The notes beneath the pieces were generated by a model. It was not told the origin of the DNA, did not search any database, and worked only from the letters and a program-made list of their open reading frames with translations. This document shows positions 1 to 64,000 of a DNA stretch of 64,000 nucleotides, in pieces. Both the position numbers and the translations under genes were made by a program. The DNA is from an uncultured Acidobacteriaceae bacterium (GTDB taxonomy: Bacteria; Acidobacteriota; Terriglobia; Terriglobales; Acidobacteriaceae): assembly GCA_963741395.1 (NCBI GenBank), contig CAVUHV010000001.1, positions 222,826 through 286,825 on the forward strand, in the 5' to 3' direction. Every line of letters starts with the position of its first letter. Within the stretch, counting starts at the first letter, position 1.

Positions 1-1
1 G

Positions 2-973
2 CTCGGTTGAGTGGACATCATGGCACGTTGAGCATGTCATTTGAGGAGAGGATAGGTAGCAGCGACTGCGTTCGAGAAGTCCCACCTGATTGCCGTGGAC
101 GTCGGGGCGGTCCGCGGTGGAGACGGGCAACTGTTTGAAGTAGTCGCTCAGTGGCCGCCCCGGCACATAGGAGAAAGCGGGTGCTGTTGCCTCTCGCTGG
201 ATGCCGTTGTGGCAGAGTGCGCAGAGATCGATCTGGCGATCGCGTGTGAACTTCGTGGGGTTCAGGATCGCCCCGCCTGCCGCGCTGGCTGTGCCTGCCT
301 CCTGGCGCGCGACGTGCTCCGCGCCCGGACCGTGGCAGTACTCGCAGGTGATGCCTGTGACGAGGGTATCTCTGTCATAGCGATTCGTGTTGGGGTCGTT
401 GGACAGGGGTCGAGTGTAGCTTGCGTGGCACTCCAGGCAGCCGGGGTTCACGGGGCGGGAAAAGTTTGCCGAGCCATTCTCGTAGCCGGGGCTGTTGATC
501 CACTGATGTCCGCTTGTCCAGTAGCTGACAGGTAACTCGAAGAGCTGGTCGCCCTGCCAATAGAGGTAGGTGGCTCCGCGAACGCCTGAGCCCGTCATCA
601 GGTCCATGCGCTCGGTGCGGGTCTGAAGCTGCGCCCCCCACCCGGTTGCGGCGGTCTGGTAGAAGCCGCCGTCCTTCTGTTCCATCTTGAAGTAGAGGCC
701 AGGCTCGGCTGTTGCGTGTGCGGGATCGACGATCGTTAGCACGTTCGATCCGTCAGCGAATGAGCCAAGCACTGTGGACTTGTTGACGGGTTGCGAGGTG
801 AGGTGATGCGAGGTGTGGAGATACGCCGAACTCTGAAGGGTGTGGCACGAGGCGCAGGCAGCGTCTCCGGCATAACCGGGGCGGGGATCATGCGAGGTGC
901 TCTGCCCTGGCAATAGGGCCAGAGCGAGCAGACAAGTCAAAGCCAGAAGCAACGCAGCACGAAATCGGATCAT
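2..973 (-). CDS. Secreted multiheme c-type cytochrome, C-terminus outside the window
   Basis: Hand translation from ATG at 973: signal-like MIRFRAALLLALTCLLALALLPG, then CASCH, CLECH, CEYCH, CALCH, CSTCH; no stop before the window edge. Absent from the ORF track. Confidence 0.9.
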   Translation of the reverse strand, partial: MIRFRAALLLALTCLLALALLPGQSTSHDPRPGYAGDAACASCHTLQSSAYLHTSHHLTSQPVNKSTVLGSFADGSNVLTIVDPAHATAEPGLYFKMEQKDGGFYQTAATGWGAQLQTRTERMDLMTGSGVRGATYLYWQGDQLFELPVSYWTSGHQWINSPGYENGSANFSRPVNPGCLECHASYTRPLSNDPNTNRYDRDTLVTGITCEYCHGPGAEHVARQEAGTASAAGGAILNPTKFTRDRQIDLCALCHNGIQREATAPAFSYVPGRPLSDYFKQLPVSTADRPDVHGNQVGLLERSRCYLSSPQMTCSTCHDVHSTE

Positions 974-1045
974 TCGGTTTACTCGATTTAGCTCGACGTT
1001 TCACTGTAATAACCGGCGGAGATAGTAGCAACTGTTTCTTCCGAG

Positions 1046-3067
1046 ATGGGTATGTTTTACATGCGAAATATTTATTTCGTGAATAGAAGACCTGCTGCCG
1101 ATCGGAACGCTACAATGATCTGGTTTGCAAGAGGCTCAACACCGATGATGCGTTTCTACGGCTCCTTTTTCGGCGGGCTAGTTGTAGCTGCCTCGTTACT
1201 TTCATCCCACGTGATCTGCGCACAGGGTGCTTCTCAGGAGGCGGCTAATGAGCCGATGCAGGCCGGGGACGCTGCTCAGCGTGATGCGGCCGCGATCCGT
1301 GACGCCGAAAGCGGATGGTACGCGGAGGCCCTCAAGACGCGGGACGAACGTCTCGCCTGGTGGCGTGATGCGCGCTTTGGCTGTTTCATCCACTGGGGTC
1401 CGTACTCGGTGCTTGGTGGCGAGTGGCAGGGCAAGCCCAACCCGGGCTACGCCGAACACATCATGCGCGTCGATCAGATTCCTTTGGCTACCTACCGAGA
1501 TGAAGTTGCGGCTAAATTCCATCCCGATAAATTCGACGCGAACGAATGGGTGCGGCTGATCAAGTCCGCCGGAATGCGCTACATCATCATCACGTCGAAG
1601 CATCACGACGGCTTTGCGATCTGGCCCTCGGACGTTAATGGCTACAACGTTCGCGACGTCTCTCACTTCAGTCGCGATCCATTGAAGGAGCTGGTGGATG
1701 CTGCTCGCGCCCAGGGTCTGCATGTCGGGTTCTACTACTCGCATGCCTTCGACTGGGAAGACCCCAATGCGCCCGGCAACGACTGGGACTACAACAATCC
1801 AGGTGGAGACAAGCAACTTTTTGGCGGCGTCAATTGGTATAACGTCCACCCTGAGCTTGTGCCTCGGGTTGAAAAGTACGTGTACGGAAAGGCGATTCCG
1901 CAACTCAAAGAGCTGATTGCCCGGTACCACCCGGACATTCTCTGGTTCGATACGCCGGCCAAGTTACCGTTTTTTGAGCAGGCGGCCATCGTCAAGGCAG
2001 TGCGTGAGGCCGGTCCCGATATCGTCATCAACGGCCGTGCGGCGCGAAGCGGATCTGTGAATCTGGGAGACTATCTCAATACTGCCGACCGGCCGGCTGA
2101 GTTGCGTCCTACGGCAGGTGACTGGGAGGCGATTCCCACGACGAATGAGTCCTATGGGTGGAATCAGCTGGACCATACTCATAAGCCTGTCGAGTATTTT
2201 GTACAGCTTCTCGCCAAGTCGGCTGCCAAGGGTGGCAATATTCTGCTCAACATTGGGCCGCGCGGAGACGGAACGATTGATCGTCCTGATGTCGCGATTC
2301 TCGAAGGCATCGGCCACTGGATGGATGTAAACCAGGAAAGCATTCGCGGAACTGTGCGTACGCCGCTTGACCGGCAGGCGTGGGGAGACTCCACACTGAA
2401 GGGAGACACTCTTTACCTTCACGTCTTTCATTGGCCTGCGAGTGGTCACCTTGTCGTCGGTGGACTGCAGAGCGACGTTGCCGCGGCTTACCTGCTGAGT
2501 GATCCAGAAAAGAAGGAGCTGAAGGCGAAGCGAATCAGCGCAAATGACGTGAGCATCGATCTTCCTCGATCGGCTCCAGACAGCGCGGACACCGTCGTCG
2601 TTCTGAAGAGTCGCGGACCGGTCAAAGCGATCACGGGCCGCTTACTGCAGGCTTCGGTTGCGGAGAATGTATTGCTTGGGTTCGATGCGCAAGCACTGGG
2701 CGCCGGTTTCAGCTATGGCGATGGAAAGACCGCGCGCTACTATGTCGACGGATTGGGGAAGCCTGGCAATGCTCTCAGGTGGAATGTACGCGTCGATGAA
2801 CCTTCCCGCTTCAAAGTGGCGATTCGTTATAGTTCACCTGAATCTAAGACTCATCCTGAGGCGCGGTTTGTCGTGCATCTAGGTGAACGCGTTCTCAATG
2901 CTCCTGTAACGGGCACGTCAGGCGAGCACGGGATCACAACACTCCAGGTGGGCGAGCTTGAACTGAAGCCAGGAGAGCTGCAACCGCTAACGGTGAGTTT
3001 GGATAGTCAAGAAGAGGTTATTCACTTTTTTGAGATTGATCTCACACCCGTTCGCTCGGGCAAGTGA
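1046..3067 (+). CDS. Alpha-L-fucosidase (GH29) with C-terminal CBM-like domain; true start probably near 1142
   Basis: WWRDARFGCFIHWG, TSKHHDGFAIW, GFYYS and ILWFD motifs; signal-like segment after MMRFYG. Confidence 0.9.
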   Translation: MGMFYMRNIYFVNRRPAADRNATMIWFARGSTPMMRFYGSFFGGLVVAASLLSSHVICAQGASQEAANEPMQAGDAAQRDAAAIRDAESGWYAEALKTRDERLAWWRDARFGCFIHWGPYSVLGGEWQGKPNPGYAEHIMRVDQIPLATYRDEVAAKFHPDKFDANEWVRLIKSAGMRYIIITSKHHDGFAIWPSDVNGYNVRDVSHFSRDPLKELVDAARAQGLHVGFYYSHAFDWEDPNAPGNDWDYNNPGGDKQLFGGVNWYNVHPELVPRVEKYVYGKAIPQLKELIARYHPDILWFDTPAKLPFFEQAAIVKAVREAGPDIVINGRAARSGSVNLGDYLNTADRPAELRPTAGDWEAIPTTNESYGWNQLDHTHKPVEYFVQLLAKSAAKGGNILLNIGPRGDGTIDRPDVAILEGIGHWMDVNQESIRGTVRTPLDRQAWGDSTLKGDTLYLHVFHWPASGHLVVGGLQSDVAAAYLLSDPEKKELKAKRISANDVSIDLPRSAPDSADTVVVLKSRGPVKAITGRLLQASVAENVLLGFDAQALGAGFSYGDGKTARYYVDGLGKPGNALRWNVRVDEPSRFKVAIRYSSPESKTHPEARFVVHLGERVLNAPVTGTSGEHGITTLQVGELELKPGELQPLTVSLDSQEEVIHFFEIDLTPVRSGK

Positions 3068-3082
3068 CGCTTTCCTGGAGGG

Positions 3083-4309
3083 CTAGTCAAACATTTCGTC
3101 ACCGGTAGGTTCGTAGAGAGGAACGTTGTTCATGGTGTGTCTCAGCTTTGAAAGCGTGTCATACATGCGGCGGCGCGCGCGGCTTTGATTGCCGAGCGGG
3201 CGATGCTCGGGGATGCAGTGCCAAGGATTGTAGGAGAGCTGCCTGGCGAAGTCCAGCTGGGCCTGTGATGCGAATGTCTGCTTCGGAATTCGAAGCGTAG
3301 CGACGGAGCGACGCGGGGAGAGTCTTTCTGGCCAGTACACGGCGTTGTTTTCGAGTGGCATGAGATGGGGATCGGTCTGGAGTTGCACGCGAACGTCGAA
3401 GAAGGCTTCCTCAGTGACCAGCGTGTTTGCCATGGCCTGGCGGAGGTAGTCGTCGGGCGGCCGGAGTGGAAGCCGTGGAACCGGAGTGCGCCGCGAGGTC
3501 CTGGGCCAGAAGGAGTACTGCATCGCCTGGCCTTCTCCTAACAGGTAGGGAACGCAACTGAAGTAGGGGGCTTCGAGCGGACTGCTCTGCGTCTTAATCC
3601 AGAGCCCCTGCATGATGAGGTCAAGGACATGGGAGTTGTGCAGGTTTACGAAATAGAAGATCTGCGCGTTTTTTACGCTCTCAACCTGCAGCTGCGCATT
3701 GGCTTTGGTGTCCGGCGTGACGAAGGTTGGGGTCGAGACGCCGAACATGTCCTGCGTGAACTTCTCTTCTTCCATCAACTTCGGGCCGGGAACCCCCATC
3801 AGCTTTACGCTGATGCTCATGAAGCCTACGTCGTCGATGTCGGGAGTGATGTAGGGACCGGGGCCGGAGAATCGCACCCAGGCTTTGTAGGTGCGTGGCT
3901 CGGTGTAGATGCCGTGACGGAGTTCCGGTACTAGATTGTCGTGCACGATGAATTCGCCGCGCACGATACCGTGAGTCTTGGTATTGCCGCCGCGTTCGTA
4001 GGCGCCCGGCTTCCATAAGCCTCGAAGTTGGGTTTCGAAGCTGTCGATGATCGAGTCGAGGAAGAGCTGTTCGTCGGGCAAAAGCTTTTCTTCGGCAATC
4101 TTCAAGCCTTCGTTTGGGCGACGCAGGTTGATGAGCGCCGTTACAAAGCGCGTGAGCGGATCACGCAAGGTCGCATCGAAGGCGGGACGAAACAGCGGAT
4201 CGAAGCGCCGCTCGAACTGGACCAATTTCGTCGACAGATTGGCGAGCAGGTTCAACAGCGTTGAGCCGGTGTTGGCTTTCGGAATAGGACGATCCGGATT
4301 TGCAGTCAA
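3083..4309 (-). CDS. Short catalase-like heme protein
   Basis: NTKTHGIVRGEF (distal His), WVRFS, LSYNPWH, HRPLG..SRARRRMY (proximal Arg-x3-Tyr); 408 aa. Confidence 0.8.
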   Translation of the reverse strand: MTANPDRPIPKANTGSTLLNLLANLSTKLVQFERRFDPLFRPAFDATLRDPLTRFVTALINLRRPNEGLKIAEEKLLPDEQLFLDSIIDSFETQLRGLWKPGAYERGGNTKTHGIVRGEFIVHDNLVPELRHGIYTEPRTYKAWVRFSGPGPYITPDIDDVGFMSISVKLMGVPGPKLMEEEKFTQDMFGVSTPTFVTPDTKANAQLQVESVKNAQIFYFVNLHNSHVLDLIMQGLWIKTQSSPLEAPYFSCVPYLLGEGQAMQYSFWPRTSRRTPVPRLPLRPPDDYLRQAMANTLVTEEAFFDVRVQLQTDPHLMPLENNAVYWPERLSPRRSVATLRIPKQTFASQAQLDFARQLSYNPWHCIPEHRPLGNQSRARRRMYDTLSKLRHTMNNVPLYEPTGDEMFD

Positions 4310-4357
4310 AGATTCTGCCCTTCGAGTGTGAGCCTGAAGCTTGGTGACCTTTGAAAG

Positions 4358-4798
4358 CTAGGAAACGGGAAACTGGAGTGAAAAGTGAATTGTTCTGATT
4401 TTTTCCCAGTAGACAAGTCCGAGGTACGATCCAGCGCCGATCTGACGGATTTCGTCACGGACGTGTTCAGCAAGAAGAGAGGTCTTCGAGTAATCGAGAA
4501 CGATGCACTCCTTGCCATCGAACCAACTGTCGCCTTTATAGACCTGGGCGACGATCGCGTTGAGTCCGAATGCGAGGATGCGGTTGGTCAACGTACCGTG
4601 GGCAGCGTCGAAGGTCTTTCCCTGCCACGTGAAGATATTGATCAGAGAGGCGATTTCAGGGGAAAACTTGGTATCGGGCGCGATGATTGCCGTTCCTTGA
4701 GCCTCTCCGTTTGGTATATCGCCTGACGGGCTGTTACCGAAAAGATCGTCGAGTTCCTTGTCGGACATCGCCAGTAGTTGAGCGGTCGTGTAAGCCAT
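4358..4798 (-). CDS. Hypothetical protein, 146 aa, of a type seen beside or fused to GMC oxidases
   Basis: WQGKTF...IVLDYS...VRDEIRQIG.G.YLG pattern; same strand and 48 bp upstream of the catalase-like gene. Confidence 0.7.
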   Translation of the reverse strand: MAYTTAQLLAMSDKELDDLFGNSPSGDIPNGEAQGTAIIAPDTKFSPEIASLINIFTWQGKTFDAAHGTLTNRILAFGLNAIVAQVYKGDSWFDGKECIVLDYSKTSLLAEHVRDEIRQIGAGSYLGLVYWEKIRTIHFSLQFPVS

Positions 4799-4999
4799 CG
4801 TTCGGTCTCCTTTTCAGCGTCGCGAATATCTTGTCGGCGCAGCAAAAAATAAGGGGCCCGATAGAGTATCGCCAACTATGACTGCCTCCGGTATGTTTGT
4901 CAATCCTATCCAGACGAACACTTTTGGCCACAAGACATTGCTGCATCTCCCATAGTCATGGCAGGCCGAGTGAAGTTAGGATGAGTTGCATCGAAGTGC

Positions 5000-6931
5000 T
5001 TGCGCGAAACCGTTGCGGATATTGGAGAGGCGCGATTGACCACGGTTGATCCACTGAGTACAACTGCCGAGTTCATCATTGTCGGCTCCGGAGCTGGCGG
5101 AGGAACCCTGGCGGCACGTCTTGCGGAGTCGGGGTACAGCGTTCTCTTGCTTGAGGCCGGAGGCGATGCGAAAACCGCAACGGAGCCTGAACCTCGCGGC
5201 CCAAGTGGTGGCCTGCCTAACGACTACGATGTACCGGTTTTTCACGGGTACGCGTCGGAGAACAAGGCAATCGCGTGGAACTTCTTCGTGCGCCACTATG
5301 CGAGCGACGAGCGCCAGTGTCAGGATCCGAACTACATCGAGAGCATCGATGGCCAACGAGTTGATGGTGTGCTCTATCCGCGATCGGCGACGCTTGGAGG
5401 CTGCACTGCGCATAACGCGATGATCATGGTCTATCCGCACAATGAGGACTGGGACGCAATCGCGGAGTTGACCGGGGATGATTCCTGGCGAGCGGAACGG
5501 ATGCGGGGGTATTTTGAACGCTTGGAGAGATGCCGTCACCGATGGCTTCATCGTGCCCTCGCGGCGCTTGGCTACAATCCCACGCGGCACGGCTGGACGG
5601 GCTGGCTCACGACCGAAAAGGCGATCCCGTTGTCCGCATTTTTTGATGGGACACTCGTCCACATGATTGTGCTCTCGGCGTGGGAGGCGTTTCTGAATGC
5701 GGGCAGTCGACGCGATCATCTGCGCTGGTTGTGGAAGGGCGCCTTCGATCCCAACGATTGGCGGTTGGTGAGGGAGAGCGCAGGTGGCGTGCGCTACCTT
5801 CCCCTTACCACTCGTGGCCACGCGCGTACAAGCACGCGGGAGCGAGTTCTCGATGTCGCGGCCAGATGTCCGCAGCTGTTGCGCATCGAACTTGATGCTC
5901 TTGCAACTCGCGTGCTTTTTGATGAATCCAATCGGGCCGTCGGTGTCGAATATCTCAAGGGCGCCAGTCTCTATCGAGCCCACGCAGAACCAAGCAGGCA
6001 GGCCGGCGAATCGCGTGCGGCTTATGCGACTCGCGAGGTCATTCTGTGCGGAGGAGCGTTTAATACACCTCAGCTACTGATGCTTTCTGGGATTGGTGCA
6101 CCGGAGGAGCTTGCGGCGCAGGGGATTCCGGTCCGCGTGGATCTGCCGGGTGTTGGACGCAATCTGCAGGATCGCTACGAGGTTCCGGTTGTGAATCGGA
6201 TGAATTTCGCCCAATGGAAAGTCTTTCGCGGCGCTCGCTTCGCGCAGAACGATCCGTTATTCGATAAGTGGAAACGTATTCGCCAGGGACCGTACATCAC
6301 GAACGGGGGCGTATTGGCGGCGTTCCGGCGTTCATTCGCGTCCCGTGAGACGCCGGATATATTTTGCCTCGCGCTGCTTGGACTATTTCGCGGTTACTTC
6401 CCGAACTATTCGGCGCTGTTCGCGAAGAACCTCAACTATCTCACGTGGGTCGTGCTCAAGGCCCACACCAGGAATCGCGCCGGTCGTGTCACTCTGCGGT
6501 CGGCCGATCCGCGCGACATGCCGCTGATCAATTTCCACTACTTCGACGAAGGCAGCGACGTTGAGGGCGAGGACCTCGATGCGGTGGTTGAGGGTATACG
6601 TTTCGTACGCAAGATCACGCAGCACTTTAAGGACAGCAAGATGATCGCAGAAGAAGAGCTGCCCGGCGACTGTCTTCAAAGCGATGAAGAACTGAAAGAC
6701 TTCGCGCGCGCTCACGCCTGGGGCCACCATGCCTCATCGAGCTGTGCCATCGGGCCGCGCGAACAGAGTGGCGTCCTTACGAGCGATTTTCGAGTGCACG
6801 GCACATATGGCCTTCGCGTCGTGGACGCCTCTGTCTTTCCGCGCATTCCGGGGTTCTTTATCGCCAGTGCGATATACATGATTGCCGAAAAGGCCGCTGA
6901 CGTAATCCTGGCAGATGCCCGTAAGTCTTGA
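5000..6931 (+). CDS. GMC-family FAD oxidoreductase
   Basis: GSGAGGG, YPRSATLGGCTAHN, LCGGAFNTPQLLMLSGIG, GRNLQD, WGHH, GLRVVDASVFP. Confidence 0.92.
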   Translation: MRETVADIGEARLTTVDPLSTTAEFIIVGSGAGGGTLAARLAESGYSVLLLEAGGDAKTATEPEPRGPSGGLPNDYDVPVFHGYASENKAIAWNFFVRHYASDERQCQDPNYIESIDGQRVDGVLYPRSATLGGCTAHNAMIMVYPHNEDWDAIAELTGDDSWRAERMRGYFERLERCRHRWLHRALAALGYNPTRHGWTGWLTTEKAIPLSAFFDGTLVHMIVLSAWEAFLNAGSRRDHLRWLWKGAFDPNDWRLVRESAGGVRYLPLTTRGHARTSTRERVLDVAARCPQLLRIELDALATRVLFDESNRAVGVEYLKGASLYRAHAEPSRQAGESRAAYATREVILCGGAFNTPQLLMLSGIGAPEELAAQGIPVRVDLPGVGRNLQDRYEVPVVNRMNFAQWKVFRGARFAQNDPLFDKWKRIRQGPYITNGGVLAAFRRSFASRETPDIFCLALLGLFRGYFPNYSALFAKNLNYLTWVVLKAHTRNRAGRVTLRSADPRDMPLINFHYFDEGSDVEGEDLDAVVEGIRFVRKITQHFKDSKMIAEEELPGDCLQSDEELKDFARAHAWGHHASSSCAIGPREQSGVLTSDFRVHGTYGLRVVDASVFPRIPGFFIASAIYMIAEKAADVILADARKS

Positions 6932-7194
6932 GAGCTCAGCAAATAAGGGCGTTGACAAGGTTCTCGGTCAACGATATCGTCTCATCTCAACACGATCAGG
7001 GCCCCGAAGATGTTTCCCTGCACGAGGGAAGCAGAAATTTTCTGTGACAAGGGTGCCAATGTATTACGACGTGCCGAAGATCATCTGCTCTCCTCTCCAT
7101 CTTCCTCGTCTGATGAATTTCATTCCGAATGTAGTGTCGGGCCATCGTAGCAGTTGTGCTCCGCGATTCGTTCTGAGGTGTATGCAGGCAAATC

Positions 7195-8487
7195 ATGACT
7201 CCCCAGTCGAACATCATGGTCGTCGTACCGATCGTCGAGAGCCGTGAGGCTGAGCTGCGAGAGATGCTTTCAAGCATGAACGTGGCGCCCGGTGTAGCGG
7301 ATACCGAGAACTCGTTGTTGCCGTTCGGCAAACTGGCCACGCTACACTTCGCCCGCTTTGTCATTCTCGAAGACGATACGAGGGAAGATCTTCTCGCTTA
7401 TGGATATCCTCCAGCCAGCGCAACGAAGTCTCTTGCGCTGCTCTGCGATTTTGATGGCTCCGCCGAGGTCTTTCTGCGCGCACTTGTCGGTGTCGCCGAA
7501 CCAGGCGTCCGCCGCCTCTTTTCCTGTTGCGAGCCTGCGCCGGATTCAAATCTGCTGGATTGGCTCAAAGCGCGCGAAGTTTCTGCGTCGGCATCTTATG
7601 TCAACTGGATAGGCCGCACCGTCCTTCAAGTCCGCGAAGAGAACGCGCTGTATCTTGCGCTCATCAACTATCTCAGGGGAGCTTCACATCGAGCATCAAG
7701 TGCAAGGCAGATCTGGAGCGATCTTCGTGGCTTTGTGCGCCAGGAACAGGCCGCAGGACACCTATTACTTACGCCTCCGCAGAGTACGCCCCTTACATGG
7801 AGGCTCAAGAATCTACTGCACTGTATTGGCATTCCGCTGCTACTGATATTTTTCCTTCCTCTCATTCTGCTTTACCTGCCCATCTTTCTCATCCAGCTTC
7901 GCATTCATGAGAAGACCGATCCCGTCATAGCTCCACGGCCGGCAACGGATCACGCTATTGCTCTGGCCACTCTAGAAGATCGCATTGTGACCAATCAGTT
8001 CAGCGCCTATGGCAACATCAAGCCGGGGCTCTTCCGCCGGTGGACGATCGCCGCGGTCTTCCTTGCGATCGATTACGCGGCACGGCACGTTTACAACCGC
8101 GGATTTCTAGCGCGCGTTGTTACGATTCAGTTCGCCCGTTGGGTCTTTTTGAATGGCCATAAGCGCGCCTTCTTTGCGAGCAACTATGACGGGAGTCTCG
8201 AGAGCTATATGGGCGACTTCATCAACAAGGTGGCCTGGGGACTCAACATCGTCTTTAGTAACGGACTAGGCTATCCACGGACCAACTGGCTCATCGCCGG
8301 TGGGGCGAAGGACGAGTTGACCTTCAAGGATTACCTGCGTCGCCACCAGTTGCCCACACAGGTCTGGTATAACGCAGTGCCGGGCGTAACCGCCCATGAC
8401 ATGGAGCGCAACTCACGCATTCGCCACGGGCTAGAAAACTCAAGTATGAGTGATTCCGAACTGGAGCAATGGGTCAGGCTCTTCTGA
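7195..8487 (+). CDS. Conserved hypothetical membrane protein with two related domains
   Basis: LHFARFV...CDFDG and IQFARWV...SNYDG repeats flank a hydrophobic segment (IPLLLIFFLPLILLYLPIFLIQL). Confidence 0.75.
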   Translation: MTPQSNIMVVVPIVESREAELREMLSSMNVAPGVADTENSLLPFGKLATLHFARFVILEDDTREDLLAYGYPPASATKSLALLCDFDGSAEVFLRALVGVAEPGVRRLFSCCEPAPDSNLLDWLKAREVSASASYVNWIGRTVLQVREENALYLALINYLRGASHRASSARQIWSDLRGFVRQEQAAGHLLLTPPQSTPLTWRLKNLLHCIGIPLLLIFFLPLILLYLPIFLIQLRIHEKTDPVIAPRPATDHAIALATLEDRIVTNQFSAYGNIKPGLFRRWTIAAVFLAIDYAARHVYNRGFLARVVTIQFARWVFLNGHKRAFFASNYDGSLESYMGDFINKVAWGLNIVFSNGLGYPRTNWLIAGGAKDELTFKDYLRRHQLPTQVWYNAVPGVTAHDMERNSRIRHGLENSSMSDSELEQWVRLF

Positions 8488-8540
8488 TCGACGACGTGCC
8501 TGCATGAGCGGCAGGCGGGAAAGGAGGCTCAGCAAAGCGG

Positions 8541-10064
8541 ATGGCGCCGCCCCTCTCAAATGCGGATTACGGCGATATCCAGGGCCTTCTGCGCTTTGGG
8601 TATTCACGGCTCACGGCCGCGTGCTTTCTGCTGATGCGCATCGACGATGCAGCCTCTGCCTGCAACTGGCTGGCAAATGCTCCTCTCTCGAGCGCAGAGG
8701 TTCAGAGCCCTCCGCCATCGCGCGCCCTTCAGATCGCTTTCACGTATCAAGGCTTGAGCAAGCTCGGCGTTCCAGACGAGATTCTCAAGGGCTTCTCCGC
8801 GGAGTTCCTCTCCGGCATGGTCAGCGATGATAACCGCTCCCGCCGCCTCGGTGACGTGGGACCCAATGCGCCAGAGCGTTGGTTTTGGGGTGCGCCCGCA
8901 TCGGTGCCTGACGCGGTAGCGATGATCTACGCGACACCGGACCTCTTTAATGAGTGGAAGAACACGATCGAAGCGGGCCTGGAGCAGTCGGGCTTTGCAT
9001 TGCTCGGGTGCCTGCCCACTTCGGACATGGGTGGTGTCGAGCCATTCGGTTTTGTCGATGGCGTCAGCAGCCCCACCGTCGACTGGGACAGGCGACGCGA
9101 TCCCTCGGGGGACAAGCTGAGCTATGAGAACGTAGCCATGCTTGGCGAGTTTGTTCTTGGTTACCCGAATGAGTACGGCAGATATACGACGAGGCCTACA
9201 GTTGTCGATCCTTCCGCCGATCTTCCGGACGCCGAGGAGTCGCCTGGCCTGAAAGACCTTGGCCGTAATGGCAGCTATCTCGTTATGCGTCAGATCGAGC
9301 AGGATGTGCGCGGATTCTGGAGCTTCCTTGATAAGCAGGCAGAGGACGATTCCAGCCGCCGTCAGTATCTCGCTGAGAGATTAGTCGGTCGCAAGATGTC
9401 TGGTGATCCCCTTCTGCCGGTCGCGCAAAATGACATCCATGGTGTGGGTCCTGAACCTGTCGATATACAGCGGAACCGATTCACCTTCGACTCAGATCCT
9501 CAGGGCGTTCACTGCCCTTTCGGGGCGCATATACGCCGAGCGAATCCGCGCAATGCCGATCTTCCGCCGGGCACGCCTTCCGTGCTCTTCGAACGCCTCC
9601 TGCATATTCTGGCCCTCAATCGCTTTTTGAACGATGACGATGACACATTTCACAAGGATCTCATCGCCTCAACTCGCTTCCATCGGCTGCTACGGCGCGG
9701 CCGCGAGTACGGCCCAAAACGTAGTCCCGAGCAACTTCTTGAGCCGGCGCCATCCGATGAGCCGCCTGCGGGCCTCATCTTCATTTGTCTGAATGCCAAC
9801 ATCGGTCGCCAATTCGAATTCATCCAGAGCGCATGGATCATGAGCACGAAGTTCGACGGTCTGAATGGCGAGAGCGACCCCCTGCTCGGCAACCGCGAGC
9901 CGGTGGCGGGCTGTCCCGCGAGCGGGTTCTCGCTTCCTGCCGTCGACGGTGTGCGTCGAGAGCTAAAGGATGTGCCGCGCTTCACCACGGTGCGCGGAGG
10001 AGCGTATTTTTTCCTGCCAGGGCTCCGTGCGCTACGATATCTGGCGCGCGCCGGCAGAGTTTGA
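8541..10064 (+). CDS. Dye-decolorizing (DyP-type) peroxidase
   Basis: FGFVDGVSSP (GxxDG), NGSYLVMRQIEQDV, CPFGAHIRRANPR (proximal His), LLRRGREYG (distal Arg). Confidence 0.92.
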   Translation: MAPPLSNADYGDIQGLLRFGYSRLTAACFLLMRIDDAASACNWLANAPLSSAEVQSPPPSRALQIAFTYQGLSKLGVPDEILKGFSAEFLSGMVSDDNRSRRLGDVGPNAPERWFWGAPASVPDAVAMIYATPDLFNEWKNTIEAGLEQSGFALLGCLPTSDMGGVEPFGFVDGVSSPTVDWDRRRDPSGDKLSYENVAMLGEFVLGYPNEYGRYTTRPTVVDPSADLPDAEESPGLKDLGRNGSYLVMRQIEQDVRGFWSFLDKQAEDDSSRRQYLAERLVGRKMSGDPLLPVAQNDIHGVGPEPVDIQRNRFTFDSDPQGVHCPFGAHIRRANPRNADLPPGTPSVLFERLLHILALNRFLNDDDDTFHKDLIASTRFHRLLRRGREYGPKRSPEQLLEPAPSDEPPAGLIFICLNANIGRQFEFIQSAWIMSTKFDGLNGESDPLLGNREPVAGCPASGFSLPAVDGVRRELKDVPRFTTVRGGAYFFLPGLRALRYLARAGRV

Positions 10065-10077
10065 TCGAACACGGGGG

Positions 10078-12591
10078 ATGACGATGCAACGTTTTTCCTG
10101 GAACAGACTCGCAACGACCACTCAATCTCGCGCTGGACGTGTCATCACCTGGGCGGCTGCTGTAGCTGTCGCTAGCGCGTTTTTGCTTATGCCACAGGGT
10201 TGTCACAATACAATCGGCACACACGGCGTCTCCGGTCTCGTGTATGACGAGGCACATCTCGCGAACCGTCCCGCCAGCTCGTTTCCTGCTGCCGACGAGG
10301 ACTACTTCCATGATATGGATGGCGGCATTGCGTTGACCGCCGACGAGGTCAAGGGCCGCAATACGTGGATTGTGTGGACCGCTGGCAACGACCTTATGTG
10401 GGATTTTCTGACGAAGACCAGCGTTGGCAATCTCGACTTCCTCAAGACAATCTCGTCCTACCCAGGACTGAAGGCTAGCCGCGATAACCGCTGGGAGTAT
10501 CTTGGGCTGGTCAATGAGCCATGCTTTACCAAGCCGACAGGACCCGACCCGAAACGCTACGGACTCTGGCTGGATCAACGTGATCCGAAGTGCCCGTCCG
10601 ATCCCTTCGAAAATGCACAGAAATATCCTGGCGTGAAGATCGGTGCGCGTGGCAAGAATATCGACGCCGGTTCCTTCTATGGATATGCGACCGGAATCGT
10701 CGGCCTGCGGCTCTTCCCCAATCCCGACTTCGATCAGGAAGCGGCGAAGAAGTGGGATCCGGTGCGGTACTACACCGATCCGAAGTATTACCTCTCGAAG
10801 GATCTCGTCCGTCCCTACCGCGTGGGCATGTCGTGCGCTTTTTGCCACCTGGGTCCCAATCCCGTGAAGCCGCCGGATGATCCTAACAATCCTAAGTGGG
10901 AAAATCTCAGCTCCAACGTAGGCGCGCAGTACTTCTGGGTCGATCGCATCCTCGATTGGAATCCTGAGAGCACCAGCTTCGTCTTCCAACTCTTTCACAC
11001 CTCGCGGCCGGGTACGCTCGATACTTCGCTCATCTCGACCGATAACATCAACAATCCGCGGGCTATGAACGCTGTCTACAATCTCGGACCTCGCCTCGAT
11101 CAGGCGTTGCGCTGGGGCAGGGAACACCTCGCTGACGGGCAGGAAGATAACAAGCAGTTCAACGACTACGTATCCTCCGGTCCGCTCACCCGTTTCTACA
11201 TCGCGCCCGATATCGTCCAAACTCCGCGCGTTCTTAAGGACGGCTCGGATTCGGTTGGCGCGCTGGCGGCGCTCAACCGCGTGTACATAAACATTGGCAC
11301 GTTTAGTGAAGAGTGGCTGCTGCATTTCAACGCTCTCATCGGCGGCAAAGAGGTCACCCCCATCGCAGTCAAAGTTGCAAGATCGAATTCCAGTTATTAC
11401 GCAGCAACTGAAAACCAGACAGTAGATATGGCGCTCTTCTTCCTCAAGAGCACATCTCCGCACCTGCTGAAGGACGCGCCTGGAGGCGCCGCGCACCTGA
11501 TTCACGACGAAGCTGTGCTGAAGCGCGGCAAGATTGCCTTCGCCGAGCGTTGCGCGCGTTGCCACTCCAGCAAAGGACCCACTCCGCCTGCCAGCGCTGA
11601 TCCAGCCAACTGTGCCGGCTCAGGATATATGGACTGCTGGCATCGGTACTGGGAGTGGACCAAGACCGAAGACTTCAAGAGCAAGATGCGGCAAATTGTT
11701 CTGGCGCCAGACTTCACCGATGGCAACTTCCTATCGACGGAGCTGAGAGTGCCGGTCACGCTGCTCCAAACCAATGCCTGCAGTCCGCTTGCGACCAACG
11801 CTCTAGGGGGCAACATTTGGGATAACTTCTCATCACAGTCCTATAAGGAACTGCCATCGGCAGGGACGATTACCATTTACGACCCATTCACCGGCGAGCC
11901 GAAGGACTACACGCTTCCCGCTGGAGGACGCGGCTATACGCGTCCACCCTCCCTCATCAGCATCTGGTCTACCGCTCCCTTCCTTCTCAACAACAGCCTG
12001 GGTAAATTCAATTCGAGCCCGTCGGTGGAGGCTCGGCTCGATTCATTCCAGGATTCCATTGAGCAGCTTCTATGGCCTGAAAAACGCCAGCAGGATTCCG
12101 TTCTCGGGAACAAAGTGCCCGGCACCATCGATCGCACGACAGATCGCAGTTACATTCGTGTTGCTGACGGCTACTTGCCAGATTTTCTGCAGGCACTTCA
12201 CGGCCCGCTAGCCCGTTTCTTTCCCTGGCTCTTCGGTGAAGACGAGATTCAGATCGGCCCTATACCGAAGGGCACACCAGTAGGGCTGCTGGCTAACCTT
12301 AATGTTGTTCCCGAGACACGCGACCCAGTTCAGCGCGCCGCATATCAGAACCGAGTTCTGGATGTTCTTGTCAAAGCGAAGCATGACCTGGAGAGCCTAC
12401 CGTCCGGAGCGTCCGATGAAGAGGTTAACAAGGCCTTCTCTAATCTTACGGGGCCGCTGATGGAGCTAAATAAATGCCCCGATCTGGTCGTGAACCGAGG
12501 CCACTACTTCGGCACGAGCTACTTTGCTGAGGAGCCTCCCCTCAGTGACGAAGATAAGCGTGCGCTGATTGAATTTCTCAAGACTTTCTAA
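10078..12591 (+). CDS. Large exported di-heme cytochrome c (RoxA/bCcP-MauG-like architecture)
   Basis: CAFCH (10834) and CARCH (11551), 239 aa apart; PSLISIWSTAPFLLNNS; N-terminal hydrophobic segment. Start moved from 9970 to ATG 10078, after the DyP stop. Confidence 0.75.
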   Translation: MTMQRFSWNRLATTTQSRAGRVITWAAAVAVASAFLLMPQGCHNTIGTHGVSGLVYDEAHLANRPASSFPAADEDYFHDMDGGIALTADEVKGRNTWIVWTAGNDLMWDFLTKTSVGNLDFLKTISSYPGLKASRDNRWEYLGLVNEPCFTKPTGPDPKRYGLWLDQRDPKCPSDPFENAQKYPGVKIGARGKNIDAGSFYGYATGIVGLRLFPNPDFDQEAAKKWDPVRYYTDPKYYLSKDLVRPYRVGMSCAFCHLGPNPVKPPDDPNNPKWENLSSNVGAQYFWVDRILDWNPESTSFVFQLFHTSRPGTLDTSLISTDNINNPRAMNAVYNLGPRLDQALRWGREHLADGQEDNKQFNDYVSSGPLTRFYIAPDIVQTPRVLKDGSDSVGALAALNRVYINIGTFSEEWLLHFNALIGGKEVTPIAVKVARSNSSYYAATENQTVDMALFFLKSTSPHLLKDAPGGAAHLIHDEAVLKRGKIAFAERCARCHSSKGPTPPASADPANCAGSGYMDCWHRYWEWTKTEDFKSKMRQIVLAPDFTDGNFLSTELRVPVTLLQTNACSPLATNALGGNIWDNFSSQSYKELPSAGTITIYDPFTGEPKDYTLPAGGRGYTRPPSLISIWSTAPFLLNNSLGKFNSSPSVEARLDSFQDSIEQLLWPEKRQQDSVLGNKVPGTIDRTTDRSYIRVADGYLPDFLQALHGPLARFFPWLFGEDEIQIGPIPKGTPVGLLANLNVVPETRDPVQRAAYQNRVLDVLVKAKHDLESLPSGASDEEVNKAFSNLTGPLMELNKCPDLVVNRGHYFGTSYFAEEPPLSDEDKRALIEFLKTF

Positions 12592-12731
12592 GCGTATGGA
12601 CGCATGAGCGCTTTATTAGCACGTTGGACCAACCGGATGAGCAGAAAACTCGACCGGGGCGCGAAGAAAATTTGCAGGACCGTAGCGCGGTACGGATCGA
12701 TTACCATGTTGAAACTTGGACGGGTATTTCG

Positions 12732-14498
12732 ATGCATATCGTCAACGTGCGGTTATTTGCGGGCGTCATGATCGTAGCCTTCGTGACGTTTGATTATGTC
12801 GCATATGCGCAAGACCCATCGCAGAGCTTAAAACAGGCCGACATCGACTATCGCTCCGGGGTTGCGGCTCTCTCGCGCAACGATTTGAACACGGCGCTTC
12901 AAGATTTCGAAAAGGTGGTTCGTCTTGCGCCATCGGCCGAGCAGGGACACAGCGCATTGGGCGCGGTTTTGGTGAGGATGGGGCGAACGAGTGAAGGCAT
13001 TCGAGAACTAGAGAAGGCGTTGACGATCAGGCCAAGCGACGGCAGCGCGCAGCTAAACCTGGCGGTCGCCTACGAACAGAGCGGACAGCCTGCCAAGGCA
13101 CTCCCGTGGTTCGCGAAACTAGAGGCCGCGTCTCGCGCCGAAAAACATCCGCTGCCTGCGTATGCCATTGCGGCCTATGCTCGAGCGCTAACCGCAACGC
13201 AGCAGTTTCCTGCAGCGGTGACAAGAATGAAGGAAGCGGTCGCGGAGGATTCGCACAATGCAGAATGGCACGATGAATTAGGGTCCATCTACGCGTTGCA
13301 GAAAGATTGGCCTAACGCGAAGAAGGCATTCATGGCTGCGGTTGAGGCGAATCCGAACCTCGCCTCGGCTCATTTCCACCTTGGAGTAACACTCCAGGCA
13401 CAGAATAGTCCGGGCGCTCTGGAGGAGCTGTCGAAGGCTTATCAACTTGCTCCACAGAGCTCAATGATCGCTTTAGAACTTGGTCAATCTTTGGCGGCGG
13501 CCGGAAACGACGAGCAGGCGATTCCAGTGCTGCGGCACGCGGTGGAGCTTGACGAGGCTTCGACGGCGGCAGCTTATCAGCTGGGCCTGGCATTGCAGCG
13601 CGCCAACCAGGTGGACGATGCGATTCCATTTTTTCAAAAGGCCGCAGCGGCAGAGTCTGGAGATGCAGAGGTTCTCATAAATCTAGGGTTAGCTCTTTGC
13701 CAGGCGCAGCGGGCCAAGGAGGCCGTTCCCGTTCTACAACATGCAGTAGCTTTAGCTCCTCAAAACATAACGGCCCACCAGAATCTTGCTGCTGCTTACG
13801 TGCAATTAAATCAGTTTGACGATGCCGTGAACCAATTGCGTGCGGCATTGAAACTATCGCCAGATGCTGCGCAATTGCATTACAACTTAGGGGTTGCCTT
13901 CAAAATGAAAGATGATGCGGTGGATGCGATCCCGGAGTTGGAGTCGGCGGAGAAGCTCGATCCGTCCTTGCCTGAGCCGCCCTATGTCCTCGGTGTTTTG
14001 TATATGCAGGCTGGACGCTATGCCGATGCGGCGCGAGAATTGAACACCTCGCTTAAGCTACAGCCAGAAAATGGCGACGGATGGGCGACATTGGGTAGTG
14101 TTTACAACAAGCTGGACAAGTTACCGGAGGCTGTATCGGCTTTGCAGGAGGCCATCCGGCGGCTTCCGAAACAGCCTGATCCTCATCTGACTCTCGCTGC
14201 AGTACTAGTGAAGCAGAATCAGGTTTCGGAGGCCACTGCAGAGAGGAAAATAGCCGCAGGTCTTATGCATGCGCACATGAATCGCCAGCAGGCAGAGGTT
14301 GCCACCAACTCTGCGAACTCACTGCTGAAGAGCGGCAAAGTAGAAGATTCGGTCATAGAGTTTCGCAATGCGTTGAGCTACGACCCGGATTACGCAGAAG
14401 CGCATGTGGGATTGGCAAACGCACTGCAACAACAGGGGAAGATAACCGAAGCGGCAGAGGAGCGGCAGAAAGCAGATGCGCTGAAGAAAAGGCCTTAG
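12732..14498 (+). CDS. Secreted tetratricopeptide-repeat protein
   Basis: Many TPR consensus repeats (e.g. AHFHLGVTL, LHYNLGVAF, AHVGLANAL); signal peptide after MHIVNVR. Confidence 0.88.
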   Translation: MHIVNVRLFAGVMIVAFVTFDYVAYAQDPSQSLKQADIDYRSGVAALSRNDLNTALQDFEKVVRLAPSAEQGHSALGAVLVRMGRTSEGIRELEKALTIRPSDGSAQLNLAVAYEQSGQPAKALPWFAKLEAASRAEKHPLPAYAIAAYARALTATQQFPAAVTRMKEAVAEDSHNAEWHDELGSIYALQKDWPNAKKAFMAAVEANPNLASAHFHLGVTLQAQNSPGALEELSKAYQLAPQSSMIALELGQSLAAAGNDEQAIPVLRHAVELDEASTAAAYQLGLALQRANQVDDAIPFFQKAAAAESGDAEVLINLGLALCQAQRAKEAVPVLQHAVALAPQNITAHQNLAAAYVQLNQFDDAVNQLRAALKLSPDAAQLHYNLGVAFKMKDDAVDAIPELESAEKLDPSLPEPPYVLGVLYMQAGRYADAARELNTSLKLQPENGDGWATLGSVYNKLDKLPEAVSALQEAIRRLPKQPDPHLTLAAVLVKQNQVSEATAERKIAAGLMHAHMNRQQAEVATNSANSLLKSGKVEDSVIEFRNALSYDPDYAEAHVGLANALQQQGKITEAAEERQKADALKKRP

Positions 14499-14680
14499 CC
14501 TTAAGTTGGCGCTAAAGCGAACAGCGTCAGGTCGAATCTAGCTAGCTGAACTCCATTCTGAATGTACAGTCATTGAGTCATTGCGCTATAGTTTCTTGCG
14601 ATTCGATCCTGCGGCTTCGCGGTTTCTTTGGCAGAGGAAGCCACAGAGAAATGGACGGTTTTGTATAAAACCGGACACCT

Positions 14681-16894
14681 ATGAGTCTCTTCGGCCCACG
14701 CACACTCATATTGACTCTGATTGTGTCTGGAGCCTCCGTGTTTTTGCTAAGGACGATGCATGGCGCAGAAGATCAGCGCGCGGAAGAAGCGTGTGTTCGT
14801 AAAGCCTACATCGATAAGATTCGTGAAACCTATAGCTTTCCGTTCGGAAAAGACAAGATCTCATTGCCCGGGAATGCTGCGGCTGAGGGCGGGGATTTTA
14901 TTGAGCCGACTGCTTTTCCTGACGCTGCCTACTGCGGCCGTTGTCATCAGGAGGCGTATCACGAGTGGCGCCAGGCGCTGCATTCCAATGCCTTTCGCAC
15001 GCCGTTCTATCGCGCCAGCGTCAATATTCTGATACGGACGAAGGGCATCGAGTTTGCCCGTCATTGCGACAGCTGTCACAACCCTGTTGGTGTTTTGGCG
15101 GGTGCTCTGACGAGAGGTGCGACCATGGACCGCATCTCCTTCGACCGCGATGGTCTGACCTGTACGACCTGTCATTCGATCCAGAGCGTAGACACGAAGT
15201 TGGGAAATGGAAGCTTTGTGATGGGTGTGCCGGCGGTGATAGTCGATGAGCAAGGGAAGCGCATACCGGGCATCGTCCCTGACGGAGAAATTCTTGCCCA
15301 TCTGGATCGGCATTCGAAGGCGGTGATGCAGGATATCTACCATACGCCGGAATTCTGCTCCGCATGCCATAAGGCGAATTTTCCACCTCCACTGAACGAC
15401 TACAAGTGGATTCGTGCATTTACAGCGTATGACGAGTGGCAGAATTCCAAGTTTTCCCAACGCAATCCCCTTACTTTTTATACGGCTGACTTCACGACCT
15501 GTCAGGGCTGCCATATGCAGCGTGAACCGAACGGTCTGCCGGAGCCTGGAGCCAAGCATGGGACATTCGCTTCGCATCGATGGCTGGCAGGAAATACCGC
15601 GGTGCCGTTCTACTATGGCTTCGACGAACAGCTCAGCAAGACGATTGAATTCCTGAAGAGCGGCAACTACCTGAACGTTGACCTGTTCGCGCTGAAACTA
15701 GGACGCGGAGCCACGGTTGCTCCACTGGGCTCTGCGCCATTCACAATCAAGCCGAACCAGACGATTGAAGCCGACGTTGTGGTTCAAAACAAGAACATCG
15801 GCCACTCGCTCATTCCAGAGGTTCGCGATCTTTACGAGGCGTGGGTGCAGTTCACCGTGACGGATGCGTCCGGGGCGAAGATTTACGAGAGCGGCTTCTT
15901 GAAGCCAGATGGCATGCTGGATGAACGCGCCCACAGTTTCACCAATCGTCCCGTAGATGTGACGGGAAACTTTGTGGACGACCACAAAGTTTGGACGATT
16001 CATTCCGTGGCATATGACAACACGATCCAGGCCGGACGATCAGCGCTGATCCGATACCAGTTTCAGGTTCCAGCAGACGCTAAGAGTCCGCTGACGCTAA
16101 CGTCGCGCGTCAATTACCGCCACCTGCGACAGAGCTATCTGAACAATGTATTCGGCAAGGATCATCCCTCGTATCCGGTGGTAGAGATCGCCTCGCGAAG
16201 CCGCGTGGTGAATATCGGCGATAACCAGATCTCAGCGCCGCTTCCGACGGACAATCCAGACTGGATGCGCTGGAATAATGTCGGCATAGGATACCTCGAT
16301 CAGTTGCAATACGACGAGGCGATGGATGCGTTTGAGCACGTCGTTCGGTTGCGGCCGGATTACAAGGACGGTTATATCAACGTTGGAATCACCTTCATTG
16401 AATGGGAGAAGTATGCCGAGGCGCGCGCTCCACTCGAGAAGGCGCTCACGCTCCACCCCGATGACGCGCGCGCTCTCTACTATCTGGCGCTGGTCGAACG
16501 CCGACAGAGGCATTCCGAGGCTGAGATCGCTGATCTTCAAAAGGTGATTGCGCAATATCCCTACTCGCGTGACGCTCGCCGGGAGCTTGGCATCTCCTAC
16601 TATCAGCAGCACCGCAGCGAAGAAGCCATGCAGCAGTTCAAGGCTCTTCAAGCCATCGATCCGGACGATCTCGCAGCTCACTACAACCTTGCGATCCTGT
16701 ATCGAAGAATGGGTATGAAGCAATTGGCAGCACAGGAAGCCGCTCTCTACACGATAAAGAGAGTTGATCCCTCAGCACCCACTTATTCCCTTGACTACCT
16801 GCGTAAGCATCCTGAGATTTCGATCGAAAGTGTACCGTGGCACATGCACACCGACTTGACGCATGTTACAAGTAACGGCGCAGGGCAACCTTAA
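14681..16894 (+). CDS. Penta-heme cytochrome c with C-terminal TPR domain
   Basis: CGRCH, CDSCH, CTTCH, CSACH, CQGCH; TPRs in the last ~200 aa; signal peptide. Confidence 0.88.
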   Translation: MSLFGPRTLILTLIVSGASVFLLRTMHGAEDQRAEEACVRKAYIDKIRETYSFPFGKDKISLPGNAAAEGGDFIEPTAFPDAAYCGRCHQEAYHEWRQALHSNAFRTPFYRASVNILIRTKGIEFARHCDSCHNPVGVLAGALTRGATMDRISFDRDGLTCTTCHSIQSVDTKLGNGSFVMGVPAVIVDEQGKRIPGIVPDGEILAHLDRHSKAVMQDIYHTPEFCSACHKANFPPPLNDYKWIRAFTAYDEWQNSKFSQRNPLTFYTADFTTCQGCHMQREPNGLPEPGAKHGTFASHRWLAGNTAVPFYYGFDEQLSKTIEFLKSGNYLNVDLFALKLGRGATVAPLGSAPFTIKPNQTIEADVVVQNKNIGHSLIPEVRDLYEAWVQFTVTDASGAKIYESGFLKPDGMLDERAHSFTNRPVDVTGNFVDDHKVWTIHSVAYDNTIQAGRSALIRYQFQVPADAKSPLTLTSRVNYRHLRQSYLNNVFGKDHPSYPVVEIASRSRVVNIGDNQISAPLPTDNPDWMRWNNVGIGYLDQLQYDEAMDAFEHVVRLRPDYKDGYINVGITFIEWEKYAEARAPLEKALTLHPDDARALYYLALVERRQRHSEAEIADLQKVIAQYPYSRDARRELGISYYQQHRSEEAMQQFKALQAIDPDDLAAHYNLAILYRRMGMKQLAAQEAALYTIKRVDPSAPTYSLDYLRKHPEISIESVPWHMHTDLTHVTSNGAGQP

Positions 16895-16914
16895 AACTTG
16901 AGGATGGCAATTCA

Positions 16915-18792
16915 TTGAATCGTCGTAAGTTCATTCGTTCGCTTAGTCGCACGGCGCTTGTTCTGCCCTTTGCCGATGTTGTTGCACTGGCCTCACCCTG
17001 GCAACAGCAGAAGACAGCACAACCACAGAAGAGCATTGGGCCGCAGGAGCGCAGCTACGACGCGAAGCCCGCGCCCCCGCCTCCAGGTCCGAAGTCTCCG
17101 ATCGAGGGCACCCCCCTGGGAGTGAGCTTTGTCGATGTGGTGAAGGAGTCCGGGCTCAACGTCAAGACAATCTATGGCGGAGAAGGCAAGAATGAATATC
17201 TGCTGGAGACAACGGGCTGCGGCCTTGCCTTCTATGACTATGACGATGATGGCTGGTTAGATCTGTTCCTTGTAAACGGCTGGCGTCTGGAGGGATTCGC
17301 GCCGGGACAGGAACCGCATTGCCACTTGTTCAAGAACAATCGTGATGGAACGTTCACGGATGTAACGGCTGGCTCCGGGTTAGAGCACAAGGCGGGCTGG
17401 GGCCAGGCGTGCTGCGTGGGCGATTACAACAATGATGGACGCGACGACCTGTTCGTTACCTACTACGGCCAGAACGTCCTCTATCGCAACAATGGAAACG
17501 GGAAATTTACGGACGTGACAGAGCAGGCAGGGCTGATTCAGCCAGGACCTAAGACGCGTTGGAATACAGGATGCACCTTCGTCGATTACGATCGCGACGG
17601 TCACCTCGATCTATTTGTCGCAAACTACGTCGACTTCGATCTGAAGACAGCGCCTAAGCCTGAGGACGGGCCTTGTACCTACAAGGGCATTCTTGTCGCC
17701 TGCGGACCTCCCGGACTACCGGGCGGCAGAAACATTCTGTATCACAATAACGGCGATGGAACCTTTTCCGATGTCAGCGAAAAATCCGGCATGTGGACTG
17801 CGGTGGGCACGTACGGCCTGAGCGTGGCTGCATCGGACCTGGACAACGACGGCTGGCCCGATATCTACGTCGCGAATGACTCGGCCCCTGCGACACTGTA
17901 TTTAAATCAGAAAGACGGCACATTTCGCGACATCGCCATTGAAGGAGGAGCAGCGCTCTCCGCAGAAGCAAAACCCCAGGCTGGCATGGGGGTTTCGATT
18001 GGAGACTACAACCGCGACGGAAATCTCGATGTGGTGAAGACCAATTTTGCGGGCGACACGGACTCTCTCTACACCAATCTGGGGGACGCCTCTTTTGAGG
18101 ATCGGACCTATCCCAGTGGTCTGGGAGTGAATACGCGCTTGCTGGGCTGGGGTGTCGGCTTCTTCGATATGGATAACGATGGCTGGCTCGACATTCTGAT
18201 GTCGAACGGGCACGTCTATCCGGAGGTCGATAAGTCGAATGCTGATCTGAAATACGCTGAGCACAAGTATCTCTATCGCAACCTGCGTAACGGCCGGTTT
18301 GAGGAAGTAACGAATCAAGGTGGCCCGGGAATTCTGGAGAACACGCCTGCTCGAGGCTGCGCCTTCGGTGACTACGACAACGATGGAAACATGGATGTCG
18401 CCGTCAATTGCGTCAATGCTATGCCGCAACTCCTGCATTGCAAGTCGACGCTCAACCGCAATTGGATCAAGATCAAGCTTGTCGGCGTTAAGTCGAATCG
18501 TTCAGGCATCGGAAGCCGTGTGACTGTCACGGCAAAGACAGTGCCTGATGCGAGCAAACCGCTCGTGCAGATGGAGGAACTTCGCAGCGGTGGCAGCTAC
18601 TTCTCGCAAAATGATCTGCGCCTGCATTTCGGATTAGAGCAGGCCAAGAAAGTAGACACAGTGGAAATTCGCTGGTTGAGTGGCCAAGTGGATCAACTCA
18701 AGAACCTTGAGGCGAACCAACTCTACGTCATTCAGGAGGGCGGCAGGATCCTTAAATCCGGGCCGCTGACGCCAGCGAAGGTCAAAGGGTAA
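16915..18792 (+). CDS. CRTAC1-family (FG-GAP/VCBS repeats plus ASPIC/UnbV) protein with Tat signal
   Basis: NRRKFI twin-arginine motif; repeated DYxxDGxxD; C-terminal GGSYFSQNDLRLHFGL. Confidence 0.9.
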   Translation: MNRRKFIRSLSRTALVLPFADVVALASPWQQQKTAQPQKSIGPQERSYDAKPAPPPPGPKSPIEGTPLGVSFVDVVKESGLNVKTIYGGEGKNEYLLETTGCGLAFYDYDDDGWLDLFLVNGWRLEGFAPGQEPHCHLFKNNRDGTFTDVTAGSGLEHKAGWGQACCVGDYNNDGRDDLFVTYYGQNVLYRNNGNGKFTDVTEQAGLIQPGPKTRWNTGCTFVDYDRDGHLDLFVANYVDFDLKTAPKPEDGPCTYKGILVACGPPGLPGGRNILYHNNGDGTFSDVSEKSGMWTAVGTYGLSVAASDLDNDGWPDIYVANDSAPATLYLNQKDGTFRDIAIEGGAALSAEAKPQAGMGVSIGDYNRDGNLDVVKTNFAGDTDSLYTNLGDASFEDRTYPSGLGVNTRLLGWGVGFFDMDNDGWLDILMSNGHVYPEVDKSNADLKYAEHKYLYRNLRNGRFEEVTNQGGPGILENTPARGCAFGDYDNDGNMDVAVNCVNAMPQLLHCKSTLNRNWIKIKLVGVKSNRSGIGSRVTVTAKTVPDASKPLVQMEELRSGGSYFSQNDLRLHFGLEQAKKVDTVEIRWLSGQVDQLKNLEANQLYVIQEGGRILKSGPLTPAKVKG

Positions 18793-18800
18793 CTGTCATT

Positions 18801-19307
18801 ATGTGGACGCGAGTTTTGCTCCTGCTGTCACTCACTTCGTTAGCCGCTACGGTGTGCGCGCAAAACAGCGGCTCCGCATATCCACGAAATAGTCCCCGCC
18901 CGGAATCGCAGATCATCTGTCCGTGGCTGACCCAGGGGAGCGCAGCGAAGGCGCTCGGTGGAGATGTATATGTAACAGTGAGTATCACAAATGCAGAAGA
19001 AGGATCCTGCAAGTTTCAAATACAGCATGAGCCCCTGAATTCGTTGGAGATTCTTGTCAGCAAAGCCAGGCTCCCGACGTGCCCTGCGGAGAGCACCAAA
19101 CTGATAGGTATTGGCAACGAGGCGGTGAAGTGCAGGCTTCCTGGTTCAAACGGTGAGACTGCGGAAATGGTGAGCAGCCGAGTTCGCGACGTTCATATGA
19201 CCGTTACCCTCACCGCTCGCGGAGAGAAAGCACCTGCCAAATCTGCGGATAGGCAAGCCGATGTACTTGAGCAAGTAGCTGAACAAGTAGCCGGGAATCT
19301 GTATTAA
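18801..19307 (+). CDS. Secreted hypothetical protein
   Basis: Signal peptide, four Cys, starts 8 bp after the CRTAC1 gene. Confidence 0.7.
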   Translation: MWTRVLLLLSLTSLAATVCAQNSGSAYPRNSPRPESQIICPWLTQGSAAKALGGDVYVTVSITNAEEGSCKFQIQHEPLNSLEILVSKARLPTCPAESTKLIGIGNEAVKCRLPGSNGETAEMVSSRVRDVHMTVTLTARGEKAPAKSADRQADVLEQVAEQVAGNLY

Positions 19308-19358
19308 GCAGGCGTCAGTTCAAATTTTTAGACAAAGCCAAAGAGCATTGTTTATCGG

Positions 19359-19403
19359 TGGAGCACCGAGAGGGAATTGAACCCTCGAATACTGGTTTTG
19401 CAG
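19359..19403 (-). repeat. att site: displaced 3' fragment of tRNA-Cys (attR)
   Basis: tggagcaccgagagggaattgaaccctcgaatactggttttgcag is identical to 40122-40166; identity ends at the anticodon loop. Confidence 0.95.
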
Positions 19404-19488
19404 GTGAGAAAAGTGGCTTATTTTCAGTAATTTATGGAAAATAACGGTCACTCTAAGTCCTTGAAAGGAATAGACGGGAGTCTTCTCG

Positions 19489-19507
19489 ATGGGTTGAAAA
19501 TGGGTTG
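19489..19507. repeat. Putative integrase arm-type sites, ATGGGTTG x2
   Basis: Copies at 19489 and 19500; a matching pair lies inside the other end of the island. Confidence 0.55.
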
Positions 19508-19594
19508 GAGTTAATGTGCTCTGGGCTGGTCAACTCTCAACATAACCATCTCTTTCAGTGTTGAGTAATCTAAGGTTTCATCTAAGATAACTCA

Positions 19595-20758
19595 ATGGCC
19601 CAGATATCACGAAAACTAGCACCTGTCCTGGAGAAAGCAGCCCGCCACTTCCCAGCGCTCGTTGTCACAGGACCGCGGCGCGCGGGGAAAACAACCCTCT
19701 TCCGTCACACCTTTCCGAAGGCCAAATACATTCTTTTGGAAGACCCCGATATCCAGGCGCGAGTGCGGAACGATCCCCGCGCCTTTCTTGAAGAGATCAC
19801 CCCACCAGTCATCTTCGATGAAATCCAGAATGTCCCTGAGCTATTCGACTACGTCCGCACTCTGATTGACGCCAGGCCGCGCCGCATGGGGCAGTGGCTC
19901 TTTACCGGCTCGCAGGAGGCTTCACTCATGCACGGGATTACGGAGTCGATGGCCGGCCGTGCCGCGATCCTTCAACTCCTACCGTTCAGCGTTTCGGAGA
20001 CGAGCAAAGTGAATCTCCTATACGGGGGATTTCCTGAGGTCTTGGCTCGACCGAAAGCACGCGCTTTGTGGTTCGCTTCGTATCTGCAGACCTACCTTGA
20101 ACGCGATGTTCGCGCCATCACGAATGTGCGCGATTTGGTCACCTTCCGGCGCTTCATTTCACTACTGGCAACCCGGCATGGACAGGTTCTGAACAAGACC
20201 GACCTGGCCGCTCCACTTGGCGTGTCTGTTCCCACCATTGGGGAGTGGCTACGCATCCTCGAAATGACGGGGCAGATCATCCTCGTGCCACCGTATTTCG
20301 AGAACTTCGGCAAGCGGATCATCAAGTCTCCCAAGCTGTATTGGGAGGACTCGGGTCTGGCTTGCTATCTACTGGGCATCGCGTCGCAAAGCGAGCTCGA
20401 ACGTTCGCCATTCCTCGGGCCACTGTTTGAGGGATTTGTAGCATCGGAAATCCTCAAAAGCCAGGTCAATCGGGGGGAACGCAAGGAGCTGTATTTCTTT
20501 CGCGATCAGCAGGGTCTTGAGGTGGACTTTCTGATTCCCCGACCAAATGCTGAACTATGGCCTATTGAGGTTAAAGCAAGCAAAACTGTTCGGCCAACAA
20601 TGGCTGGTCCACTACTCTCACTGCAACGCGCGATGGGCAGCCGAGCAAAGCGGCTGATTCTCGTACACCAGAGATCCAATTCCGAAGTTTCTACCGCCGC
20701 GATTGCTCCCGGAGTTGAGGCCTTGGACCTCGGTCAATTGGTCCGGGAATTGGCCTGA
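19595..20758 (+). CDS. AAA+ ATPase (AAA_14-like) with DUF4143 domain
   Basis: GPRRAGKT Walker A, FDEIQ Walker B, SPKLYW.DSG, EVDFLI...IEVK. Confidence 0.88.
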   Translation: MAQISRKLAPVLEKAARHFPALVVTGPRRAGKTTLFRHTFPKAKYILLEDPDIQARVRNDPRAFLEEITPPVIFDEIQNVPELFDYVRTLIDARPRRMGQWLFTGSQEASLMHGITESMAGRAAILQLLPFSVSETSKVNLLYGGFPEVLARPKARALWFASYLQTYLERDVRAITNVRDLVTFRRFISLLATRHGQVLNKTDLAAPLGVSVPTIGEWLRILEMTGQIILVPPYFENFGKRIIKSPKLYWEDSGLACYLLGIASQSELERSPFLGPLFEGFVASEILKSQVNRGERKELYFFRDQQGLEVDFLIPRPNAELWPIEVKASKTVRPTMAGPLLSLQRAMGSRAKRLILVHQRSNSEVSTAAIAPGVEALDLGQLVRELA

Positions 20759-20834
20759 TTCCCCGAGAGGGCTCCCTCGGCTTTCGCCACGGGATGGAGA
20801 ACACTTTACGGCGCCACGGCTGTCCGCCTTCATC

Positions 20835-20958
20835 TCTCATGTCCTCGTCGACACATGAGAAGAAGACATTCTTCTCATGATGGGAGAAGACCCGGAGCGA
20901 AGCCGCCGGTCAAGGACGTGCGCAGCACGCCGCGTGAGCGGGCATTGCTCCTTGACCG
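20835..20958. repeat. Cluster of overlapping inverted repeats
   Basis: CATGAGAAGAA/TTCTTCTCATG (20854-20879), TCTCATGT/ACATGAGA (20835-20860), CGGTCAAGGA/TCCTTGACCG (20907-20958). Confidence 0.7.
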
Positions 20959-20992
20959 CTGGTCGGAGCGGAGGGTACTCGGCCACCGATGT

Positions 20993-21373
20993 TCAGCGCC
21001 TTGCTTGGTAATCTTTGAGTCGGCCGCGAGCCACACGGACTTCCTGCTTCGTGATCTCTTCGATTGTCGCGGAGAGCAACTCTGGCGACATCTTCTGGCC
21101 CATTGCCAACGGACCAAGCACGTTTATCAACAGGAGCCGGCAAGCTGTAATTTCTTCTAGTTCCACGCTTGGCTGAGGGCCCGATTTGCCCTGTTCGATC
21201 TCGCGCAGAATTAGACCACGGATCAGCTCCGCCTGGGTCTGGTTCCTCTTCGTCGCCAAGGCTTCCAAATCCCGCAGTTCGGCCTCATTCAGCTTTGTCC
21301 CGACATGATTCACTCGGAACCGCGCCCGCCGCGCCCGTTCCGCCGGAAGGTTTTTCTCGTCGAGTAGCGCCAT
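20993..21373 (-). CDS. Small ribbon-helix-helix-like DNA-binding protein (possible relaxosome accessory protein)
   Basis: HVGTKLNEAELRDLEALATKRNQTQAELIRGLIL beta-alpha-alpha pattern; AGGAGG upstream. Confidence 0.55.
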   Translation of the reverse strand: MALLDEKNLPAERARRARFRVNHVGTKLNEAELRDLEALATKRNQTQAELIRGLILREIEQGKSGPQPSVELEEITACRLLLINVLGPLAMGQKMSPELLSATIEEITKQEVRVARGRLKDYQARR

Positions 21374-21820
21374 CGCCCAGCCCTCCTAGCTTTCCTCTTT
21401 CGACGCGTAATCGATAGGTTTCCTCACGGAACCTCGGCACGCGCTATCTATCAGATGCCAATATCGTTCCCCGTAGGAACCGTAGGTTTCCCTACAGTTC
21501 CCTGGAAGGGGTGGAGTGTCACAGTTCATCCGGTGCGCAGCACCGCGTCCGCTAACCCCCCGTTAACAACTGGCTCGCTATAGGTCCGGAATTTCCGATA
21601 GTGTCGGATTTCGTCCGGGATCTGCCCCAATTCCGACATTCCAAACCGAGCAAAGTTCCGCTGCAATATGGTGTCGTTAGCCGCCTGGCAATTGAGAGCC
21701 AATCGACGACATTTCGTGAGCTTTGGAAGTGTGGAATGTCGATTTTGGCTCGTTGAGATTTTCCTCATACATAGCTTCCGTATTCGTTCTTCCTCACTTC
21801 GCAAATTTGTACTGATTGAT

Positions 21821-22648
21821 TCAGACCTCACGCAACACCAGCCCTGAATCGAACGTGAAAGGACGACCTATTTGGGACGTGCTCGCAACAGCGATTTCCT
21901 GCACGCTCATTGGCCCCGCGAGGAACGCGTTGCGGCCGCCCCTGATAGCTGTGGCAAAGGCACTCGCCATTCGAACCGGATCAAGAGCGCGCGATACAGC
22001 TGTGTTTAGCAGTACGCCGTCGAATCCCCACTCCATCACCTGACACGCGTGAGATGGAAGACCGATACCTGCGTCTACGATAAGTGTGATCTGCGGGGCG
22101 CGTTCACGCAGCTCCCGTAAAGCGCGCGGATTGCGTGGCCCCTGGCCGGTCCCTATGGGAGCGGCCCAGGGCATTAGTACCATACATCCAGCGTCGATGA
22201 GGCGTCTGCAAAGAATCCAGTCTTCCGTGCAGTACGGCAGAACGCAGAAGCCAAGTCTTATAAGTTCGACTGCAGCTTCAACCAAACCGAATGGGTCTGG
22301 CTGCAGGTTGAGTTCGTCTCCGATCACCTCGAGTTTTACGAAGTTGGTCTCGAACAACTCCCGTGCCATGCAGGCGGTTTTTACGGCCTCGCGAGCACTG
22401 AAACACCCTGCAGTATTTGGGAGAATCGCCCGCTTGCTCTCGCGAAGCAAGTTCCAAAATGATTGACCAGAATCCTTCGAGCCGGAGATTTGGCGACGGA
22501 GAGACACTGTAAGCATTGCAGGGTCCGCGGCTGAGATCGCATCGGCCAACAGTGATGGAGAATCATATCGGGCAGTCCCGAGAAGCAGACGACTCGAAAA
22601 ACTCTGTCCATACATATTCAGCTGATCTTCCATCTGTGGTCCATTCAT
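21821..22648 (-). CDS. thiG: Thiazole synthase
   Basis: LLLGTARY, LPNTAGC, VKLEVIGD, LMPWAAPIGTGQG, DAGIGLPS; start set at ATG 22648 behind GGGAGG. Confidence 0.95.
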   Translation of the reverse strand: MNGPQMEDQLNMYGQSFSSRLLLGTARYDSPSLLADAISAADPAMLTVSLRRQISGSKDSGQSFWNLLRESKRAILPNTAGCFSAREAVKTACMARELFETNFVKLEVIGDELNLQPDPFGLVEAAVELIRLGFCVLPYCTEDWILCRRLIDAGCMVLMPWAAPIGTGQGPRNPRALRELRERAPQITLIVDAGIGLPSHACQVMEWGFDGVLLNTAVSRALDPVRMASAFATAIRGGRNAFLAGPMSVQEIAVASTSQIGRPFTFDSGLVLREV

Positions 22649-22649
22649 T

Positions 22650-22831
22650 TCAACCTCCCGCCGTAGGGTGAACGATATCGATCCTGTCTCCTGTGGAGAT
22701 AATGCATTCCTCGTAGGTTCCTCGCGGAATAACCTCTTCATTGCGCGCTACGACGAACGGAACGACTGGTGAGAGAAACCGCAGTAACGCGTCGAGGGTT
22801 CGAAGTTCAGGCACAAGGCGGGCCTTGCCAT

Positions 22832-22847
<16 letters not shown>
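22650..22847 (-). CDS. thiS: Sulfur carrier protein
   Basis: 65 aa, IVNG..., C-terminal Gly-Gly, lies between thiO and thiG. Confidence 0.93.
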
Positions 22848-25791
<2,944 letters not shown>

Positions 25792-25831
25792 TCAGCGCAG
25801 TAGATTCCACTCCCGACCCAGGAACACTTCC

Positions 25832-27445
25832 TCACCATGTCAAACTCGTGCGAAGAAGAAATACGTCCGCGTGGTGTTCATTGTTCGCCACCCCAGCGGT
25901 CATAGGGTTCCAAATGTGCTGATAACTCGGAATCAGCCTGAGCGCCGGAGTGATCGCGAAATCGTAGGAGACCTCGAGCCCATTCTCGTTTTTCACAGTG
26001 GCTGCGCCTCCGGTGAGCCCCTTGAAGTCATTTTTCAAAGGCTGACTGATTCCATCGTGATAGATTCCCAATCCAAAACTGTCGTTGGGCCTGTGATCAG
26101 AGAGGCCATAGGCAAACAACGCTACGCTCGCATCGCGCGTGATAGTGTTGGTGTCCTCTGGGGCATATCCGATGCGTCCAAACAGACCAATTCCTCTGAG
26201 TGACTGCCCGGTCCCGAGTTTCGCAGCGACCGCCTCAGGCCGATCTTTCACAAAGAGATACTGCGAAAAGTTCCCGATCGTAACCCAACTCTTTGCTTTG
26301 TAGTTGATGGGCAAAGCCTGAGCTGAAGGAGTTCCCAACAGAACTCCGACAGCCTGCGGAACTTCCGACGGCGACAACTGCCCAAACGGTGACGTCAAAT
26401 CGATCTTCGCCTTGTTCGTCCAGTTCGCCTGCCCCCAGTATTGGCCCGGCAAGTTGCCGATCTTATAGGAAAAGATTGTGATGCCGTAGATGTTTACCCG
26501 ATTGAAGGCGTTCGTGGCGAAATTATTCGCCTGGCTATTGGGATCGTACACGCCGGCAGATGCGGTAAGCCATTTTGACGGCGTCCACACCCCGATCCCT
26601 GCCCACGAGGTGGTGTTGTAAAAATTGAGGGCCATCGGATTTTTGTTGAAGTTCAGATTCGCGAAGTCATACTTGTAGCTGTTGCCGAAGAGGGTTTGGT
26701 CGGCGTGGGTGAGCACATTGACCTTTCCCATGATGACGGAGAATTTCGGCGTCAGAGACTGAAAGAGCAAATACTCCGTTGGGAGGACATCATGGACGAA
26801 GAAGGGACCTGGGAACGCAAGCCCGGTGTACTGCGGCACAGTAGCGCCCGCGGTAAAAGTATTTTGCGGTGAAGAGCTTCCATTTCTGGCTTCCAAGGTG
26901 ACGTGGATTACGCCGCCGGGCCAGAGTCCGGCGCGCCCGGTATCCAGATTCATCGAGAGCTGGGTGTTTTGTATGAAGGCGCTGCCGGTTTTGAGACCAC
27001 CTGAAGTTACATTTTGATATGCACTAACTGAGTAAAGATCAAAGAAATATCCATGACGAGCTAGATCTGTTCGAAACCCGCCCCAATCGCCACTCAATTG
27101 AGTGCGATAGCGGAAATCTATCGAGTCGGTTCCTGGAAGCCCGAACACGGGTCCGTTGTTGAGATATGGAAGGAGGTAGGGTGCCAAATTGACAACGGAA
27201 GCTTTTTTTGTTGGAACCGGGCCCCAAGAGGCAGCTGCATTCGCGCGTGAAAGCGCAGTCTTTTCTTTGACCGGATCATTGTCATGAGTTGGGTTGGCGA
27301 TCTCGTTCTGAGCCGCATCCATATCTGGCTGGCCGTCCATGTTGAGGGTTTGACCAAACAGGTTGTTTTGGGCGCACGGCGCCAGAAGTGCGAGTGCGAA
27401 AAGTACAGCTCTTCTGGCGCCTTTTGTGAACGTCGTTTTGAACAT
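25832..27445 (-). CDS. OprB-like outer-membrane porin
   Basis: Signal peptide, GDWGGFRTDL, GLWPGG, amphipathic beta strands, C-terminal Trp; start set at ATG 27445. Confidence 0.75.
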   Translation of the reverse strand: MFKTTFTKGARRAVLFALALLAPCAQNNLFGQTLNMDGQPDMDAAQNEIANPTHDNDPVKEKTALSRANAAASWGPVPTKKASVVNLAPYLLPYLNNGPVFGLPGTDSIDFRYRTQLSGDWGGFRTDLARHGYFFDLYSVSAYQNVTSGGLKTGSAFIQNTQLSMNLDTGRAGLWPGGVIHVTLEARNGSSSPQNTFTAGATVPQYTGLAFPGPFFVHDVLPTEYLLFQSLTPKFSVIMGKVNVLTHADQTLFGNSYKYDFANLNFNKNPMALNFYNTTSWAGIGVWTPSKWLTASAGVYDPNSQANNFATNAFNRVNIYGITIFSYKIGNLPGQYWGQANWTNKAKIDLTSPFGQLSPSEVPQAVGVLLGTPSAQALPINYKAKSWVTIGNFSQYLFVKDRPEAVAAKLGTGQSLRGIGLFGRIGYAPEDTNTITRDASVALFAYGLSDHRPNDSFGLGIYHDGISQPLKNDFKGLTGGAATVKNENGLEVSYDFAITPALRLIPSYQHIWNPMTAGVANNEHHADVFLLRTSLTW

Positions 27446-27470
27446 TGGTTGTGCCTCTAGTGGGTTGGAG

Positions 27471-29144
27471 CTAGTCCACGTTGGGTACCAGCGGCCGGAG
27501 TTGATGCGCGACGCGAATGGCAATTACGGTTGGTCCGTCGTTGCTGAGGGCTGCTTTGAAAGCCGACTTGATTTCCTCCGTTGTGTTGGCGGCCACTCCT
27601 ACACAACCAAAAGCCTTGGCCGTTGCGACAACATCGAGTCCAGCAGATCAAGCGCAGGCACATTAGGAGTTTTCTCAAGAACTGCGAACTCTTTGAGAAT
27701 GGCGTACTCGTCGTTGCACGGCACGATGTAGATGAGCTTTAGTTTCTGTCGAGCCGCCGTATAGAGGCTCTGTATCGAATACTGGAGAGCTCCATCACCG
27801 ATCGCAGCGATGACCGGGCGCCCGGTTCCCATCTTCTTCTGGGCAATCGCGATGCCGACCGCCGCCGGCTCTCCCCATCCGAGCCCGCCACTCGCAAAGG
27901 TGTAGTACGTACCGGGCTCGCTGATTGGCCAGCACTGGGCGAGATCCGCGAAATTAGAAGCTGTCTCGTTCACCAGAATGGCATTCGCGGGCCGCAACTC
28001 GCTCAATGCGGCGAATGCCTCAAGGGCCGTCAAGGGACTATTCGGTGGCGATGGAAGTTTTCGTTCGATGTGTGGTGCCGCAGGAGCGGGCCGCGACTTC
28101 ACTTCCGGGATTGCATCATTCAATGCCTCCAGGGCCAGCTTTGCGTCTGCCAACAGGCTGTCTCCTACGATAGCGGCGGCCGCGTCGTAGGGGTCATTGG
28201 TGATCTGCAAGAGTTCAGAACCCTCGGGAAGGTACTCTCCTGCAACGTAGGGGTAATACCGGAAGACCTGGGCTCCAACCACGATGATCAGGTCATGGCC
28301 GCGAAGCTTTTTGCTCAGTGGCCCAATCGCAATCGGGGCCATGCCTCGAAACTGCGGATGAGTTTGGGGGAAGGACGCTTTCTCGGATAGCGGCGTCATA
28401 TACACCGGAGCCCTCAAGCGCTCAGCAAACTTGATGCCGGCATCCCAGGCGCCTGCGCGCTCGATCTCAGGTCCATAAAGCAACACTGGATTTCTACTCT
28501 TCCGAATCTTTTCAGCAAAATGAGCAAGCCGCTCAGGGTCTGGCGAGTACCGCGAGCTTACAGTTCGGATGACCGCCTCTCCCAGAGCCGGCTTGTCCCA
28601 ATCGTCGAGCGGAATCGATAGGTAGACCGGGCCTGCGGGCGGTTGCAGAGCGACCGTATAGGCCCTCATGATTGCTCCGGGGACGTCTTGTGCCCTCAAA
28701 GGTTGATATGCCCACTTAACCCAGGGCTTCGGCAGGGTCGTCTCTCGCGGTTCGTAAGAAGCGGATCGCAAAGGATGATCTCGCGTGTCTGTTGACCCGC
28801 CGTAATGATGAGAGGCGTTTTATTCAGGAAGGCCGTCATGATGTTGCCCATGCCGTGCCCGGTTCCCGCTGACGTATGCAGATTCAGCAGCACTGGCTTT
28901 CCAGTAGCCTGAGCAAAGCCGTCTGCCATAGCCACGGCGGTCGCCTCCTGCAGCCCGAGTACATATTCGAAGTCGGCCGGGAGGTTCTAAGAAACGGCTG
29001 CTCCGTCGACCCCGGGTTTCCGAAAATCGTTGTCAATCCCAGCTTCCGTAAGAGGTTGTACGTAACATCCCAGACGGTCGGCTGCGTTTCGCGTCGCTCA
29101 TCATTGAGCGCCTCGAGAACTTCGGTTTGGCTATTTCTGCTCAT
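27471..29144 (-). pseudogene. mdlC: ThDP-dependent benzoylformate-decarboxylase-like enzyme, three -1 frameshifts
   Basis: FGNPGSTE, LGLQEA, NLHTSAG, GDGALQY; frames shift at about 28988, 28744 and 27642; restored C-terminus PGLDVVATAKAFG...GPTVIAI stops at 27471. Confidence 0.8.
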
Positions 29145-29248
29145 TTCCAAATCTCCTTATGCGGTGTCCGGCTCTTCGGCGTTCGATCGTCACGAAGTGC
29201 TTCTGTAATCCTGAACAAATGGTGACAAGTTCCCGGAATTTTGAAAAT

Positions 29249-29274
29249 GTGAGCAACGGTCAGCTCACGGTGAT
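29249..29274. promoter_or_regulatory. Palindromic operator-like site GTGAGC-N8-GCTCAC, copy 1
   Basis: GTGAGCAACGGTCAGCTCACGGTGAT; 24/26 identical to 31939-31964. Confidence 0.65.
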
Positions 29275-29282
29275 GAGCTAAC

Positions 29283-29402
29283 GTGCTGCGCCACTCGTTT
29301 GCCACGCACCCCGCTCAATGCCGGCATCAATCCACGCAGCATTCGGCTCCTGGTCGGCCATCGCGATCCCGAGACTACGTCCCAGTGCCTGCATCACTGT
29401 TG
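29283..29402 (+). pseudogene. C-terminal remnant of a second tyrosine recombinase
   Basis: LRHSFATH, frameshift, then LNAGINPRSIRLLVGHRDPETTSQCLH; Cys at the catalytic Tyr position. Confidence 0.7.
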
Positions 29403-29757
29403 AGGAAAGGAATAGAACGACATGAAGGGACATCGGCTCGAAATGGCCAATGTCCCTTCATGATCAGGACTCACCGCCTGGTCGGTATTGCAGTATGCAA
29501 AGCGTTCCGGAGCTCGTTTTGTCCTTTCCGATTCGATTTGGGTTTAGAGCCAGCTTCTTTGCCACGAGCCCAACGGAGTCAATGGATACTTGTAGTCGCC
29601 CGGCGTCTTCGAGATCTCGACCATTTTCTTGACGCCGGTATAGCACCCATTGGCGTATCGACAACGAATCCATCGGGATCCCTACCGCATCGTCCAGCGC
29701 ACAGCGGTGATCCCTCGCCGCCTAGGCTCCAGGCCAGCAGGAAACGTTAAAGTAGGT

Positions 29758-30696
29758 TCAAAACGTCAGCTTGCCACGGGCACGCAGTTCGCCGGGCAGC
29801 AGCGCGTTGTAAATGAACTCGTGCACCGGGGTTGGAAAATTCCTGGCGCGTCCTATTCGGACGACCGCCCCGCTCTGTGCTTCGAGTTCCGACGGCCGGC
29901 CCGCGATCGGATCCGCGCTGCATCGAGGCTGTGCCGTCGGGCGGCAACGACTCGGCGAGTTTCATCGTTTCTGCCACGGAATCTGCCCCGCGCCGGAATG
30001 CCGCAGGCGCGCGCCAGGCCCACTATCTCCTGCATCGCGCGCTCGAGCAGCGATCTGGCCTCGGGCACACTCCGCATCACGCCGGCCGGCGCCTGTGTCA
30101 CTGCTCCCACCCCGCCAAATGAAGCGGTGAACTCGAACTTCTCCCAAAGCGCAACCTGGATATTATCGGGTACCCGCGTCTGTAGTTCTGCGGTAGTGAG
30201 GCATTCGACCAATTTCTCCAGCCGTGGTGTACGTGCATTGTTCCGCTCCCCGAGGGTGATCACGGCTTTGGACCCAGCATGCCGGACGACGCCTGGCGCG
30301 ATAACCATGGCCAAGATATGACACAATCCGTCCAGCACAAGCCCTGAACCGAGCACAGCCGTCAGTTGGTCGTAAGCCTCTACGCCGTTTTGCAAGGGGA
30401 CAACCACAGTTTCCGGCCCAACTATGCCGCGAATCTGCTGCGCTGCTTCCGTCACCTGCCAGGCTTTGGTGGTAACGAAGACGGCGTCCACGTGCCCCAC
30501 TGCTGCGGGATCGCTGGTCGCTTGGACCTCTGGCAGCGCAAAATCGCCCAGCGGACTTTCTATGCGCAAGCCGTTCTCTGCGCAGCACTGCGAGCATCGC
30601 GCCTCGGGCAAGGAAGATAACGTCGTTCCCAGCCTTCGCCAACCGGCCTCCAAAGTAGCTTCCCAAAGCGCCGATTCCGATAAATGCAATCCTCAT
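29758..30696 (-). pseudogene. panE: 2-dehydropantoate 2-reductase family, at least three frameshifts
   Basis: MRIAFIGIGALGSYFGG, VVPLQNGV, LWEKF, TASMQR and HEFIY fall in different frames. Confidence 0.8.
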
Positions 30697-30698
30697 GA

Positions 30699-30926
30699 TC
30701 AGTCCTCCATGAAATTCATTGTTTTCCCTGGCTTATGACCCTTCGCCTCCGGGAGTGAATGGCAACGGCGCCTTGTACTGCCTTCACCGTAATAAACGTC
30801 GACAAAATTTACTCCGGCGGTGTGAACCCGGACGAGTACTTCTCCCGCCTGGGGTACCCGGTTAGGAAGTACGCGTAATTTCGAGGACCTCAGATCCCCT
30901 GTCGATCGAACCTGGATCGCTTTCAT
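30699..30926 (-). pseudogene. N-terminal stub of a zeta-crystallin/quinone oxidoreductase
   Basis: MKAIQV...GEVLVRVHTAGVNFVD; shifted frame gives YKAPLPFTPGGEG; the rest of the gene is absent. Confidence 0.7.
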
Positions 30927-30952
30927 CCCTTACTTCTTTCGCAGTAAATCGG

Positions 30953-31883
30953 TCATCCTTTCTTTGGGAAAAGGAACTGCATTTGGAATCTTGCGGACCA
31001 GTGTGTCGTGCCATCCGGGTACTCCGCGTTTCGAAAAACTTGGGTATAGATGTTCACAGGCATTTTTTAAAAACGGACGATCTTTCCGACTCCACCACCG
31101 ATGGGAACTACCCATCGGTGGGATCGTTGTTTCTCCCAATCTGCGGTGACAACCGGTGAGGATGTGAGATACCACCCGTGACGAAAGTTGTAGTTTACGA
31201 ATGGCTGCATCACCATCTGATTGACGTCTGCTCGCGCCGAGGGTCCCGCCACAGAGAATACGTTGTTCACAAGCGTCCCAAACAACCAGTGCCCTTGGCT
31301 TTTGAGAACAACAGCAGTGGGGCCTATGCTGAGTTTCTTTGTTCCAAGTATGTTTTCTGAGGCTGTAGGAATGGAAAGGATTGGTCCCGCACCCCAAATG
31401 ATGTGATGGAAAGCCCTTGACGGTGACAGAAACAATGACAGGCTGACGTCTCCTATCCCGGTCACACCGCTTACGCGAGAGGTAAGGTCGGGCACCTGGA
31501 TTACCGGAATAATAGTTCGGGTAACTAGATTCCAATCATTTCGACAACTTGATTGGGACGACAGGCTTCACCTGCAGGACGTAGCTGTCGTCCTTTTTAA
31601 TTCCTGTTTGAGGGTTGAAATCGTTCTCGAACGGCACTGAAATTAAGCGCGCGATCGGATTTTGCGCTTGCTTCGGCTACGTTCTGAGCTCTCCTGTGCC
31701 TGAGTTGGTTGGACACCGGCAATTATGGTCAAGCTCATCAGGATGATTTCGCATGTTGCCCGTATAGAGATGCGGCGCACCGACGCCTTTGCATCGATTG
31801 CAGTCATATGCAGCGAATCGTTACATACCCATACCCTAGAGGCGTTCGCGTCTCGGTTCGAGAATACTTTTCGAAATTGCTCC
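30953..31883 (-). pseudogene. Putative outer-membrane beta-barrel protein, broken
   Basis: AQNPIARLISVPFEN, DWNLVTRTIIPV, GPTAVVL, QPFVNYNF, C-terminal QMQFLFPK; two frameshifts and an in-frame TAA at 31067. Confidence 0.65.
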
Positions 31884-31938
31884 ATCGTTTTCTCCTGTCT
31901 CAATCGCAAGATTCGCACTTGCGCGAAACCAAGGGAAC

Positions 31939-31964
31939 GTGAGCAACAGTTAGCTCACGGTGAT
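31939..31964. promoter_or_regulatory. Palindromic operator-like site GTGAGC-N8-GCTCAC, copy 2
   Basis: GTGAGCAACAGTTAGCTCACGGTGAT in the divergent intergenic region. Confidence 0.65.
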
Positions 31965-32121
31965 CGGGGATGAGCCAAATGGACCGCCAAAGCTTCCGAA
32001 GGCGGTCATTGCCAACAGTTGTGGTTATGACGACCGAGGCCGATTCGGTTGTGGGCTCGGGGTGTTCTCAAGCCTGTCGATAGATGGAATCGCCGGTGTA
32101 TGATGCCGAAGATGGCCTGGC

Positions 32122-35070
32122 TTGGATATGAAATCCGAATCGAAACAGCTCCTTGAGGCGCAGTTGCGAGCCACGCTCGACGTAATTCCGGCGTATACCT
32201 GGTACGCTGCTCCGTCCGGCGCGCTCACCTTCGTAAATGAACGAACTGCGGATTACCTTTGCCTTCCCAAAGACCACCCTCTCCGTTTCGGAATCGACAT
32301 TGGCGGAGAGTGGGATTCCCATATCCCCTTGTTGCACCCGGACGACCAAGAAGAATCACGGAGAGCCTGGGCAACCTGTTTGCGTACCGGCAGCGCCGGT
32401 GAGTTCAGTCAGCGGGTTCGTAACGCTGAAGGAGCGTACCGCTGGTTTCTCAGTCGCGCCGAACCGCTCCGGGCCAGCGACGGAACTCTGTTGTATTGGG
32501 TAGGAGTTAATCTCGATATTGAAGAGCGAAAGCAAGCAGAGTTCTACCTTGAAGAGGGGCAGCGGCTTGCGCACACGGGTAGCTGGGTTTTCAATCCGGC
32601 TGGATTCGACTACTGGTCACGCGAGCTTTTTCACATCCACGGCCTTAATCCAGACCAAGAAGCGCCAAGCCTTGAAGAATACCTCGCGCTCGTCCATCCA
32701 GAAGATCGCGACTTCATGGCATCGCTAGTCAAGCGAGTCGTCGAGGAAGCTTCGCGATTTGATGTCACCAAGCGCATCATCCGACCTAACGGTGAACTCC
32801 GGTACATTCGCTGCGTGGGAATCCCCGCAGTTGAGAATGGCGCGCTGCAAAGAATTGTCGGCACTGCCATAGACGTTACCGAGCACGAACTCCTGACTCA
32901 GGAGCTCCGACGTCGGGAAGCATACCTGACGGAAGCTCAACGGCTCAGTCACACAGGCAGCTTCGGGTGGAAGCCTGATAGCGGCGAGATTGTCTGGTCA
33001 GACGAAACTTATCGGATCTTCGAGTACGACCGTACGCTTAAGCCAACAATAGACTTATTGTTACCACGCGTCCATCCCGAGGACCGGCCCGACTTTCTGA
33101 AGGTCATCGAGAGTGCCGCTGCGGGGGCGATGCATTTGGAGCATACCTATCGTATGCTGCAGCCTGACGGCAGAATCAAGCACATCCATGCCTTAGCTCA
33201 CGCATTACAAGACGCATCCGGCAATCGCGAGTTTGTGGGGGCAGCGACTGATGTGACGTCGATTAGACGAGCAGAAGAGGAACTGCGCAAAAGCGAAAAC
33301 TATCTCGCAGAAGCGCAGAGGCTAACGCACGTGAGCAGTTGGGCCTGGCAGGTAAAAGAAAGAGACACGCTGCATCTTTCGGATGAATGGTATCGCATCT
33401 ACGGATTTGATCCGAAAGAAGGTATGCCTGCGTGGGAACAACGCCTGCAGCGTGTACATCCAGAGGATCGAGATAAGTGGCAAACAACAATCGAGCAGGC
33501 AATTCGCGAGAGGTCGGACTACGACGTAGAGTTCCGTATCGTTGCTTCCTGACGGAACGCTCAGGTGGATCCACACGGTTGGCCATCCTTGGCTTCGTTA
33601 GGCAGGAGAACTCGTGAAGTTCGTCGGTAGCTCCATGGACATTACTGAGCGCAAGCAGTCGGAACAAAAGCTTCAGGCACAGGAAATTGAGCTCCCGGCA
33701 GGTGCTGGACCCTCACGCCTCAACTTGTTGCGGTATTCAGAGCCAGCCGCGAACGTCTTTATGCCAACCGCATGGCGCTCGATTACCTCGGCGTCACCCT
33801 CGAAGAGTGGCTGCAGAGATTAGATCACGATGAGTTCATTCATCCTGATGACTTGGAACGGCTCAAGGCTGCTGAGGATCGTGCTTTGTCAACCGGCTCT
33901 CCCTTCAAGTTGGAGTTGCGCCTACGCAAAGGTGATGGAAGTTATCGTTGGTTTCTGGCTCGTTTCAACCCGGTGCGCGACGACAAGGGAAAGGTCATGC
34001 GTTGGTATGCTGCGTCTACCGATATTGAAAACCGCAAACGGGCTGAGGAAAAACTGCAACAGGAAAACGCCGCGCTCCGTGAAGAAGTCGACGAAACCTC
34101 GATGTTTGAAGAGATCGTCGGGACCTCTCCGGCTTTGAAGAAAGTACTCTCGCACATCTCTAAGGTCGCGCCGAGCGATTCCACGGTCCTTATCACGGGT
34201 GAAACTGGAACAGGTAAAGAATTGGTTGCACGCGCGATCCACCGGAGATCAGCTCGTGCGTCGCGCGCCTTCGTCAGCGTGAACTGTGCAGCGATACCCC
34301 GCGAGCTGATCGCCTCGGAGTTGTTCGGACATGAGAAGGGCGTCACCGGAGCGACACAACGGCGGATTGGCCGTTTCGAACTTGCAGACGGGGGAACGAT
34401 TTTCTTGGACGAAGTGGGAGAACTCTTCCCCGACACTCAAGTAGCGTTGCTGAGAGTGCTACAGGAACGGGAATTTGAGCGCCTCGGTGGAAATCAGCTC
34501 ATCCACGTTGACGTTCGGGTCGTCACTGCCACAAATCGAAATCTCGAAGCAGCCGTATCCAATGGATCCTTCCGCCAAGACCTCTTATACAGGCTAAATG
34601 TATTTCCCATCGAGGTACCGCCCCTTCGCGAGCGGAAGGACGATATCTTGATGTTGGTTGAGTATTTTGTGCAGCGATACGCTTCCCGCGCAGGCAAGAA
34701 TATCCGTTCCATCGACAAAAAGACTGTAGACCTGCTGCACTACTATGAATGGCCGGGGAACATCCGCGAGTTACAGAACGTCATTGAGCGCTCCGTTATT
34801 CTATGTTCCAGTGAAGTCTTTTCCGTCGATGAGTCGTGGCTCTCCAAAGGATCTTCTGGGGCAGCCTCTGGGGTTCAAACTCCGGCACCTCTCAAGGCTG
34901 AAGCTGATCCCCGCAGCGAGCGGGAGATCATCGAGGCGGCGCTGGCCGAGTCTAGAGGGCGGGTTTCCGGACCGTCAGGGGCGGCAGCCAGACTTGGAAT
35001 TCCACCATCATCCCTCGACCACAGGATCAAAGCCCTAGAGATCGACAAAACCAGGTTCAAGTTCCGCTGA
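32122..35070 (+). pseudogene. Multi-PAS sigma54-type enhancer-binding protein (PAS repeats, AAA+, HTH), split
   Basis: Repeated HPED PAS/PAC units; +1 shifts near 33544 and 33694; in-frame TAG at 33599; [25 protein letters not shown]; GVTGA in place of GAFTGA. Confidence 0.82.
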
Positions 35071-35188
35071 AGCTCGCGGCAATCACCAGAAACACCATAT
35101 TCACCAGAATCACCCGATTCCCGACAAATCCCTTTTGTTTTCGACAGCATTTAACGGTGCTGCTCGTGTCTTTTCATAACTTTACGCG

Positions 35189-35205
35189 TTGGCCGAAGAC
35201 TTGCA
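35189..35205 (+). promoter_or_regulatory. Candidate sigma54 -24/-12 promoter
   Basis: TTGGCCGAAGACTTGCA fits TGGC-N7-TTGC, 40 bp upstream of the ORF at 35246. Confidence 0.5.
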
Positions 35206-35245
35206 ATCACTCAAGCAGTAGTGACGCAGAAGGATAGGAGCAACA

Positions 35246-35560
35246 ATGACCTGCAGAATCGACCGCCGAGTTGTCGGACAGGGCCGCCCGATGTTGTGCA
35301 TCAGTGGACGAATTACTGAGGAGGATGTGGATACGCTGCGGGCCTTGCTGGAACAGGAAAAGGGCGGAGTGACCATCGATCTCAAAGACGTCCTCATCGT
35401 GGACCGGGAAGCCATAAAACTTCTGGCAGTGGGCGAGTCAAACGGAGTCGAACTCAGAAACTGTCAAGCCTATATCCGTGAATGGGTCACAAGAGAGACG
35501 GCGGATAGGAATACGTCCGAGAAACGAACAACAGGAACGGGGGGCGGCGAAGATGTTTGA
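35246..35560 (+). CDS. Small STAS-like protein
   Basis: LCISGRI...VTIDLKDVLIVD...L..NG alpha/beta pattern; GGAG RBS. Confidence 0.6.
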   Translation: MTCRIDRRVVGQGRPMLCISGRITEEDVDTLRALLEQEKGGVTIDLKDVLIVDREAIKLLAVGESNGVELRNCQAYIREWVTRETADRNTSEKRTTGTGGGEDV

Positions 35561-36644
35561 TGCATTCGATGCAAATGACCAGCAGAGCCGTGATTCGGAT
35601 GGAGTGAAAGCGATATTCAGACCTCCGGTTCGCTACTCTGGAGTCCGAAACGGCCTCGCCGATCCAGATGTGATAGAAAAAGGTTTCTTTGCGAGCGAAT
35701 CCAAGAGCAATGAGACGATCTCCGAAGACGCGATTCGTGATGAGCTCTTTCGAATTCTGGAGAGTTCGATATTTGTTCAATCTGACCGACTAGGCCGATT
35801 TCTTCGGTTCACTGTGGAAAAAACGTTGGCAGGCGAAGGGGAGATGCTGAAGGAGTATCTGATCGGCACGGAGGTGTACGACCGCCCGAGTTCCTATCGG
35901 CCCAGTGAGGACTCGATTGTGCGTGGTGAAGCTCGCAGGCTGCGAAGTAAGTTGAAGGAATACTACGAATCCGTTGGCAAGAACGACCCACTTTCTATCC
36001 ACTGTCGGCCTGGCAGCTATGTGCCTATGTTCCGAAATCAACATAGACGTGTGAACCTTACTGCCACAGAGGCCGCTCCCCGTGAACGTTTCACTGGTGG
36101 AGACGGCATCCGCATAGCGGTTCTGCCTTTCTTAGACGCTTCCGGCAGCGCCTCGTCTGGCGTTTGTGCTCAATCGATCACCGATGACTTGATTCACGAA
36201 CTGGCGCGCACAGATGGGATTCGCGTGATCGCCGCAAGTTCAGTAGCGCCACTGGTCGCGAAAGCTATGAACATTCGCTCTCTGGCCCGAAAGCTAGACG
36301 TTCAGATCATATTCGAAGGTACGGTGTGCCACAACAACAACGTATTGCGCATTACCTCCAGGGTCGTTGACCCTGCAGATGGATTTCAGATCTGGTCTGA
36401 GCGGATCGAAACGGAGCCAGATCTACAAGATCTTGCCACCGTCTCTGAGCGAATTGCATCGTCGCTCGTTAGCCGGATCCGGCCGACCAATGGCTTCAAC
36501 GAGCGACAGCACAGTCTGCATCATGTTCGGCTGATTCTCAACTCGCGGGCCGAATCCGGCCTTCTGACAGATGTCTGTGATCGTATCCAACAATCGGAAT
36601 ATCAAGTTGAAGAGCCGAATCCAGACAGGCGCCTTCGTTCGTGA
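35553..36644 (+). CDS. Regulatory protein with TolB-N-like domain, C-terminally truncated
   Basis: RLGRFLRF...LKEYLIG.EVY...IVRGEARRLRSKL..YY; IAVLPF; FEGTV; the last ~50 aa are the antisense of a LysR fragment. Confidence 0.6.
   Translation: MFDAFDANDQQSRDSDGVKAIFRPPVRYSGVRNGLADPDVIEKGFFASESKSNETISEDAIRDELFRILESSIFVQSDRLGRFLRFTVEKTLAGEGEMLKEYLIGTEVYDRPSSYRPSEDSIVRGEARRLRSKLKEYYESVGKNDPLSIHCRPGSYVPMFRNQHRRVNLTATEAAPRERFTGGDGIRIAVLPFLDASGSASSGVCAQSITDDLIHELARTDGIRVIAASSVAPLVAKAMNIRSLARKLDVQIIFEGTVCHNNNVLRITSRVVDPADGFQIWSERIETEPDLQDLATVSERIASSLVSRIRPTNGFNERQHSLHHVRLILNSRAESGLLTDVCDRIQQSEYQVEEPNPDRRLRS
36492..36605 (-). pseudogene. LysR substrate-binding domain fragment
   Basis: LLDTITDICQKAGFGPRVENQPNMMQTVLSLVEA. 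Confidence 0.6.
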
Positions 36645-36819
36645 AGAGCCGTCCCGCAGGTTTCCTGGATGACGGGCAAACCCGGAATGCTAGGGCAAAC
36701 GTGAGTAAACCGACTGAAATTGATTTATGAGATGCGTTCTAATGTGTTTTCAAAACGTTGCAAATGGCAGGCTGCCCTCCATATATAGCGGCCAGCGCAT
36801 GCACTAGGAGGACAAACAG

Positions 36820-36993
36820 ATGACACGCACCGACCTTGAAATCAATCAGGAAGACATGTGGAGAAAATTGGTCTTCGAACAGCGAACCACCCTCACACTC
36901 GCGGTTGAGATGCTATTGCGTTGCCAATTATCTCCCGAACAGATCCTCACCAAGACGGCGATGGCACTGGAAGGCTCACACCACGATTCGTGA
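36820..36993 (+). pseudogene. Truncated paralog (57 aa) of the ORF at 37116
   Basis: AGGAGG RBS; EDMWRKLV...VEMLLRCQLSPEQIL aligns with EEMWRTFF...AEMLLCCHLSPERIL. Confidence 0.55.
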
Positions 36994-37115
36994 CGTTTGC
37001 GAGGGCAGATTACGAGAGCCCGCCGCATGACGAGAATCAAAAGAGGGCTGATGCAACTACCAACGTCGCGGGAGCAACATTGCAAACAACCCTCTTTTAA
37101 TAGAAAGGCATTCTC

Positions 37116-37583
37116 ATGACAACTTCGGAACTTATCACAGAACAAGAGGAGATGTGGAGAACATTCTTCGAAGACAATCACGCAGATCTCGTTATCGTTG
37201 CTGAGATGCTTTTGTGTTGCCATCTATCCCCCGAAAGAATCCTCCGCAAGGCATTATCATGCCTGGAAAGTTCACCATGCGAGGTGACCTTTGGACAGGC
37301 AATCCACGCGGTCATCGATACCGCCATTGAATACAATCGGGAGACTGCCAACTCACCGCTCCAAGCAAAGACGCCTCCTCCCGTCAAATTGAGAGTCCCC
37401 GGAATATCGCAAATTGCTACGCTTCCGTGGCCCGAACGAGCAGTGTATTTCCTGCGCGGAATTCTTCACTATTCCTGCGAGGAGACCGGTCTTCTCCTTA
37501 ATCTGAGCGACGTCAAGATCGACCAGCTCTACAAGTTTGCAGCAAAGCGTATCGGCTACGAAAGCAAGACAACATGTCGCTAA
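37116..37583 (+). CDS. Protein with sigma70 region-4-like C-terminus (ECF-like)
   Basis: LPWPERAVYFLRGILHYSCEETGLLLNLS resembles the region-4 HTH. Confidence 0.55.
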   Translation: MTTSELITEQEEMWRTFFEDNHADLVIVAEMLLCCHLSPERILRKALSCLESSPCEVTFGQAIHAVIDTAIEYNRETANSPLQAKTPPPVKLRVPGISQIATLPWPERAVYFLRGILHYSCEETGLLLNLSDVKIDQLYKFAAKRIGYESKTTCR

Positions 37584-37676
37584 TCGACACCTCGAATAGC
37601 TCGCGGATGGTTAGATCACTCATCATCTGGATCGCGTATGTTTGGATATCTTGTACGTTTCATTTTGCAATTGCCT

Positions 37677-38622
37677 GTACATCCAAAAAGATGAGCGGCT
37701 GGAGGGCTGAGGAGATGCATTTGTATCCGCAAGGCGGGGATACGATTATGAAGGGCGGCTTCGGAGCGGATCGGACGGAACCTGTCGCTAGTTCCAGACG
37801 CGCGCCCGGCCTCTGCGCGATAGTCGAGGCAGGATCGTGAAGTGGTGTGCAGTGGCGACCGACATTCAAGATCGCGAGGATGCGGAACAGCTACAGGCAG
37901 ACCTTGCACACACCAATCGGATCAGCATGCTCGGAGAACTGGCTGCCTCAATCTCTCACGAGTTAAAGCAGCCGATAAGCGCGGCGGTGATGGATGCGCA
38001 GGCCATCTTGCGATGGCTGAACCGCGACCAGCCGGACCTGGACGAGGCGCGCCGGGCAGCAGCAGCGATCGTGAAGGACGGGAGGCTTGCAGCCGACATC
38101 ATCGATCGTTTGCGGTCGTTGTATAAGAAGACGCCCCCACAGCGAGAGTCGGTCGACGTCGCCGAAATCATCGACGAAACGATCCTGCTTCTGCGGAGCG
38201 AAGCCGACGAGTATGCCGTTTCGATTGGGACGGACCTTGCCGCCGATCTTCCCAAAATCACGGCGGACCGGGTGCAACTGCAGCAGGTACTGATGAACCT
38301 CATGCTCAATGGAATCGAGGCGATGAAGGAGAGGGGCGGACTGCTCAGGGTCAAGACGGGCCGAGGCGAGTGCGGTCAGGTGCTGATCTCAGTCAGCGAC
38401 ACCGGAGTGGGATTGCCGGCTGGAAGAGCGGACGACATCTTCAATGCCTTCTTCACCACGAAACCTCAAGGCAGCGGCATGGGGCTCGCGATCAGCCGTT
38501 CCATCGTGGAATCGCATGGTGGCCGTTTGTGGGCCGCATCCAACGACGGAGGAGGCGCGACGTTCCACTTCACCTTGCCAGCGGCTTCTGCGGAAACAAA
38601 CCCTTCCGTGGATGCCGCGTGA
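37677..38622 (+). pseudogene. PAS sensor histidine kinase remnant
   Basis: HisKA (SISHELKQP) and HATPase (NLMLNG, DTGVG, FFTTK, GMGL) intact; upstream PAS has in-frame TGA at 37708 and TAG at 37789; 5' end missing. Confidence 0.78.
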
Positions 38623-38888
38623 TTCGGCATTCAGCAGAGTGGGCAGCTCCCGACGGATCATGATTATGCGGTTTCGGCCCGCGAATATCAGACTGATCAA
38701 TCGTCGCTCAAAACCGCTCCGATTGCTGCTCGCTCTGTCTTTGGGAAAAAAAAGCGCAAACTACCAAAGCAATCCCACAGATCTAGCCCAGTTGACACGG
38801 TCACTCATATCAGGCCTTATCACTCTCCGAAGCGAACCACCTCTCCATCGACCTTATTTTCTGAGGTGATTCAAGTTGCCATCGACAC

Positions 38889-40022
38889 TCATGAACCGCC
38901 GACATCGGCGGCTAAGAGCAGTTCCACCACACGATTATTGGCCTCACGTTTTTCAGGCGACAGTGCTTTACCGTAGACGTTGAAGGTCGTGGCAATCGCG
39001 GAATGCCTCATCAGATCCTTCGTAACGCCCGGCGCTGCCCCCGTGGCGTCGAGCCAGGATCGATATGAGTGCCGAAGGGAATGAAAACCGAGCCCTTCAA
39101 TGCCAATCGCCTCTCCTGCTGGCCGAATCCACCTTTGTTGCAGGCTTGGCGACATGTACGGCATCCCGGTCGCCGGATTCGCAAACAGCCATTGTGAAGT
39201 GGATTGCACCTTCCACGTCAGAAGCAATTCCGCCAGCAATCGCGCGAGCGGCAATTTCGCCTTGGATGAAGTGGTTTTGGTTTCATCAATAGCGCCACGA
39301 TAAGCGCTACGCCGGATGGTGACAGTTGTGTGCTGCCAATCGAAGTCTTCCCATCGCAGGCCAAGGGCCTCACTGACGCGCAGGCCAAGGCACGACATCG
39401 TGATCGCAATCATATTGACGTGCGCCGGCAGGCGACGAACGACTTCGCGGAACTGATCCGGCGACAGCACGACCGCCTCTTTGGTGCGCCTGGTGACGTT
39501 CTTGATCTTGACGATCTCGATAGGATTCCGACGCTCGAGCGGCAGGTACTCCCACAGCGTGGCCAGGTCGAAGAGCTTGTGCATCAAGCTACGCAAGTGT
39601 CCTTTACTCAAGGGGGCAAGGTCGAGAGACTGGAACCATGCGTGAATCTCGGCCGGCCGAATCTCGGATACGACGTGGTTTCCCCACTTAGGACGGAGCC
39701 TCTTGTTGATGATGGATGTGTAGGAGCTCCGCGTCGCGCGCCGTGCGGGTATCTCTTCCGCAATATAACGATCAAGTAATGCATTGAACGTTACGTCATT
39801 GGCCCGGGCGTATTCCGTGCCCTCGTTCAACTTGAGAAGCTGAGCCTCCACCTTTTGCCGGACAGCCTTCTCGGTTTTGTAGATTCTGCCGTCGAAGTAT
39901 TGGCTTCGCAGGACGCGGTCCCCGTCCTGCTCGACGTAATACCGGAACTCCCACGCGAAGCCGTTTGCCCGTTTCACCCGCCGGACTGAACCCTGCTGAT
40001 ACTTGTCCCGACGCACCTTCAT
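38889..40022 (-). CDS. Tyrosine recombinase (phage-type integrase)
   Basis: GLRVSEALGLRW, FHSLRHS, LMRHS, NVY catalytic set intact; adjacent to tRNA-Cys. Confidence 0.95.
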   Translation of the reverse strand: MKVRRDKYQQGSVRRVKRANGFAWEFRYYVEQDGDRVLRSQYFDGRIYKTEKAVRQKVEAQLLKLNEGTEYARANDVTFNALLDRYIAEEIPARRATRSSYTSIINKRLRPKWGNHVVSEIRPAEIHAWFQSLDLAPLSKGHLRSLMHKLFDLATLWEYLPLERRNPIEIVKIKNVTRRTKEAVVLSPDQFREVVRRLPAHVNMIAITMSCLGLRVSEALGLRWEDFDWQHTTVTIRRSAYRGAIDETKTTSSKAKLPLARLLAELLLTWKVQSTSQWLFANPATGMPYMSPSLQQRWIRPAGEAIGIEGLGFHSLRHSYRSWLDATGAAPGVTKDLMRHSAIATTFNVYGKALSPEKREANNRVVELLLAADVGGS

Positions 40023-40065
40023 AGCCCAACTCCAGAGGTCTTTCCGGAGAGCAGTTTACCTTATC

Positions 40066-40083
40066 ATGGGTTATTATGGGTTG
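40066..40083. repeat. Putative integrase arm-type sites, ATGGGTT x2
   Basis: Copies at 40066 and 40076, same orientation as the pair at 19489/19500. Confidence 0.55.
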
Positions 40084-40121
40084 GTCGATTTTCAGAAATC
40101 TATGTAAACTATTGAAATAAT

Positions 40122-40197
40122 TGGAGCACCGAGAGGGAATTGAACCCTCGAATACTGGTTTTGCAGACCAGCGCGTTAGCCACTTCGCCATCGGTGC
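40122..40197 (-). tRNA. tRNA-Cys (GCA)
   Basis: Cloverleaf GCACCGA/TCGGTGC, anticodon arm CTGGT-CTGCAAA-ACCAG, T-arm GAGGG-TTCAATT-CCCTC, U73 discriminator, encoded CCA. Confidence 0.97.
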
Positions 40198-40243
40198 TCT
40201 TATCCGCCGCATCGGACCGCGACGGAAGCTTTCAGAAATCAGT

Positions 40244-40900
40244 CTACTTCGGCTGAGTCGTTGTACGCAGGTACGGCTTCACTGTTTTGTACCCTGGGAA
40301 GATTTTGGCCGCATCGTCATTGGACAACGCTCCGGTGATGATGACGTCGTCGCCCTGCTTCCAGTTAGCCGGTGTCGCGACCTTATGCTTGCTTGTCAGC
40401 TGCATGGAATCCAGCACGCGGATGATCTCGTCGAAGTTGCGGCCCGTGGTCATCGGATAGGCCAGCGTCAGCTTGATTCGCTTGTCCGGTCCAATTACAA
40501 ACACCATGCGCACTGTGGCATTGTCGGCTGGAGTGCGGCCCTCACAGCTGTCGCCTGCATCGCCAGGCAGCATGTCATACAGCTTCGCTACCTTCAGTTC
40601 CGTGTCGCCGATGACGGGGTAATTGATCGTGGAACCCGTCACGTCCTTGATGTCCTGCGCCCACTTGGCGTGGTTCTCCACTGGGTCCACGCTCAAGCCG
40701 ATCACCTTGGCTCCGCGCGCGGCAAACTGCTGCTCAAGTGACGCTACGGCGCCAAGCTCAGTGGTGCACACGGGCGTAAAGTCCTTGGGATGGGAGAAAA
40801 GAACAGCCCAGTTGTCGCCGATCCACTCGTGGAAGCGAATGGGACCCTGTGTAGTTTCCGCCGTGAAGTCAGGAGCCAGATCGTTGATGCGGAGTGACAT
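40244..40900 (-). CDS. 1-Cys peroxiredoxin (Prx6, LsfA-like)
   Basis: FSHPKDFTPVCTTELG; VATPANWKQGDDVII. Confidence 0.95.
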   Translation of the reverse strand: MSLRINDLAPDFTAETTQGPIRFHEWIGDNWAVLFSHPKDFTPVCTTELGAVASLEQQFAARGAKVIGLSVDPVENHAKWAQDIKDVTGSTINYPVIGDTELKVAKLYDMLPGDAGDSCEGRTPADNATVRMVFVIGPDKRIKLTLAYPMTTGRNFDEIIRVLDSMQLTSKHKVATPANWKQGDDVIITGALSNDDAAKIFPGYKTVKPYLRTTTQPK

Positions 40901-40971
40901 GTTTGAACGTACCTCTCTGGGATTGCCCGGTATTTTCTTGTTGAGATAACTGCTGTTGGTCCTAAACGCTG

Positions 40972-41006
40972 AAAACCCACCCTGCTCGCGGCTCCGGGTG
41001 GGCTCT
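40972..41006 (-). terminator. Intrinsic terminator-like hairpin of the predicted attenuator
   Basis: Minus strand AGAGCCCACCC-13 nt-GGGTGGGTTTT, ending 72 nt upstream of the peroxiredoxin start. Confidence 0.7.
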
Positions 41007-41037
41007 GTGCTGCTCGAAGATGCTTACTTCGATTCGC

Positions 41038-41106
41038 TCATCCACACACCCGCGCCGGGCTACAGCAACAGCAGCGCATGGAGGTCGTGTTGGGCGTCAT
41101 CGTCAT
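41038..41106 (-). CDS. Cys-rich leader peptide MTMTPNTTSMRCCCCSPARVCG (22 aa)
   Basis: AAAGG 8 nt before ATG; TGC TGT TGC TGT run; stop 31 nt before the terminator hairpin. Confidence 0.72.
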   Translation of the reverse strand: MTMTPNTTSMRCCCCSPARVCG

Positions 41107-41201
41107 TAGCTGAACCTTTGTACCGCTGGCCAGCTCAGGCTAGCATGGGGCAGGTTGACCCCATTGCGGTCTAACCAAAACCATAGTCTCGAGGAGCAGC
41201 C

Positions 41202-42140
41202 ATGTCAACCCAGCAAGTTCCTGCTACCGCGCATGCAGCTTACGACTTTGCCCAGGTCGATGTCTTCGCGGAGCGCCCGCTTGAGGGCAATCAGCTCGCC
41301 ATATTCTGTGACGGACGCGGTCTTTCGAGCGAGGAGATGCAATCGCTGGCTCGCGAGACGAATCTCTCAGAGACTACGTTCATCCTGCCCCGCGAGACCC
41401 CTTTGGAGCGAGAGTGCGGTGTGCGGGTCCGCATCTTCACAACGCAAGAGGAACTGCCCTTCGCGGGGCACCCGACGCTCGGCACAGCAAGCTGGCTCTA
41501 CTGGAACCACCCCGCGTTTCGGGGAGCCGACGAGATCACGCTCGAACTTGGCGTAGGGCCAATTCCAGTGAGATTTGCTCAGTCAGAGGCCAATAAACAT
41601 GGCGTCTTTGGAACGATGCGGCAGAACAATCCTGTCTTTGGTGTACCTGATGTCAACCATGCTGCTCTCGCCCCCATCCTGCATCTTGCTCTGGACGATC
41701 TCGACCAAAGTCTGCCCGCCCAGATGGTGACAACAGGCAATCCATTCTGTATCGTTCCGCTGCGATCACTCGATGCTGCCTCGCGAGTTGCCCTGCCACA
41801 GAGCGGGGAAGTGCGCGCTTATCTTGAGCGCGCCGGAGCGAAGTTTTTCTACTTCATCACTCGCGCCGATACCGGTTCCGGCGCTGACTGGCATGCAAGG
41901 ATGCAGTTCTACAGCGGCGAAGATCCTGCGACCGGATCAGCAGCAGGACCCGCTATCGCCTATCTTGTGCGTCACGGAGTGGTGCCGAGCGAGAAGACGA
42001 TTGTGATCGAGCAGGGCGTTGAGATGCTTCGCCCAAGCCGCATTCATGTCTCCGCGAAGCTCGCCGGCGGAGTTGTGTCAAATGTGTTCGTCGGCGGGCG
42101 CACCATTCCAGTTGCAACGGGACGGTTTTTCCTGCCGTGA
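41202..42140 (+). CDS. PhzF-family isomerase
   Basis: QVDVFAERPLEGNQL, SETTF, ELPFAGHPTLG, EDPATGSA, EQG.EM.RPS. Confidence 0.92.
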   Translation: MSTQQVPATAHAAYDFAQVDVFAERPLEGNQLAIFCDGRGLSSEEMQSLARETNLSETTFILPRETPLERECGVRVRIFTTQEELPFAGHPTLGTASWLYWNHPAFRGADEITLELGVGPIPVRFAQSEANKHGVFGTMRQNNPVFGVPDVNHAALAPILHLALDDLDQSLPAQMVTTGNPFCIVPLRSLDAASRVALPQSGEVRAYLERAGAKFFYFITRADTGSGADWHARMQFYSGEDPATGSAAGPAIAYLVRHGVVPSEKTIVIEQGVEMLRPSRIHVSAKLAGGVVSNVFVGGRTIPVATGRFFLP

Positions 42141-42426
42141 TGCACGTGTTTTCAACAGAGCTGTAACATTAATCTCCTGTAATGGCGGGGCTTTGGAAAG
42201 AACGGTGGATGTGCAAGGGCTAATATTGCGCATCTTCGCTGGAACTTCGCCATTGCCAAGCGGGGCAACTCTTCATACTCTTGGCAAGCGTCGATGGTGA
42301 ATTGCATGGAACATGCGGTCGCTGCCGACGGGAATTCTTTCGCCTGTTTTTACGACAACCTGAGTTGAGAGACGCTTGACTGTCATACAGTCACGGCTCC
42401 CTGCGCGCCTATCGCTGCCTGCAAAC

Positions 42427-42792
42427 GCAGTTGTGGTGTGGCCGGTTTCGCCGGTCCCGTCACTTGCTGTAATCGCGGCATTTGATTCCGGCGCCAGGGA
42501 GATCCGCGGGCAACCTGTGTTGGCAACTGCATCTCTCTCGCCCTCGGTCCGGCAGTCTCGCTTGCCGGGCAGTGGCACTGTTCCCCTTGGGACGGGAAGG
42601 AGAGCTTTGTCTCTCCTGCCCGCTCTTAGGAGAGCAGCTGACCCGCTACGTTTCGGAGAGCACTCTTCCGGACCGAGGGGCATCGTTTGTGAACACCCGG
42701 ACTGGAGACCTCTGCAAACCAGCAGATATCCGGACTGGCTTATCGGCTGGAGCCCATCAACGACGATGGCGTCCGGCAGAAGCGAGACTGCA
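42427..42792 (+). ncRNA. Candidate structured cis-regulatory leader
   Basis: Helices 42541-52/42668-79 (12 bp), 42552-70/42771-91 (19 bp, 2-nt bulge), 42427-34/42523-30, and hairpins at 42593-622, 42622-635, 42754-769. Confidence 0.45.
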
Positions 42793-43230
42793 TTGCGCCC
42801 CAAGAAAACGATCCTCTGCGTAGATGACAACGAACAAGTCCTCTCAGTCCGAACATTTCTCCTCGAAACCCGCGGTTACCGCGTAATCCCAGCTCTGTCA
42901 GCCCCCCAGGCCCTCGAAGTTGTGGAGCAGTCCATTCCCGGATCGCTGGACCTACTGCTATGCGATCTGCTGATGCCGCAGATGGACGGCAACGAACTCG
43001 TCCGCCGCGCCAAACAGCTTCATCCCTCCCTGCCAGCCATGATTGTTTCCGGCACGGTCACTTCGTTCGACCGCGCCTGCTGCGCCGATGTCTTTCTCCC
43101 CAAAGGAGGCTGCTCGCCTGCCGAGATGATCGAGCGCATTCGTGTGCTTGTTGCTCGCAAGCGCGGGCCCAAGAAGGCTCATCCGCTGCAGCATGCCTCA
43201 CATGTCCTCAGCGCTGCCGCTGCTTCGTAG
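42793..43230 (+). CDS. Single-domain response regulator
   Basis: ILCVDDNE, DLLLCDLLMPQMDG, MIVSG, FLPKG; TTG start at 42793 preferred to 42376. Confidence 0.85.
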   Translation: MRPKKTILCVDDNEQVLSVRTFLLETRGYRVIPALSAPQALEVVEQSIPGSLDLLLCDLLMPQMDGNELVRRAKQLHPSLPAMIVSGTVTSFDRACCADVFLPKGGCSPAEMIERIRVLVARKRGPKKAHPLQHASHVLSAAAAS

Positions 43231-43246
43231 TGAAGAGTCAGCGGCG

Positions 43247-45571
43247 CTACGCCTCGACCAGGCCGTAGCGCCGCTGCCATTGCTGCTTCAGCCGCTGCCA
43301 TACAGCGTCGCGTTCTTCATGTGAGATAGCTGGGTCGGCCTGCCGCGCAAAGGCGGCAGCCTCGGCCTTCGCCAACTCAAGCACGGCACGGTCGCGCACT
43401 AGATTTGCAACGCGGAACTCCGGCATGCCGGCCTGGCGCGTGCCGAAGAACTCTCCAGGACCGCGCTGCGCGAGGTCAAGCTCGGCGAGTTCAAATCCGT
43501 TCTGCGTCGCAACCATTGCGTTCAATCGTGCCTCTGCCTGCTCACTCACCTGGCCTCCGGTCATCAGGACGCAGTAGCTCTTGGCTGCTCCACGCCCTAC
43601 GCGGCCGCGCAACTGGTGCATCTGCGCAAGGCCAAAGCGTTCGGCGTGCTCGATCACCATCACGGAGGTGTTCGGCACATCGACTCCTACTTCGATGACC
43701 GTCGTTGCGATGAGCACGTCGATCTCGCCACGCTGAAACCTCCGCATCACGACCTCCTTTTCATCGGCGCTGAGTCGGCCGTGCAGTAGGCCGAGACGCA
43801 GGCCGGCGAACGTTCCGTGGCGCAGCTCCTCGTACATGTCGGTTGCGGCGCGCATAGCTTTCTTTGGAGAGAACAGCTTCTCAGGAGGAGCAGCTTTGCC
43901 CCTCGTATTCTTCGCTGCGCCCCCGCGTCGCTTCACCGACGTCTCTGCGGTTTGTAGCTCCTCATCCTTCTCGTCTGGAGCGAAGTCCAACTCCGGCTGA
44001 TCCTCTCGCGCACCTTCAATCACTGGATAGACGATGTACGCCTGGTGGCCCGCCTCGACCTGTCGGCGCACGAATCCCCAGACATCTTCTGCACGCTCTT
44101 CTGTCGTTCGGCGCGTAACAATTGGCGAGCGTCCCGGCGGTAGCTCATCGATTACGCTCGCTTCGAGATCGCCGTAGAGCGTGAGCGCGAGTGTCCGCGG
44201 AATCGGTGTCGCGGTCATCACAAGCACGTCTGGCTCGGAGGAGTTGCCATCCGGGCCGGGCTTCTTCATCAGTCGGAACCGTTGCTGCACCCCGAATCTG
44301 TGTTGTTCATCGACAATCACGAGGCCAAGATTATCGAAGTCGACCTTCTCCTCGATGAGTGCGTGCGTGCCGATAGCGAGTTGCGCCTCGCCGCGATAGA
44401 TTCTTCCACGCGCCTCGCGTTTGGTGCCCTCGTCGAGCGAGCCCGTCAACACGGTGATGCGATAAGGCTTGCCCGTGCGAGGGGAGACAACATTGCCAAG
44501 AAGCTTTTTCGCTGACAGGTAATGTTGCGTCGCAAGAATCTCAGTCGGCGCCATCATCGCTACCTGATAGCCGTTCTCAATGGCGACAAGCGCAGCCTGC
44601 ATTGCGACGATCGTTTTGCCCGAGCCAACGTCGCCCTGCAGCAGACGCCGCATCGGCTGCGGCCGGCGCATGTCAGCGACGATCTCGCCGAGCACACGCT
44701 TCTGCGCTCCGGTGGGATGAAAGGGTAGAACCTGCTTGATTGCCTTGCGCACCGTCTCGTTTGTCTGAAACACGGTGCCATGTCGCTCCCGCAGCTTCTT
44801 CCTCTTGAGTTCGAGTCCGAGCTCGAGGTAGAAGAGCTCCTCGAAGATCAGCCTCCTGTGTCCCGGCGTCGTAGCAGACATCAGCTCCGTCATCGGCGTA
44901 CCGGCCTCGGGAAAATGCACGGAGCGCAAAGCTTCGAGCCGGCCTGGCAGGTGCAACCGATCTAGCAGCGCAGCGGGCAGCGTCTCAGGGATACGTCCTT
45001 CGCTTGAGCCGAGTTCTTCAAGCAGTCCCCAGACAACGCGCCGCAGCCAGCGCGAGGTCAGCTTTGCTCCCCACGCCGTTGTTCCACCCAGAAACTCATA
45101 GACTGGCACGATGCGTCCAACCTCAAGCATCACAAACTCGGATTCCGGCGAGTCGGTCGTGGGCAGCAACTCAAACTGCGGCTGAATCATCTTGAACTTG
45201 CCGGCACTTGAGCGCGAAGCCTCGAGCTTGCCGTAGAGGGCGACCATCTGCCCGACTCGGAACTTGTCCTTTAAGTAGCTGCCGTGGAACCAGAGGCACT
45301 TTACGGTATCCAACCCCTGACCCACCGTCATCTCGAAGATCGGCATCGACCGCGTCCGGAGCAGCACTGTGCCTCGCACCTCGCCAATAACGGAGGCCAT
45401 AGCGCCTGCCTTTAGTTGACTGATCGGCATCGGATTCAGGCGATCCTCATACCGGAAGGGAAGATGATAGAGCAGGTCCTCGACAGTCTCCACGCCCCGC
45501 GTTGCCAATGCCGCGGCTATGCGTTCGCCCACGCGCTTTACAAACTTGATTTGAGTGGAGAGTTCGAGCAC
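43247..45571 (-). CDS. recG: ATP-dependent DNA helicase RecG
   Basis: LLQGDVGSGKT, VDEQH, MTATPIPRTL, QMHQLRGRVGRG, RGPGEFFG. Confidence 0.97.
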   Translation of the reverse strand: MLELSTQIKFVKRVGERIAAALATRGVETVEDLLYHLPFRYEDRLNPMPISQLKAGAMASVIGEVRGTVLLRTRSMPIFEMTVGQGLDTVKCLWFHGSYLKDKFRVGQMVALYGKLEASRSSAGKFKMIQPQFELLPTTDSPESEFVMLEVGRIVPVYEFLGGTTAWGAKLTSRWLRRVVWGLLEELGSSEGRIPETLPAALLDRLHLPGRLEALRSVHFPEAGTPMTELMSATTPGHRRLIFEELFYLELGLELKRKKLRERHGTVFQTNETVRKAIKQVLPFHPTGAQKRVLGEIVADMRRPQPMRRLLQGDVGSGKTIVAMQAALVAIENGYQVAMMAPTEILATQHYLSAKKLLGNVVSPRTGKPYRITVLTGSLDEGTKREARGRIYRGEAQLAIGTHALIEEKVDFDNLGLVIVDEQHRFGVQQRFRLMKKPGPDGNSSEPDVLVMTATPIPRTLALTLYGDLEASVIDELPPGRSPIVTRRTTEERAEDVWGFVRRQVEAGHQAYIVYPVIEGAREDQPELDFAPDEKDEELQTAETSVKRRGGAAKNTRGKAAPPEKLFSPKKAMRAATDMYEELRHGTFAGLRLGLLHGRLSADEKEVVMRRFQRGEIDVLIATTVIEVGVDVPNTSVMVIEHAERFGLAQMHQLRGRVGRGAAKSYCVLMTGGQVSEQAEARLNAMVATQNGFELAELDLAQRGPGEFFGTRQAGMPEFRVANLVRDRAVLELAKAEAAAFARQADPAISHEERDAVWQRLKQQWQRRYGLVEA

Positions 45572-45693
45572 AGATTGATGCTAACAACATTGCGTCCCTG
45601 GAAAGTCATCACCGCCTGACAGCAACTCGTTATAATTCGAGCACTTTCCGAAACGTTGAAAACGGAGAGCTGGGCCCCATTCGGAGGTCTTTC

Positions 45694-46088
45694 ATGACAG
45701 TCCTGGAGCGCTGGTTCGAAGAGGTGTGGAACAGGGGCCGCGAAGCCGCGATTGATGAGATGTGCGATCTGAACGTGGTGGGTCACGGTCTCACAGATGC
45801 CGACGGCAATGAAGTCCACAACGTTACTGCATTCAAAGTGTTCTACAGGCAGTTCCGTTCCGCATTTCCCGATATTCACATAAAGGTTGAAGACACCGTC
45901 AGTGAGGGTGACAAGACCGTCGCGCGCTGTCTCGTGACGGGCACACATGACGGACACGGACTGGGCATGGCCCCGACTACAAACCCGTCAGAATCACAGG
46001 GCTGTGCATGGTACGCCTCAAAAACGGCAAAATCATCGAGTCTTGGAACAACTTCGACTTTCTCGCGATGCAACAGCAACTGGCCTGA
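45694..46088 (+). pseudogene. SnoaL-like ester cyclase with one -1 frameshift
   Basis: RWFEEVWN, AFPDIH, TGTH.G; shifting frame at about 45978 restores KPVRITG...NGKIIESWNNFD, stop at 46086. Confidence 0.7.
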
Positions 46089-46211
46089 GTTTGCCCCACT
46101 TAGGAGGAGGCTAAACTCGCCGCAGAACTGGCGCCCACACCGTCCATCTTCGATTTGGCCCATTCCAATGAATCCAGGAATCATTAGGCCATACTGCTAA
46201 ACTAAGCTGGC

Positions 46212-47141
46212 ATGCCCATCGTCGAACTTCAGCAGGTCCACAAAGCCTACGACACAAAAGTCGCGGTTCAGGACCTCTCCTTCAGCATCGAACCCGGAAG
46301 CATGTTCGGCTTGCTCGGCCCCAACGGATCGGGCAAGACATCCTCCATCCGCATGATGATCGGAATCACCGTGCCCGATTCCGGCACGGTGCGGCTCTTC
46401 GACCAGCCATTCGATCGCAAAAATCTCCATCGCGTCGGCTATCTGCCCGAGGAGCGCGGCCTCTACAAGAAGATGAACGTCATCGACCAGCTCGCGTTTC
46501 TCGGCCAGCTCCACGGCCTCGACGCCGCGACCGCCACGAAGCGTGCTCACTCCTGGTGCGAACGTCTCGAGATCACTGAAGCTATCCCCAAGAAGACCGA
46601 AGAGCTATCCAAGGGTATGCAGCAGAAGATCCAGTTCATCTCCGCGCTTCTGCATGACCCCGAGCTCATCATCATGGACGAGCCATTCAGCGGCCTCGAC
46701 CCGGTAAACGCAACCCTCCTGCAGGACACCCTCGTCGACCTCCGCAACCAGGGCCGCACCGTCCTCTTCTCCACCCACCGCATGGACCAGGTCGAGAAGC
46801 TCTGCGATGCAATCTGTCTCATTCACCGTGGTCACCCCGTACTCTCCGGAGCCATGCGCGAGATCAAGTCCCGCTATCCAGCGAACCGCGTGCAGATGGT
46901 CTTCTCCGGCGACGATTCCTTCCTCAACCATCCTTCCATTGAGAGCGTAAAGAACTATCACGGCATCGCCGAGATCAAGCTGCGCGATGGCGACGATGCG
47001 CAGGCTCTGCTCGCCGAAGCCGTTACCAAGGCACGCATCACCCGATTCGAAGTGATGGAGCCGAGTCTCGAAGAAATCTTCATCGAAAAGGTGACGGAAG
47101 AGACGGGCGAACCTGTCACCGGAGAACAAGTCAATGCATAA
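46212..47141 (+). CDS. ABC transporter ATP-binding subunit
   Basis: GPNGSGKT, LSKGMQQ, IMDEP, FSTH. Confidence 0.95.
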   Translation: MPIVELQQVHKAYDTKVAVQDLSFSIEPGSMFGLLGPNGSGKTSSIRMMIGITVPDSGTVRLFDQPFDRKNLHRVGYLPEERGLYKKMNVIDQLAFLGQLHGLDAATATKRAHSWCERLEITEAIPKKTEELSKGMQQKIQFISALLHDPELIIMDEPFSGLDPVNATLLQDTLVDLRNQGRTVLFSTHRMDQVEKLCDAICLIHRGHPVLSGAMREIKSRYPANRVQMVFSGDDSFLNHPSIESVKNYHGIAEIKLRDGDDAQALLAEAVTKARITRFEVMEPSLEEIFIEKVTEETGEPVTGEQVNA

Positions 47142-48372
47142 CGTCTGGCTGATCGCGAAGCGTGAGTATCTGGAGCGTGTCCGCACCAAGGCATTTTTGA
47201 TCTCCACGATCCTCATCCCGCTGCTCATGGGAGGCGGAATCGTCGGCTCGGTCGTCATGGGGAAAAAGGCCAAGTCCACTTCGCACATTACCGTGGTATC
47301 CCCCGACCAGCAGCTTGCCACGGACCTGCAGAACGAACTGCAGAACGGCAAGGATAGCCAGATGACAGTAGACGTCATCTCCCCGGGTAACAGCGAGACC
47401 CGCGAGACTCTCGATGGCATGCTCCGCGACAAACAGATCGACGGCTATCTCTGGATCACGCCGGCGTCCAGTCCGAATGAGCGTCCCACTTTTTCCTATG
47501 TTCCCCAGTCCGCGGCAGACATGGTCAATCGCGACACGATCCGGATCGCGCTCCGTAACGTACTTGTGCGCGAGCGGCTGGCCCACCAGGGCATGGTTGC
47601 CTCCGATGTTGACGCCCTCCTGCAGCCGGTGAAGGTCGATACCACCCAGGCGGGCAAGATCGCCGATACTACCTCGACCCTCGTCGCTGTCTACGTCCTG
47701 TTCATTCTGATGTACATGGTCATCCTGCTCTACGGAATGAACGTAGCGCGCTCGATCATCGAAGAGAAGACCTCTCGAGTCTTTGAAGTGTTGCTCGCCA
47801 CCATCCGTCCTGAGGAGATGATGGCCGGCAAGGTAATCGGCGTCGGCTCCGTCGGCCTTACCCAGGTCGTCGTATGGCTTCTCTGCGGCTCCATCCTGTC
47901 CAGCGCCTCCATTGTCGGAGCTCTCGCCGGCAACAAGATTCACTTCACGCTCAGCCCCATGCAGATCATCTTTTTCGTCGTGTACTTTCTGCTTGGATAT
48001 CTGCTCTATTCGTCGATCGCCGCTGCGCTGGGTGCGATGGTCAACTCCGAACAGGAGCTTCAACAGCTGAATATGCTGCTGGTGATGCCGCTTGCAGGCT
48101 GCTTCTTTGCGATGGTGCCGGTCGTCACCAACCCTGGCGGCACTCTCGCCCGCGTACTGTCGCTCATCCCTTTCTGCACGCCGCTCATCATGTACCTTCG
48201 GATCTCGCTCTCGACGCCGCCAGCATGGGAGATCGCGCTCTCCATCGCATTAATGGTTGCCACCATCTATGCGATCCTCTGGGTCGCAAGCCGTATCTAT
48301 CGCGTGGGCATCCTCATGTACGGCAAGCGGCCCAATCTCCCGGAGATCCTTCGCTGGCTTAAGTACAGTTAA
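47134..48372 (+). CDS. ABC-2 type permease (NatB-like)
   Basis: IAKREY, IIEEKTSRV, multiple TM helices; overlaps the ATPase gene. Confidence 0.92.
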   Translation: MHNVWLIAKREYLERVRTKAFLISTILIPLLMGGGIVGSVVMGKKAKSTSHITVVSPDQQLATDLQNELQNGKDSQMTVDVISPGNSETRETLDGMLRDKQIDGYLWITPASSPNERPTFSYVPQSAADMVNRDTIRIALRNVLVRERLAHQGMVASDVDALLQPVKVDTTQAGKIADTTSTLVAVYVLFILMYMVILLYGMNVARSIIEEKTSRVFEVLLATIRPEEMMAGKVIGVGSVGLTQVVVWLLCGSILSSASIVGALAGNKIHFTLSPMQIIFFVVYFLLGYLLYSSIAAALGAMVNSEQELQQLNMLLVMPLAGCFFAMVPVVTNPGGTLARVLSLIPFCTPLIMYLRISLSTPPAWEIALSIALMVATIYAILWVASRIYRVGILMYGKRPNLPEILRWLKYS

Positions 48373-48431
48373 CCGAATTCTGGTGTGAGTCTTCGCCGTT
48401 TTCCAGCCGGCAGACAAGTAAACTCATCCTC

Positions 48432-49061
48432 GTGCCCAACGCCTTCACTTTCAAACAGCGGCTGCTCCTGGCCATAGTTCCGCCGATCGCCTATATAGCC
48501 ATCTGCCTGCTGGGTATCACGTTGCGCTTCGAGGACATCTGCGAGCCCGGTGCGACCACCGCGTATCACACGCCGCCACCTCTGATCTATGCCATCTGGC
48601 ATCGCTGCATGCTTGCTGCTGCATGGCGCTTCCGGCAGGGGGGCATTCGCATCCTCGTCAGCCATAGTTTCGACGGCGAGCTCATCACGCGCACCGTCAA
48701 GCCTCTCGGCATCATCGCAGTCCGAGGGTCGAGTTCTCGCGATGGTGCCGTCGGCCTGCGCAACCTGCAGCGCGCCTATCTCGATGGCAACTACTGCGTC
48801 ATCACCGCCGACGGCCCCCGAGGTCCCGCCCAGGTGGCCAAACCGGGCATAGCTCAACTGGCACAGCTCGTCAAAGCTCCCGTGGGAGCCGTCTACGTCC
48901 ATCCCCACCGCGCCTGGACCCTTCGCTCTTGGGATCGCTTCCTTATCCCCAAACCCTTCTCCCGCGTCACTGTAGGCTGGGCCGCCCCTGCTCCCGCCGA
49001 GCACGTCGCGATACAGGCCACCCTGGACCGCGCCACGAAGCTCGCCGAGACGGCCGTATAG
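48432..49061 (+). CDS. DUF374 lysophospholipid acyltransferase-family protein
   Basis: WH, LVSHSFDGE, RGSSSR, TADGPRGP, SWDRFLIPKPF. Confidence 0.88.
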   Translation: MPNAFTFKQRLLLAIVPPIAYIAICLLGITLRFEDICEPGATTAYHTPPPLIYAIWHRCMLAAAWRFRQGGIRILVSHSFDGELITRTVKPLGIIAVRGSSSRDGAVGLRNLQRAYLDGNYCVITADGPRGPAQVAKPGIAQLAQLVKAPVGAVYVHPHRAWTLRSWDRFLIPKPFSRVTVGWAAPAPAEHVAIQATLDRATKLAETAV

Positions 49062-49104
49062 GCAAACAGCTTCGCCCATTGCAGGCAGCTAAACTTAGAA
49101 ATCA

Positions 49105-50226
49105 GTGCGGGTCGCCGACTTCCATTTCGATCTTCCTGAAGAACTCATCGCTCAGGCTCCGCCGCCTGTCCGAGGCTCGAGCCGCATGCTCTTCCTCGAT
49201 CGCCGCGCACGCGAGTACCGCGATGAGTTCTTCCGCGATCTTGCGCACCTTCTGCGCCCCGGTGATTTGCTGATCCTCAACGACAGCCGCGTTATCCCTG
49301 CCCGCCTCTTCGCCACACGCGCAAGAGGTCCCCATACACAGCCCGGCTCGCCCGATCCCACAGGTCGCATCGAAGTGCTTCTCACTGAGCACGTCGAAGG
49401 CGACGAGTGGAACGCCCTGGTTCGTCCCAGCCGCAAGGTGCAACCCGGTGAAAGGCTCCATTTCGCCGCACCGGGTGACACCACACCATTGCTTGAAGCG
49501 GAGATCATCGCCGCCGGCGACTTTGGTGAGCGCACGCTGCGTTTTTCGCCCGAGCCCGATCTCCGTGCCATCCTTGAAAAGATCGGCCACATGCCACTGC
49601 CGCCGTACATCCATCGCGACGACCGCCCCGAAGATCGCGACCGCTATCAGACCGTCTATGCCCAGCAGGCTGGAAGCGCGGCTGCCCCCACCGCTGGATT
49701 GCACTTCACCCCGGAGATGCTCGCCGAATTAAGGCAGCGGGGCGTGCAGATCGAGACAATCACTCTTCACGTCGGCCTCGGCACCTTTCAGCCCGTCCGC
49801 GTCGAGAACGTCGAAGACATCCACCTCCACGCCGAGCACTACACGTTGCCCGCTGCCACTGCCGAAGCCATCAACCTGGCCCTTCGCGAAAAGCGCCGCA
49901 TCATCGCCGCCGGCACAACCACCACCCGTACGCTCGAGCACTGCGCGCATCTCGCCAGCGCCGGGGGTTCCACAATAGACCCCTTCGAACCGCACGCTGG
50001 GCTTCGCCTGCATCCTCACTCCGGCCAGACGAGCATCTTCATCAGCCCTGGCTACCAGTTCCGCGTCGTCAGCGGCCTCCTCACCAACTTCCACCTTCCG
50101 GAATCCACGCTGCTGATGCTGGTCAGCGCATTCGCAGGCCGAGAGTTCGTGCTCGCCGCCTACGCCCATGCCGTCCGCGAGCGCTACCGCTTCTTCTCCT
50201 ACGGCGACTGCATGCTCATCCTCTGA
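49105..50226 (+). CDS. queA: SAM:tRNA ribosyltransferase-isomerase
   Basis: [48 protein letters not shown]. Confidence 0.97.
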
Positions 50227-50239
50227 GCTGCCACAAATA

Positions 50240-50295
50240 GGGTGCCCCATCGTCGCGACGGTCGGGTGCCCCACATCTCGATTTTGAGATGTGGG
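50240..50295. repeat. REP-like element
   Basis: GGGTGCCCCA twice (50240, 50264); perfect hairpin CCCACATCTC-GATTTT-GAGATGTGGG. Confidence 0.6.
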
Positions 50296-50354
50296 TTTTG
50301 CAGGATGCTCGGACAACCACAATCCTCCCCTCAACGCGCTACCATCAAATATCC

Positions 50355-53312
50355 ATGGCAAAGACACCAACCAAGCCCGCCGAAAACAGCACCGAAGCCA
50401 AGCCTCCCATCTACCTCCTCGACTCGATGGCCTTCATCTTCCGCGCCTACCACGCCATGCAGCGCCAGCGGCCCATGTCCACGCGCACCGGCATTCCGAC
50501 GGCGGCAACGTATGTCTTCGTCAACATGATCAACAAGCTGCGCAAGGATTTTCAGCCGCAGTATCTCGCCGCTGTCTACGACGTAGGCGCTCCAGTCCAT
50601 CGCAATGAACTGGCCACTCAGCTCAAGGACGTGCAGAAGTTCAACATCAAGACACAGCAGTTCGAGACCATCGAATACGGCGGCTACAAAGCGAACCGGA
50701 CCGAAACCCCACCCGACCTTATCCAGCAGCAGCCCTATATTCGCCGCGCCCTCGAAGCCTTCCGTATCCCCATCCTTTACTACGAAGGCTTCGAGGCCGA
50801 CGACGTCATCGGCACCCTCTCCTGCAAACTCGCGGCGCTAGGCCATCACGTCTACGTCGTCTCCTCCGACAAGGACATGATGCAGCTCGTCAATAAAGAC
50901 GTCAGCATACTCAATCCGACAAAGGACAACCTAATCCTCGATCCCGCCGGCGTCGAGGCTACGCTAGGTGTCCCGCCCCAGCGCGTCATCGACGTCATGG
51001 CGCTTCGCGGTGACTCCGTCGATAACATCCCCGGCGCTCCAGGTATCGGCGACAAAGGCTCCGTTGAGCTGATCCAGCAGTTCGGCTCCGTCGAGGGCGC
51101 GCTCGACCGCGCGGACGAGGTCAAGCGCAAAACCTATCGCGAGTCTCTGCAAAACAACCGCGACAATATTCTGCTTTCAAAAGAGCTTGTCACCATCCAC
51201 ACAGGCGTCCCAATCGACTTCTCTCTAGACGCGATGCGTACCCAGCCGCCGGACATCGCCGCATGCCGTGCGCTCTTCTCCGAGCTCGAGTTCACCACGC
51301 TGCTCAAGGAACTCGCTCCCGCCGTCGACAACACCGTCATCACCTACAACCTCAAACCCACTCCCAACGAGATCGCACAACTCCTCGGTCAGGCTCGCGA
51401 AATCGATCCCGCGACCAATCAGCCTAAAGGCCTTGCCATCGCGATCTTTGAAGACGCGCGGGCTATTGCAGAGGAGATCGCCGCCGAACCCTCCGATGAC
51501 ACTGCGGAGCCTGAACCACCCGCCGCCGAAAATATGTCTCTCTTCGGTACGGCGCCATCGCCTGCCGCGCCCGCGACTCGAAGCCCTGTCGACGATCCTG
51601 CGCGCAGGCTAGGCGTCGCCGTTACAGACTCCTTCGCGATCGAAGCTACGGTCGACTCACCGGGAATCAAGGAGGCACTTGCCGACTCGGCGCTACCCAA
51701 GGACGTCCACGATCTCAAAGCCATCCTCCGAGCTCTCGCTCCGCATCATCTCACTCTCGCCGGTGTGCGCAACGACGTCATGCTCCTCAGCTATCTCGTC
51801 AACCCCACCCACGGCTCGCACACCCTCCCCGACATCGCCGCACGCAGCACCAGCCGCGCACTCGTCCACCAGCCCACCAAAGAAAACCCCGCTGATCCCA
51901 ACCGCCTGCCCGAAGCTGCAGCCGCCATCGTCCGCCTCTCCGAGGCACTCCTCCCGCAGATCCTCGAATGCGGCCCCGTAGAGCACAACATCCCCGCCGA
52001 CCACCCCTCTCTCGGAGGAGCAGTCACTCGCGAGATGCTCTTCGGTTCACCCTCCGCGACTGCCAAAGAGACAACCGGTGCCTCCTCGCTCATGAACGTC
52101 TACGATATGATCGACCTCCCGCTCGTCTCTGTCCTCCTCCGCATGGAGCAAGCCGGCGTCCGCATCGACCCCGATTTCCTCCGCGGCATGTCGACACGCC
52201 TCATGGTCGAAATCGACAACCTCGCCGAGCGCATCTACGGCGAATCCGGCCATCGCTTCAACATCAACTCGCCCAAGCAACTCGGCGAAGTGCTCTTCAA
52301 CAAGATGCTCCTGCCCAAGCCGATGAAGTACGGCAAAGGCCGCGTCGTCTCCACCGCGCAGGACGTTCTCGAAGAGCTCGCCGAACACCACACCGTCCCG
52401 GCCCTCGTCCTTGAGTACAGACAGCTCTCCAAGCTCAAATCTACCTACCTCGATCAGCTCCCGCAGTTGGCCGACGAGCAGGGAAGAGTACACACCACCT
52501 TCAACCAGGTAGGCACGGCGACCGGGCGGCTCTCAAGCACCAATCCCAACCTGCAGAACATTCCAGTCCGCACAGCCGTCGGCCGCGAGATCCGCGCCGC
52601 ATTCATCGCAGCGCCCGGCAACCTCCTCATGTCTGCAGACTACTCGCAGATCGAGCTGCGCCTCATGGCCCACTTCTCGCAGGACCCGCTTCTGCTCGAC
52701 GCCTACCGCACCGGCAAGGACATCCACACCCTCACCGCTTCTGAGGTCTTCGGCGTCGACGCCGCCACGATGGACAAGGAGACCCGCAACCGCGCCAAGG
52801 CCGTCAACTTCGGTATCGTCTACGGTATCAGCCCCTTCGGTCTCGCCGCGCAACTTGGCATCGACCAGAAGACCGCCCGCCAGTATATTGAGCGCTACTT
52901 TGAGCGCTATTCCGGCGTCCAGCGCTTCATCGAGAAAATCCTTGAGACTGTCCGCCGCGAGCAGGCCGTGCGCACCTACTTCGGCCGCGTGCGCCCTATC
53001 CCCGACATTCAGTCGCGCAACCCCAACATGCGCGGCTTCGCGGAGCGCACCGCCGTCAACACGCCCCTGCAGGGCACAGCAGCCGACCTCATCAAACTCG
53101 CCATGCTCCGCATCGACGAAGAGATTACCCGTCGCAAGCTTCGCTCACGCATGATCCTTCAGGTCCACGACGAACTGCTCTTCGACGTTGCCCCACAAGA
53201 GTCAGAGGAACTGAAAGCGCTGGTGATCCATGAGATGGAGCATGTGGAAGAATTCTCCGTACCAATCGTCGCCGAGGTCGGAATCGGCCAGAACTGGCGG
53301 GATATCAAGTAG
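50355..53312 (+). CDS. polA: DNA polymerase I
   Basis: 5'-3' exonuclease (EADDVIG, DNIPG); polymerase motifs SADYSQIELR, KAVNFGIVYG, QVHDEL; start set at ATG 50355. Confidence 0.97.
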   Translation: MAKTPTKPAENSTEAKPPIYLLDSMAFIFRAYHAMQRQRPMSTRTGIPTAATYVFVNMINKLRKDFQPQYLAAVYDVGAPVHRNELATQLKDVQKFNIKTQQFETIEYGGYKANRTETPPDLIQQQPYIRRALEAFRIPILYYEGFEADDVIGTLSCKLAALGHHVYVVSSDKDMMQLVNKDVSILNPTKDNLILDPAGVEATLGVPPQRVIDVMALRGDSVDNIPGAPGIGDKGSVELIQQFGSVEGALDRADEVKRKTYRESLQNNRDNILLSKELVTIHTGVPIDFSLDAMRTQPPDIAACRALFSELEFTTLLKELAPAVDNTVITYNLKPTPNEIAQLLGQAREIDPATNQPKGLAIAIFEDARAIAEEIAAEPSDDTAEPEPPAAENMSLFGTAPSPAAPATRSPVDDPARRLGVAVTDSFAIEATVDSPGIKEALADSALPKDVHDLKAILRALAPHHLTLAGVRNDVMLLSYLVNPTHGSHTLPDIAARSTSRALVHQPTKENPADPNRLPEAAAAIVRLSEALLPQILECGPVEHNIPADHPSLGGAVTREMLFGSPSATAKETTGASSLMNVYDMIDLPLVSVLLRMEQAGVRIDPDFLRGMSTRLMVEIDNLAERIYGESGHRFNINSPKQLGEVLFNKMLLPKPMKYGKGRVVSTAQDVLEELAEHHTVPALVLEYRQLSKLKSTYLDQLPQLADEQGRVHTTFNQVGTATGRLSSTNPNLQNIPVRTAVGREIRAAFIAAPGNLLMSADYSQIELRLMAHFSQDPLLLDAYRTGKDIHTLTASEVFGVDAATMDKETRNRAKAVNFGIVYGISPFGLAAQLGIDQKTARQYIERYFERYSGVQRFIEKILETVRREQAVRTYFGRVRPIPDIQSRNPNMRGFAERTAVNTPLQGTAADLIKLAMLRIDEEITRRKLRSRMILQVHDELLFDVAPQESEELKALVIHEMEHVEEFSVPIVAEVGIGQNWRDIK

Positions 53313-53471
53313 CTGCGCACAGCTGCACAAGGCTAATTACGTCGAAAACACTGCCTTTGCCGCGGAAAAGGAGGGCCCTGCACCCGCTTTGCCTGGGTAA
53401 CTGATAAACTAAGAATTCTGCGCGCACCTTCGCGCAAACCCTCGCTACGAATCGAAGGAAGACCGGAACCA

Positions 53472-54200
53472 GTGGATCAGCAAACCCGCCAAGCACTCAA
53501 GCACGATCAGTTCGTTGACTCAACCGCCCATGGCCTCGAGTGGGCCAGCGAGCATCGCCGTTCCCTCATCATGGCCGGCAGCATCGCGCTCGCGGTGATC
53601 GTCCTTATCGTTGTAGCCGCGCTTGTGTATAACAGCCGCTCCGATCAGGCTGCGGTCGCCTTTGGCGAAGCGATGCAGACCTATCAGACCCCGCTCGCGC
53701 AGCCCGGTGAACCTGTACCTCCCGGTGTCAAGACCTTCCCGTCTTCCGCTGACCGCGCCAAGGCCGCCAACCAGCTCTTCATGCAGGTTGCAGACCGCTA
53801 CGGCATGACCCCGAGCGGTAAGCTCGCCCGATACTTCGGTGGCCTCACCTACCTCGATGAAGGCCAGAACGCTTCGGCCGAGAGCACGCTCAAGCAGGTC
53901 TCCAGCAGCTGGGACCGCGATCTCTCCTCGCTCGCCAAGCTTGCCCTCGCGCATCTGTATCGGCAGACCGGTCGCAATCAGCAGGCGATTGACCTCTACA
54001 ACGAGCTCGCCGCCAAACCCTCCAGCACAGTGCCCGCCGGAACTGCTCAGCTCCAGCTCGCCGAGCTTTACGAGAGCCAGAATCAGCCCGAGTTGGCGAA
54101 GAAGATCTACGCGCAGCTTAAGGACAAGGACGCGAAAGGCCCTGCCGGCATGATCGCCGCACAGAAGCTGAATCCGTCACCCTCCGGTCCGGCCTTCTAA
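53472..54200 (+). CDS. YfgM-like membrane-anchored TPR protein
   Basis: One N-terminal TM helix followed by TPR-like helices. Confidence 0.75.
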   Translation: MDQQTRQALKHDQFVDSTAHGLEWASEHRRSLIMAGSIALAVIVLIVVAALVYNSRSDQAAVAFGEAMQTYQTPLAQPGEPVPPGVKTFPSSADRAKAANQLFMQVADRYGMTPSGKLARYFGGLTYLDEGQNASAESTLKQVSSSWDRDLSSLAKLALAHLYRQTGRNQQAIDLYNELAAKPSSTVPAGTAQLQLAELYESQNQPELAKKIYAQLKDKDAKGPAGMIAAQKLNPSPSGPAF

Positions 54201-54215
54201 TCTGCAGGTAAGCCT

Positions 54216-55400
54216 CTAGTGGTCGTGGTGGGTGTCATTCAGATAGGCCGCCGCGCGGCTACTCAGCGCCTCGGTCTCTGAACGCAGCTTCGTTAGAACA
54301 CTCCACTGGTCCTTCTCCTTCATTTTGGGAACCCATGCCGGCAGCGGCATCCTCAGGTAGTCGGAGAGTGCGCCGGCATGCTTCTCATAAAGCTCCCTGA
54401 TCGTATTCAGCCGTCGTGCGGAACCATCGTCACGGCACAGTTTCAGGTGCATCTCTCCCAGTGCGCTGCAAAGCCGGTCGAAGTCCGCAGGAGGTAGCCT
54501 GTCCTTGCCTTCCTGCAGCTTCCATTCTGCTTGCTCCTGCACGTGGAAGACTTGGCCAAGATCGATTAACGCGTGGCGCGCCATCACAAAGGTCAGTTGT
54601 GCCTGCCTTGACGGCGCCCCCTCGATAATCGAGATAAGCAGTGCGCAGGTATCCAGAATGGCTGTCAGAGCCGCGAGCCAGCTCTGGTTGTCGTGCTGCG
54701 AGCGGTAATAGCAGAGAATGGGGTACGAGATATGCGACTCCAGTATCTCGGCGGACCAGCGTTCCCACTCGGCGAGCAGCTCCGTCAGCGCCTCTTCGCC
54801 GCCCTCGAAGCTGTGTCTGCGTAGCAGTTCGGCTGCCGTCGGCGGGGAACCCGCACGAGCATCGAGCAGTACGATGCTCACCTCACGCCGTGAAAATGCC
54901 TGATACAGCACCGGCAGATAGCCGATAACCAGCGCCACAAACCCAAGCCCGACTCCGGACTCGAGGATAATCAGACCACGCGGCGGGACGCTATGCGGCA
55001 CCACGTCTCCCAGACCCAGGGTAAACAGTGTCGTTCCGCTGACATAGAGGTCCATCTCGTATTCACTAATTCCCCTCGCCAGGTGTGTCCCCAGCACATC
55101 GGTAAACGGTGACCCCAGCGCAAAATAGAGGAAGCTGAAGCCGAATATCAGCAACATACCCCACAGCAGCAACAGCAGCAGAAGCGATAACGGGCCATAG
55201 ATACTGTAGATCTGCTCTCTAGCCTTTGCGTTGCGCGTTCGCTCTGCCATGGCCGCCCACGGGGCCCAGGTCGCGATGAAGAACAGCCGCGTGATGCTGA
55301 ACCGCCCTGTCGGCCGCCGCGGCAGAACAATCGCCTGGAACGCGTCGACAAAGACGCCCAGGCAACAAACTAATCCCGCAATGAATGCAGCAACATGCAC
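54216..55400 (-). CDS. Potassium channel-family protein (Ion_trans_2-like)
   Basis: TM helices around YVSGTTLFTLGLGD pore loop. Confidence 0.8.
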   Translation of the reverse strand: MHVAAFIAGLVCCLGVFVDAFQAIVLPRRPTGRFSITRLFFIATWAPWAAMAERTRNAKAREQIYSIYGPLSLLLLLLLWGMLLIFGFSFLYFALGSPFTDVLGTHLARGISEYEMDLYVSGTTLFTLGLGDVVPHSVPPRGLIILESGVGLGFVALVIGYLPVLYQAFSRREVSIVLLDARAGSPPTAAELLRRHSFEGGEEALTELLAEWERWSAEILESHISYPILCYYRSQHDNQSWLAALTAILDTCALLISIIEGAPSRQAQLTFVMARHALIDLGQVFHVQEQAEWKLQEGKDRLPPADFDRLCSALGEMHLKLCRDDGSARRLNTIRELYEKHAGALSDYLRMPLPAWVPKMKEKDQWSVLTKLRSETEALSSRAAAYLNDTHHDH

Positions 55401-55641
55401 TTGTTGAATGCCTCAATCCGAATGATGGATTCGTTCGTCAACCTTACCAGAGCCAACGATTTTCAGTTTCCTGCGTCTCTCAATCGAGATCGAGGAACAT
55501 AGTCAGATTCAATTCGCCCCGAATTCGATTTCGAAGCGACGAAATTCGATTTGATTTCATTGGACAGCCATCCGTTGCCAGCCTAAGCTTCTCTCAAGTC
55601 GCCGTTTTGGAATCTTGATTGCTTCACAGGAAGGAAGTCCT

Positions 55642-56013
55642 ATGCAGCGCGTCCTCGTAGTCGACGACGATCGTCTGGTCGCCGACACCCTCGCACTCAT
55701 CTTCCAGAAGAACGGTTTCGATGCCAGGACTGCCTACCGCGCGGACGAGGCTCTCCTTTGCGCTCGCGAGTTTACCCCCCACCTCATGCTCTGCGATATC
55801 ACGATGCCCGGCCGCGATGGCCTCTCCCTTGTGAACGACATCTCCCGCGAGCTTCCCGGGTGCCGCATCATTGTGCTAACTGGCTTTTATTCCAACTTAA
55901 AACCGGTGCGCGATCAGGCGAACAAATTATCGAGGCCCGTCGGAATTCTGACGAAGCCCTGTCAGCCTGCCGAGCTTCTGCGCCAGGCGAATGCCTTGCT
56001 CGCCAGCGCTTGA
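55642..56013 (+). CDS. Single-domain response regulator
   Basis: VLVVDDD, LCDITMPGRDG, LTG, LTKP. Confidence 0.9.
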   Translation: MQRVLVVDDDRLVADTLALIFQKNGFDARTAYRADEALLCAREFTPHLMLCDITMPGRDGLSLVNDISRELPGCRIIVLTGFYSNLKPVRDQANKLSRPVGILTKPCQPAELLRQANALLASA

Positions 56014-56022
56014 GCTTCCCTC

Positions 56023-56247
56023 ATGTCCAGTTTCGGCCGCCTCCTGATATTTCTGGGATTCGTCCTCATCGGCCTTGGAATCCTCGCAGTAGTCCTCGGC
56101 CGATTCAACATACCTTTGGGCCGTCTTCCCGGAGATTTCAGATGGCGAGGCAAGGGCTGGAGCATCTCGTTTCCGCTGGCGACCTCGATTCTTCTCAGCG
56201 TCCTTCTGAGCCTCATCTTCTGGGCCATCAGTCGCTTCCATCGCTAG
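56023..56247 (+). CDS. DUF2905 membrane protein
   Basis: LGRLPGD...FPLATSILLS. Confidence 0.85.
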   Translation: MSSFGRLLIFLGFVLIGLGILAVVLGRFNIPLGRLPGDFRWRGKGWSISFPLATSILLSVLLSLIFWAISRFHR

Positions 56248-56286
56248 GCCAAAAACTCCGCCTCCATCCTGCTAGACTCAGGCGGT

Positions 56287-57840
56287 ATGCCCTCGAAGGG
56301 AGAGAATCCGCCGACGCTGGCCAGCCTGCGCTCCCGCCGCGGCCGCAAACGCCTTGCGTCGCAAAGCCCGTCGCCCATATCTTCAGAACTCCAGATAGAT
56401 CTCCTCTTTCAAAACCCCGAGCCGCAAGAACCTCTTCCCCCTCCGCCGCCTGATTCGGCGATCAGCGCACCGGCCGCATCCCTGCCGACCGAGCGGCGCA
56501 TCTGGACCGTAGCCGACCTCGTCAGCCAGATCCGCCAGCACGTCGAGACCACTTACACCGATCTCTGGGTCGAGGGGGAGATCTCCAACTGCCGCCCTGC
56601 TCCCTCCGGCCATGTCTACTTCACTCTCAAGGACGGCGACGCACAGCTGCTCGTCGTTCTCTTCCGTCGCCAGGCCCAGCTCCTGCGCTTCCGGCCCGCC
56701 GACGGCCTTGCGGTGCTTGTGCGCGGGCGCATCTCCGTCTACGAAGCCCGCGGTCAGCTCCAACTCATCGCCGAGACCCTTGAGCCTCGCGGCGCCGGCG
56801 CCCTCCAGCTAGCCTTCGAGCAGCTCAAAGCGCGCCTCCTCGCCGAGGGACTCTTCGACGCTTCGCGCAAACGTCCGCTTCCGGCCTTCCCCCATTGCGT
56901 CGGCATCGTCACCTCGCCTGCCGGAGCCGTCATCCGCGACATCGTCACCATCATTCGCCGCCGCCACGCGCGTCTCAACCTGCTGGTATACCCCGCGGCG
57001 GTGCAGGGAAGCGGCTCTGCTGAATCTGTGGCAAAGGGCATCCGCTGGTTCAACCGGCATCGCTCGCTCGCAGACGTGATCGTTCTCGCCCGTGGAGGCG
57101 GGTCCATGGAGGACCTCGCCGCCTTCAACGACGAGTCTCTCGCTCGCGTCATCGCCGCCTCCAGCGTGCCTGTGGTCTCCGCGATCGGCCACGAGACGGA
57201 CTTCACCATAGCCGACTTCGTCGCCGACCTGCGCGCCCCGACCCCCTCAGCCGCCGCCGAAATCATCACCTCGATGCAACACCGCGTCGAGGAGCGCATC
57301 GACGCTCTCGACCTCCGCGCTCGTCGCGCCATCGACTTCCGCATCCTTCAAGCCCAGCGTCACTACACGCGCCTCTCGGCCGAGTCTGTCCTGCTGCGGC
57401 TCCGCGACTCCATCGGCCGCCGTCTCCAACGCATCGACGAGCTCGATCTCCGCCGCGACGCTGCCATCCAGCGCCGCCTCCGGGCATCATCGCTGCGTTT
57501 CGCCGCGCTCACCGACCGTCTCCGCCGCCAGGACGTCTCGCTCCGCATCGCCGCCACGCGGCACCGTCTCGAGCGAGTCATCGGCCGCCTCGAGCGTGTC
57601 TCGCTGCAATTTACGGCCGATCCCCGCAGCCGTCTTCAATCCGCAACAGCTCGCCTGCAGGCGCTATCACCTTTGAGCGTGCTGGGCCGCGGATACGCAC
57701 TCGTCTACGCCGCCGACGGAACCCTTCTGCGCTCGGCAGATGAAACCGCTGCAGGACAAACCATTCGCGCTCGCCTGTCCCAGGGCAGCATAGAAGCGCG
57801 AGTCACGGACACCAAACCAACGGAGAACAGCAACTCATGA
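56287..57840 (+). CDS. xseA: Exodeoxyribonuclease VII large subunit
   Basis: WVEGEISN, GHVYFTLKD, ARGGGSMEDL, GHETD, APTPSAAAE. Confidence 0.96.
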   Translation: MPSKGENPPTLASLRSRRGRKRLASQSPSPISSELQIDLLFQNPEPQEPLPPPPPDSAISAPAASLPTERRIWTVADLVSQIRQHVETTYTDLWVEGEISNCRPAPSGHVYFTLKDGDAQLLVVLFRRQAQLLRFRPADGLAVLVRGRISVYEARGQLQLIAETLEPRGAGALQLAFEQLKARLLAEGLFDASRKRPLPAFPHCVGIVTSPAGAVIRDIVTIIRRRHARLNLLVYPAAVQGSGSAESVAKGIRWFNRHRSLADVIVLARGGGSMEDLAAFNDESLARVIAASSVPVVSAIGHETDFTIADFVADLRAPTPSAAAEIITSMQHRVEERIDALDLRARRAIDFRILQAQRHYTRLSAESVLLRLRDSIGRRLQRIDELDLRRDAAIQRRLRASSLRFAALTDRLRRQDVSLRIAATRHRLERVIGRLERVSLQFTADPRSRLQSATARLQALSPLSVLGRGYALVYAADGTLLRSADETAAGQTIRARLSQGSIEARVTDTKPTENSNS

Positions 57841-59189
57841 AGAAGCTCTTCGGAACCGACGGAATCCGAGCCGTCGCCGGACAATATCCTCTCGATCGAT
57901 CAACCATCTACGCAATCGGCACAGCGCTGGCGCACTCACTCGTGGCGACCGTCGCCCAATCACCGCGCGTCCTGTTGGGCATGGACACGCGCGAGTCAAG
58001 TGCATGGATAGCCGCCACGCTCACCGCCGGCCTGACAGCAGGAGGAGCTTCGGTTGAGAGCGCCGGTGTCATTACCACTCCCGCGATCGCCTTCCTCACA
58101 CGTGTGCACAGCTTCTCCGCTGGCGTCGTCATCTCCGCCTCGCACAATCCCTGGGAAGACAATGGCATTAAAGTCTTCGGCGCTGATGGCTACAAGCTGC
58201 CCGACGCAACCGAGATCGCCATCGAAGAAGAGATCCTCCGGCTGCTCGAATCCCCTTCGGCCACAGCACCCTCCGACAAGACCGCCCCGCCCGTCAATGA
58301 GGCAGACCGCGCCGAATACATCCGATTCCTCCGCTCCGCTGTGCCCGATCTTTCTCTCGATGGCCGCCGCATCGTCATCGACTGCGCGAACGGCGCCGCT
58401 TCCGCCGTAGCCCCCGAGCTATTTACGGGCCTCGGCGGCGAAGTCATCATCACGCACGCCAGCCCCAATGGCCGCAACATCAACGAGCACTGCGGAGCCC
58501 TCCATCCCGAGATCGTCGCAGGAGCCGTCCGTCACCACGCTGCCTCAATGGGCATCACCTTCGACGGCGACGCTGACCGATCGCTCTTCGCAGACGAGCA
58601 CAGCCGTATCGTCAACGGCGATGCCGTGCTCCTTTTAGCCGCGCGAGACCTGCAGGCTCGCGGCCTGCTCGCCAATTCCACTGTTGTCGCCACTACCATG
58701 TCCAACATGGGCCTCGAAGCCGCGCTCAAGCGTAGCGGAATCCAAATGCTCCGGGCTCCCGTCGGCGACAAGTACGTCCTCGAGCAGATGCAGGCCACCG
58801 GCGCGGCATTGGGCGGCGAGCAGTCCGGCCACATCATCTTCTCCGGCCGCAGCACCACCGGCGACGGCCTCCTTACCGCGCTTCTCCTGCTTGACATCGT
58901 CCATCGTAACGGCAAGGCTCTCGCCGAACTCGTCGCCGATCTCAAGGTCTTTCCGCAAGTCATCGTCAATGTCAAGGTCCGCGAGAAGAAGCCGCTCGAC
59001 GGCATCCCCTCAGTCGCCGCTGCCATTGCTGCTGCTGAACGGGAGCTCGCCGACTCAGGCCGGGTCGTTATCCGCTATTCCGGCACCGAGGCCTTGGCGC
59101 GCGTCATGATCGAGGCCGAGTCCGAGCTGCTCATGCGCCACCACGCCGAGACGATCGCCGGCGCCATCCGCGCAGAGTTAGGAATTTAG
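57837..59189 (+). CDS. glmM: Phosphoglucosamine mutase
   Basis: LFGTDGIR, ISASHNP, FDGDADR, GGEQSGH, RYSGTE. Confidence 0.95.
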   Translation: MKKLFGTDGIRAVAGQYPLDRSTIYAIGTALAHSLVATVAQSPRVLLGMDTRESSAWIAATLTAGLTAGGASVESAGVITTPAIAFLTRVHSFSAGVVISASHNPWEDNGIKVFGADGYKLPDATEIAIEEEILRLLESPSATAPSDKTAPPVNEADRAEYIRFLRSAVPDLSLDGRRIVIDCANGAASAVAPELFTGLGGEVIITHASPNGRNINEHCGALHPEIVAGAVRHHAASMGITFDGDADRSLFADEHSRIVNGDAVLLLAARDLQARGLLANSTVVATTMSNMGLEAALKRSGIQMLRAPVGDKYVLEQMQATGAALGGEQSGHIIFSGRSTTGDGLLTALLLLDIVHRNGKALAELVADLKVFPQVIVNVKVREKKPLDGIPSVAAAIAAAERELADSGRVVIRYSGTEALARVMIEAESELLMRHHAETIAGAIRAELGI

Positions 59190-59192
59190 CCT

Positions 59193-60494
59193 TCACCGAT
59201 GGTGGTGCAGGTTTTTCGAAGACCGCAGTGCCACCATCGCCAGCACACAGATCACCGCCAGCAGCGCTATCCACACCAGGTCCGGGTAGCGCTCAGTCAG
59301 CGGACGCGTATCCGGACGTGAAACATACGCTGGATTAGGCCGCTCAGGCTCGAGCTTCACCATGCGGGTCTGCGCGGCTGAAGAAAAGATTCGTCCATAG
59401 TCGTACTCCGGAGCCTCCAGCGCCGAATCGCCGTAGTAGACCGTATAGTTGCCGGCTTCCGGTGCATCAAAGCACACCCGCCGCTCCCGCATCTCCAACC
59501 GCACAGCACTGATCGGTAGTGGAGCATCGTCTCCATTGTTGACCGTGACCACAACACTCGCCGGCCCTTGTAGGTTCGACCCTAGAGTTGCCGGAACGCT
59601 CAACTGCTCCTGGCGAATCTCTCGGCCGGCCTGTTTGAGATGCACACGCATGATCGTGCCGCCGAGCGTCTCGCTGGCCGAATCCGGCGCGCCCTCAGGA
59701 CGATCCGAGATTCCAACATCACGGCTGAAGTTCCCCTTGAACGAAGGCGCGAGTTCGAACATGACACGCTCCACCGGCACACGCTCTGGCAAGGCGAGGC
59801 TGGCAACACTCTCGCGCCCGCGCTGCGCGATCGCATTCGTCTGTGCAGCCATCGCGAACAGCGACTGCGCCTCCCGGCTCGGCGGAACGGTAGCTCCCTT
59901 CACCATCTGTGGGGTCGCGACGAAAGGATGACTCGTTGTCGCCGGCGACACCGTAAGATCCACATGCAGATACGGGAAACTCGACTCCTGCAGGTGCAGC
60001 GTCGCGCTGTGTGAGAGATGCTGCGAAGTCAGGTCAAAGAGAGTGAACTCACCTAACCGCGTAGGCGAAGTCGCATTCGGGGCAGTGCTCCCCGAAACAG
60101 TCGCGGTCGCTAGATAATCACGTCCATCAAGATCGAGCGTGACATCGGTGTACGGTCGCGCAGGCATTGCAAGGTCAAAGACGATTGTGTGTCCTCGCTG
60201 CCCGAGATTAAGAACCTCGGCCGGCTCGCTGTCAGGCTGAGCCGGCTGACTCAACGTAGTCGCGTAAGGAATATCTCGCGCTCCCTGAACCCCGGCAGGA
60301 TAAATCCGAAGGTCCTTCAGTGCAGGGGCGGCATGCGCGTAAGCCGATGCGTCGAGAACAGCGCACGTCTGTCCTGCCTCCGGAACGCTGACATTTCGTG
60401 CGAAGCGAAAATATCGCTGCTCGGCGGTCTGAACCGTAGCGACGGGAGCGACAGCCTGCCACAACAGAAGTGCCAAGGATAGTAAAAGCTTCAC
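59193..60494 (-). CDS. DUF3999-like exported protein with C-terminal TM helix
   Basis: Signal peptide, NGDDAPL motif, C-terminal LVWIALLAV; overlaps the DUF2339 gene. Confidence 0.75.
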   Translation of the reverse strand: MKLLLSLALLLWQAVAPVATVQTAEQRYFRFARNVSVPEAGQTCAVLDASAYAHAAPALKDLRIYPAGVQGARDIPYATTLSQPAQPDSEPAEVLNLGQRGHTIVFDLAMPARPYTDVTLDLDGRDYLATATVSGSTAPNATSPTRLGEFTLFDLTSQHLSHSATLHLQESSFPYLHVDLTVSPATTSHPFVATPQMVKGATVPPSREAQSLFAMAAQTNAIAQRGRESVASLALPERVPVERVMFELAPSFKGNFSRDVGISDRPEGAPDSASETLGGTIMRVHLKQAGREIRQEQLSVPATLGSNLQGPASVVVTVNNGDDAPLPISAVRLEMRERRVCFDAPEAGNYTVYYGDSALEAPEYDYGRIFSSAAQTRMVKLEPERPNPAYVSRPDTRPLTERYPDLVWIALLAVICVLAMVALRSSKNLHHHR

Positions 60495-62626
60495 CGGCTG
60501 GGTCCTGCGTTATGGGTTGGGTCTGGAACCGGAGGCGAACCGGCGCTCGGCTCCCGCAGCGCCAGCCAGTCTTTCTGGTAGGCGAAGCTCACCGTCATCA
60601 GCAGCGCGCCAAGTCCCAGGAAGTTGACGACGCGGTAGCCCTGGCTGAGGTTGCGCATGTCGTACAAGAAAACCTTGGCAATGGTGAAGACGATCAGCAG
60701 CAGCGCCTGCCATCGAATAAACGCGGTGCGCTTCCAGAAGCCGACAGCAAGCAGCAGTCCGCCATAGATCATCAGAAAGGCCGAGACCGCGAGAGCCTGC
60801 TGCAATTGCACCTCGGGTGCGGTCGAAGTATTGGGCCAAAACGCCTCGATCTCCCGCTCCCCCGTGAGCACAGCGATCAGATTGATTGCAATGATCGAGC
60901 CACCGGCAATCTGCTGCCAAAAGATGGCATGCGCTTCGTCTGTCTGGCTGATGCGATACGCAATCCAGGCGACCCCGGCAATCGTCGCGATGCCAACCAG
61001 TGCCATCGCGAAGTCCGAGTTCACAAATGCCTGGTGTCCATATAAGGATAAGGTTGACCGCGACGTCAGGATCTCGCGCACGCACAGCAGCAGCGCAACC
61101 AGCTCAACGGCAACCAGGCACCCGGTGGCAAATCGCGACCAGATATCTGGCCCCACGGGGCTCGCGCGAAAGGCGAGCCACGCCGCAGCTCCCAGCGCGG
61201 CGACACCTACAAGTGCAGCCGAGAAGTCAGAGTTGAACAGAGGCTGACTAGACGTGTTTTCGAACCAGAATCCCTGGCTGATCAACCCGCACAGCCCCAG
61301 CACAAATGCTCCCGCCGAGAGCCACCGGAGCACCCGCGATGGAGACGAGGCGGTCCCCGCGACGCGCGTAGCCACCCATGCGAGGGCCAGCCCTTCCACC
61401 AGCCAGGCCACCGTAATCCAGTGGCCGCTCGCCTTCAGTGGAATCGCAATCGTAAGGAAGACGACCGCGATCGAAAGATGCATTGCCGCTGCGACCTCGC
61501 TCTGAGGCATTCGCATCAGCACAAGGTAAATCGCCGCCAGCGCCACCATCAGCCACGGCAGCCCCGCATGATGGCCTGAATCCTGAAGCACTGAGTAAAG
61601 CGCCAGCGAGACAAACGCCGCATTCCAGAAGGGAAGGAGAATCTGTGTTGTAACGTAGCCCGGCCCGTATCCCTTCGGTTCGCCGCCTTCGGCGCTCCTC
61701 TCACCTGGACGCGATGGACGAAGGGGAACACTCGCAAACGCGAGAAAGAACAGCATCACAAAAGTCGCAGTAATCGCCAACTCACCGGCCACGAAAAACT
61801 GGATATACCAGCCAATGAAGTAGACAACCGTCGCTGGAAAGGCTCCCAGCAGCAATCGAGCCCAGGGCTTCAGACGGACGAGCAGCACCGTAACCGCATC
61901 GATCGCCAGCAGGTAGCTGAACAGAAACACCTCATGGTTCCCGCCCGTCGAGAGCAGGAGCGGCGTTGCAAACCCTCCGGCGACAGCGTAAGCGGCCAGC
62001 AGCTCCGAGTCCTGCGCCCAGGCCATGTATGCATTCCACGCCGTCACCAGAATCATCCCGGCCAGCGCTGCTCCCGCAGGCAACAGATGATAAAGCTGAA
62101 AGGCCGCCCACAGTGACAGATACAACACACCGCTGCCGATAGCCTTCAGCGAGTAGGAAAATCCCGCGAAGCCCTTCCGTCGGAACCGCTCTGACCAGAG
62201 GACGAGTCCCGCACCTGCGATCAGCCCGATGACGATGCGCCCCACTGGCCCAATCACGTGGTTATCAACCGCCAACTTCAAACCGAGCGCTGAGCCAATA
62301 AGCAGAACGAAGATCCCGATGCGATTGAAGACCTGCGCACCCAGCCTGCTCTCAAGCGACGGCGCAGCAGGCGAGGGCGTCGCGAGCGAAGCAATCGGCG
62401 GCGGAGGCGGAGGAGTGAACTGTATTCCCTCCGGAGGCGAAGCTACCGCCGGTTTCTCTTCAACCGTTCGAAAAGGTACGGCCTCCCGCGGAGCAGGCGG
62501 TGCAGCTGCCCCGCGCATATCCGCAAGCTGTCGCTCGAGTGCAGCCACGCGGGCCGACAGACCAGCGAGCTCGGCCACTAACCCCGAACCCGGGTCTGAT
62601 TGCTGCGAAAACTTCTCCTCACCCAT
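60491..62626 (-). CDS. DUF2339 polytopic membrane protein
   Basis: LESRLGAQVFNRIG, many TM helices, KVFLYD...YRVVNFLGLG; start set at ATG 62626. Confidence 0.85.
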   Translation of the reverse strand: MGEEKFSQQSDPGSGLVAELAGLSARVAALERQLADMRGAAAPPAPREAVPFRTVEEKPAVASPPEGIQFTPPPPPPIASLATPSPAAPSLESRLGAQVFNRIGIFVLLIGSALGLKLAVDNHVIGPVGRIVIGLIAGAGLVLWSERFRRKGFAGFSYSLKAIGSGVLYLSLWAAFQLYHLLPAGAALAGMILVTAWNAYMAWAQDSELLAAYAVAGGFATPLLLSTGGNHEVFLFSYLLAIDAVTVLLVRLKPWARLLLGAFPATVVYFIGWYIQFFVAGELAITATFVMLFFLAFASVPLRPSRPGERSAEGGEPKGYGPGYVTTQILLPFWNAAFVSLALYSVLQDSGHHAGLPWLMVALAAIYLVLMRMPQSEVAAAMHLSIAVVFLTIAIPLKASGHWITVAWLVEGLALAWVATRVAGTASSPSRVLRWLSAGAFVLGLCGLISQGFWFENTSSQPLFNSDFSAALVGVAALGAAAWLAFRASPVGPDIWSRFATGCLVAVELVALLLCVREILTSRSTLSLYGHQAFVNSDFAMALVGIATIAGVAWIAYRISQTDEAHAIFWQQIAGGSIIAINLIAVLTGEREIEAFWPNTSTAPEVQLQQALAVSAFLMIYGGLLLAVGFWKRTAFIRWQALLLIVFTIAKVFLYDMRNLSQGYRVVNFLGLGALLMTVSFAYQKDWLALREPSAGSPPVPDPTHNAGPSR

Positions 62627-62686
62627 GGCAACTACTGTACCCTCAGTTGCTCCGGACTGGCACAGGAAACCGGCGCTTGATACTCT

Positions 62687-63430
62687 TTGGCGCAAATGGA
62701 TATCGACAAAACCTCGGTGCTGGTTGTGGACGACGATGCCGTCAGCCGTGAACTGCTGCTTCTCCTGCTGCTTCGAGAGGGCTACTCAGTCAACACCGCC
62801 GACTCAGGTGCGCAGGCCCTCAACTATTTGAGAGCGCAAGAGGGCGTCCTCCCACAGGTGATCCTCACGGATCTCCAGATGCCGGGCATCAGCGGAGCCA
62901 AACTGGCACGCGCCTTACGCGATCTCTGTTGTGCCCGCACCCTCCTGATCGCCATGAGCGGCAGCTCCCCCGACGAAGCCGTCTGCAACGACTATGACGC
63001 CTTCCTCTTGAAGCCTTTCACGATGGACCAGCTCGCAGCCGCCATCGCAGGCCGGCAGGTCGCACCCGCAGGATCTTCCTCCAAAGAAGAGGCGCCGGTT
63101 CTCGATGAAGCTATCTACGAAAAGCTCACCGCTTCCATGAGCGCGGACAAGCTCGCACGCTTGTTTGGCATGTGCCTCGATGACGTGACCAAACGTATCG
63201 GCATGATGTGTGAGGCCGTCTCCGCTGGCGACGATGCGTCGTATAAACGAGAGGCGCACGCCATCAAGGGAGGCTGCGGAATGGTCGGTGCACTCGAGCT
63301 GCAAAGACTTGCAACTACAATGGAAAATAAGGGTTTAGCTGCTAATCATGTAGCTACGTTCGATGAATTCCTGCTGGCCCGTGACCGCCTGAAGCGTATG
63401 CTGAACGCACGCGAAACCGCAACCATGTAG
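62687..63430 (+). CDS. Response regulator receiver plus Hpt domain
   Basis: VLVVDDD, LTDLQMP, LLKPF; EAHAIKGGCG phosphotransfer His. Confidence 0.88.
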   Translation: MAQMDIDKTSVLVVDDDAVSRELLLLLLLREGYSVNTADSGAQALNYLRAQEGVLPQVILTDLQMPGISGAKLARALRDLCCARTLLIAMSGSSPDEAVCNDYDAFLLKPFTMDQLAAAIAGRQVAPAGSSSKEEAPVLDEAIYEKLTASMSADKLARLFGMCLDDVTKRIGMMCEAVSAGDDASYKREAHAIKGGCGMVGALELQRLATTMENKGLAANHVATFDEFLLARDRLKRMLNARETATM

Positions 63431-63468
63431 CATCGCAACTTTCAGAAGTTGAGCAGGAGAATCCGCGC

Positions 63469-64000
63469 ATGAGTGAAGCCGTAAAAAAGTCAGAGACCGC
63501 CGCCCCTGGGGCTGCTATCCGCATCGTTGTCGCCGATGACCATCCGGTCGTCCGCTTCGGTGTAAAGAACATGCTGGAGCGCGAGCCCCATATCGAGGTC
63601 GTCGGCGAAGCCGAGGACGGCGACGACGCTATCACTCAGACTCTCGAACTTGAGCCGGACATTCTTCTATTGGACCTCATGATGCCGCGGCTGCCAGGCC
63701 TCGAAGCTATGCGCGCCATCATGAGTAAGTCGCCGCGCGTGAAGATTCTTCTCCTCACCAGCACCATCTCCACCCAGCAGATCATCGAGGCGCTCCAGAT
63801 CGGCGCACGCGGCATCGTCCTCAAAGACTCCGTCGCGGCTGACCTCGCGAAGGCACTGCGCGCGGTCATCTCCGGCGACTACTGGATCGGCGGCGAGCGC
63901 GTCGTCAATCTCGTCGCCGCGCTCAACGATCTGATGAAAAGGGCAGCTGAGTCGCCCGAGAAGAAGACCTACGGCCTCACACCCCGCGAACTCGAGGTCG
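63469..64000 (+). CDS. NarL/LuxR-family response regulator, C-terminus outside the window
   Basis: Hand translation: IVVADDHPVVR, LLDLMMP, IVLKD, GLTPRELEV. Absent from the ORF track. Confidence 0.9.
   Translation, partial: MSEAVKKSETAAPGAAIRIVVADDHPVVRFGVKNMLEREPHIEVVGEAEDGDDAITQTLELEPDILLLDLMMPRLPGLEAMRAIMSKSPRVKILLLTSTISTQQIIEALQIGARGIVLKDSVAADLAKALRAVISGDYWIGGERVVNLVAALNDLMKRAAESPEKKTYGLTPRELEV

Follow-up and report, generated by a model that had tools for sequence, protein, structure and literature searches.

We identified an RNA element upstream of a peroxiredoxin gene (prx) in the 64-kb window, by which we mean the whole stretch of acidobacterial DNA that was analyzed, and its features make it very likely that the unit is a ribosome-mediated transcription attenuator reading the supply of charged tRNA-Cys. 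The unit comprises a near-consensus promoter, a short poly-Cys open reading frame (ORF), an antiterminator, a CCCACCC/GGGUGGG terminator and a Prx6/LsfA-type prx, and was found in at least 99 distinct loci of the Terriglobia (Acidobacteriota). Cysteine supply probably controls antioxidant defense through the ribosome in this soil acidobacterium and in about 100 relatives.

The leader is an ORF of 22 codons plus a stop, MTMTPNTTSMRCCCCSPARVCG, which is present on the minus strand at 41106..41038 as the earlier note had claimed, both in the sequence and in the ORF list. Its putative sensor is a set of four tandem Cys codons, TGC TGT TGC TGT (41073..41062, minus), and a fifth Cys codon follows at 41046..41044 (minus). 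Six-frame translation of the window gave just two runs of at least four Cys. The other one, at approximately 55180 on the minus strand, is a frame-shifted Leu run within a gene for a 394-aa membrane protein and was rejected as a chance occurrence. Because Cys runs are rare in the window and the pair of ORF and terminator recurs before orthologous prx genes, the observation of a leader and attenuator is confirmed as real and well above chance.

A sigma-70-type promoter is located on the minus strand at 41180..41208, with a -35 box TTGACA (41208..41203), a 17-nt spacer and a -10 box TATGGT (41185..41180), and the predicted transcription start lies at about 41176..41172 (minus). A site scan of the minus strand from 39900 to 41500 returned the leader promoter alone, with no promoter-like site between the terminator and prx, and TTGACA-17/18-TAT(C/T/G)(C/G)T is kept in nearly all of the at least 99 family members. 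It was also noted that the -35 box overlaps the ATG of a divergent PhzF-family gene. About 67 nt of 5' UTR precede the window leader, without a convincing ribosome-binding site; the Shine-Dalgarno sequence once ascribed to it comes down to AAGG, ending 10 nt 5' of the ATG, which is unconserved, and most relatives are leaderless. The window copy itself is not leaderless, since its ATG stands 73 nt after the -10 box. Two small 5' UTR hairpins, ATGGGG-loop-CCCCAT (41164..41145, minus) and GCTAGC-CTGA-GCTGGC (41144..41129, minus), carry compensatory changes (e.g., ATCGAG/CTTGAT in L002 and L137) and are restricted to the window's subgroup, with an A-rich stretch then running to the leader ATG. The start codon (ATG or GTG) is placed 6-10 nt past the -10 box in 60 of the 62 leaders of the sister clade (group B) and in about 10 of group A, and these ORFs therefore start at the RNA 5' end.

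The GC-rich hairpin followed by UUUU that had been claimed at 41006-40972 is present and is predicted to be an intrinsic terminator (minus strand; 5' arm AGAGCCCACCC 41006..40996, a 13-nt loop, 3' arm GGGUGGG 40982..40976, UUUU 40975..40972), with a folding energy of -19.0 kcal/mol (RNAfold, window). The antiterminator reached -31.7 kcal/mol when the window sequence ending before the terminator 3' arm was folded with RNAfold. Its 5' strand falls within the last part of the leader ORF (CGGC 41057..41054, CGGGUG 41052..41047 and GU 41045..41044, minus) and mimics the terminator 3' arm. We also recovered the proposed complementarity between CGGGUG and CACCCG at 41000..40995 in the terminator 5' arm, and among the relatives this pairing is specific to its register, with compensatory changes at some positions. 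The two structures have comparable energies in each of the 21 genome members, from -14 to -35 kcal/mol for the antiterminator versus -14 to -28 kcal/mol for the terminator.

RNAalifold predicted no structure for group A and, for group B, only the invariant core of 4 bp; the structures were therefore set by hand, their pairs counted, and slid registers used as controls. In the group A antiterminator 70% of cells pair, compared to at most 46% in slid registers, and a pair flanking the core that exists in the antiterminator only switches between C-G (16) and U-A (7). The analogous strand of group B overlaps the stop codon, and its antiterminator showed 80.8% pairing versus at most 48% when slid, with double changes exceeding all 500 shuffles. 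Orthologous upstream regions, which had been proposed as a check for a conserved Cys-run ORF and a covarying terminator, do conserve both elements in the members of the family, but the terminator stem gives little covariation because its CCCACCC/GGGUGGG core is nearly invariant across members. Enclosed by the antiterminator is a middle hairpin, TCGAAG-TAAGCAT-CTTCGA (41014..41032, minus), which is predicted in nearly all members and may act in pausing RNA polymerase or as a structural spacer; when group A is aligned, five of the six pairs of this hairpin show changes on both sides.

The classic 1:2, 2:3 and 3:4 layout suggested in the earlier note was retained in part: the exclusive 2:3 versus 3:4 pairing stands, but the 1:2 element paired no better than controls. 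The hairpin GCCCG-GCG-CGGGU is literally present, but its 67.6% pairing was reached by 337 of 500 shuffles and a slide of +2 gave 69.4%; a 1:2 protector or pause hairpin is therefore not supported by the comparison. The folding energy of the whole region was no better than that of shuffles (z = -0.06) and is uninformative for a switch. No Rfam leader family was matched from 39000 to 43000 (cmscan, E up to 1), where the tRNA described below was the only hit.

We assessed the distribution of the unit in two ways. Among 80 genomes retrieved by Prx homology alone, 20 have the Cys ORF and terminator between a promoter and prx, with the two co-occurring 1:1; neither was found at the remaining 59 loci, and a twenty-first locus (L006) is cut at a contig end with the terminator 3' arm still visible. 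A Cys-blind motif search (GGGTR..CCCACCC..GGGTGGGTTT) gave at least 120 metagenome loci. Among the motif matches listed, at least about 83 have a CC-containing short ORF ending at GGGTR, and virtually all of these loci with enough DNA carry a Prx gene 46-163 nt past the terminator. In the 80 metagenome members, which were retrieved with a pattern that included the core motifs, only the flanking pairs count as independent evidence.

The listed leaders share a cysteine-rich end, with 4-6 Cys among the last 16 codons in 79 of 99, runs of at least two Cys in 95 of 99 and runs of at least three in 76 of 99. Their Cys codons are synonymously variable and enriched for TGT, which is read by wobble and makes up 62% of them, against 26-29% for long ORFs in those sequences. 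The peptide ranges from 18 to 30 residues and, apart from the Cys run, is unconserved except for the C-terminus (..CG), which is conserved because it encodes the RNA mimic (GGGUG or GGGUAG) of the terminator 3' arm. The leader stop has a fixed position relative to the antiterminator in at least 99 distinct loci, whether the ORF starts with ATG or GTG, and in groups A and B alike the spacing of the antiterminator from the Cys run and from the stop is compatible with the footprint of a ribosome. One member is the cultured Tunturiibacter psychrotolerans X4BP1 (L009; leader MTMMPNTTTTLCCCCCCSPVWVCG), and a few (L086, L087/L148, L194) retain the terminator with just 1-3 scattered Cys.

The gene behind the leader (40244..40900, minus) encodes a Prx6-type (1-Cys, LsfA-like) peroxiredoxin of 218 aa with the PVCTTE active-site motif, as determined by Pfam and structure searches. 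Its translation contains FTPVCTTEL and matched PF00578 (AhpC-TSA; 2.5e-29) and PF10417 (1-cysPrx_C; 3.5e-11). The nearest solved structures were 6P0W and 7KUU (E about 1e-78), both of which are P. aeruginosa LsfA (PMC12141841). A second Cys (..GDSCEG..) falls in the region corresponding to a flexible loop of LsfA (PMC12141841) and might or might not serve as a resolving cysteine. The ribosome-binding site of prx, AGAGAGG (40917..40911, minus), is positioned 55 nt past the terminator and outside the hairpin.

From these elements we propose the following mechanism. Transcription would start at the TTGACA/TATGGT promoter and a ribosome would translate the 22-codon leader. With ample Cys-tRNA(Cys), the ribosome should reach the stop and cover CGGC.CGGGUG.GU, 4-20 nt upstream of the stop; with this antiterminator strand covered, the CCCACCC/GGGUGGG-UUUU hairpin would form and transcription would end near 40972. 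With scarce Cys-tRNA(Cys), the ribosome would stall in TGC-TGT-TGC-TGT with its front edge about 12 nt past the A site, just before CGGGUG, which could then pair with CACCCG, block the terminator and allow RNA polymerase to enter prx; read-through would then probably extend into a tRNA-Cys gene 46 nt on. The predicted design has two states (2:3 versus 3:4) and no conserved 1:2 element, and loss of leader translation would therefore be expected to cause read-through rather than super-attenuation. Ribosome-mediated Cys sensing of prx, as the earlier note had suggested, is favored by all the comparative tests run, namely the Cys run, geometry, pairing, promoter and a sister leader. Peroxide defense would in this way be coupled to cysteine or sulfur status and possibly also to thiol oxidation.

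As a peroxiredoxin is not a cysteine-biosynthesis gene, the logic linking prx to cysteine leans on the analogy to LsfA, whose level in sulfur-starved P. aeruginosa rises by a factor of more than 45 (PMC12581299); the induction cited for it in the earlier note is documented (PMC12581299, PMC4199769). Cysteine sensing is further supported because a sister poly-Cys leader (..SSGAGRLLT) precedes a ferredoxin sulfite reductase-siroheme-cysH operon in L165, a locus whose single contig carries both this leader and the prx attenuator. The same leader was found in all 6 homologous Terriglobales operons examined (7/7 with L165), and a survey of 1.25 Mb of DNA for poly-Cys leaderless ORFs yielded only two known members besides the L165 sulfite reductase leader. 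Cysteine is the logical effector at this operon.

With the mechanism unchanged, the input of the prx attenuator could instead be oxidative or thiol stress, in which peroxide or disulfide stress depletes free cysteine or impairs tRNA-Cys charging, the ribosome stalls at the Cys run and prx is induced directly. We regard this as possible but rather unlikely. It would suit a regulated gene that encodes a peroxidase rather than a biosynthetic enzyme, and in Pseudomonas lsfA is also oxidant-responsive (PMC4199769). Three loci have a different Prx6-like clade (36-45% identity) behind the same leader, and it is thus the function of peroxidase, not one gene, that has been retained. The sister leader on sulfite reductase and cysH, however, suggests that cysteine supply is the input shared by both leaders, and the oxidative and sulfur-supply signals are compatible with each other.

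Past prx, the window holds its sole tRNA gene, a tRNA-Cys (GCA) found by ARAGORN and Rfam at 40122..40197 (minus), 46 nt past the prx stop. This gene, in the same probable transcription unit, had been overlooked in the earlier note. It is probably the last gene of the leader-prx transcription unit. The 46-nt spacer contains no terminator, U-tract or promoter-like site; it does contain a GC-rich hairpin, CCGTCGC-loop-GCGGCGG (40204..40225, minus), with no U-tract after it, which is probably a processing or 3'-end-stabilizing structure. A stable hairpin ending 0-10 nt before tRNA-Cys was seen at 19 of 26 loci with varying sequence, and over the 26 loci the spacer hairpin had a median dG of -17.6 kcal/mol, a median z of -2.7 and a stem end at a median of 5 nt before the tRNA. 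Contigs of relatives from four metatranscriptomes, comprising relatives' sequences only, link leader to prx and prx to tRNA-Cys, and these are fragmentary and constitute weak evidence. Isolate transcriptomes searched for the window or for L009 gave no match.

It is conceivable, although we would not put it at even chances, that the attenuator governs the tRNA gene and acts as a translation-coupled homeostat of cysteine decoding, in which the speed of the ribosome on the Cys run would set how strongly the genes for the thiol peroxidase and for tRNA-Cys (or, in the sister clade, tRNA-Sec) are transcribed. The stronger version, in which the attenuator serves mainly the tRNA gene in a feedback loop and prx is a co-transcribed passenger, appears doubtful. 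For both, tRNA-Cys is encountered within 400 nt after prx at 24 of 31 assessable group A loci compared to 0 of 59 prx loci that have no such leader, with spacers of 37-137 nt that lack both U-tracts and promoter-like sites and carry a conserved hairpin immediately next to the tRNA. In L132 the promoter, leader and terminator are present without prx and tRNA-Cys begins 32 nt further on, and L008 has a terminator-like site after the tRNA. Against a role centered on the tRNA, 7 of the 31 group A loci are without it, and group B has tRNA-Sec, or no tRNA, where group A has tRNA-Cys; extra uncharged tRNA would also not be obviously useful under cysteine starvation. No selenium genes were seen by eye in translations between prx and tRNA-Sec in group B, where the intervening ORFs are variable.

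We judge it very unlikely that, in place of intrinsic termination, control acts on translation or through Rho, as has been proposed for Cys leaders of actinobacteria. In favor of such control, the window U-tract is short (4 U only), and a simple terminator scan did not flag the window hairpin with its 13-nt loop and 4 U; in the leader of the sulfite reductase operon only 5-6 nt separate the terminator from the start codon. Yet the prx start and ribosome-binding site lie 46-163 nt past the hairpin and outside it, a U-run of up to 7 U in relatives always follows the hairpin, and the relatives' hairpins meet generic terminator criteria, those of L008 and L042 being flagged by the same scan. Finally, that the short ORF encodes a functional Cys-rich micropeptide (a metal binder or thiol partner of prx) with the hairpin as its own terminator is highly improbable, for although the poly-Cys tract and C-terminal ..CG are conserved and 1-Cys peroxiredoxins need an external reductant (PMC12141841), the remaining peptide is unconserved and variable in length, its C-terminus is explained by the RNA, prx has no promoter-like site of its own past the terminator, and the same design stands before sulfite reductase and before the tRNA in L132. 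A side function of the leader peptide besides attenuation might still exist.

If the attenuator reading is true, this would be the first RNA- or ribosome-level regulatory system defined in the Acidobacteriota, which are abundant in soil and whose gene regulation is hardly characterized. It would also mean that peroxiredoxin induction became tied to sulfur starvation independently of Pseudomonas, with a ribosome sensor replacing a transcription factor. Attenuation by Cys codons would reach past Actinobacteria and cysS, in a minimal two-state design of leaderless ORF and intrinsic terminator. A tRNA gene whose product is the sensed molecule would be under probable attenuator control. The prx family (at least 99 sequences) and its sulfate-assimilation sister family therefore provide a testable cysteine 'ribulon' in Acidobacteriota. 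No publication describing a poly-Cys attenuator before a peroxiredoxin or tRNA-Cys was found, and we know of no leader-peptide attenuator of this kind described for a tRNA gene.

Several known systems share parts of this design. Leader-peptide attenuation has been reported for trp in Corynebacterium and Streptomyces (PMC1262725). Similar to the enterobacterial trp, his, leu, thr and pheA attenuators, the unit has tandem sensed codons and exclusive antiterminator and terminator structures, and the position of the lead ribosome would decide between them. Unlike these classical attenuators, it has no conserved 1:2 hairpin, most of its members are leaderless, there is no sequence kinship, and the targets are a peroxiredoxin and probably a tRNA rather than a biosynthetic operon. 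The mycobacterial polycysteine leaderless sORFs ('Cys ribulon', Canestrari et al., Mol Microbiol 2020) are experimentally proven Cys sensors that act on translation by opening a duplex hiding the next ribosome-binding site, with no terminator (bioRxiv 10.1101/834739). The two systems are alike in having leaderless sORFs (in most members here), C-terminal poly-Cys and several independent loci, sulfur assimilation included, that pausing of ribosomes at Cys codons would coordinate; they differ in that here a hairpin with U-tract lies well upstream of the prx ribosome-binding site, the phylum is different, an antioxidant enzyme and a tRNA gene are among the targets, and the window copy is not leaderless.

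The uORFC-8-2 motif before cysS in Rhodobacterales is a predicted ribosome-mediated attenuator (Brewer et al. 2021; PMC8632094). It likewise combines tandem Cys codons with a terminator and couples the charging of Cys-tRNA to a gene that belongs to the same system, but compared to the window leader it has two Cys codons only, placed within the first stem, its target is cysteinyl-tRNA synthetase, and it belongs to Alphaproteobacteria and is unrelated in sequence. Mixed mRNA-tRNA operons are exemplified by E. coli thrU-tyrU-glyT-thrT-tufB, whose transcript is processed apart. A tRNA and a protein gene share one transcript there, as they probably do here, but the tufB tRNAs precede the protein gene, and that operon is not known to use a leader-peptide attenuator enriched in codons for its own tRNAs. 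Pseudomonas LsfA belongs to the same enzyme family, and there too peroxide defense is tied to a shortage of sulfur or cysteine, as proposed here. Its response to sulfur starvation is CysB-dependent and belongs to a regulon driven by a transcription factor, whereas the device proposed here is a cis-acting one of RNA and ribosome.

On the minus strand of the window, we identified a near-consensus promoter (TTGACA 41208..41203, a 17-nt spacer, TATGGT 41185..41180), and a promoter scan found no second promoter-like site on that strand within 39900..41500. It is followed by a 5' UTR of about 67 nt, a leader ORF encoding MTMTPNTTSMRCCCCSPARVCG and a stop (41106..41038; from the sequence and the ORF list), a middle hairpin TCGAAG/CTTCGA (41032..41014), and a terminator hairpin, AGAGCCCACCC-loop-GGGUGGG-UUUU (41006..40972). 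The gene prx, encoding a 218-aa peroxiredoxin (40900..40244), begins 71 nt past the terminator, and a tRNA-Cys(GCA) gene (40197..40122) lies 46 nt past prx. The terminator 5' arm contains CACCCG (41000..40995), to which CGGGUG (41052..41047), within the leader's final codons, is complementary. With the sequence truncated before the 3' arm, RNAfold gave an antiterminator structure of -31.7 kcal/mol with these two strands paired, and the terminator by itself gave -19.0 kcal/mol. The earlier note, which proposed a ribosome-mediated Cys-codon attenuator here, had described the leader ORF, the complementarity and the U-tract hairpin accurately. The Shine-Dalgarno sequence it placed before the leader amounted to just AAGG, with 10 nt separating it from the ATG, and no site is conserved in the window's subgroup.

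The UTR of this subgroup is about 70 nt long and contains a pair of small covarying hairpins along with an A-rich stretch. The hairpins, ATGGGG..CCCCAT and GCTAGC..GCTGGC (41129-41164, minus strand in the window), are restricted to the subgroup; at two related loci, L001 and L016, the first ATG shares the leader's reading frame and so lengthens the ORF. It was also noted that a divergent gene of the PhzF isomerase family (Pfam; 41202-42140, plus strand) has an ATG overlapping the leader promoter's -35 box, and that this neighbour was found again at several related loci as reverse-frame translations.

The comparative evidence is decisive in arguing that the predicted unit is more than chance. 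Translated in all six frames, the 64-kb window has two runs of at least four Cys: one in the leader and one near 55180. The latter, an apparent ORF encoding MARYRFCCCCCCGVCC and a stop (55130-55200, minus strand), was rejected as a second leader: it reads out of frame through an LLLLLL stretch of a membrane-protein gene (394 aa, 54216-55400). With the Prx protein as query, a search across 185,579 species genomes yielded 80 loci, and a short Cys-run ORF stood upstream of prx in 20 of them, all from Acidobacteriaceae/Terriglobia. Downstream of each of the 20 ORFs was a CCCACC(C)..(G)GGTGG(G)-T(n) hairpin, and both elements were absent at the remaining 59 prx loci of this search, the two co-occurring 1:1 in the Prx-found genomes. 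At one locus, L006, the contig end cuts the unit and the terminator 3' arm is still visible. The prx on this contig (JBPBPZ010000289.1) is of acidobacterial type (82% identity) and has tRNA-Cys downstream; the contig's placement in a Janthinobacterium lividum bin is probably an error.

Metagenomes were searched with a pattern of RNA elements alone (GGGTR, 20-50 nt, CCCACCC, 3-23 nt, GGGTGGGTTT), blind to Cys codons and to the downstream gene. At least 120 loci matched; about 83 among the matches listed had a CC-containing ORF ending exactly at GGGTR, and virtually all of these with enough downstream DNA had a Prx gene 46-163 nt past the terminator. About 35 other matches listed had neither a CC-containing ORF nor a Prx gene. 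The genome set and metagenome matches together comprise at least 99 distinct leader sequences. Among the matches listed, group A, the clade including the window, has 37 members with GGGUG 9-13 nt before the stop; Prx identity to the window's protein is typically 78-92%, and three members have a more distant Prx clade. The sister clade, group B, has 62 members among those listed, with GGGUAG overlapping the stop and Prx mostly about 70% identical. In those three group A members (L174, L182 and L192), a different Prx6-like clade (36-45% identical) was encountered behind the same type of leader; L192 retains tRNA-Cys.

The antiterminator pairing was then assessed across both groups. On a MAFFT alignment of group B, the structure pairing CGCCG.GUGGGU.GG with CC.ACCCAC.CGGCG had 80.8% of cells paired versus at most 48% in six slid registers, and 27 cells were changed on both sides versus 16.4 expected, a value that none of 500 shuffles reached. 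In group A, 70% of cells pair versus at most 46% when slid, and a core-flanking pair belonging only to the antiterminator is C-G in 16 sequences and U-A in 7. The earlier note had proposed looking in orthologous upstream regions for a Cys-run ORF and a covarying terminator. The ORF and hairpin are indeed conserved in 20 of the 80 Prx-found loci; the terminator core is almost invariant, the Prx-found set included, so the stem gives little covariation. A need for three strands to remain mutually compatible would explain this invariance. Because the core is part of the metagenome search pattern, the flanking pairs alone are independent evidence for the metagenome members.

A small 1:2 hairpin just after the Cys run, also claimed previously, is not supported: 67.6% of its cells pair, 337 of 500 shuffles reach the same value, and one slid register matches it. 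The unit therefore appears to be designed as a two-state switch. A ribosome with the fourth Cys codon (41064..41062) in its A site would have its front about 12 nt ahead, near 41052, where CGGGUG starts; stalling at earlier Cys codons would free a larger part of the antiterminator strand, and a ribosome at the stop codon would cover the entire 5' strand. The geometry in group B would be equivalent, the strand being the ORF's last 11 nt and the first base of the stop codon. Loss of leader translation is predicted to give read-through. We infer each step, namely leader translation, stalling, termination and tRNA co-transcription, from sequence.

The leader peptides vary freely (for example MTITLKSNPTTCCCCCCSQVWVCA, MKLLSTIRRGMCCCCCCPPRVRV and MFRPYHAGVTCCCMCSLPCG), and nothing but the Cys run and the final few residues is common to them; Cys runs are eroded in a few members (L086, L087/L148, L194). 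GGGUGUGUGGAUGA or GUGUGGGUAG encodes the RVCG or PPCG ending and duplicates GGGUGGG, the 3' arm of the terminator, so the constraint lies on RNA and not on protein. TGT makes up 62% of leader Cys codons overall and 78% in group B, compared with 26-29% for long ORFs on the same DNA. It is read by wobble by the single GCA anticodon, and its enrichment would fit tuning for sensitivity. A TTGACA-17/18-TAT(C/T)CT promoter is kept in nearly every member (at least 99 sequences). Among the matches listed, the ATG or GTG lies 6-10 nt past the -10 box in about ten leaders of group A and in 60 of the 62 in group B, so that the ORF would begin at the RNA 5' end.

Of the 31 group A loci that could be assessed, 24 have a tRNA-Cys gene within 400 nt past prx. 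In group B, tRNA-Sec occupies this position at 19 of 48 loci, with 13 more within 5 kb; no tRNA occupied it at the 59 prx loci lacking the leader. The short prx-tRNA spacers (46 nt in the window) contained no U-tract or promoter-like site, and at 19 of 26 loci a stable hairpin of variable sequence closes the spacer, stopping 0-10 nt short of the tRNA (medians for all 26: 5 nt from the tRNA, dG -17.6 kcal/mol, z -2.7). The short spacers and tRNA-abutting hairpin suggest co-transcription and processing. At L008, a terminator-like site lies past the tRNA. Locus L132 has the promoter, leader (MTLRFISLPCCRCCCGLHGCA and a stop), antiterminator and terminator, then tRNA-Cys after 32 nt, with no prx. 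Metatranscriptome contigs of relatives link leader to prx and prx to tRNA, although these are fragmentary and may reflect DNA carry-over. Regulation of the tRNA by the attenuator is probable.

In group B, the tRNA-Sec (UCA) can lie directly past prx (L042 3179-3276, L066 3168-3265), with spacers down to 14-29 nt; ORFs sometimes lie between them, and inspection of their translations found no selenium-gene likeness. Genes for tRNA-Gly and tRNA-Cys often occur 2-7 kb upstream on the opposite strand. In the window, two perfect 45-bp copies of the tRNA-Cys 3' half (19359-19403 and 40122-40166, minus strand) form a direct repeat bounding about 20.7 kb, and a tyrosine-integrase gene (38889-40022, minus strand) adjoins the tRNA; the segment looks like an integrative island inserted in the tRNA-Cys gene. 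An integrase of the same family lies beside tRNA-Cys at L132.

Promoter-proximal Cys-rich ORFs were sought in all 1.25 Mb of retrieved DNA, and a second leader was found on contig L165 (MSDLHQSFDCICCTCCRAFVSPGAGRLLT and a stop; minus strand, about 12700-13000). It is followed by CCCACCGCCAG-loop-CUGGCGGUGGG-U5, a ferredoxin-type sulfite reductase, siroheme synthesis genes and cysH. All six homologous operons (77-86% identity; L201-L206, about 1200-1500) had the same poly-Cys leader and terminator, with a CUGGCG/CGCCAG antiterminator in each. The peptide pattern before this Terriglobales operon is a Cys-rich stretch, then SSGAGRLLT and the stop. The terminator ends 5-6 nt from the sulfite reductase start codon, leaving no room for a ribosome-binding site. 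Since all six operons share this leader, a predicted Cys-codon attenuator would control sulfate assimilation in the clade, and prx has the same kind of sensor; this speaks for cysteine as the signal. The window's Prx has AhpC-TSA and 1-cysPrx_C domains (Pfam), and its closest solved structures are 6P0W and 7KUU, both Pseudomonas aeruginosa LsfA (PMC12141841). The earlier note had pointed to induction of LsfA by sulfate starvation; under sulfur starvation lsfA increases more than 45-fold (PMC12581299; also PMC4199769), which offers a precedent for the physiological link, through another mechanism.

Full-text literature searches turned up no report of a Cys leader in Acidobacteria or upstream of a peroxiredoxin, and Rfam has no model for this leader. 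Cys leaders have been predicted upstream of the actinobacterial cys operon and cbs gene (PMC1262725), and of cysS in Rhodobacterales (PMC8632094). Mycobacterial Cys sensors, in which the ORF starts at the RNA 5' end, are experimentally proven (bioRxiv 10.1101/834739). The window's unit fits the definition of a classical leader-peptide attenuator, the 1:2 element excepted, and would work like one. Its sensor, and the leaderless ORF of most members, are similar to those of the mycobacterial poly-Cys ORFs, although the window's own ORF is not leaderless. The mycobacterial ORFs act through masking of a ribosome-binding site, whereas intrinsic termination is predicted here, in another phylum and with different cargo.

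Follow-up and report, generated by a model that had tools for sequence, protein, structure and literature searches.

The window (the whole stretch of DNA analysed) comprises 64,000 nt from an uncultured Acidobacteriaceae bacterium (GCA_963741395.1, CAVUHV010000001.1, positions 222,826-286,825, forward strand). It contains a leader of ~505 nt with five folded domains, located ahead of an orphan gene encoding a stand-alone receiver-domain response regulator (Table 1), and the gene order prx-phzF-leader-RR-recG is preserved among orthologous loci. A preliminary description of this DNA had flagged positions 42427-42795, which are the 3′ two-thirds of the leader; the complete leader reaches ~140 nt further in the 5′ direction. 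The response regulator shares 75-93% identity with its relatives across Edaphobacter, Granulicella, and Tunturiibacter, and it matched no specific NCBIfam family above cut-off. The TTG at 42793 aligns with ATG in most of the 80 orthologs, the start column is ATG or TTG in 80/80, and protein homology among the orthologs begins at this column. Judged from the alignment, this TTG is the true start of the regulator. Public gene calls for the homologs range from 154 to 262 aa, and an annotation correction is called for since the annotated N termini of many database proteins of this gene lie 9-117 residues too far upstream, within the leader.

Table 1. Features of the leader locus in window coordinates.
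Feature	Position	Strand	Description and basis
Conserved upstream box	42203-42217	+	CGGTGGATGTGCAAG; columns at least 90% conserved in ortholog alignment A1
Direct repeats	42235-42250	+	TTCGC-N6-TTCGC in an 11-bp register, abutting the -35; invariant columns, 73 orthologs
Predicted sigma70-type promoter	42253-42281	+	-35 TTGCCA (42253-58), 17-nt variable spacer, -10 TACTCT (42276-81)
Leader RNA	~42286-42792/42795	+	Between the sigma70-like promoter and the TTG start of the response regulator gene
Domain 1	42290-42329	+	5′-terminal hairpin, 18 pairs; averaged pair probabilities, 73 orthologs; 14/18 pairs compensatory
Conserved joiner	42337-42366	+	Mostly unpaired; element Z CUUUCGCCU (42337-45), then UGUUUUUACGACAACCUGAG
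Domain 2	42367-42537	+	Branched, ~170 nt, 55 pairs; closed by the element A/element B helix
Element B	42532-42541	+	UCUCUCUCGC; 3′ strand of the helix that closes domain 2; candidate anti-Shine-Dalgarno
Domain 3	42541-42680	+	Rod-like stem-loop, ~140 nt, 46 pairs; covariance model R1
5′ arm of the 19-bp helix	42552-42570	+	CU-rich, anti-SD-like; domain 3 internal loop and second helix; complementary to 42771-91
Domain 4	42698-42738	+	Hairpin, apical CUGC-AAACCA-GCAG, 17 pairs; 14/17 pairs compensatory
Domain 5	42743-42780	+	Helix 42743-51/42773-80 around hairpin 42753-58/42765-70; 12/14 pairs compensatory
Element C, ribosome-binding region	42782-42795	+	GCGAGA, spacer, TTG (42793-95); invariant core GAGA (42784-87)
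Response regulator gene	42793-43230	+	Stand-alone receiver domain, 145 aa; Pfam PF00072 only

The ~600 nt upstream of the regulator are retained at ~70% identity across 70+ Acidobacteriaceae genomes (66-76% in most of 80), and many soil and peat metagenome contigs also carry them at ~70% identity. The conservation of the leader is comparable to that of the neighboring protein genes, with conserved blocks that alternate with variable stems and with no codon periodicity. Within the Acidobacteriaceae, the leader is always found ahead of the response regulator gene at a fixed spacing to the start codon; divergent orthologs possess longer leaders, the 5′ edge of which is marked by the same promoter motif. 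A metagenome pattern search yielded the regulator 300-700 nt downstream for 53 of 80 matches. Approximately 18 matches from human-gut, marine, and other samples had neither domain 3 nor the regulator, consistent with chance for a 20-base pattern, and were set aside. An origin as a repeat or mobile element was ruled out by the presence of a single copy per genome stretch. No conserved reading frame was found in the leader, as the orthologs exhibit stops in all six frames and lengths that differ by non-multiples of 3, nor was any conserved uORF found, no start/stop pair being shared in a conserved frame across the orthologs. We conclude that the leader is non-coding and is conserved family-wide in the Acidobacteriaceae.

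Within the promoter columns of the 73-ortholog alignment, the TTGC of the -35 element and the TA...T of the -10 element are invariant and the spacer is variable. Transcription probably starts at ~42285-42289. The promoter was not called by a generic consensus promoter scan because its -10 element fits the consensus at only three of six positions; our assignment is based on conservation together with the starts of RNA contigs in the divergent ortholog L072. The full TTCGC-N6-TTCGC pattern is unique in the 64-kb window (chance expectation, 0.03 matches), and the repeats are a candidate activator site. The more distant box, CGGTGGATGTGCAAG, lies ~70-85 bp upstream of the presumed start site and may be a transcription-factor site.

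The fold was derived from per-sequence pair probabilities averaged over 73 orthologs, with covariance model R1 being used for domain 3. RNAalifold was replaced as a method, as misalignment of the variable stems in the raw MAFFT alignment (806 columns) limited it to 41 pairs. When 150 pairs in the five domains were tested, 109 of them exhibited double-sided compensatory changes and none of 500 shuffles reached the observed scores; the leader consensus had 83-84% of its cells paired versus 27-52% in slid controls, and the folding z score of the whole leader was -5.4 (+ strand). The five-domain fold is supported by covariation. Domain 2 forms a branched junction that bears a small side hairpin (82.8% of cells paired versus 32-47% in slid controls, 39/55 pairs compensatory, 0/500 shuffles reaching the score). 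Its closing helix is invariant, with GAGAGA (element A, 42367-72) pairing to UCUCUC (element B, 42532-37), and is extended by covarying pairs; the nucleotides of its conserved joiner, GGCAACCUG at 42509-17, are likewise invariant. Element Z of the upstream joiner is identical in 72/73 orthologs and is lost in the divergent clade. For domain 3, the corresponding values were 84.4% of cells paired versus 37-52%, 30/46 pairs compensatory, and 0/500 shuffles, and model R1 gave one match per locus, on the + strand. Its basal helix consists of 42541-53/42667-80, and its apical hairpin is formed by AGGAGAG (42598-604) with CUCUCCU (42611-17). Both of these helices touch on pairings that were listed in the preliminary description: the perfect complementarity of 42541-52 to 42668-79 turned out to be the covarying base of domain 3 (9/14 pairs compensatory, 90% of cells paired), and of the two partners proposed for CTCTCCT at 42611-17, AGGAGAG copies that are present at 42598 and 42628, the former is the conserved one. 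Domain 5 ends 12 nt ahead of the start codon.

All evidence for transcription comes from Logan contigs of peat metatranscriptomes aligned to L072, which represents an organism other than that of the window. Only soil DNA was matched when RNA-seq data were searched with the window sequence, and the peat metatranscriptomes matched the L072 clade only; when the same runs were aligned to L048, a locus of the main clade, the only matches fell in the conserved beginning of the coding sequence and came from other taxa. For strain TAA 166, only two small 2013 runs of unknown kind were found. The L072 RNA contigs start 4 nt downstream of the -10 element (position 3399) or, with an adapter junction, 17 nt downstream (3412), and four of the runs had zero depth upstream of the predicted start. 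These contigs begin upstream of the equivalent of 42570; a transcription start downstream of about that position would, according to the preliminary description, have argued against its proposal. Contigs 3457-4132 and 3758-4156 cross the start codon at 4022 and join the leader to the coding region. Depth across runs was 150-8000 in domain 2 and 0-150 in the coding region; for run X30, it was up to ~8000 in domain 2, 65-190 in domains 4-5, and 7-150 in the coding region, with similar gradients in X31, X34, and X43. The high-depth contigs begin at 3505-3511, within the conserved joiner, in several runs and strains. In other runs, some low-depth contigs stop at the promoter and others extend across it (X25, 3242-3392; X28, 3290-3451, a divergent contig; X32, 3340-3588), so some read-through from phzF, or DNA, is possible. 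The depth of contigs reflects expression poorly, contigs are directionless, and their ends may be assembly artefacts. In this ortholog, leader and coding region share one continuous transcript, and RNA of domain 2 and of part of domain 3 builds up to levels far higher than that of the coding region; contig coverage of domain 2 exceeds that of the coding region by a factor of tens to hundreds.

The preliminary description had recognized no Rfam family in this region, and covariance-model searches agree. With Rfam 15 at gathering thresholds, only a tRNA-Cys passes in the whole window and only tRNAs pass in 12 orthologous loci; at E ≤ 10, positions 42100-42900 yielded five noise matches of 11-17 bits, compared with gathering scores of 31-97. 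No prior description of the leader was found in the literature. Domain 3 was considered as a conserved intrinsic terminator and rejected, since a T run of at least four is present in 19/73 orthologs and at least four T in 8 nt in 37/73, at an offset of ~3 nt. A terminator scan of the window gave only weak sites, no more than the chance expectation.

The region around the start codon can adopt more than one pairing. The UCUCGC of element B is complementary to the GCGAGA of element C (42782-87), and this pairing is possible in 89% of cells versus 23-51% in slid controls, the columns being too invariant for covariation. The mean duplex energies of the A:B (-11.4 kcal/mol) and B:C (-9.9 kcal/mol) helices make these mutually exclusive pairings nearly isoenergetic. 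The minimum free energy structure of the window pairs the Shine-Dalgarno (SD) and start region (42784-95) with 42524-35, and in ensembles the SD columns have a total pairing probability of ~0.45-0.8 with no fixed partner; the consensus supported by covariation leaves the SD and start unpaired. As elements A, B, and C are invariant, covariation cannot test the alternative pairings. Complementarity between CU-rich and GA-rich segments is expected almost from their composition alone. A translational switch is plausible, with other conserved CU-rich elements serving as candidate anti-SD partners.

In our view, the locus probably encodes a new ~505-nt, five-domain, structured, cis-acting 5′ leader of the orphan regulator mRNA, expressed from its own sigma70-type promoter. 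Such a leader would act in cis on the output of the regulator, most likely by controlling the access of ribosomes. The invariant GA-rich SD/start segment, element C, would pair with upstream CU-rich segments, one of which would be element B when it is not closing domain 2 with element A; in this genome, the internal loop of domain 3 could be another. If folding kinetics, a ligand, or a protein led to formation or stabilization of the A:B helix, the ribosome-binding site would be freed; opening of the same helix would occlude it. An endonucleolytic cut in the single-stranded joiner upstream of domain 2 could generate the abundant stable fragment, and such processing may uncouple the levels of leader and mRNA. 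Because the SD and start are unpaired in the consensus, the leader might have no effect on translation. The separation of B and C by ~250 nt, with three domains in between, would be unusual for a simple expression platform.

Several other readings of these data deserve consideration. One is that the leader is a stable large non-coding RNA with its own, possibly trans-acting or protein-binding, function, in which domain 2 (with or without domain 3) is the product of processing or early termination and the regulator is merely co-transcribed. The depth of domain 2 far above that of domains 4-5 and the coding region in four runs, the contig start in the joiner that is shared by several runs and strains, and invariant junction nucleotides such as those of GGCAACCUG, typical of tertiary or protein contacts, all point in this direction, but the leader is always joined to the regulator start at a fixed spacing, domain 5 ending 12 nt before it, contigs connect it to the coding region, no conserved intrinsic terminator follows domain 3, and assembled-contig depth is unreliable. 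We view this reading, which is compatible with a role in cis, as a possibility of lesser weight. That domain 2 RNA far exceeds RNA of the coding region is explained equally well by a stable non-coding RNA with its own function and by a cis-acting leader. We also put forward, tentatively, that these RNAs form an unrecognized class of large (500-630 nt), multi-domain RNAs with two functions: gating of regulator translation in cis, possibly with sensing of a ligand, protein, or physical cue by the domain 2 junction, and release by joiner processing of domain 2, with or without domain 3, to act in trans. A further proposal is a ligand-sensing riboswitch, for which domain 2 would be the aptamer, its conserved multi-helix junction would bind a metabolite or ion, and A:B would be a P1-like switch helix whose 3′ strand doubles as an anti-SD. 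The architecture of domain 2 is consistent with this proposal in that the junction nucleotides are invariant, the peripheral stems vary and covary, and the closing helix, itself invariant, is extended by covarying pairs and has a 3′ strand complementary to the SD; furthermore, accumulation of an aptamer-like domain resembles that of terminated or processed riboswitch fragments. We nevertheless consider it unlikely, given that no likeness to any Rfam riboswitch was detected at E ≤ 10, nothing about the regulated gene hints at a ligand, 250 nt and three further conserved domains separate the SD from domain 2, and domains 1, 3, 4, and 5 would be left unexplained.

The preliminary description had placed the core of a switch or pseudoknot elsewhere, in a long-range helix between 42552-42570 and 42771-42791, by which the internal loop of domain 3 would mask the SD and start, with the 12-bp helix at the base of domain 3 and a local hairpin as competitors. 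All of the pairings it listed are present in the sequence, including the CCGGCA/TGCCGG hairpin at 42549-68 and the long-range helix itself, which is made of 12 + 7 bp with a 2-nt bulge and ends 1 nt before the TTG. Within this sequence, the 19-bp duplex is far beyond chance (-35.0 kcal/mol, versus -16.3 ± 3.4 for shuffled arms, z ~ -5.5, and -25.5 for the best other leader segment), its 5′ arm being the best partner among 78 leader segments. The pairing ranks among the top three partners of the ribosome-binding segment in 44% of orthologs, 69% of cells can pair versus 31-41% in slid controls, the energetic cost of imposing the helix is only ~6 kcal/mol of a total of 236, and a pseudoknot in which the internal loop pairs with the 3′ tail is topologically feasible. 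Its covariation, however, is no better than that of shuffles (350/500 reach the observed value); the arm is the best partner of the ribosome-binding segment in only 23% of orthologs; and variants of that segment such as AAGAGAG occur without compensation in the domain 3 loop. The pairing weakens to -19 kcal/mol in L006, the nearest relative that was available; distant orthologs, whose GGCCGCUUUGGCCGG loops are short, lack it and score at control level. It also clashes with covarying domains 3 and 5, as the CCGGC of its 3′ arm covaries with a local domain 5 partner and the GCCGG of its 5′ arm pairs inside domain 3, and its equilibrium probability in the ensemble of the window itself is ~0. Micro-variation in 95-97% identical soil contigs consists mostly of transitions, and the C>T changes at 42550 and 42553 in these contigs maintain G-U pairing and do not discriminate between the competing helices. 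As a conserved functional core, the 19-bp helix is therefore not upheld, and we regard that model as doubtful; the helix may be a lineage-specific alternative conformer. That the element instead functions as a minus-strand RNA, or at the DNA level as a protein-binding array or mobile repeat, appears very improbable. The minus strand also folds well (z = -4.8), weak reverse-strand R1 matches overlap the same sites as the + matches, and the metatranscriptome contigs carry no direction, but the + strand fold is more stable by 14 kcal/mol and G-U cells are 2.4 times as frequent as A-C cells in the leader pairs (11.0% versus 4.6%). Some G-U pairs are fully conserved and would be A-C mismatches on the other strand, which argues against a minus-strand RNA. 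The orientation of the promoter and the fixed join to the start codon likewise indicate the + strand, with which the adapter orientation at three contig ends agrees if the libraries are assumed to be dUTP-stranded; the compensatory changes argue for constraints on RNA and against those on DNA, and the single copy per genome stretch does not fit a repeat family. Least credible of all is a protein-coding role, whether as an extended N terminus of the regulator (through the open frame 42376-43230 or from an ATG at 42766) or as a conserved upstream peptide. That frame is open in the window, and the long public gene calls for homologs would suit an extension, but the upstream part of it (42376-42792), which the preliminary description had weighed as potentially coding, is not conserved in orthologs. 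The stops in every frame, the length differences, the point at which protein homology starts, the block-and-stem conservation with no codon periodicity, and the lack of a uORF in a conserved frame all speak against coding. Family-wide conservation, 150 pairs supported by covariation, the lack of a conserved ORF, and the transcription seen in an ortholog support the structured leader or large non-coding RNA that had been proposed in general terms.

The Acidobacteriaceae rank with the most abundant and active bacteria of soil and peat, and their gene regulation is almost unstudied. Because the leader is connected to one orphan receiver protein of very high conservation, it gives direct access to an unknown signaling pathway. 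Should the two-function reading be true, domain 2 would be one of the more abundant non-ribosomal RNAs of peat Acidobacteriaceae.

Among known systems, the Acido-1 and Acido-Lenti-1 motifs and the nadA (NAD+-I) riboswitch are Acidobacteria RNA motifs identified by comparative genomics of intergenic regions (PMC2864571, PMC6859854). The leader shares with them the phylum and the comparative route of discovery, but they have other sequences, structures, and gene associations (e.g., the nadA motif upstream of nadA), and all are in Rfam, where none matches the leader. In its ~500-nt size class, multiple covarying domains, restricted range, and high abundance in RNA samples, the leader resembles OLE, GOLLD, HEARO, ROOL, and raiA. 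The Rfam models of these RNAs give no match, and they are mostly free-standing genes, whereas the leader is joined at a fixed spacing to a start codon, with transcription continuing into the coding region; the leader adds to the small group of large bacterial RNAs (OLE, ROOL, GOLLD, HEARO) whose study opened new biology. Riboswitches with a P1/anti-SD arrangement similarly have a junction domain upstream of the gene that is closed by a helix with an SD-complementary 3′ strand; the leader is 3-5 times the typical riboswitch size, matches no Rfam riboswitch, has no known ligand, and has its SD 250 nt from the putative switch helix. The stable non-coding RNA reading would have parallels in 6S RNA (SsrS), which is processed from the ssrS-ygfA transcript, and in sRNAs derived from 5′ UTRs. 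Domain 2 is comparable to 6S RNA in being an abundant RNA of ~200 nt with long helical arms that would arise by processing from the 5′ part of a transcript continuing into a protein gene, but it sits inside a larger conserved leader and is branched with a side hairpin. An identity with 6S RNA was rejected on the basis of this branched shape, which is not a central-bubble rod, and of the result that no 6S match was obtained at E ≤ 10. The E. coli rpoS leader is a ~570-nt 5′ UTR that occludes the ribosome-binding site, so that translation depends on refolding. The two leaders are alike in spanning several hundred nt of the mRNA of a regulatory protein, in having upstream segments that can pair with the SD and start, and in possessing their own promoter downstream of a neighboring gene. 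They share no homology by sequence or model, and the leader described here has no known sRNA or Hfq involvement and an occluding partner that is only a candidate; it differs from that of rpoS in that its five domains are kept by covariation across the family and one of them accumulates far above the coding region.

The 42427–42795 segment, previously noted as a large structured leader, falls within a 652-nt intergenic gap that separates a PhzF-family gene from a small gene whose product comprises a receiver (REC) domain only. The assignment of TTG 42793 as the start codon of this gene held up on comparison with 80 orthologs, for which the corresponding column is ATG or TTG in every case, mostly ATG, and coincides with the onset of protein similarity; neither the in-frame ATG at 42766 nor the long open frame from 42376 is conserved among them. 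Many public gene calls for the regulator are 154 to 262 residues long rather than ~145 (P0012, P0019, P0025, and other homologs) and extend upstream into the non-coding leader because the GC-rich sequence leaves frames open; the 284-residue open reading frame of the window itself is the same artefact (42376–42792; 42766–42792). The order peroxiredoxin(−)/PhzF(+)/leader/regulator(+)/RecG(−) is retained in 66 to 77 of the 80 loci, with no histidine kinase among these neighbors. Farther upstream (38889–40197), a tyrosine-integrase-like open reading frame (38889–40022, − strand) directly adjoins a tRNA-Cys gene (40122–40197, − strand) that is conserved in the orthologous loci, and the integrase-like frame may lie at the boundary of an integrated element.

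The 80 loci, identified by scanning genomes with the regulator protein, derive from Edaphobacter, Granulicella, Tunturiibacter, and unnamed Acidobacteriaceae metagenome-assembled genomes. Most of these loci can be aligned to the window over the entire ~600 nt upstream, with 66 to 76% identity and near-equal length, and invariant blocks alternate with variable stretches. The leader region is non-coding: the orthologs contain stops in all six frames, differ in length by values that are not multiples of three, and share no short open reading frame that keeps its frame. A 20-base pattern taken from the block of highest conservation gave at least 120 matches in a metagenome scan; among the 80 that were fetched, the regulator lies 300 to 700 nt downstream in 53 and domain D3 is present in 52, and most of the remainder are cut by contig ends or resemble chance matches. 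In other peat taxa a homologous regulator follows an A-rich leader that is short and carries a canonical AAGGAG Shine–Dalgarno (SD) sequence, and thus the gene exists without the large leader outside this clade. Peat metatranscriptome contigs from such taxa match ortholog L048 only at 2747–2805, where the regulator coding sequence is highly conserved over its initial ~50 nt.

Base-pair probabilities averaged over 73 orthologs and projected onto a structure-blind MAFFT alignment resolved five domains (D1 to D5), all of which are supported by pair counts. For D1, D4, and D5 combined, 83.6% of alignment cells are paired compared to 27 to 51% in slid controls, and 40 of 49 pairs change on both sides; the values for D2 are 82.8%, 32 to 47%, and 39 of 55, and those for D3 are 84.4%, 37 to 52%, and 30 of 46, the D3 count coming from an alignment made with R1 (the covariance model of D3) and being biased toward that model, although the basal helix still exhibits clear U-A, U-G, and C-G exchanges. 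None of 500 shuffles reached the score in any of the three sets. R1 has exactly one strong match per locus, on the strand of the gene, and the full leader fold has a z score of −5.4. The MAFFT alignment contains more G-U cells (11.0%) than A-C cells (4.6%), and several G-U pairs are invariant, which points to the + strand as that of the structured RNA.

Features of the leader and its upstream region
Feature	Position	Strand	Description
PhzF-family gene	41202–42140	+	upstream of the gap
TTGCCA	42253–58	+	5' edge of conservation; TTGC invariant
TACTCT	42276–81	+	follows a 17-nt variable spacer; TA...T invariant
D1	42290–42329	+	hairpin; averaged pair probabilities
Element Z	42337–45		CUUUCGCCU; absent in divergent clade
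Element A	42362–72		GAGUUGAGAGA
D2	42367–42537	+	branched, closed by invariant GAGAGA/UCUCUC; averaged pair probabilities
Element B	42532–41		UCUCUCUCGC
D3	42541–42680	+	rod; averaged pair probabilities
D4	42698–42738	+	hairpin, apical CUGC-AAACCA-GCAG; averaged pair probabilities
D5	42743–42780	+	ends 12 nt before start codon; averaged pair probabilities
Element C	42782–87		GCGAGA, invariant core GAGA = SD

Two nearly invariant copies of a similar motif, GCAA(A)CC(U/A)GC, are present: one lies in the 3' joiner of D2 (GGCAACCUG, 42509–42517), and the other constitutes the apical stem-loop of D4 (CUGCAAACCAGCAG, 42714–42725). The repetition may reflect protein binding or tertiary contacts. Downstream of the GC-rich base of D3, at an offset of ~3 nt, about half of the orthologs have a short U-rich tract (e.g., CAAUUUUGAAC; window 42680–42690); it is not a conserved terminator but may cause weak pausing or termination in some lineages. 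In a divergent clade (L059, L069, L072, L077, and L080) the leader is ~120 nt longer (~620 nt), the D1 region is expanded, and the CUUUCGCC (Z) block is absent, with the putative promoter, elements A, B, and C, the D3 apex, and the D4 loop retained; these leaders help to distinguish essential from dispensable parts.

All pairings listed in the preliminary description are present in the sequence, including a possible CCGGCA/TGCCGG hairpin (42549–68). The perfect 12-bp complementarity of 42541–52 with 42668–79 proved to be the basal helix of D3, which comprises 14 pairs in all; compensatory changes occur in nine of these, and pairing holds in 90% of cells. Both proposed AGGAGAG partners of CTCTCCT (42611–17) exist, at 42598 and 42628; the pairing with 42598–604 is the conserved D3 apical hairpin, and the copy at 42628 is not its conserved partner. 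The 19-bp helix over the start region (42552–70 with 42771–91; 12 + 7 bp, 2-nt bulge) is not a chance feature within this genome because its energy of −35.0 kcal/mol is far below that of shuffled arms (−16.3 ± 3.4) and of the strongest among 78 other segments in the leader (−25.5). As a conserved core it was not upheld: although 69% of alignment cells are able to pair, most shuffles matched or exceeded every covariation measure, and the corresponding segments rank first as partners in 23% of orthologs and within the top three in 44%. Pairing is at control level in distant orthologs and −19 kcal/mol in L006, the closest available relative; variants of the ribosome-binding site (AAGAGAG, for example) have no compensating change in the partner, and CCGGC of the 3' arm covaries with a local D5 partner. 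The helix has a probability of ~0 in the ensemble of the window, and forcing it costs ~6 of 236 kcal/mol, which is within model error. In our view, the helix strengthens a possible alternative pairing in a lineage-specific manner.

The TTGCCA and TACTCT elements are inferred to be the leader promoter, with backing from RNA; a generic promoter scan did not call them, and the same motif also bounds the ~620-nt leaders of the divergent clade. Invariant direct repeats TTCGC-N6-TTCGC (11-bp register), unique in the 64-kb window, abut the −35 element and are preceded at some distance by a conserved CGGTGGATGnGCAAG box (both within 42203–42250); they look like transcription-factor sites controlling this promoter. 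No RNA runs with the window sequence were found, and ortholog L072 is present in peat metatranscriptomes. Four runs have no depth upstream of ~3399 in L072, where a contig starts 4 nt after the −10 element; a second contig has an adapter junction at 3412, and low-depth contigs in other runs (X25, X28, and, at 3340–3588, X32) end at or cross the promoter. Contigs 3457–4132 and 3758–4156 cross the start codon (4022) from leader into coding region. In this profile, built from assembled contigs of a related clade with approximate depths and ends that are possibly assembly artefacts, the D2 region (3511–3706) reaches ~8000 in one run and 150 to 800 in others, compared to ~20 to 190 for D4–D5 and 0 to 150 for the coding region. 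High-depth contigs from several runs and strains begin at 3505–3511 (window ~42350–42360), within the UGACAA joiner, a conserved single-stranded segment immediately 5' of D2; this suggests an endonucleolytic processing site yielding abundant D2 RNA. At three contig ends the adapters are oriented as expected for + strand RNA, assuming dUTP-stranded libraries.

Z, A, B, and C, the most conserved of the short elements, alternate between pyrimidine-rich and purine-rich composition. Pairing of A with B closes D2 and is prolonged by covarying pairs; B can equally be matched with C, complementarity being present in 89% of cells, although the CU/GA complementarity is partly compositional and, because the elements are invariant, the choice between A:B and B:C is inaccessible to covariation. 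Their mean energies are similar (−11.4 and −9.9 kcal/mol, respectively), and the minimum free energy fold of the window pairs the SD and start codon with 42524–35, suggesting a scheme in which D2 gates the ribosome-binding site. In the consensus fold the SD is unpaired, and in thermodynamic ensembles it pairs without a fixed partner. Closed D2 would leave the ribosome-binding site free, whereas open D2 would let B occlude it, with the D3 loop as an alternative occluder in this genome; processing in the joiner could release a stable D2(–D3) RNA as a second layer. A cis-acting leader is the reading that we consider somewhat probable. That the stable fragment has a function of its own, which is compatible with cis action, appears rather unlikely to us.

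Neither the window nor any of 12 orthologous loci has an Rfam match at this element, and the leader is unmentioned in papers on Acidobacteria RNA motifs and in recent genome-wide noncoding RNA surveys. We conclude that it is a new RNA family, in kind a structured mRNA leader, and there is a real possibility that it is something more. It resembles 6S RNA in abundance and in processing from a longer transcript but differs in model match and shape, and 6S identity was rejected on the latter two counts. In size and complexity it is akin to OLE, ROOL, GOLLD, and HEARO, and its nearest functional analogues include the long rpoS-type leaders that occlude the ribosome-binding site and the P1/anti-SD logic of riboswitches.
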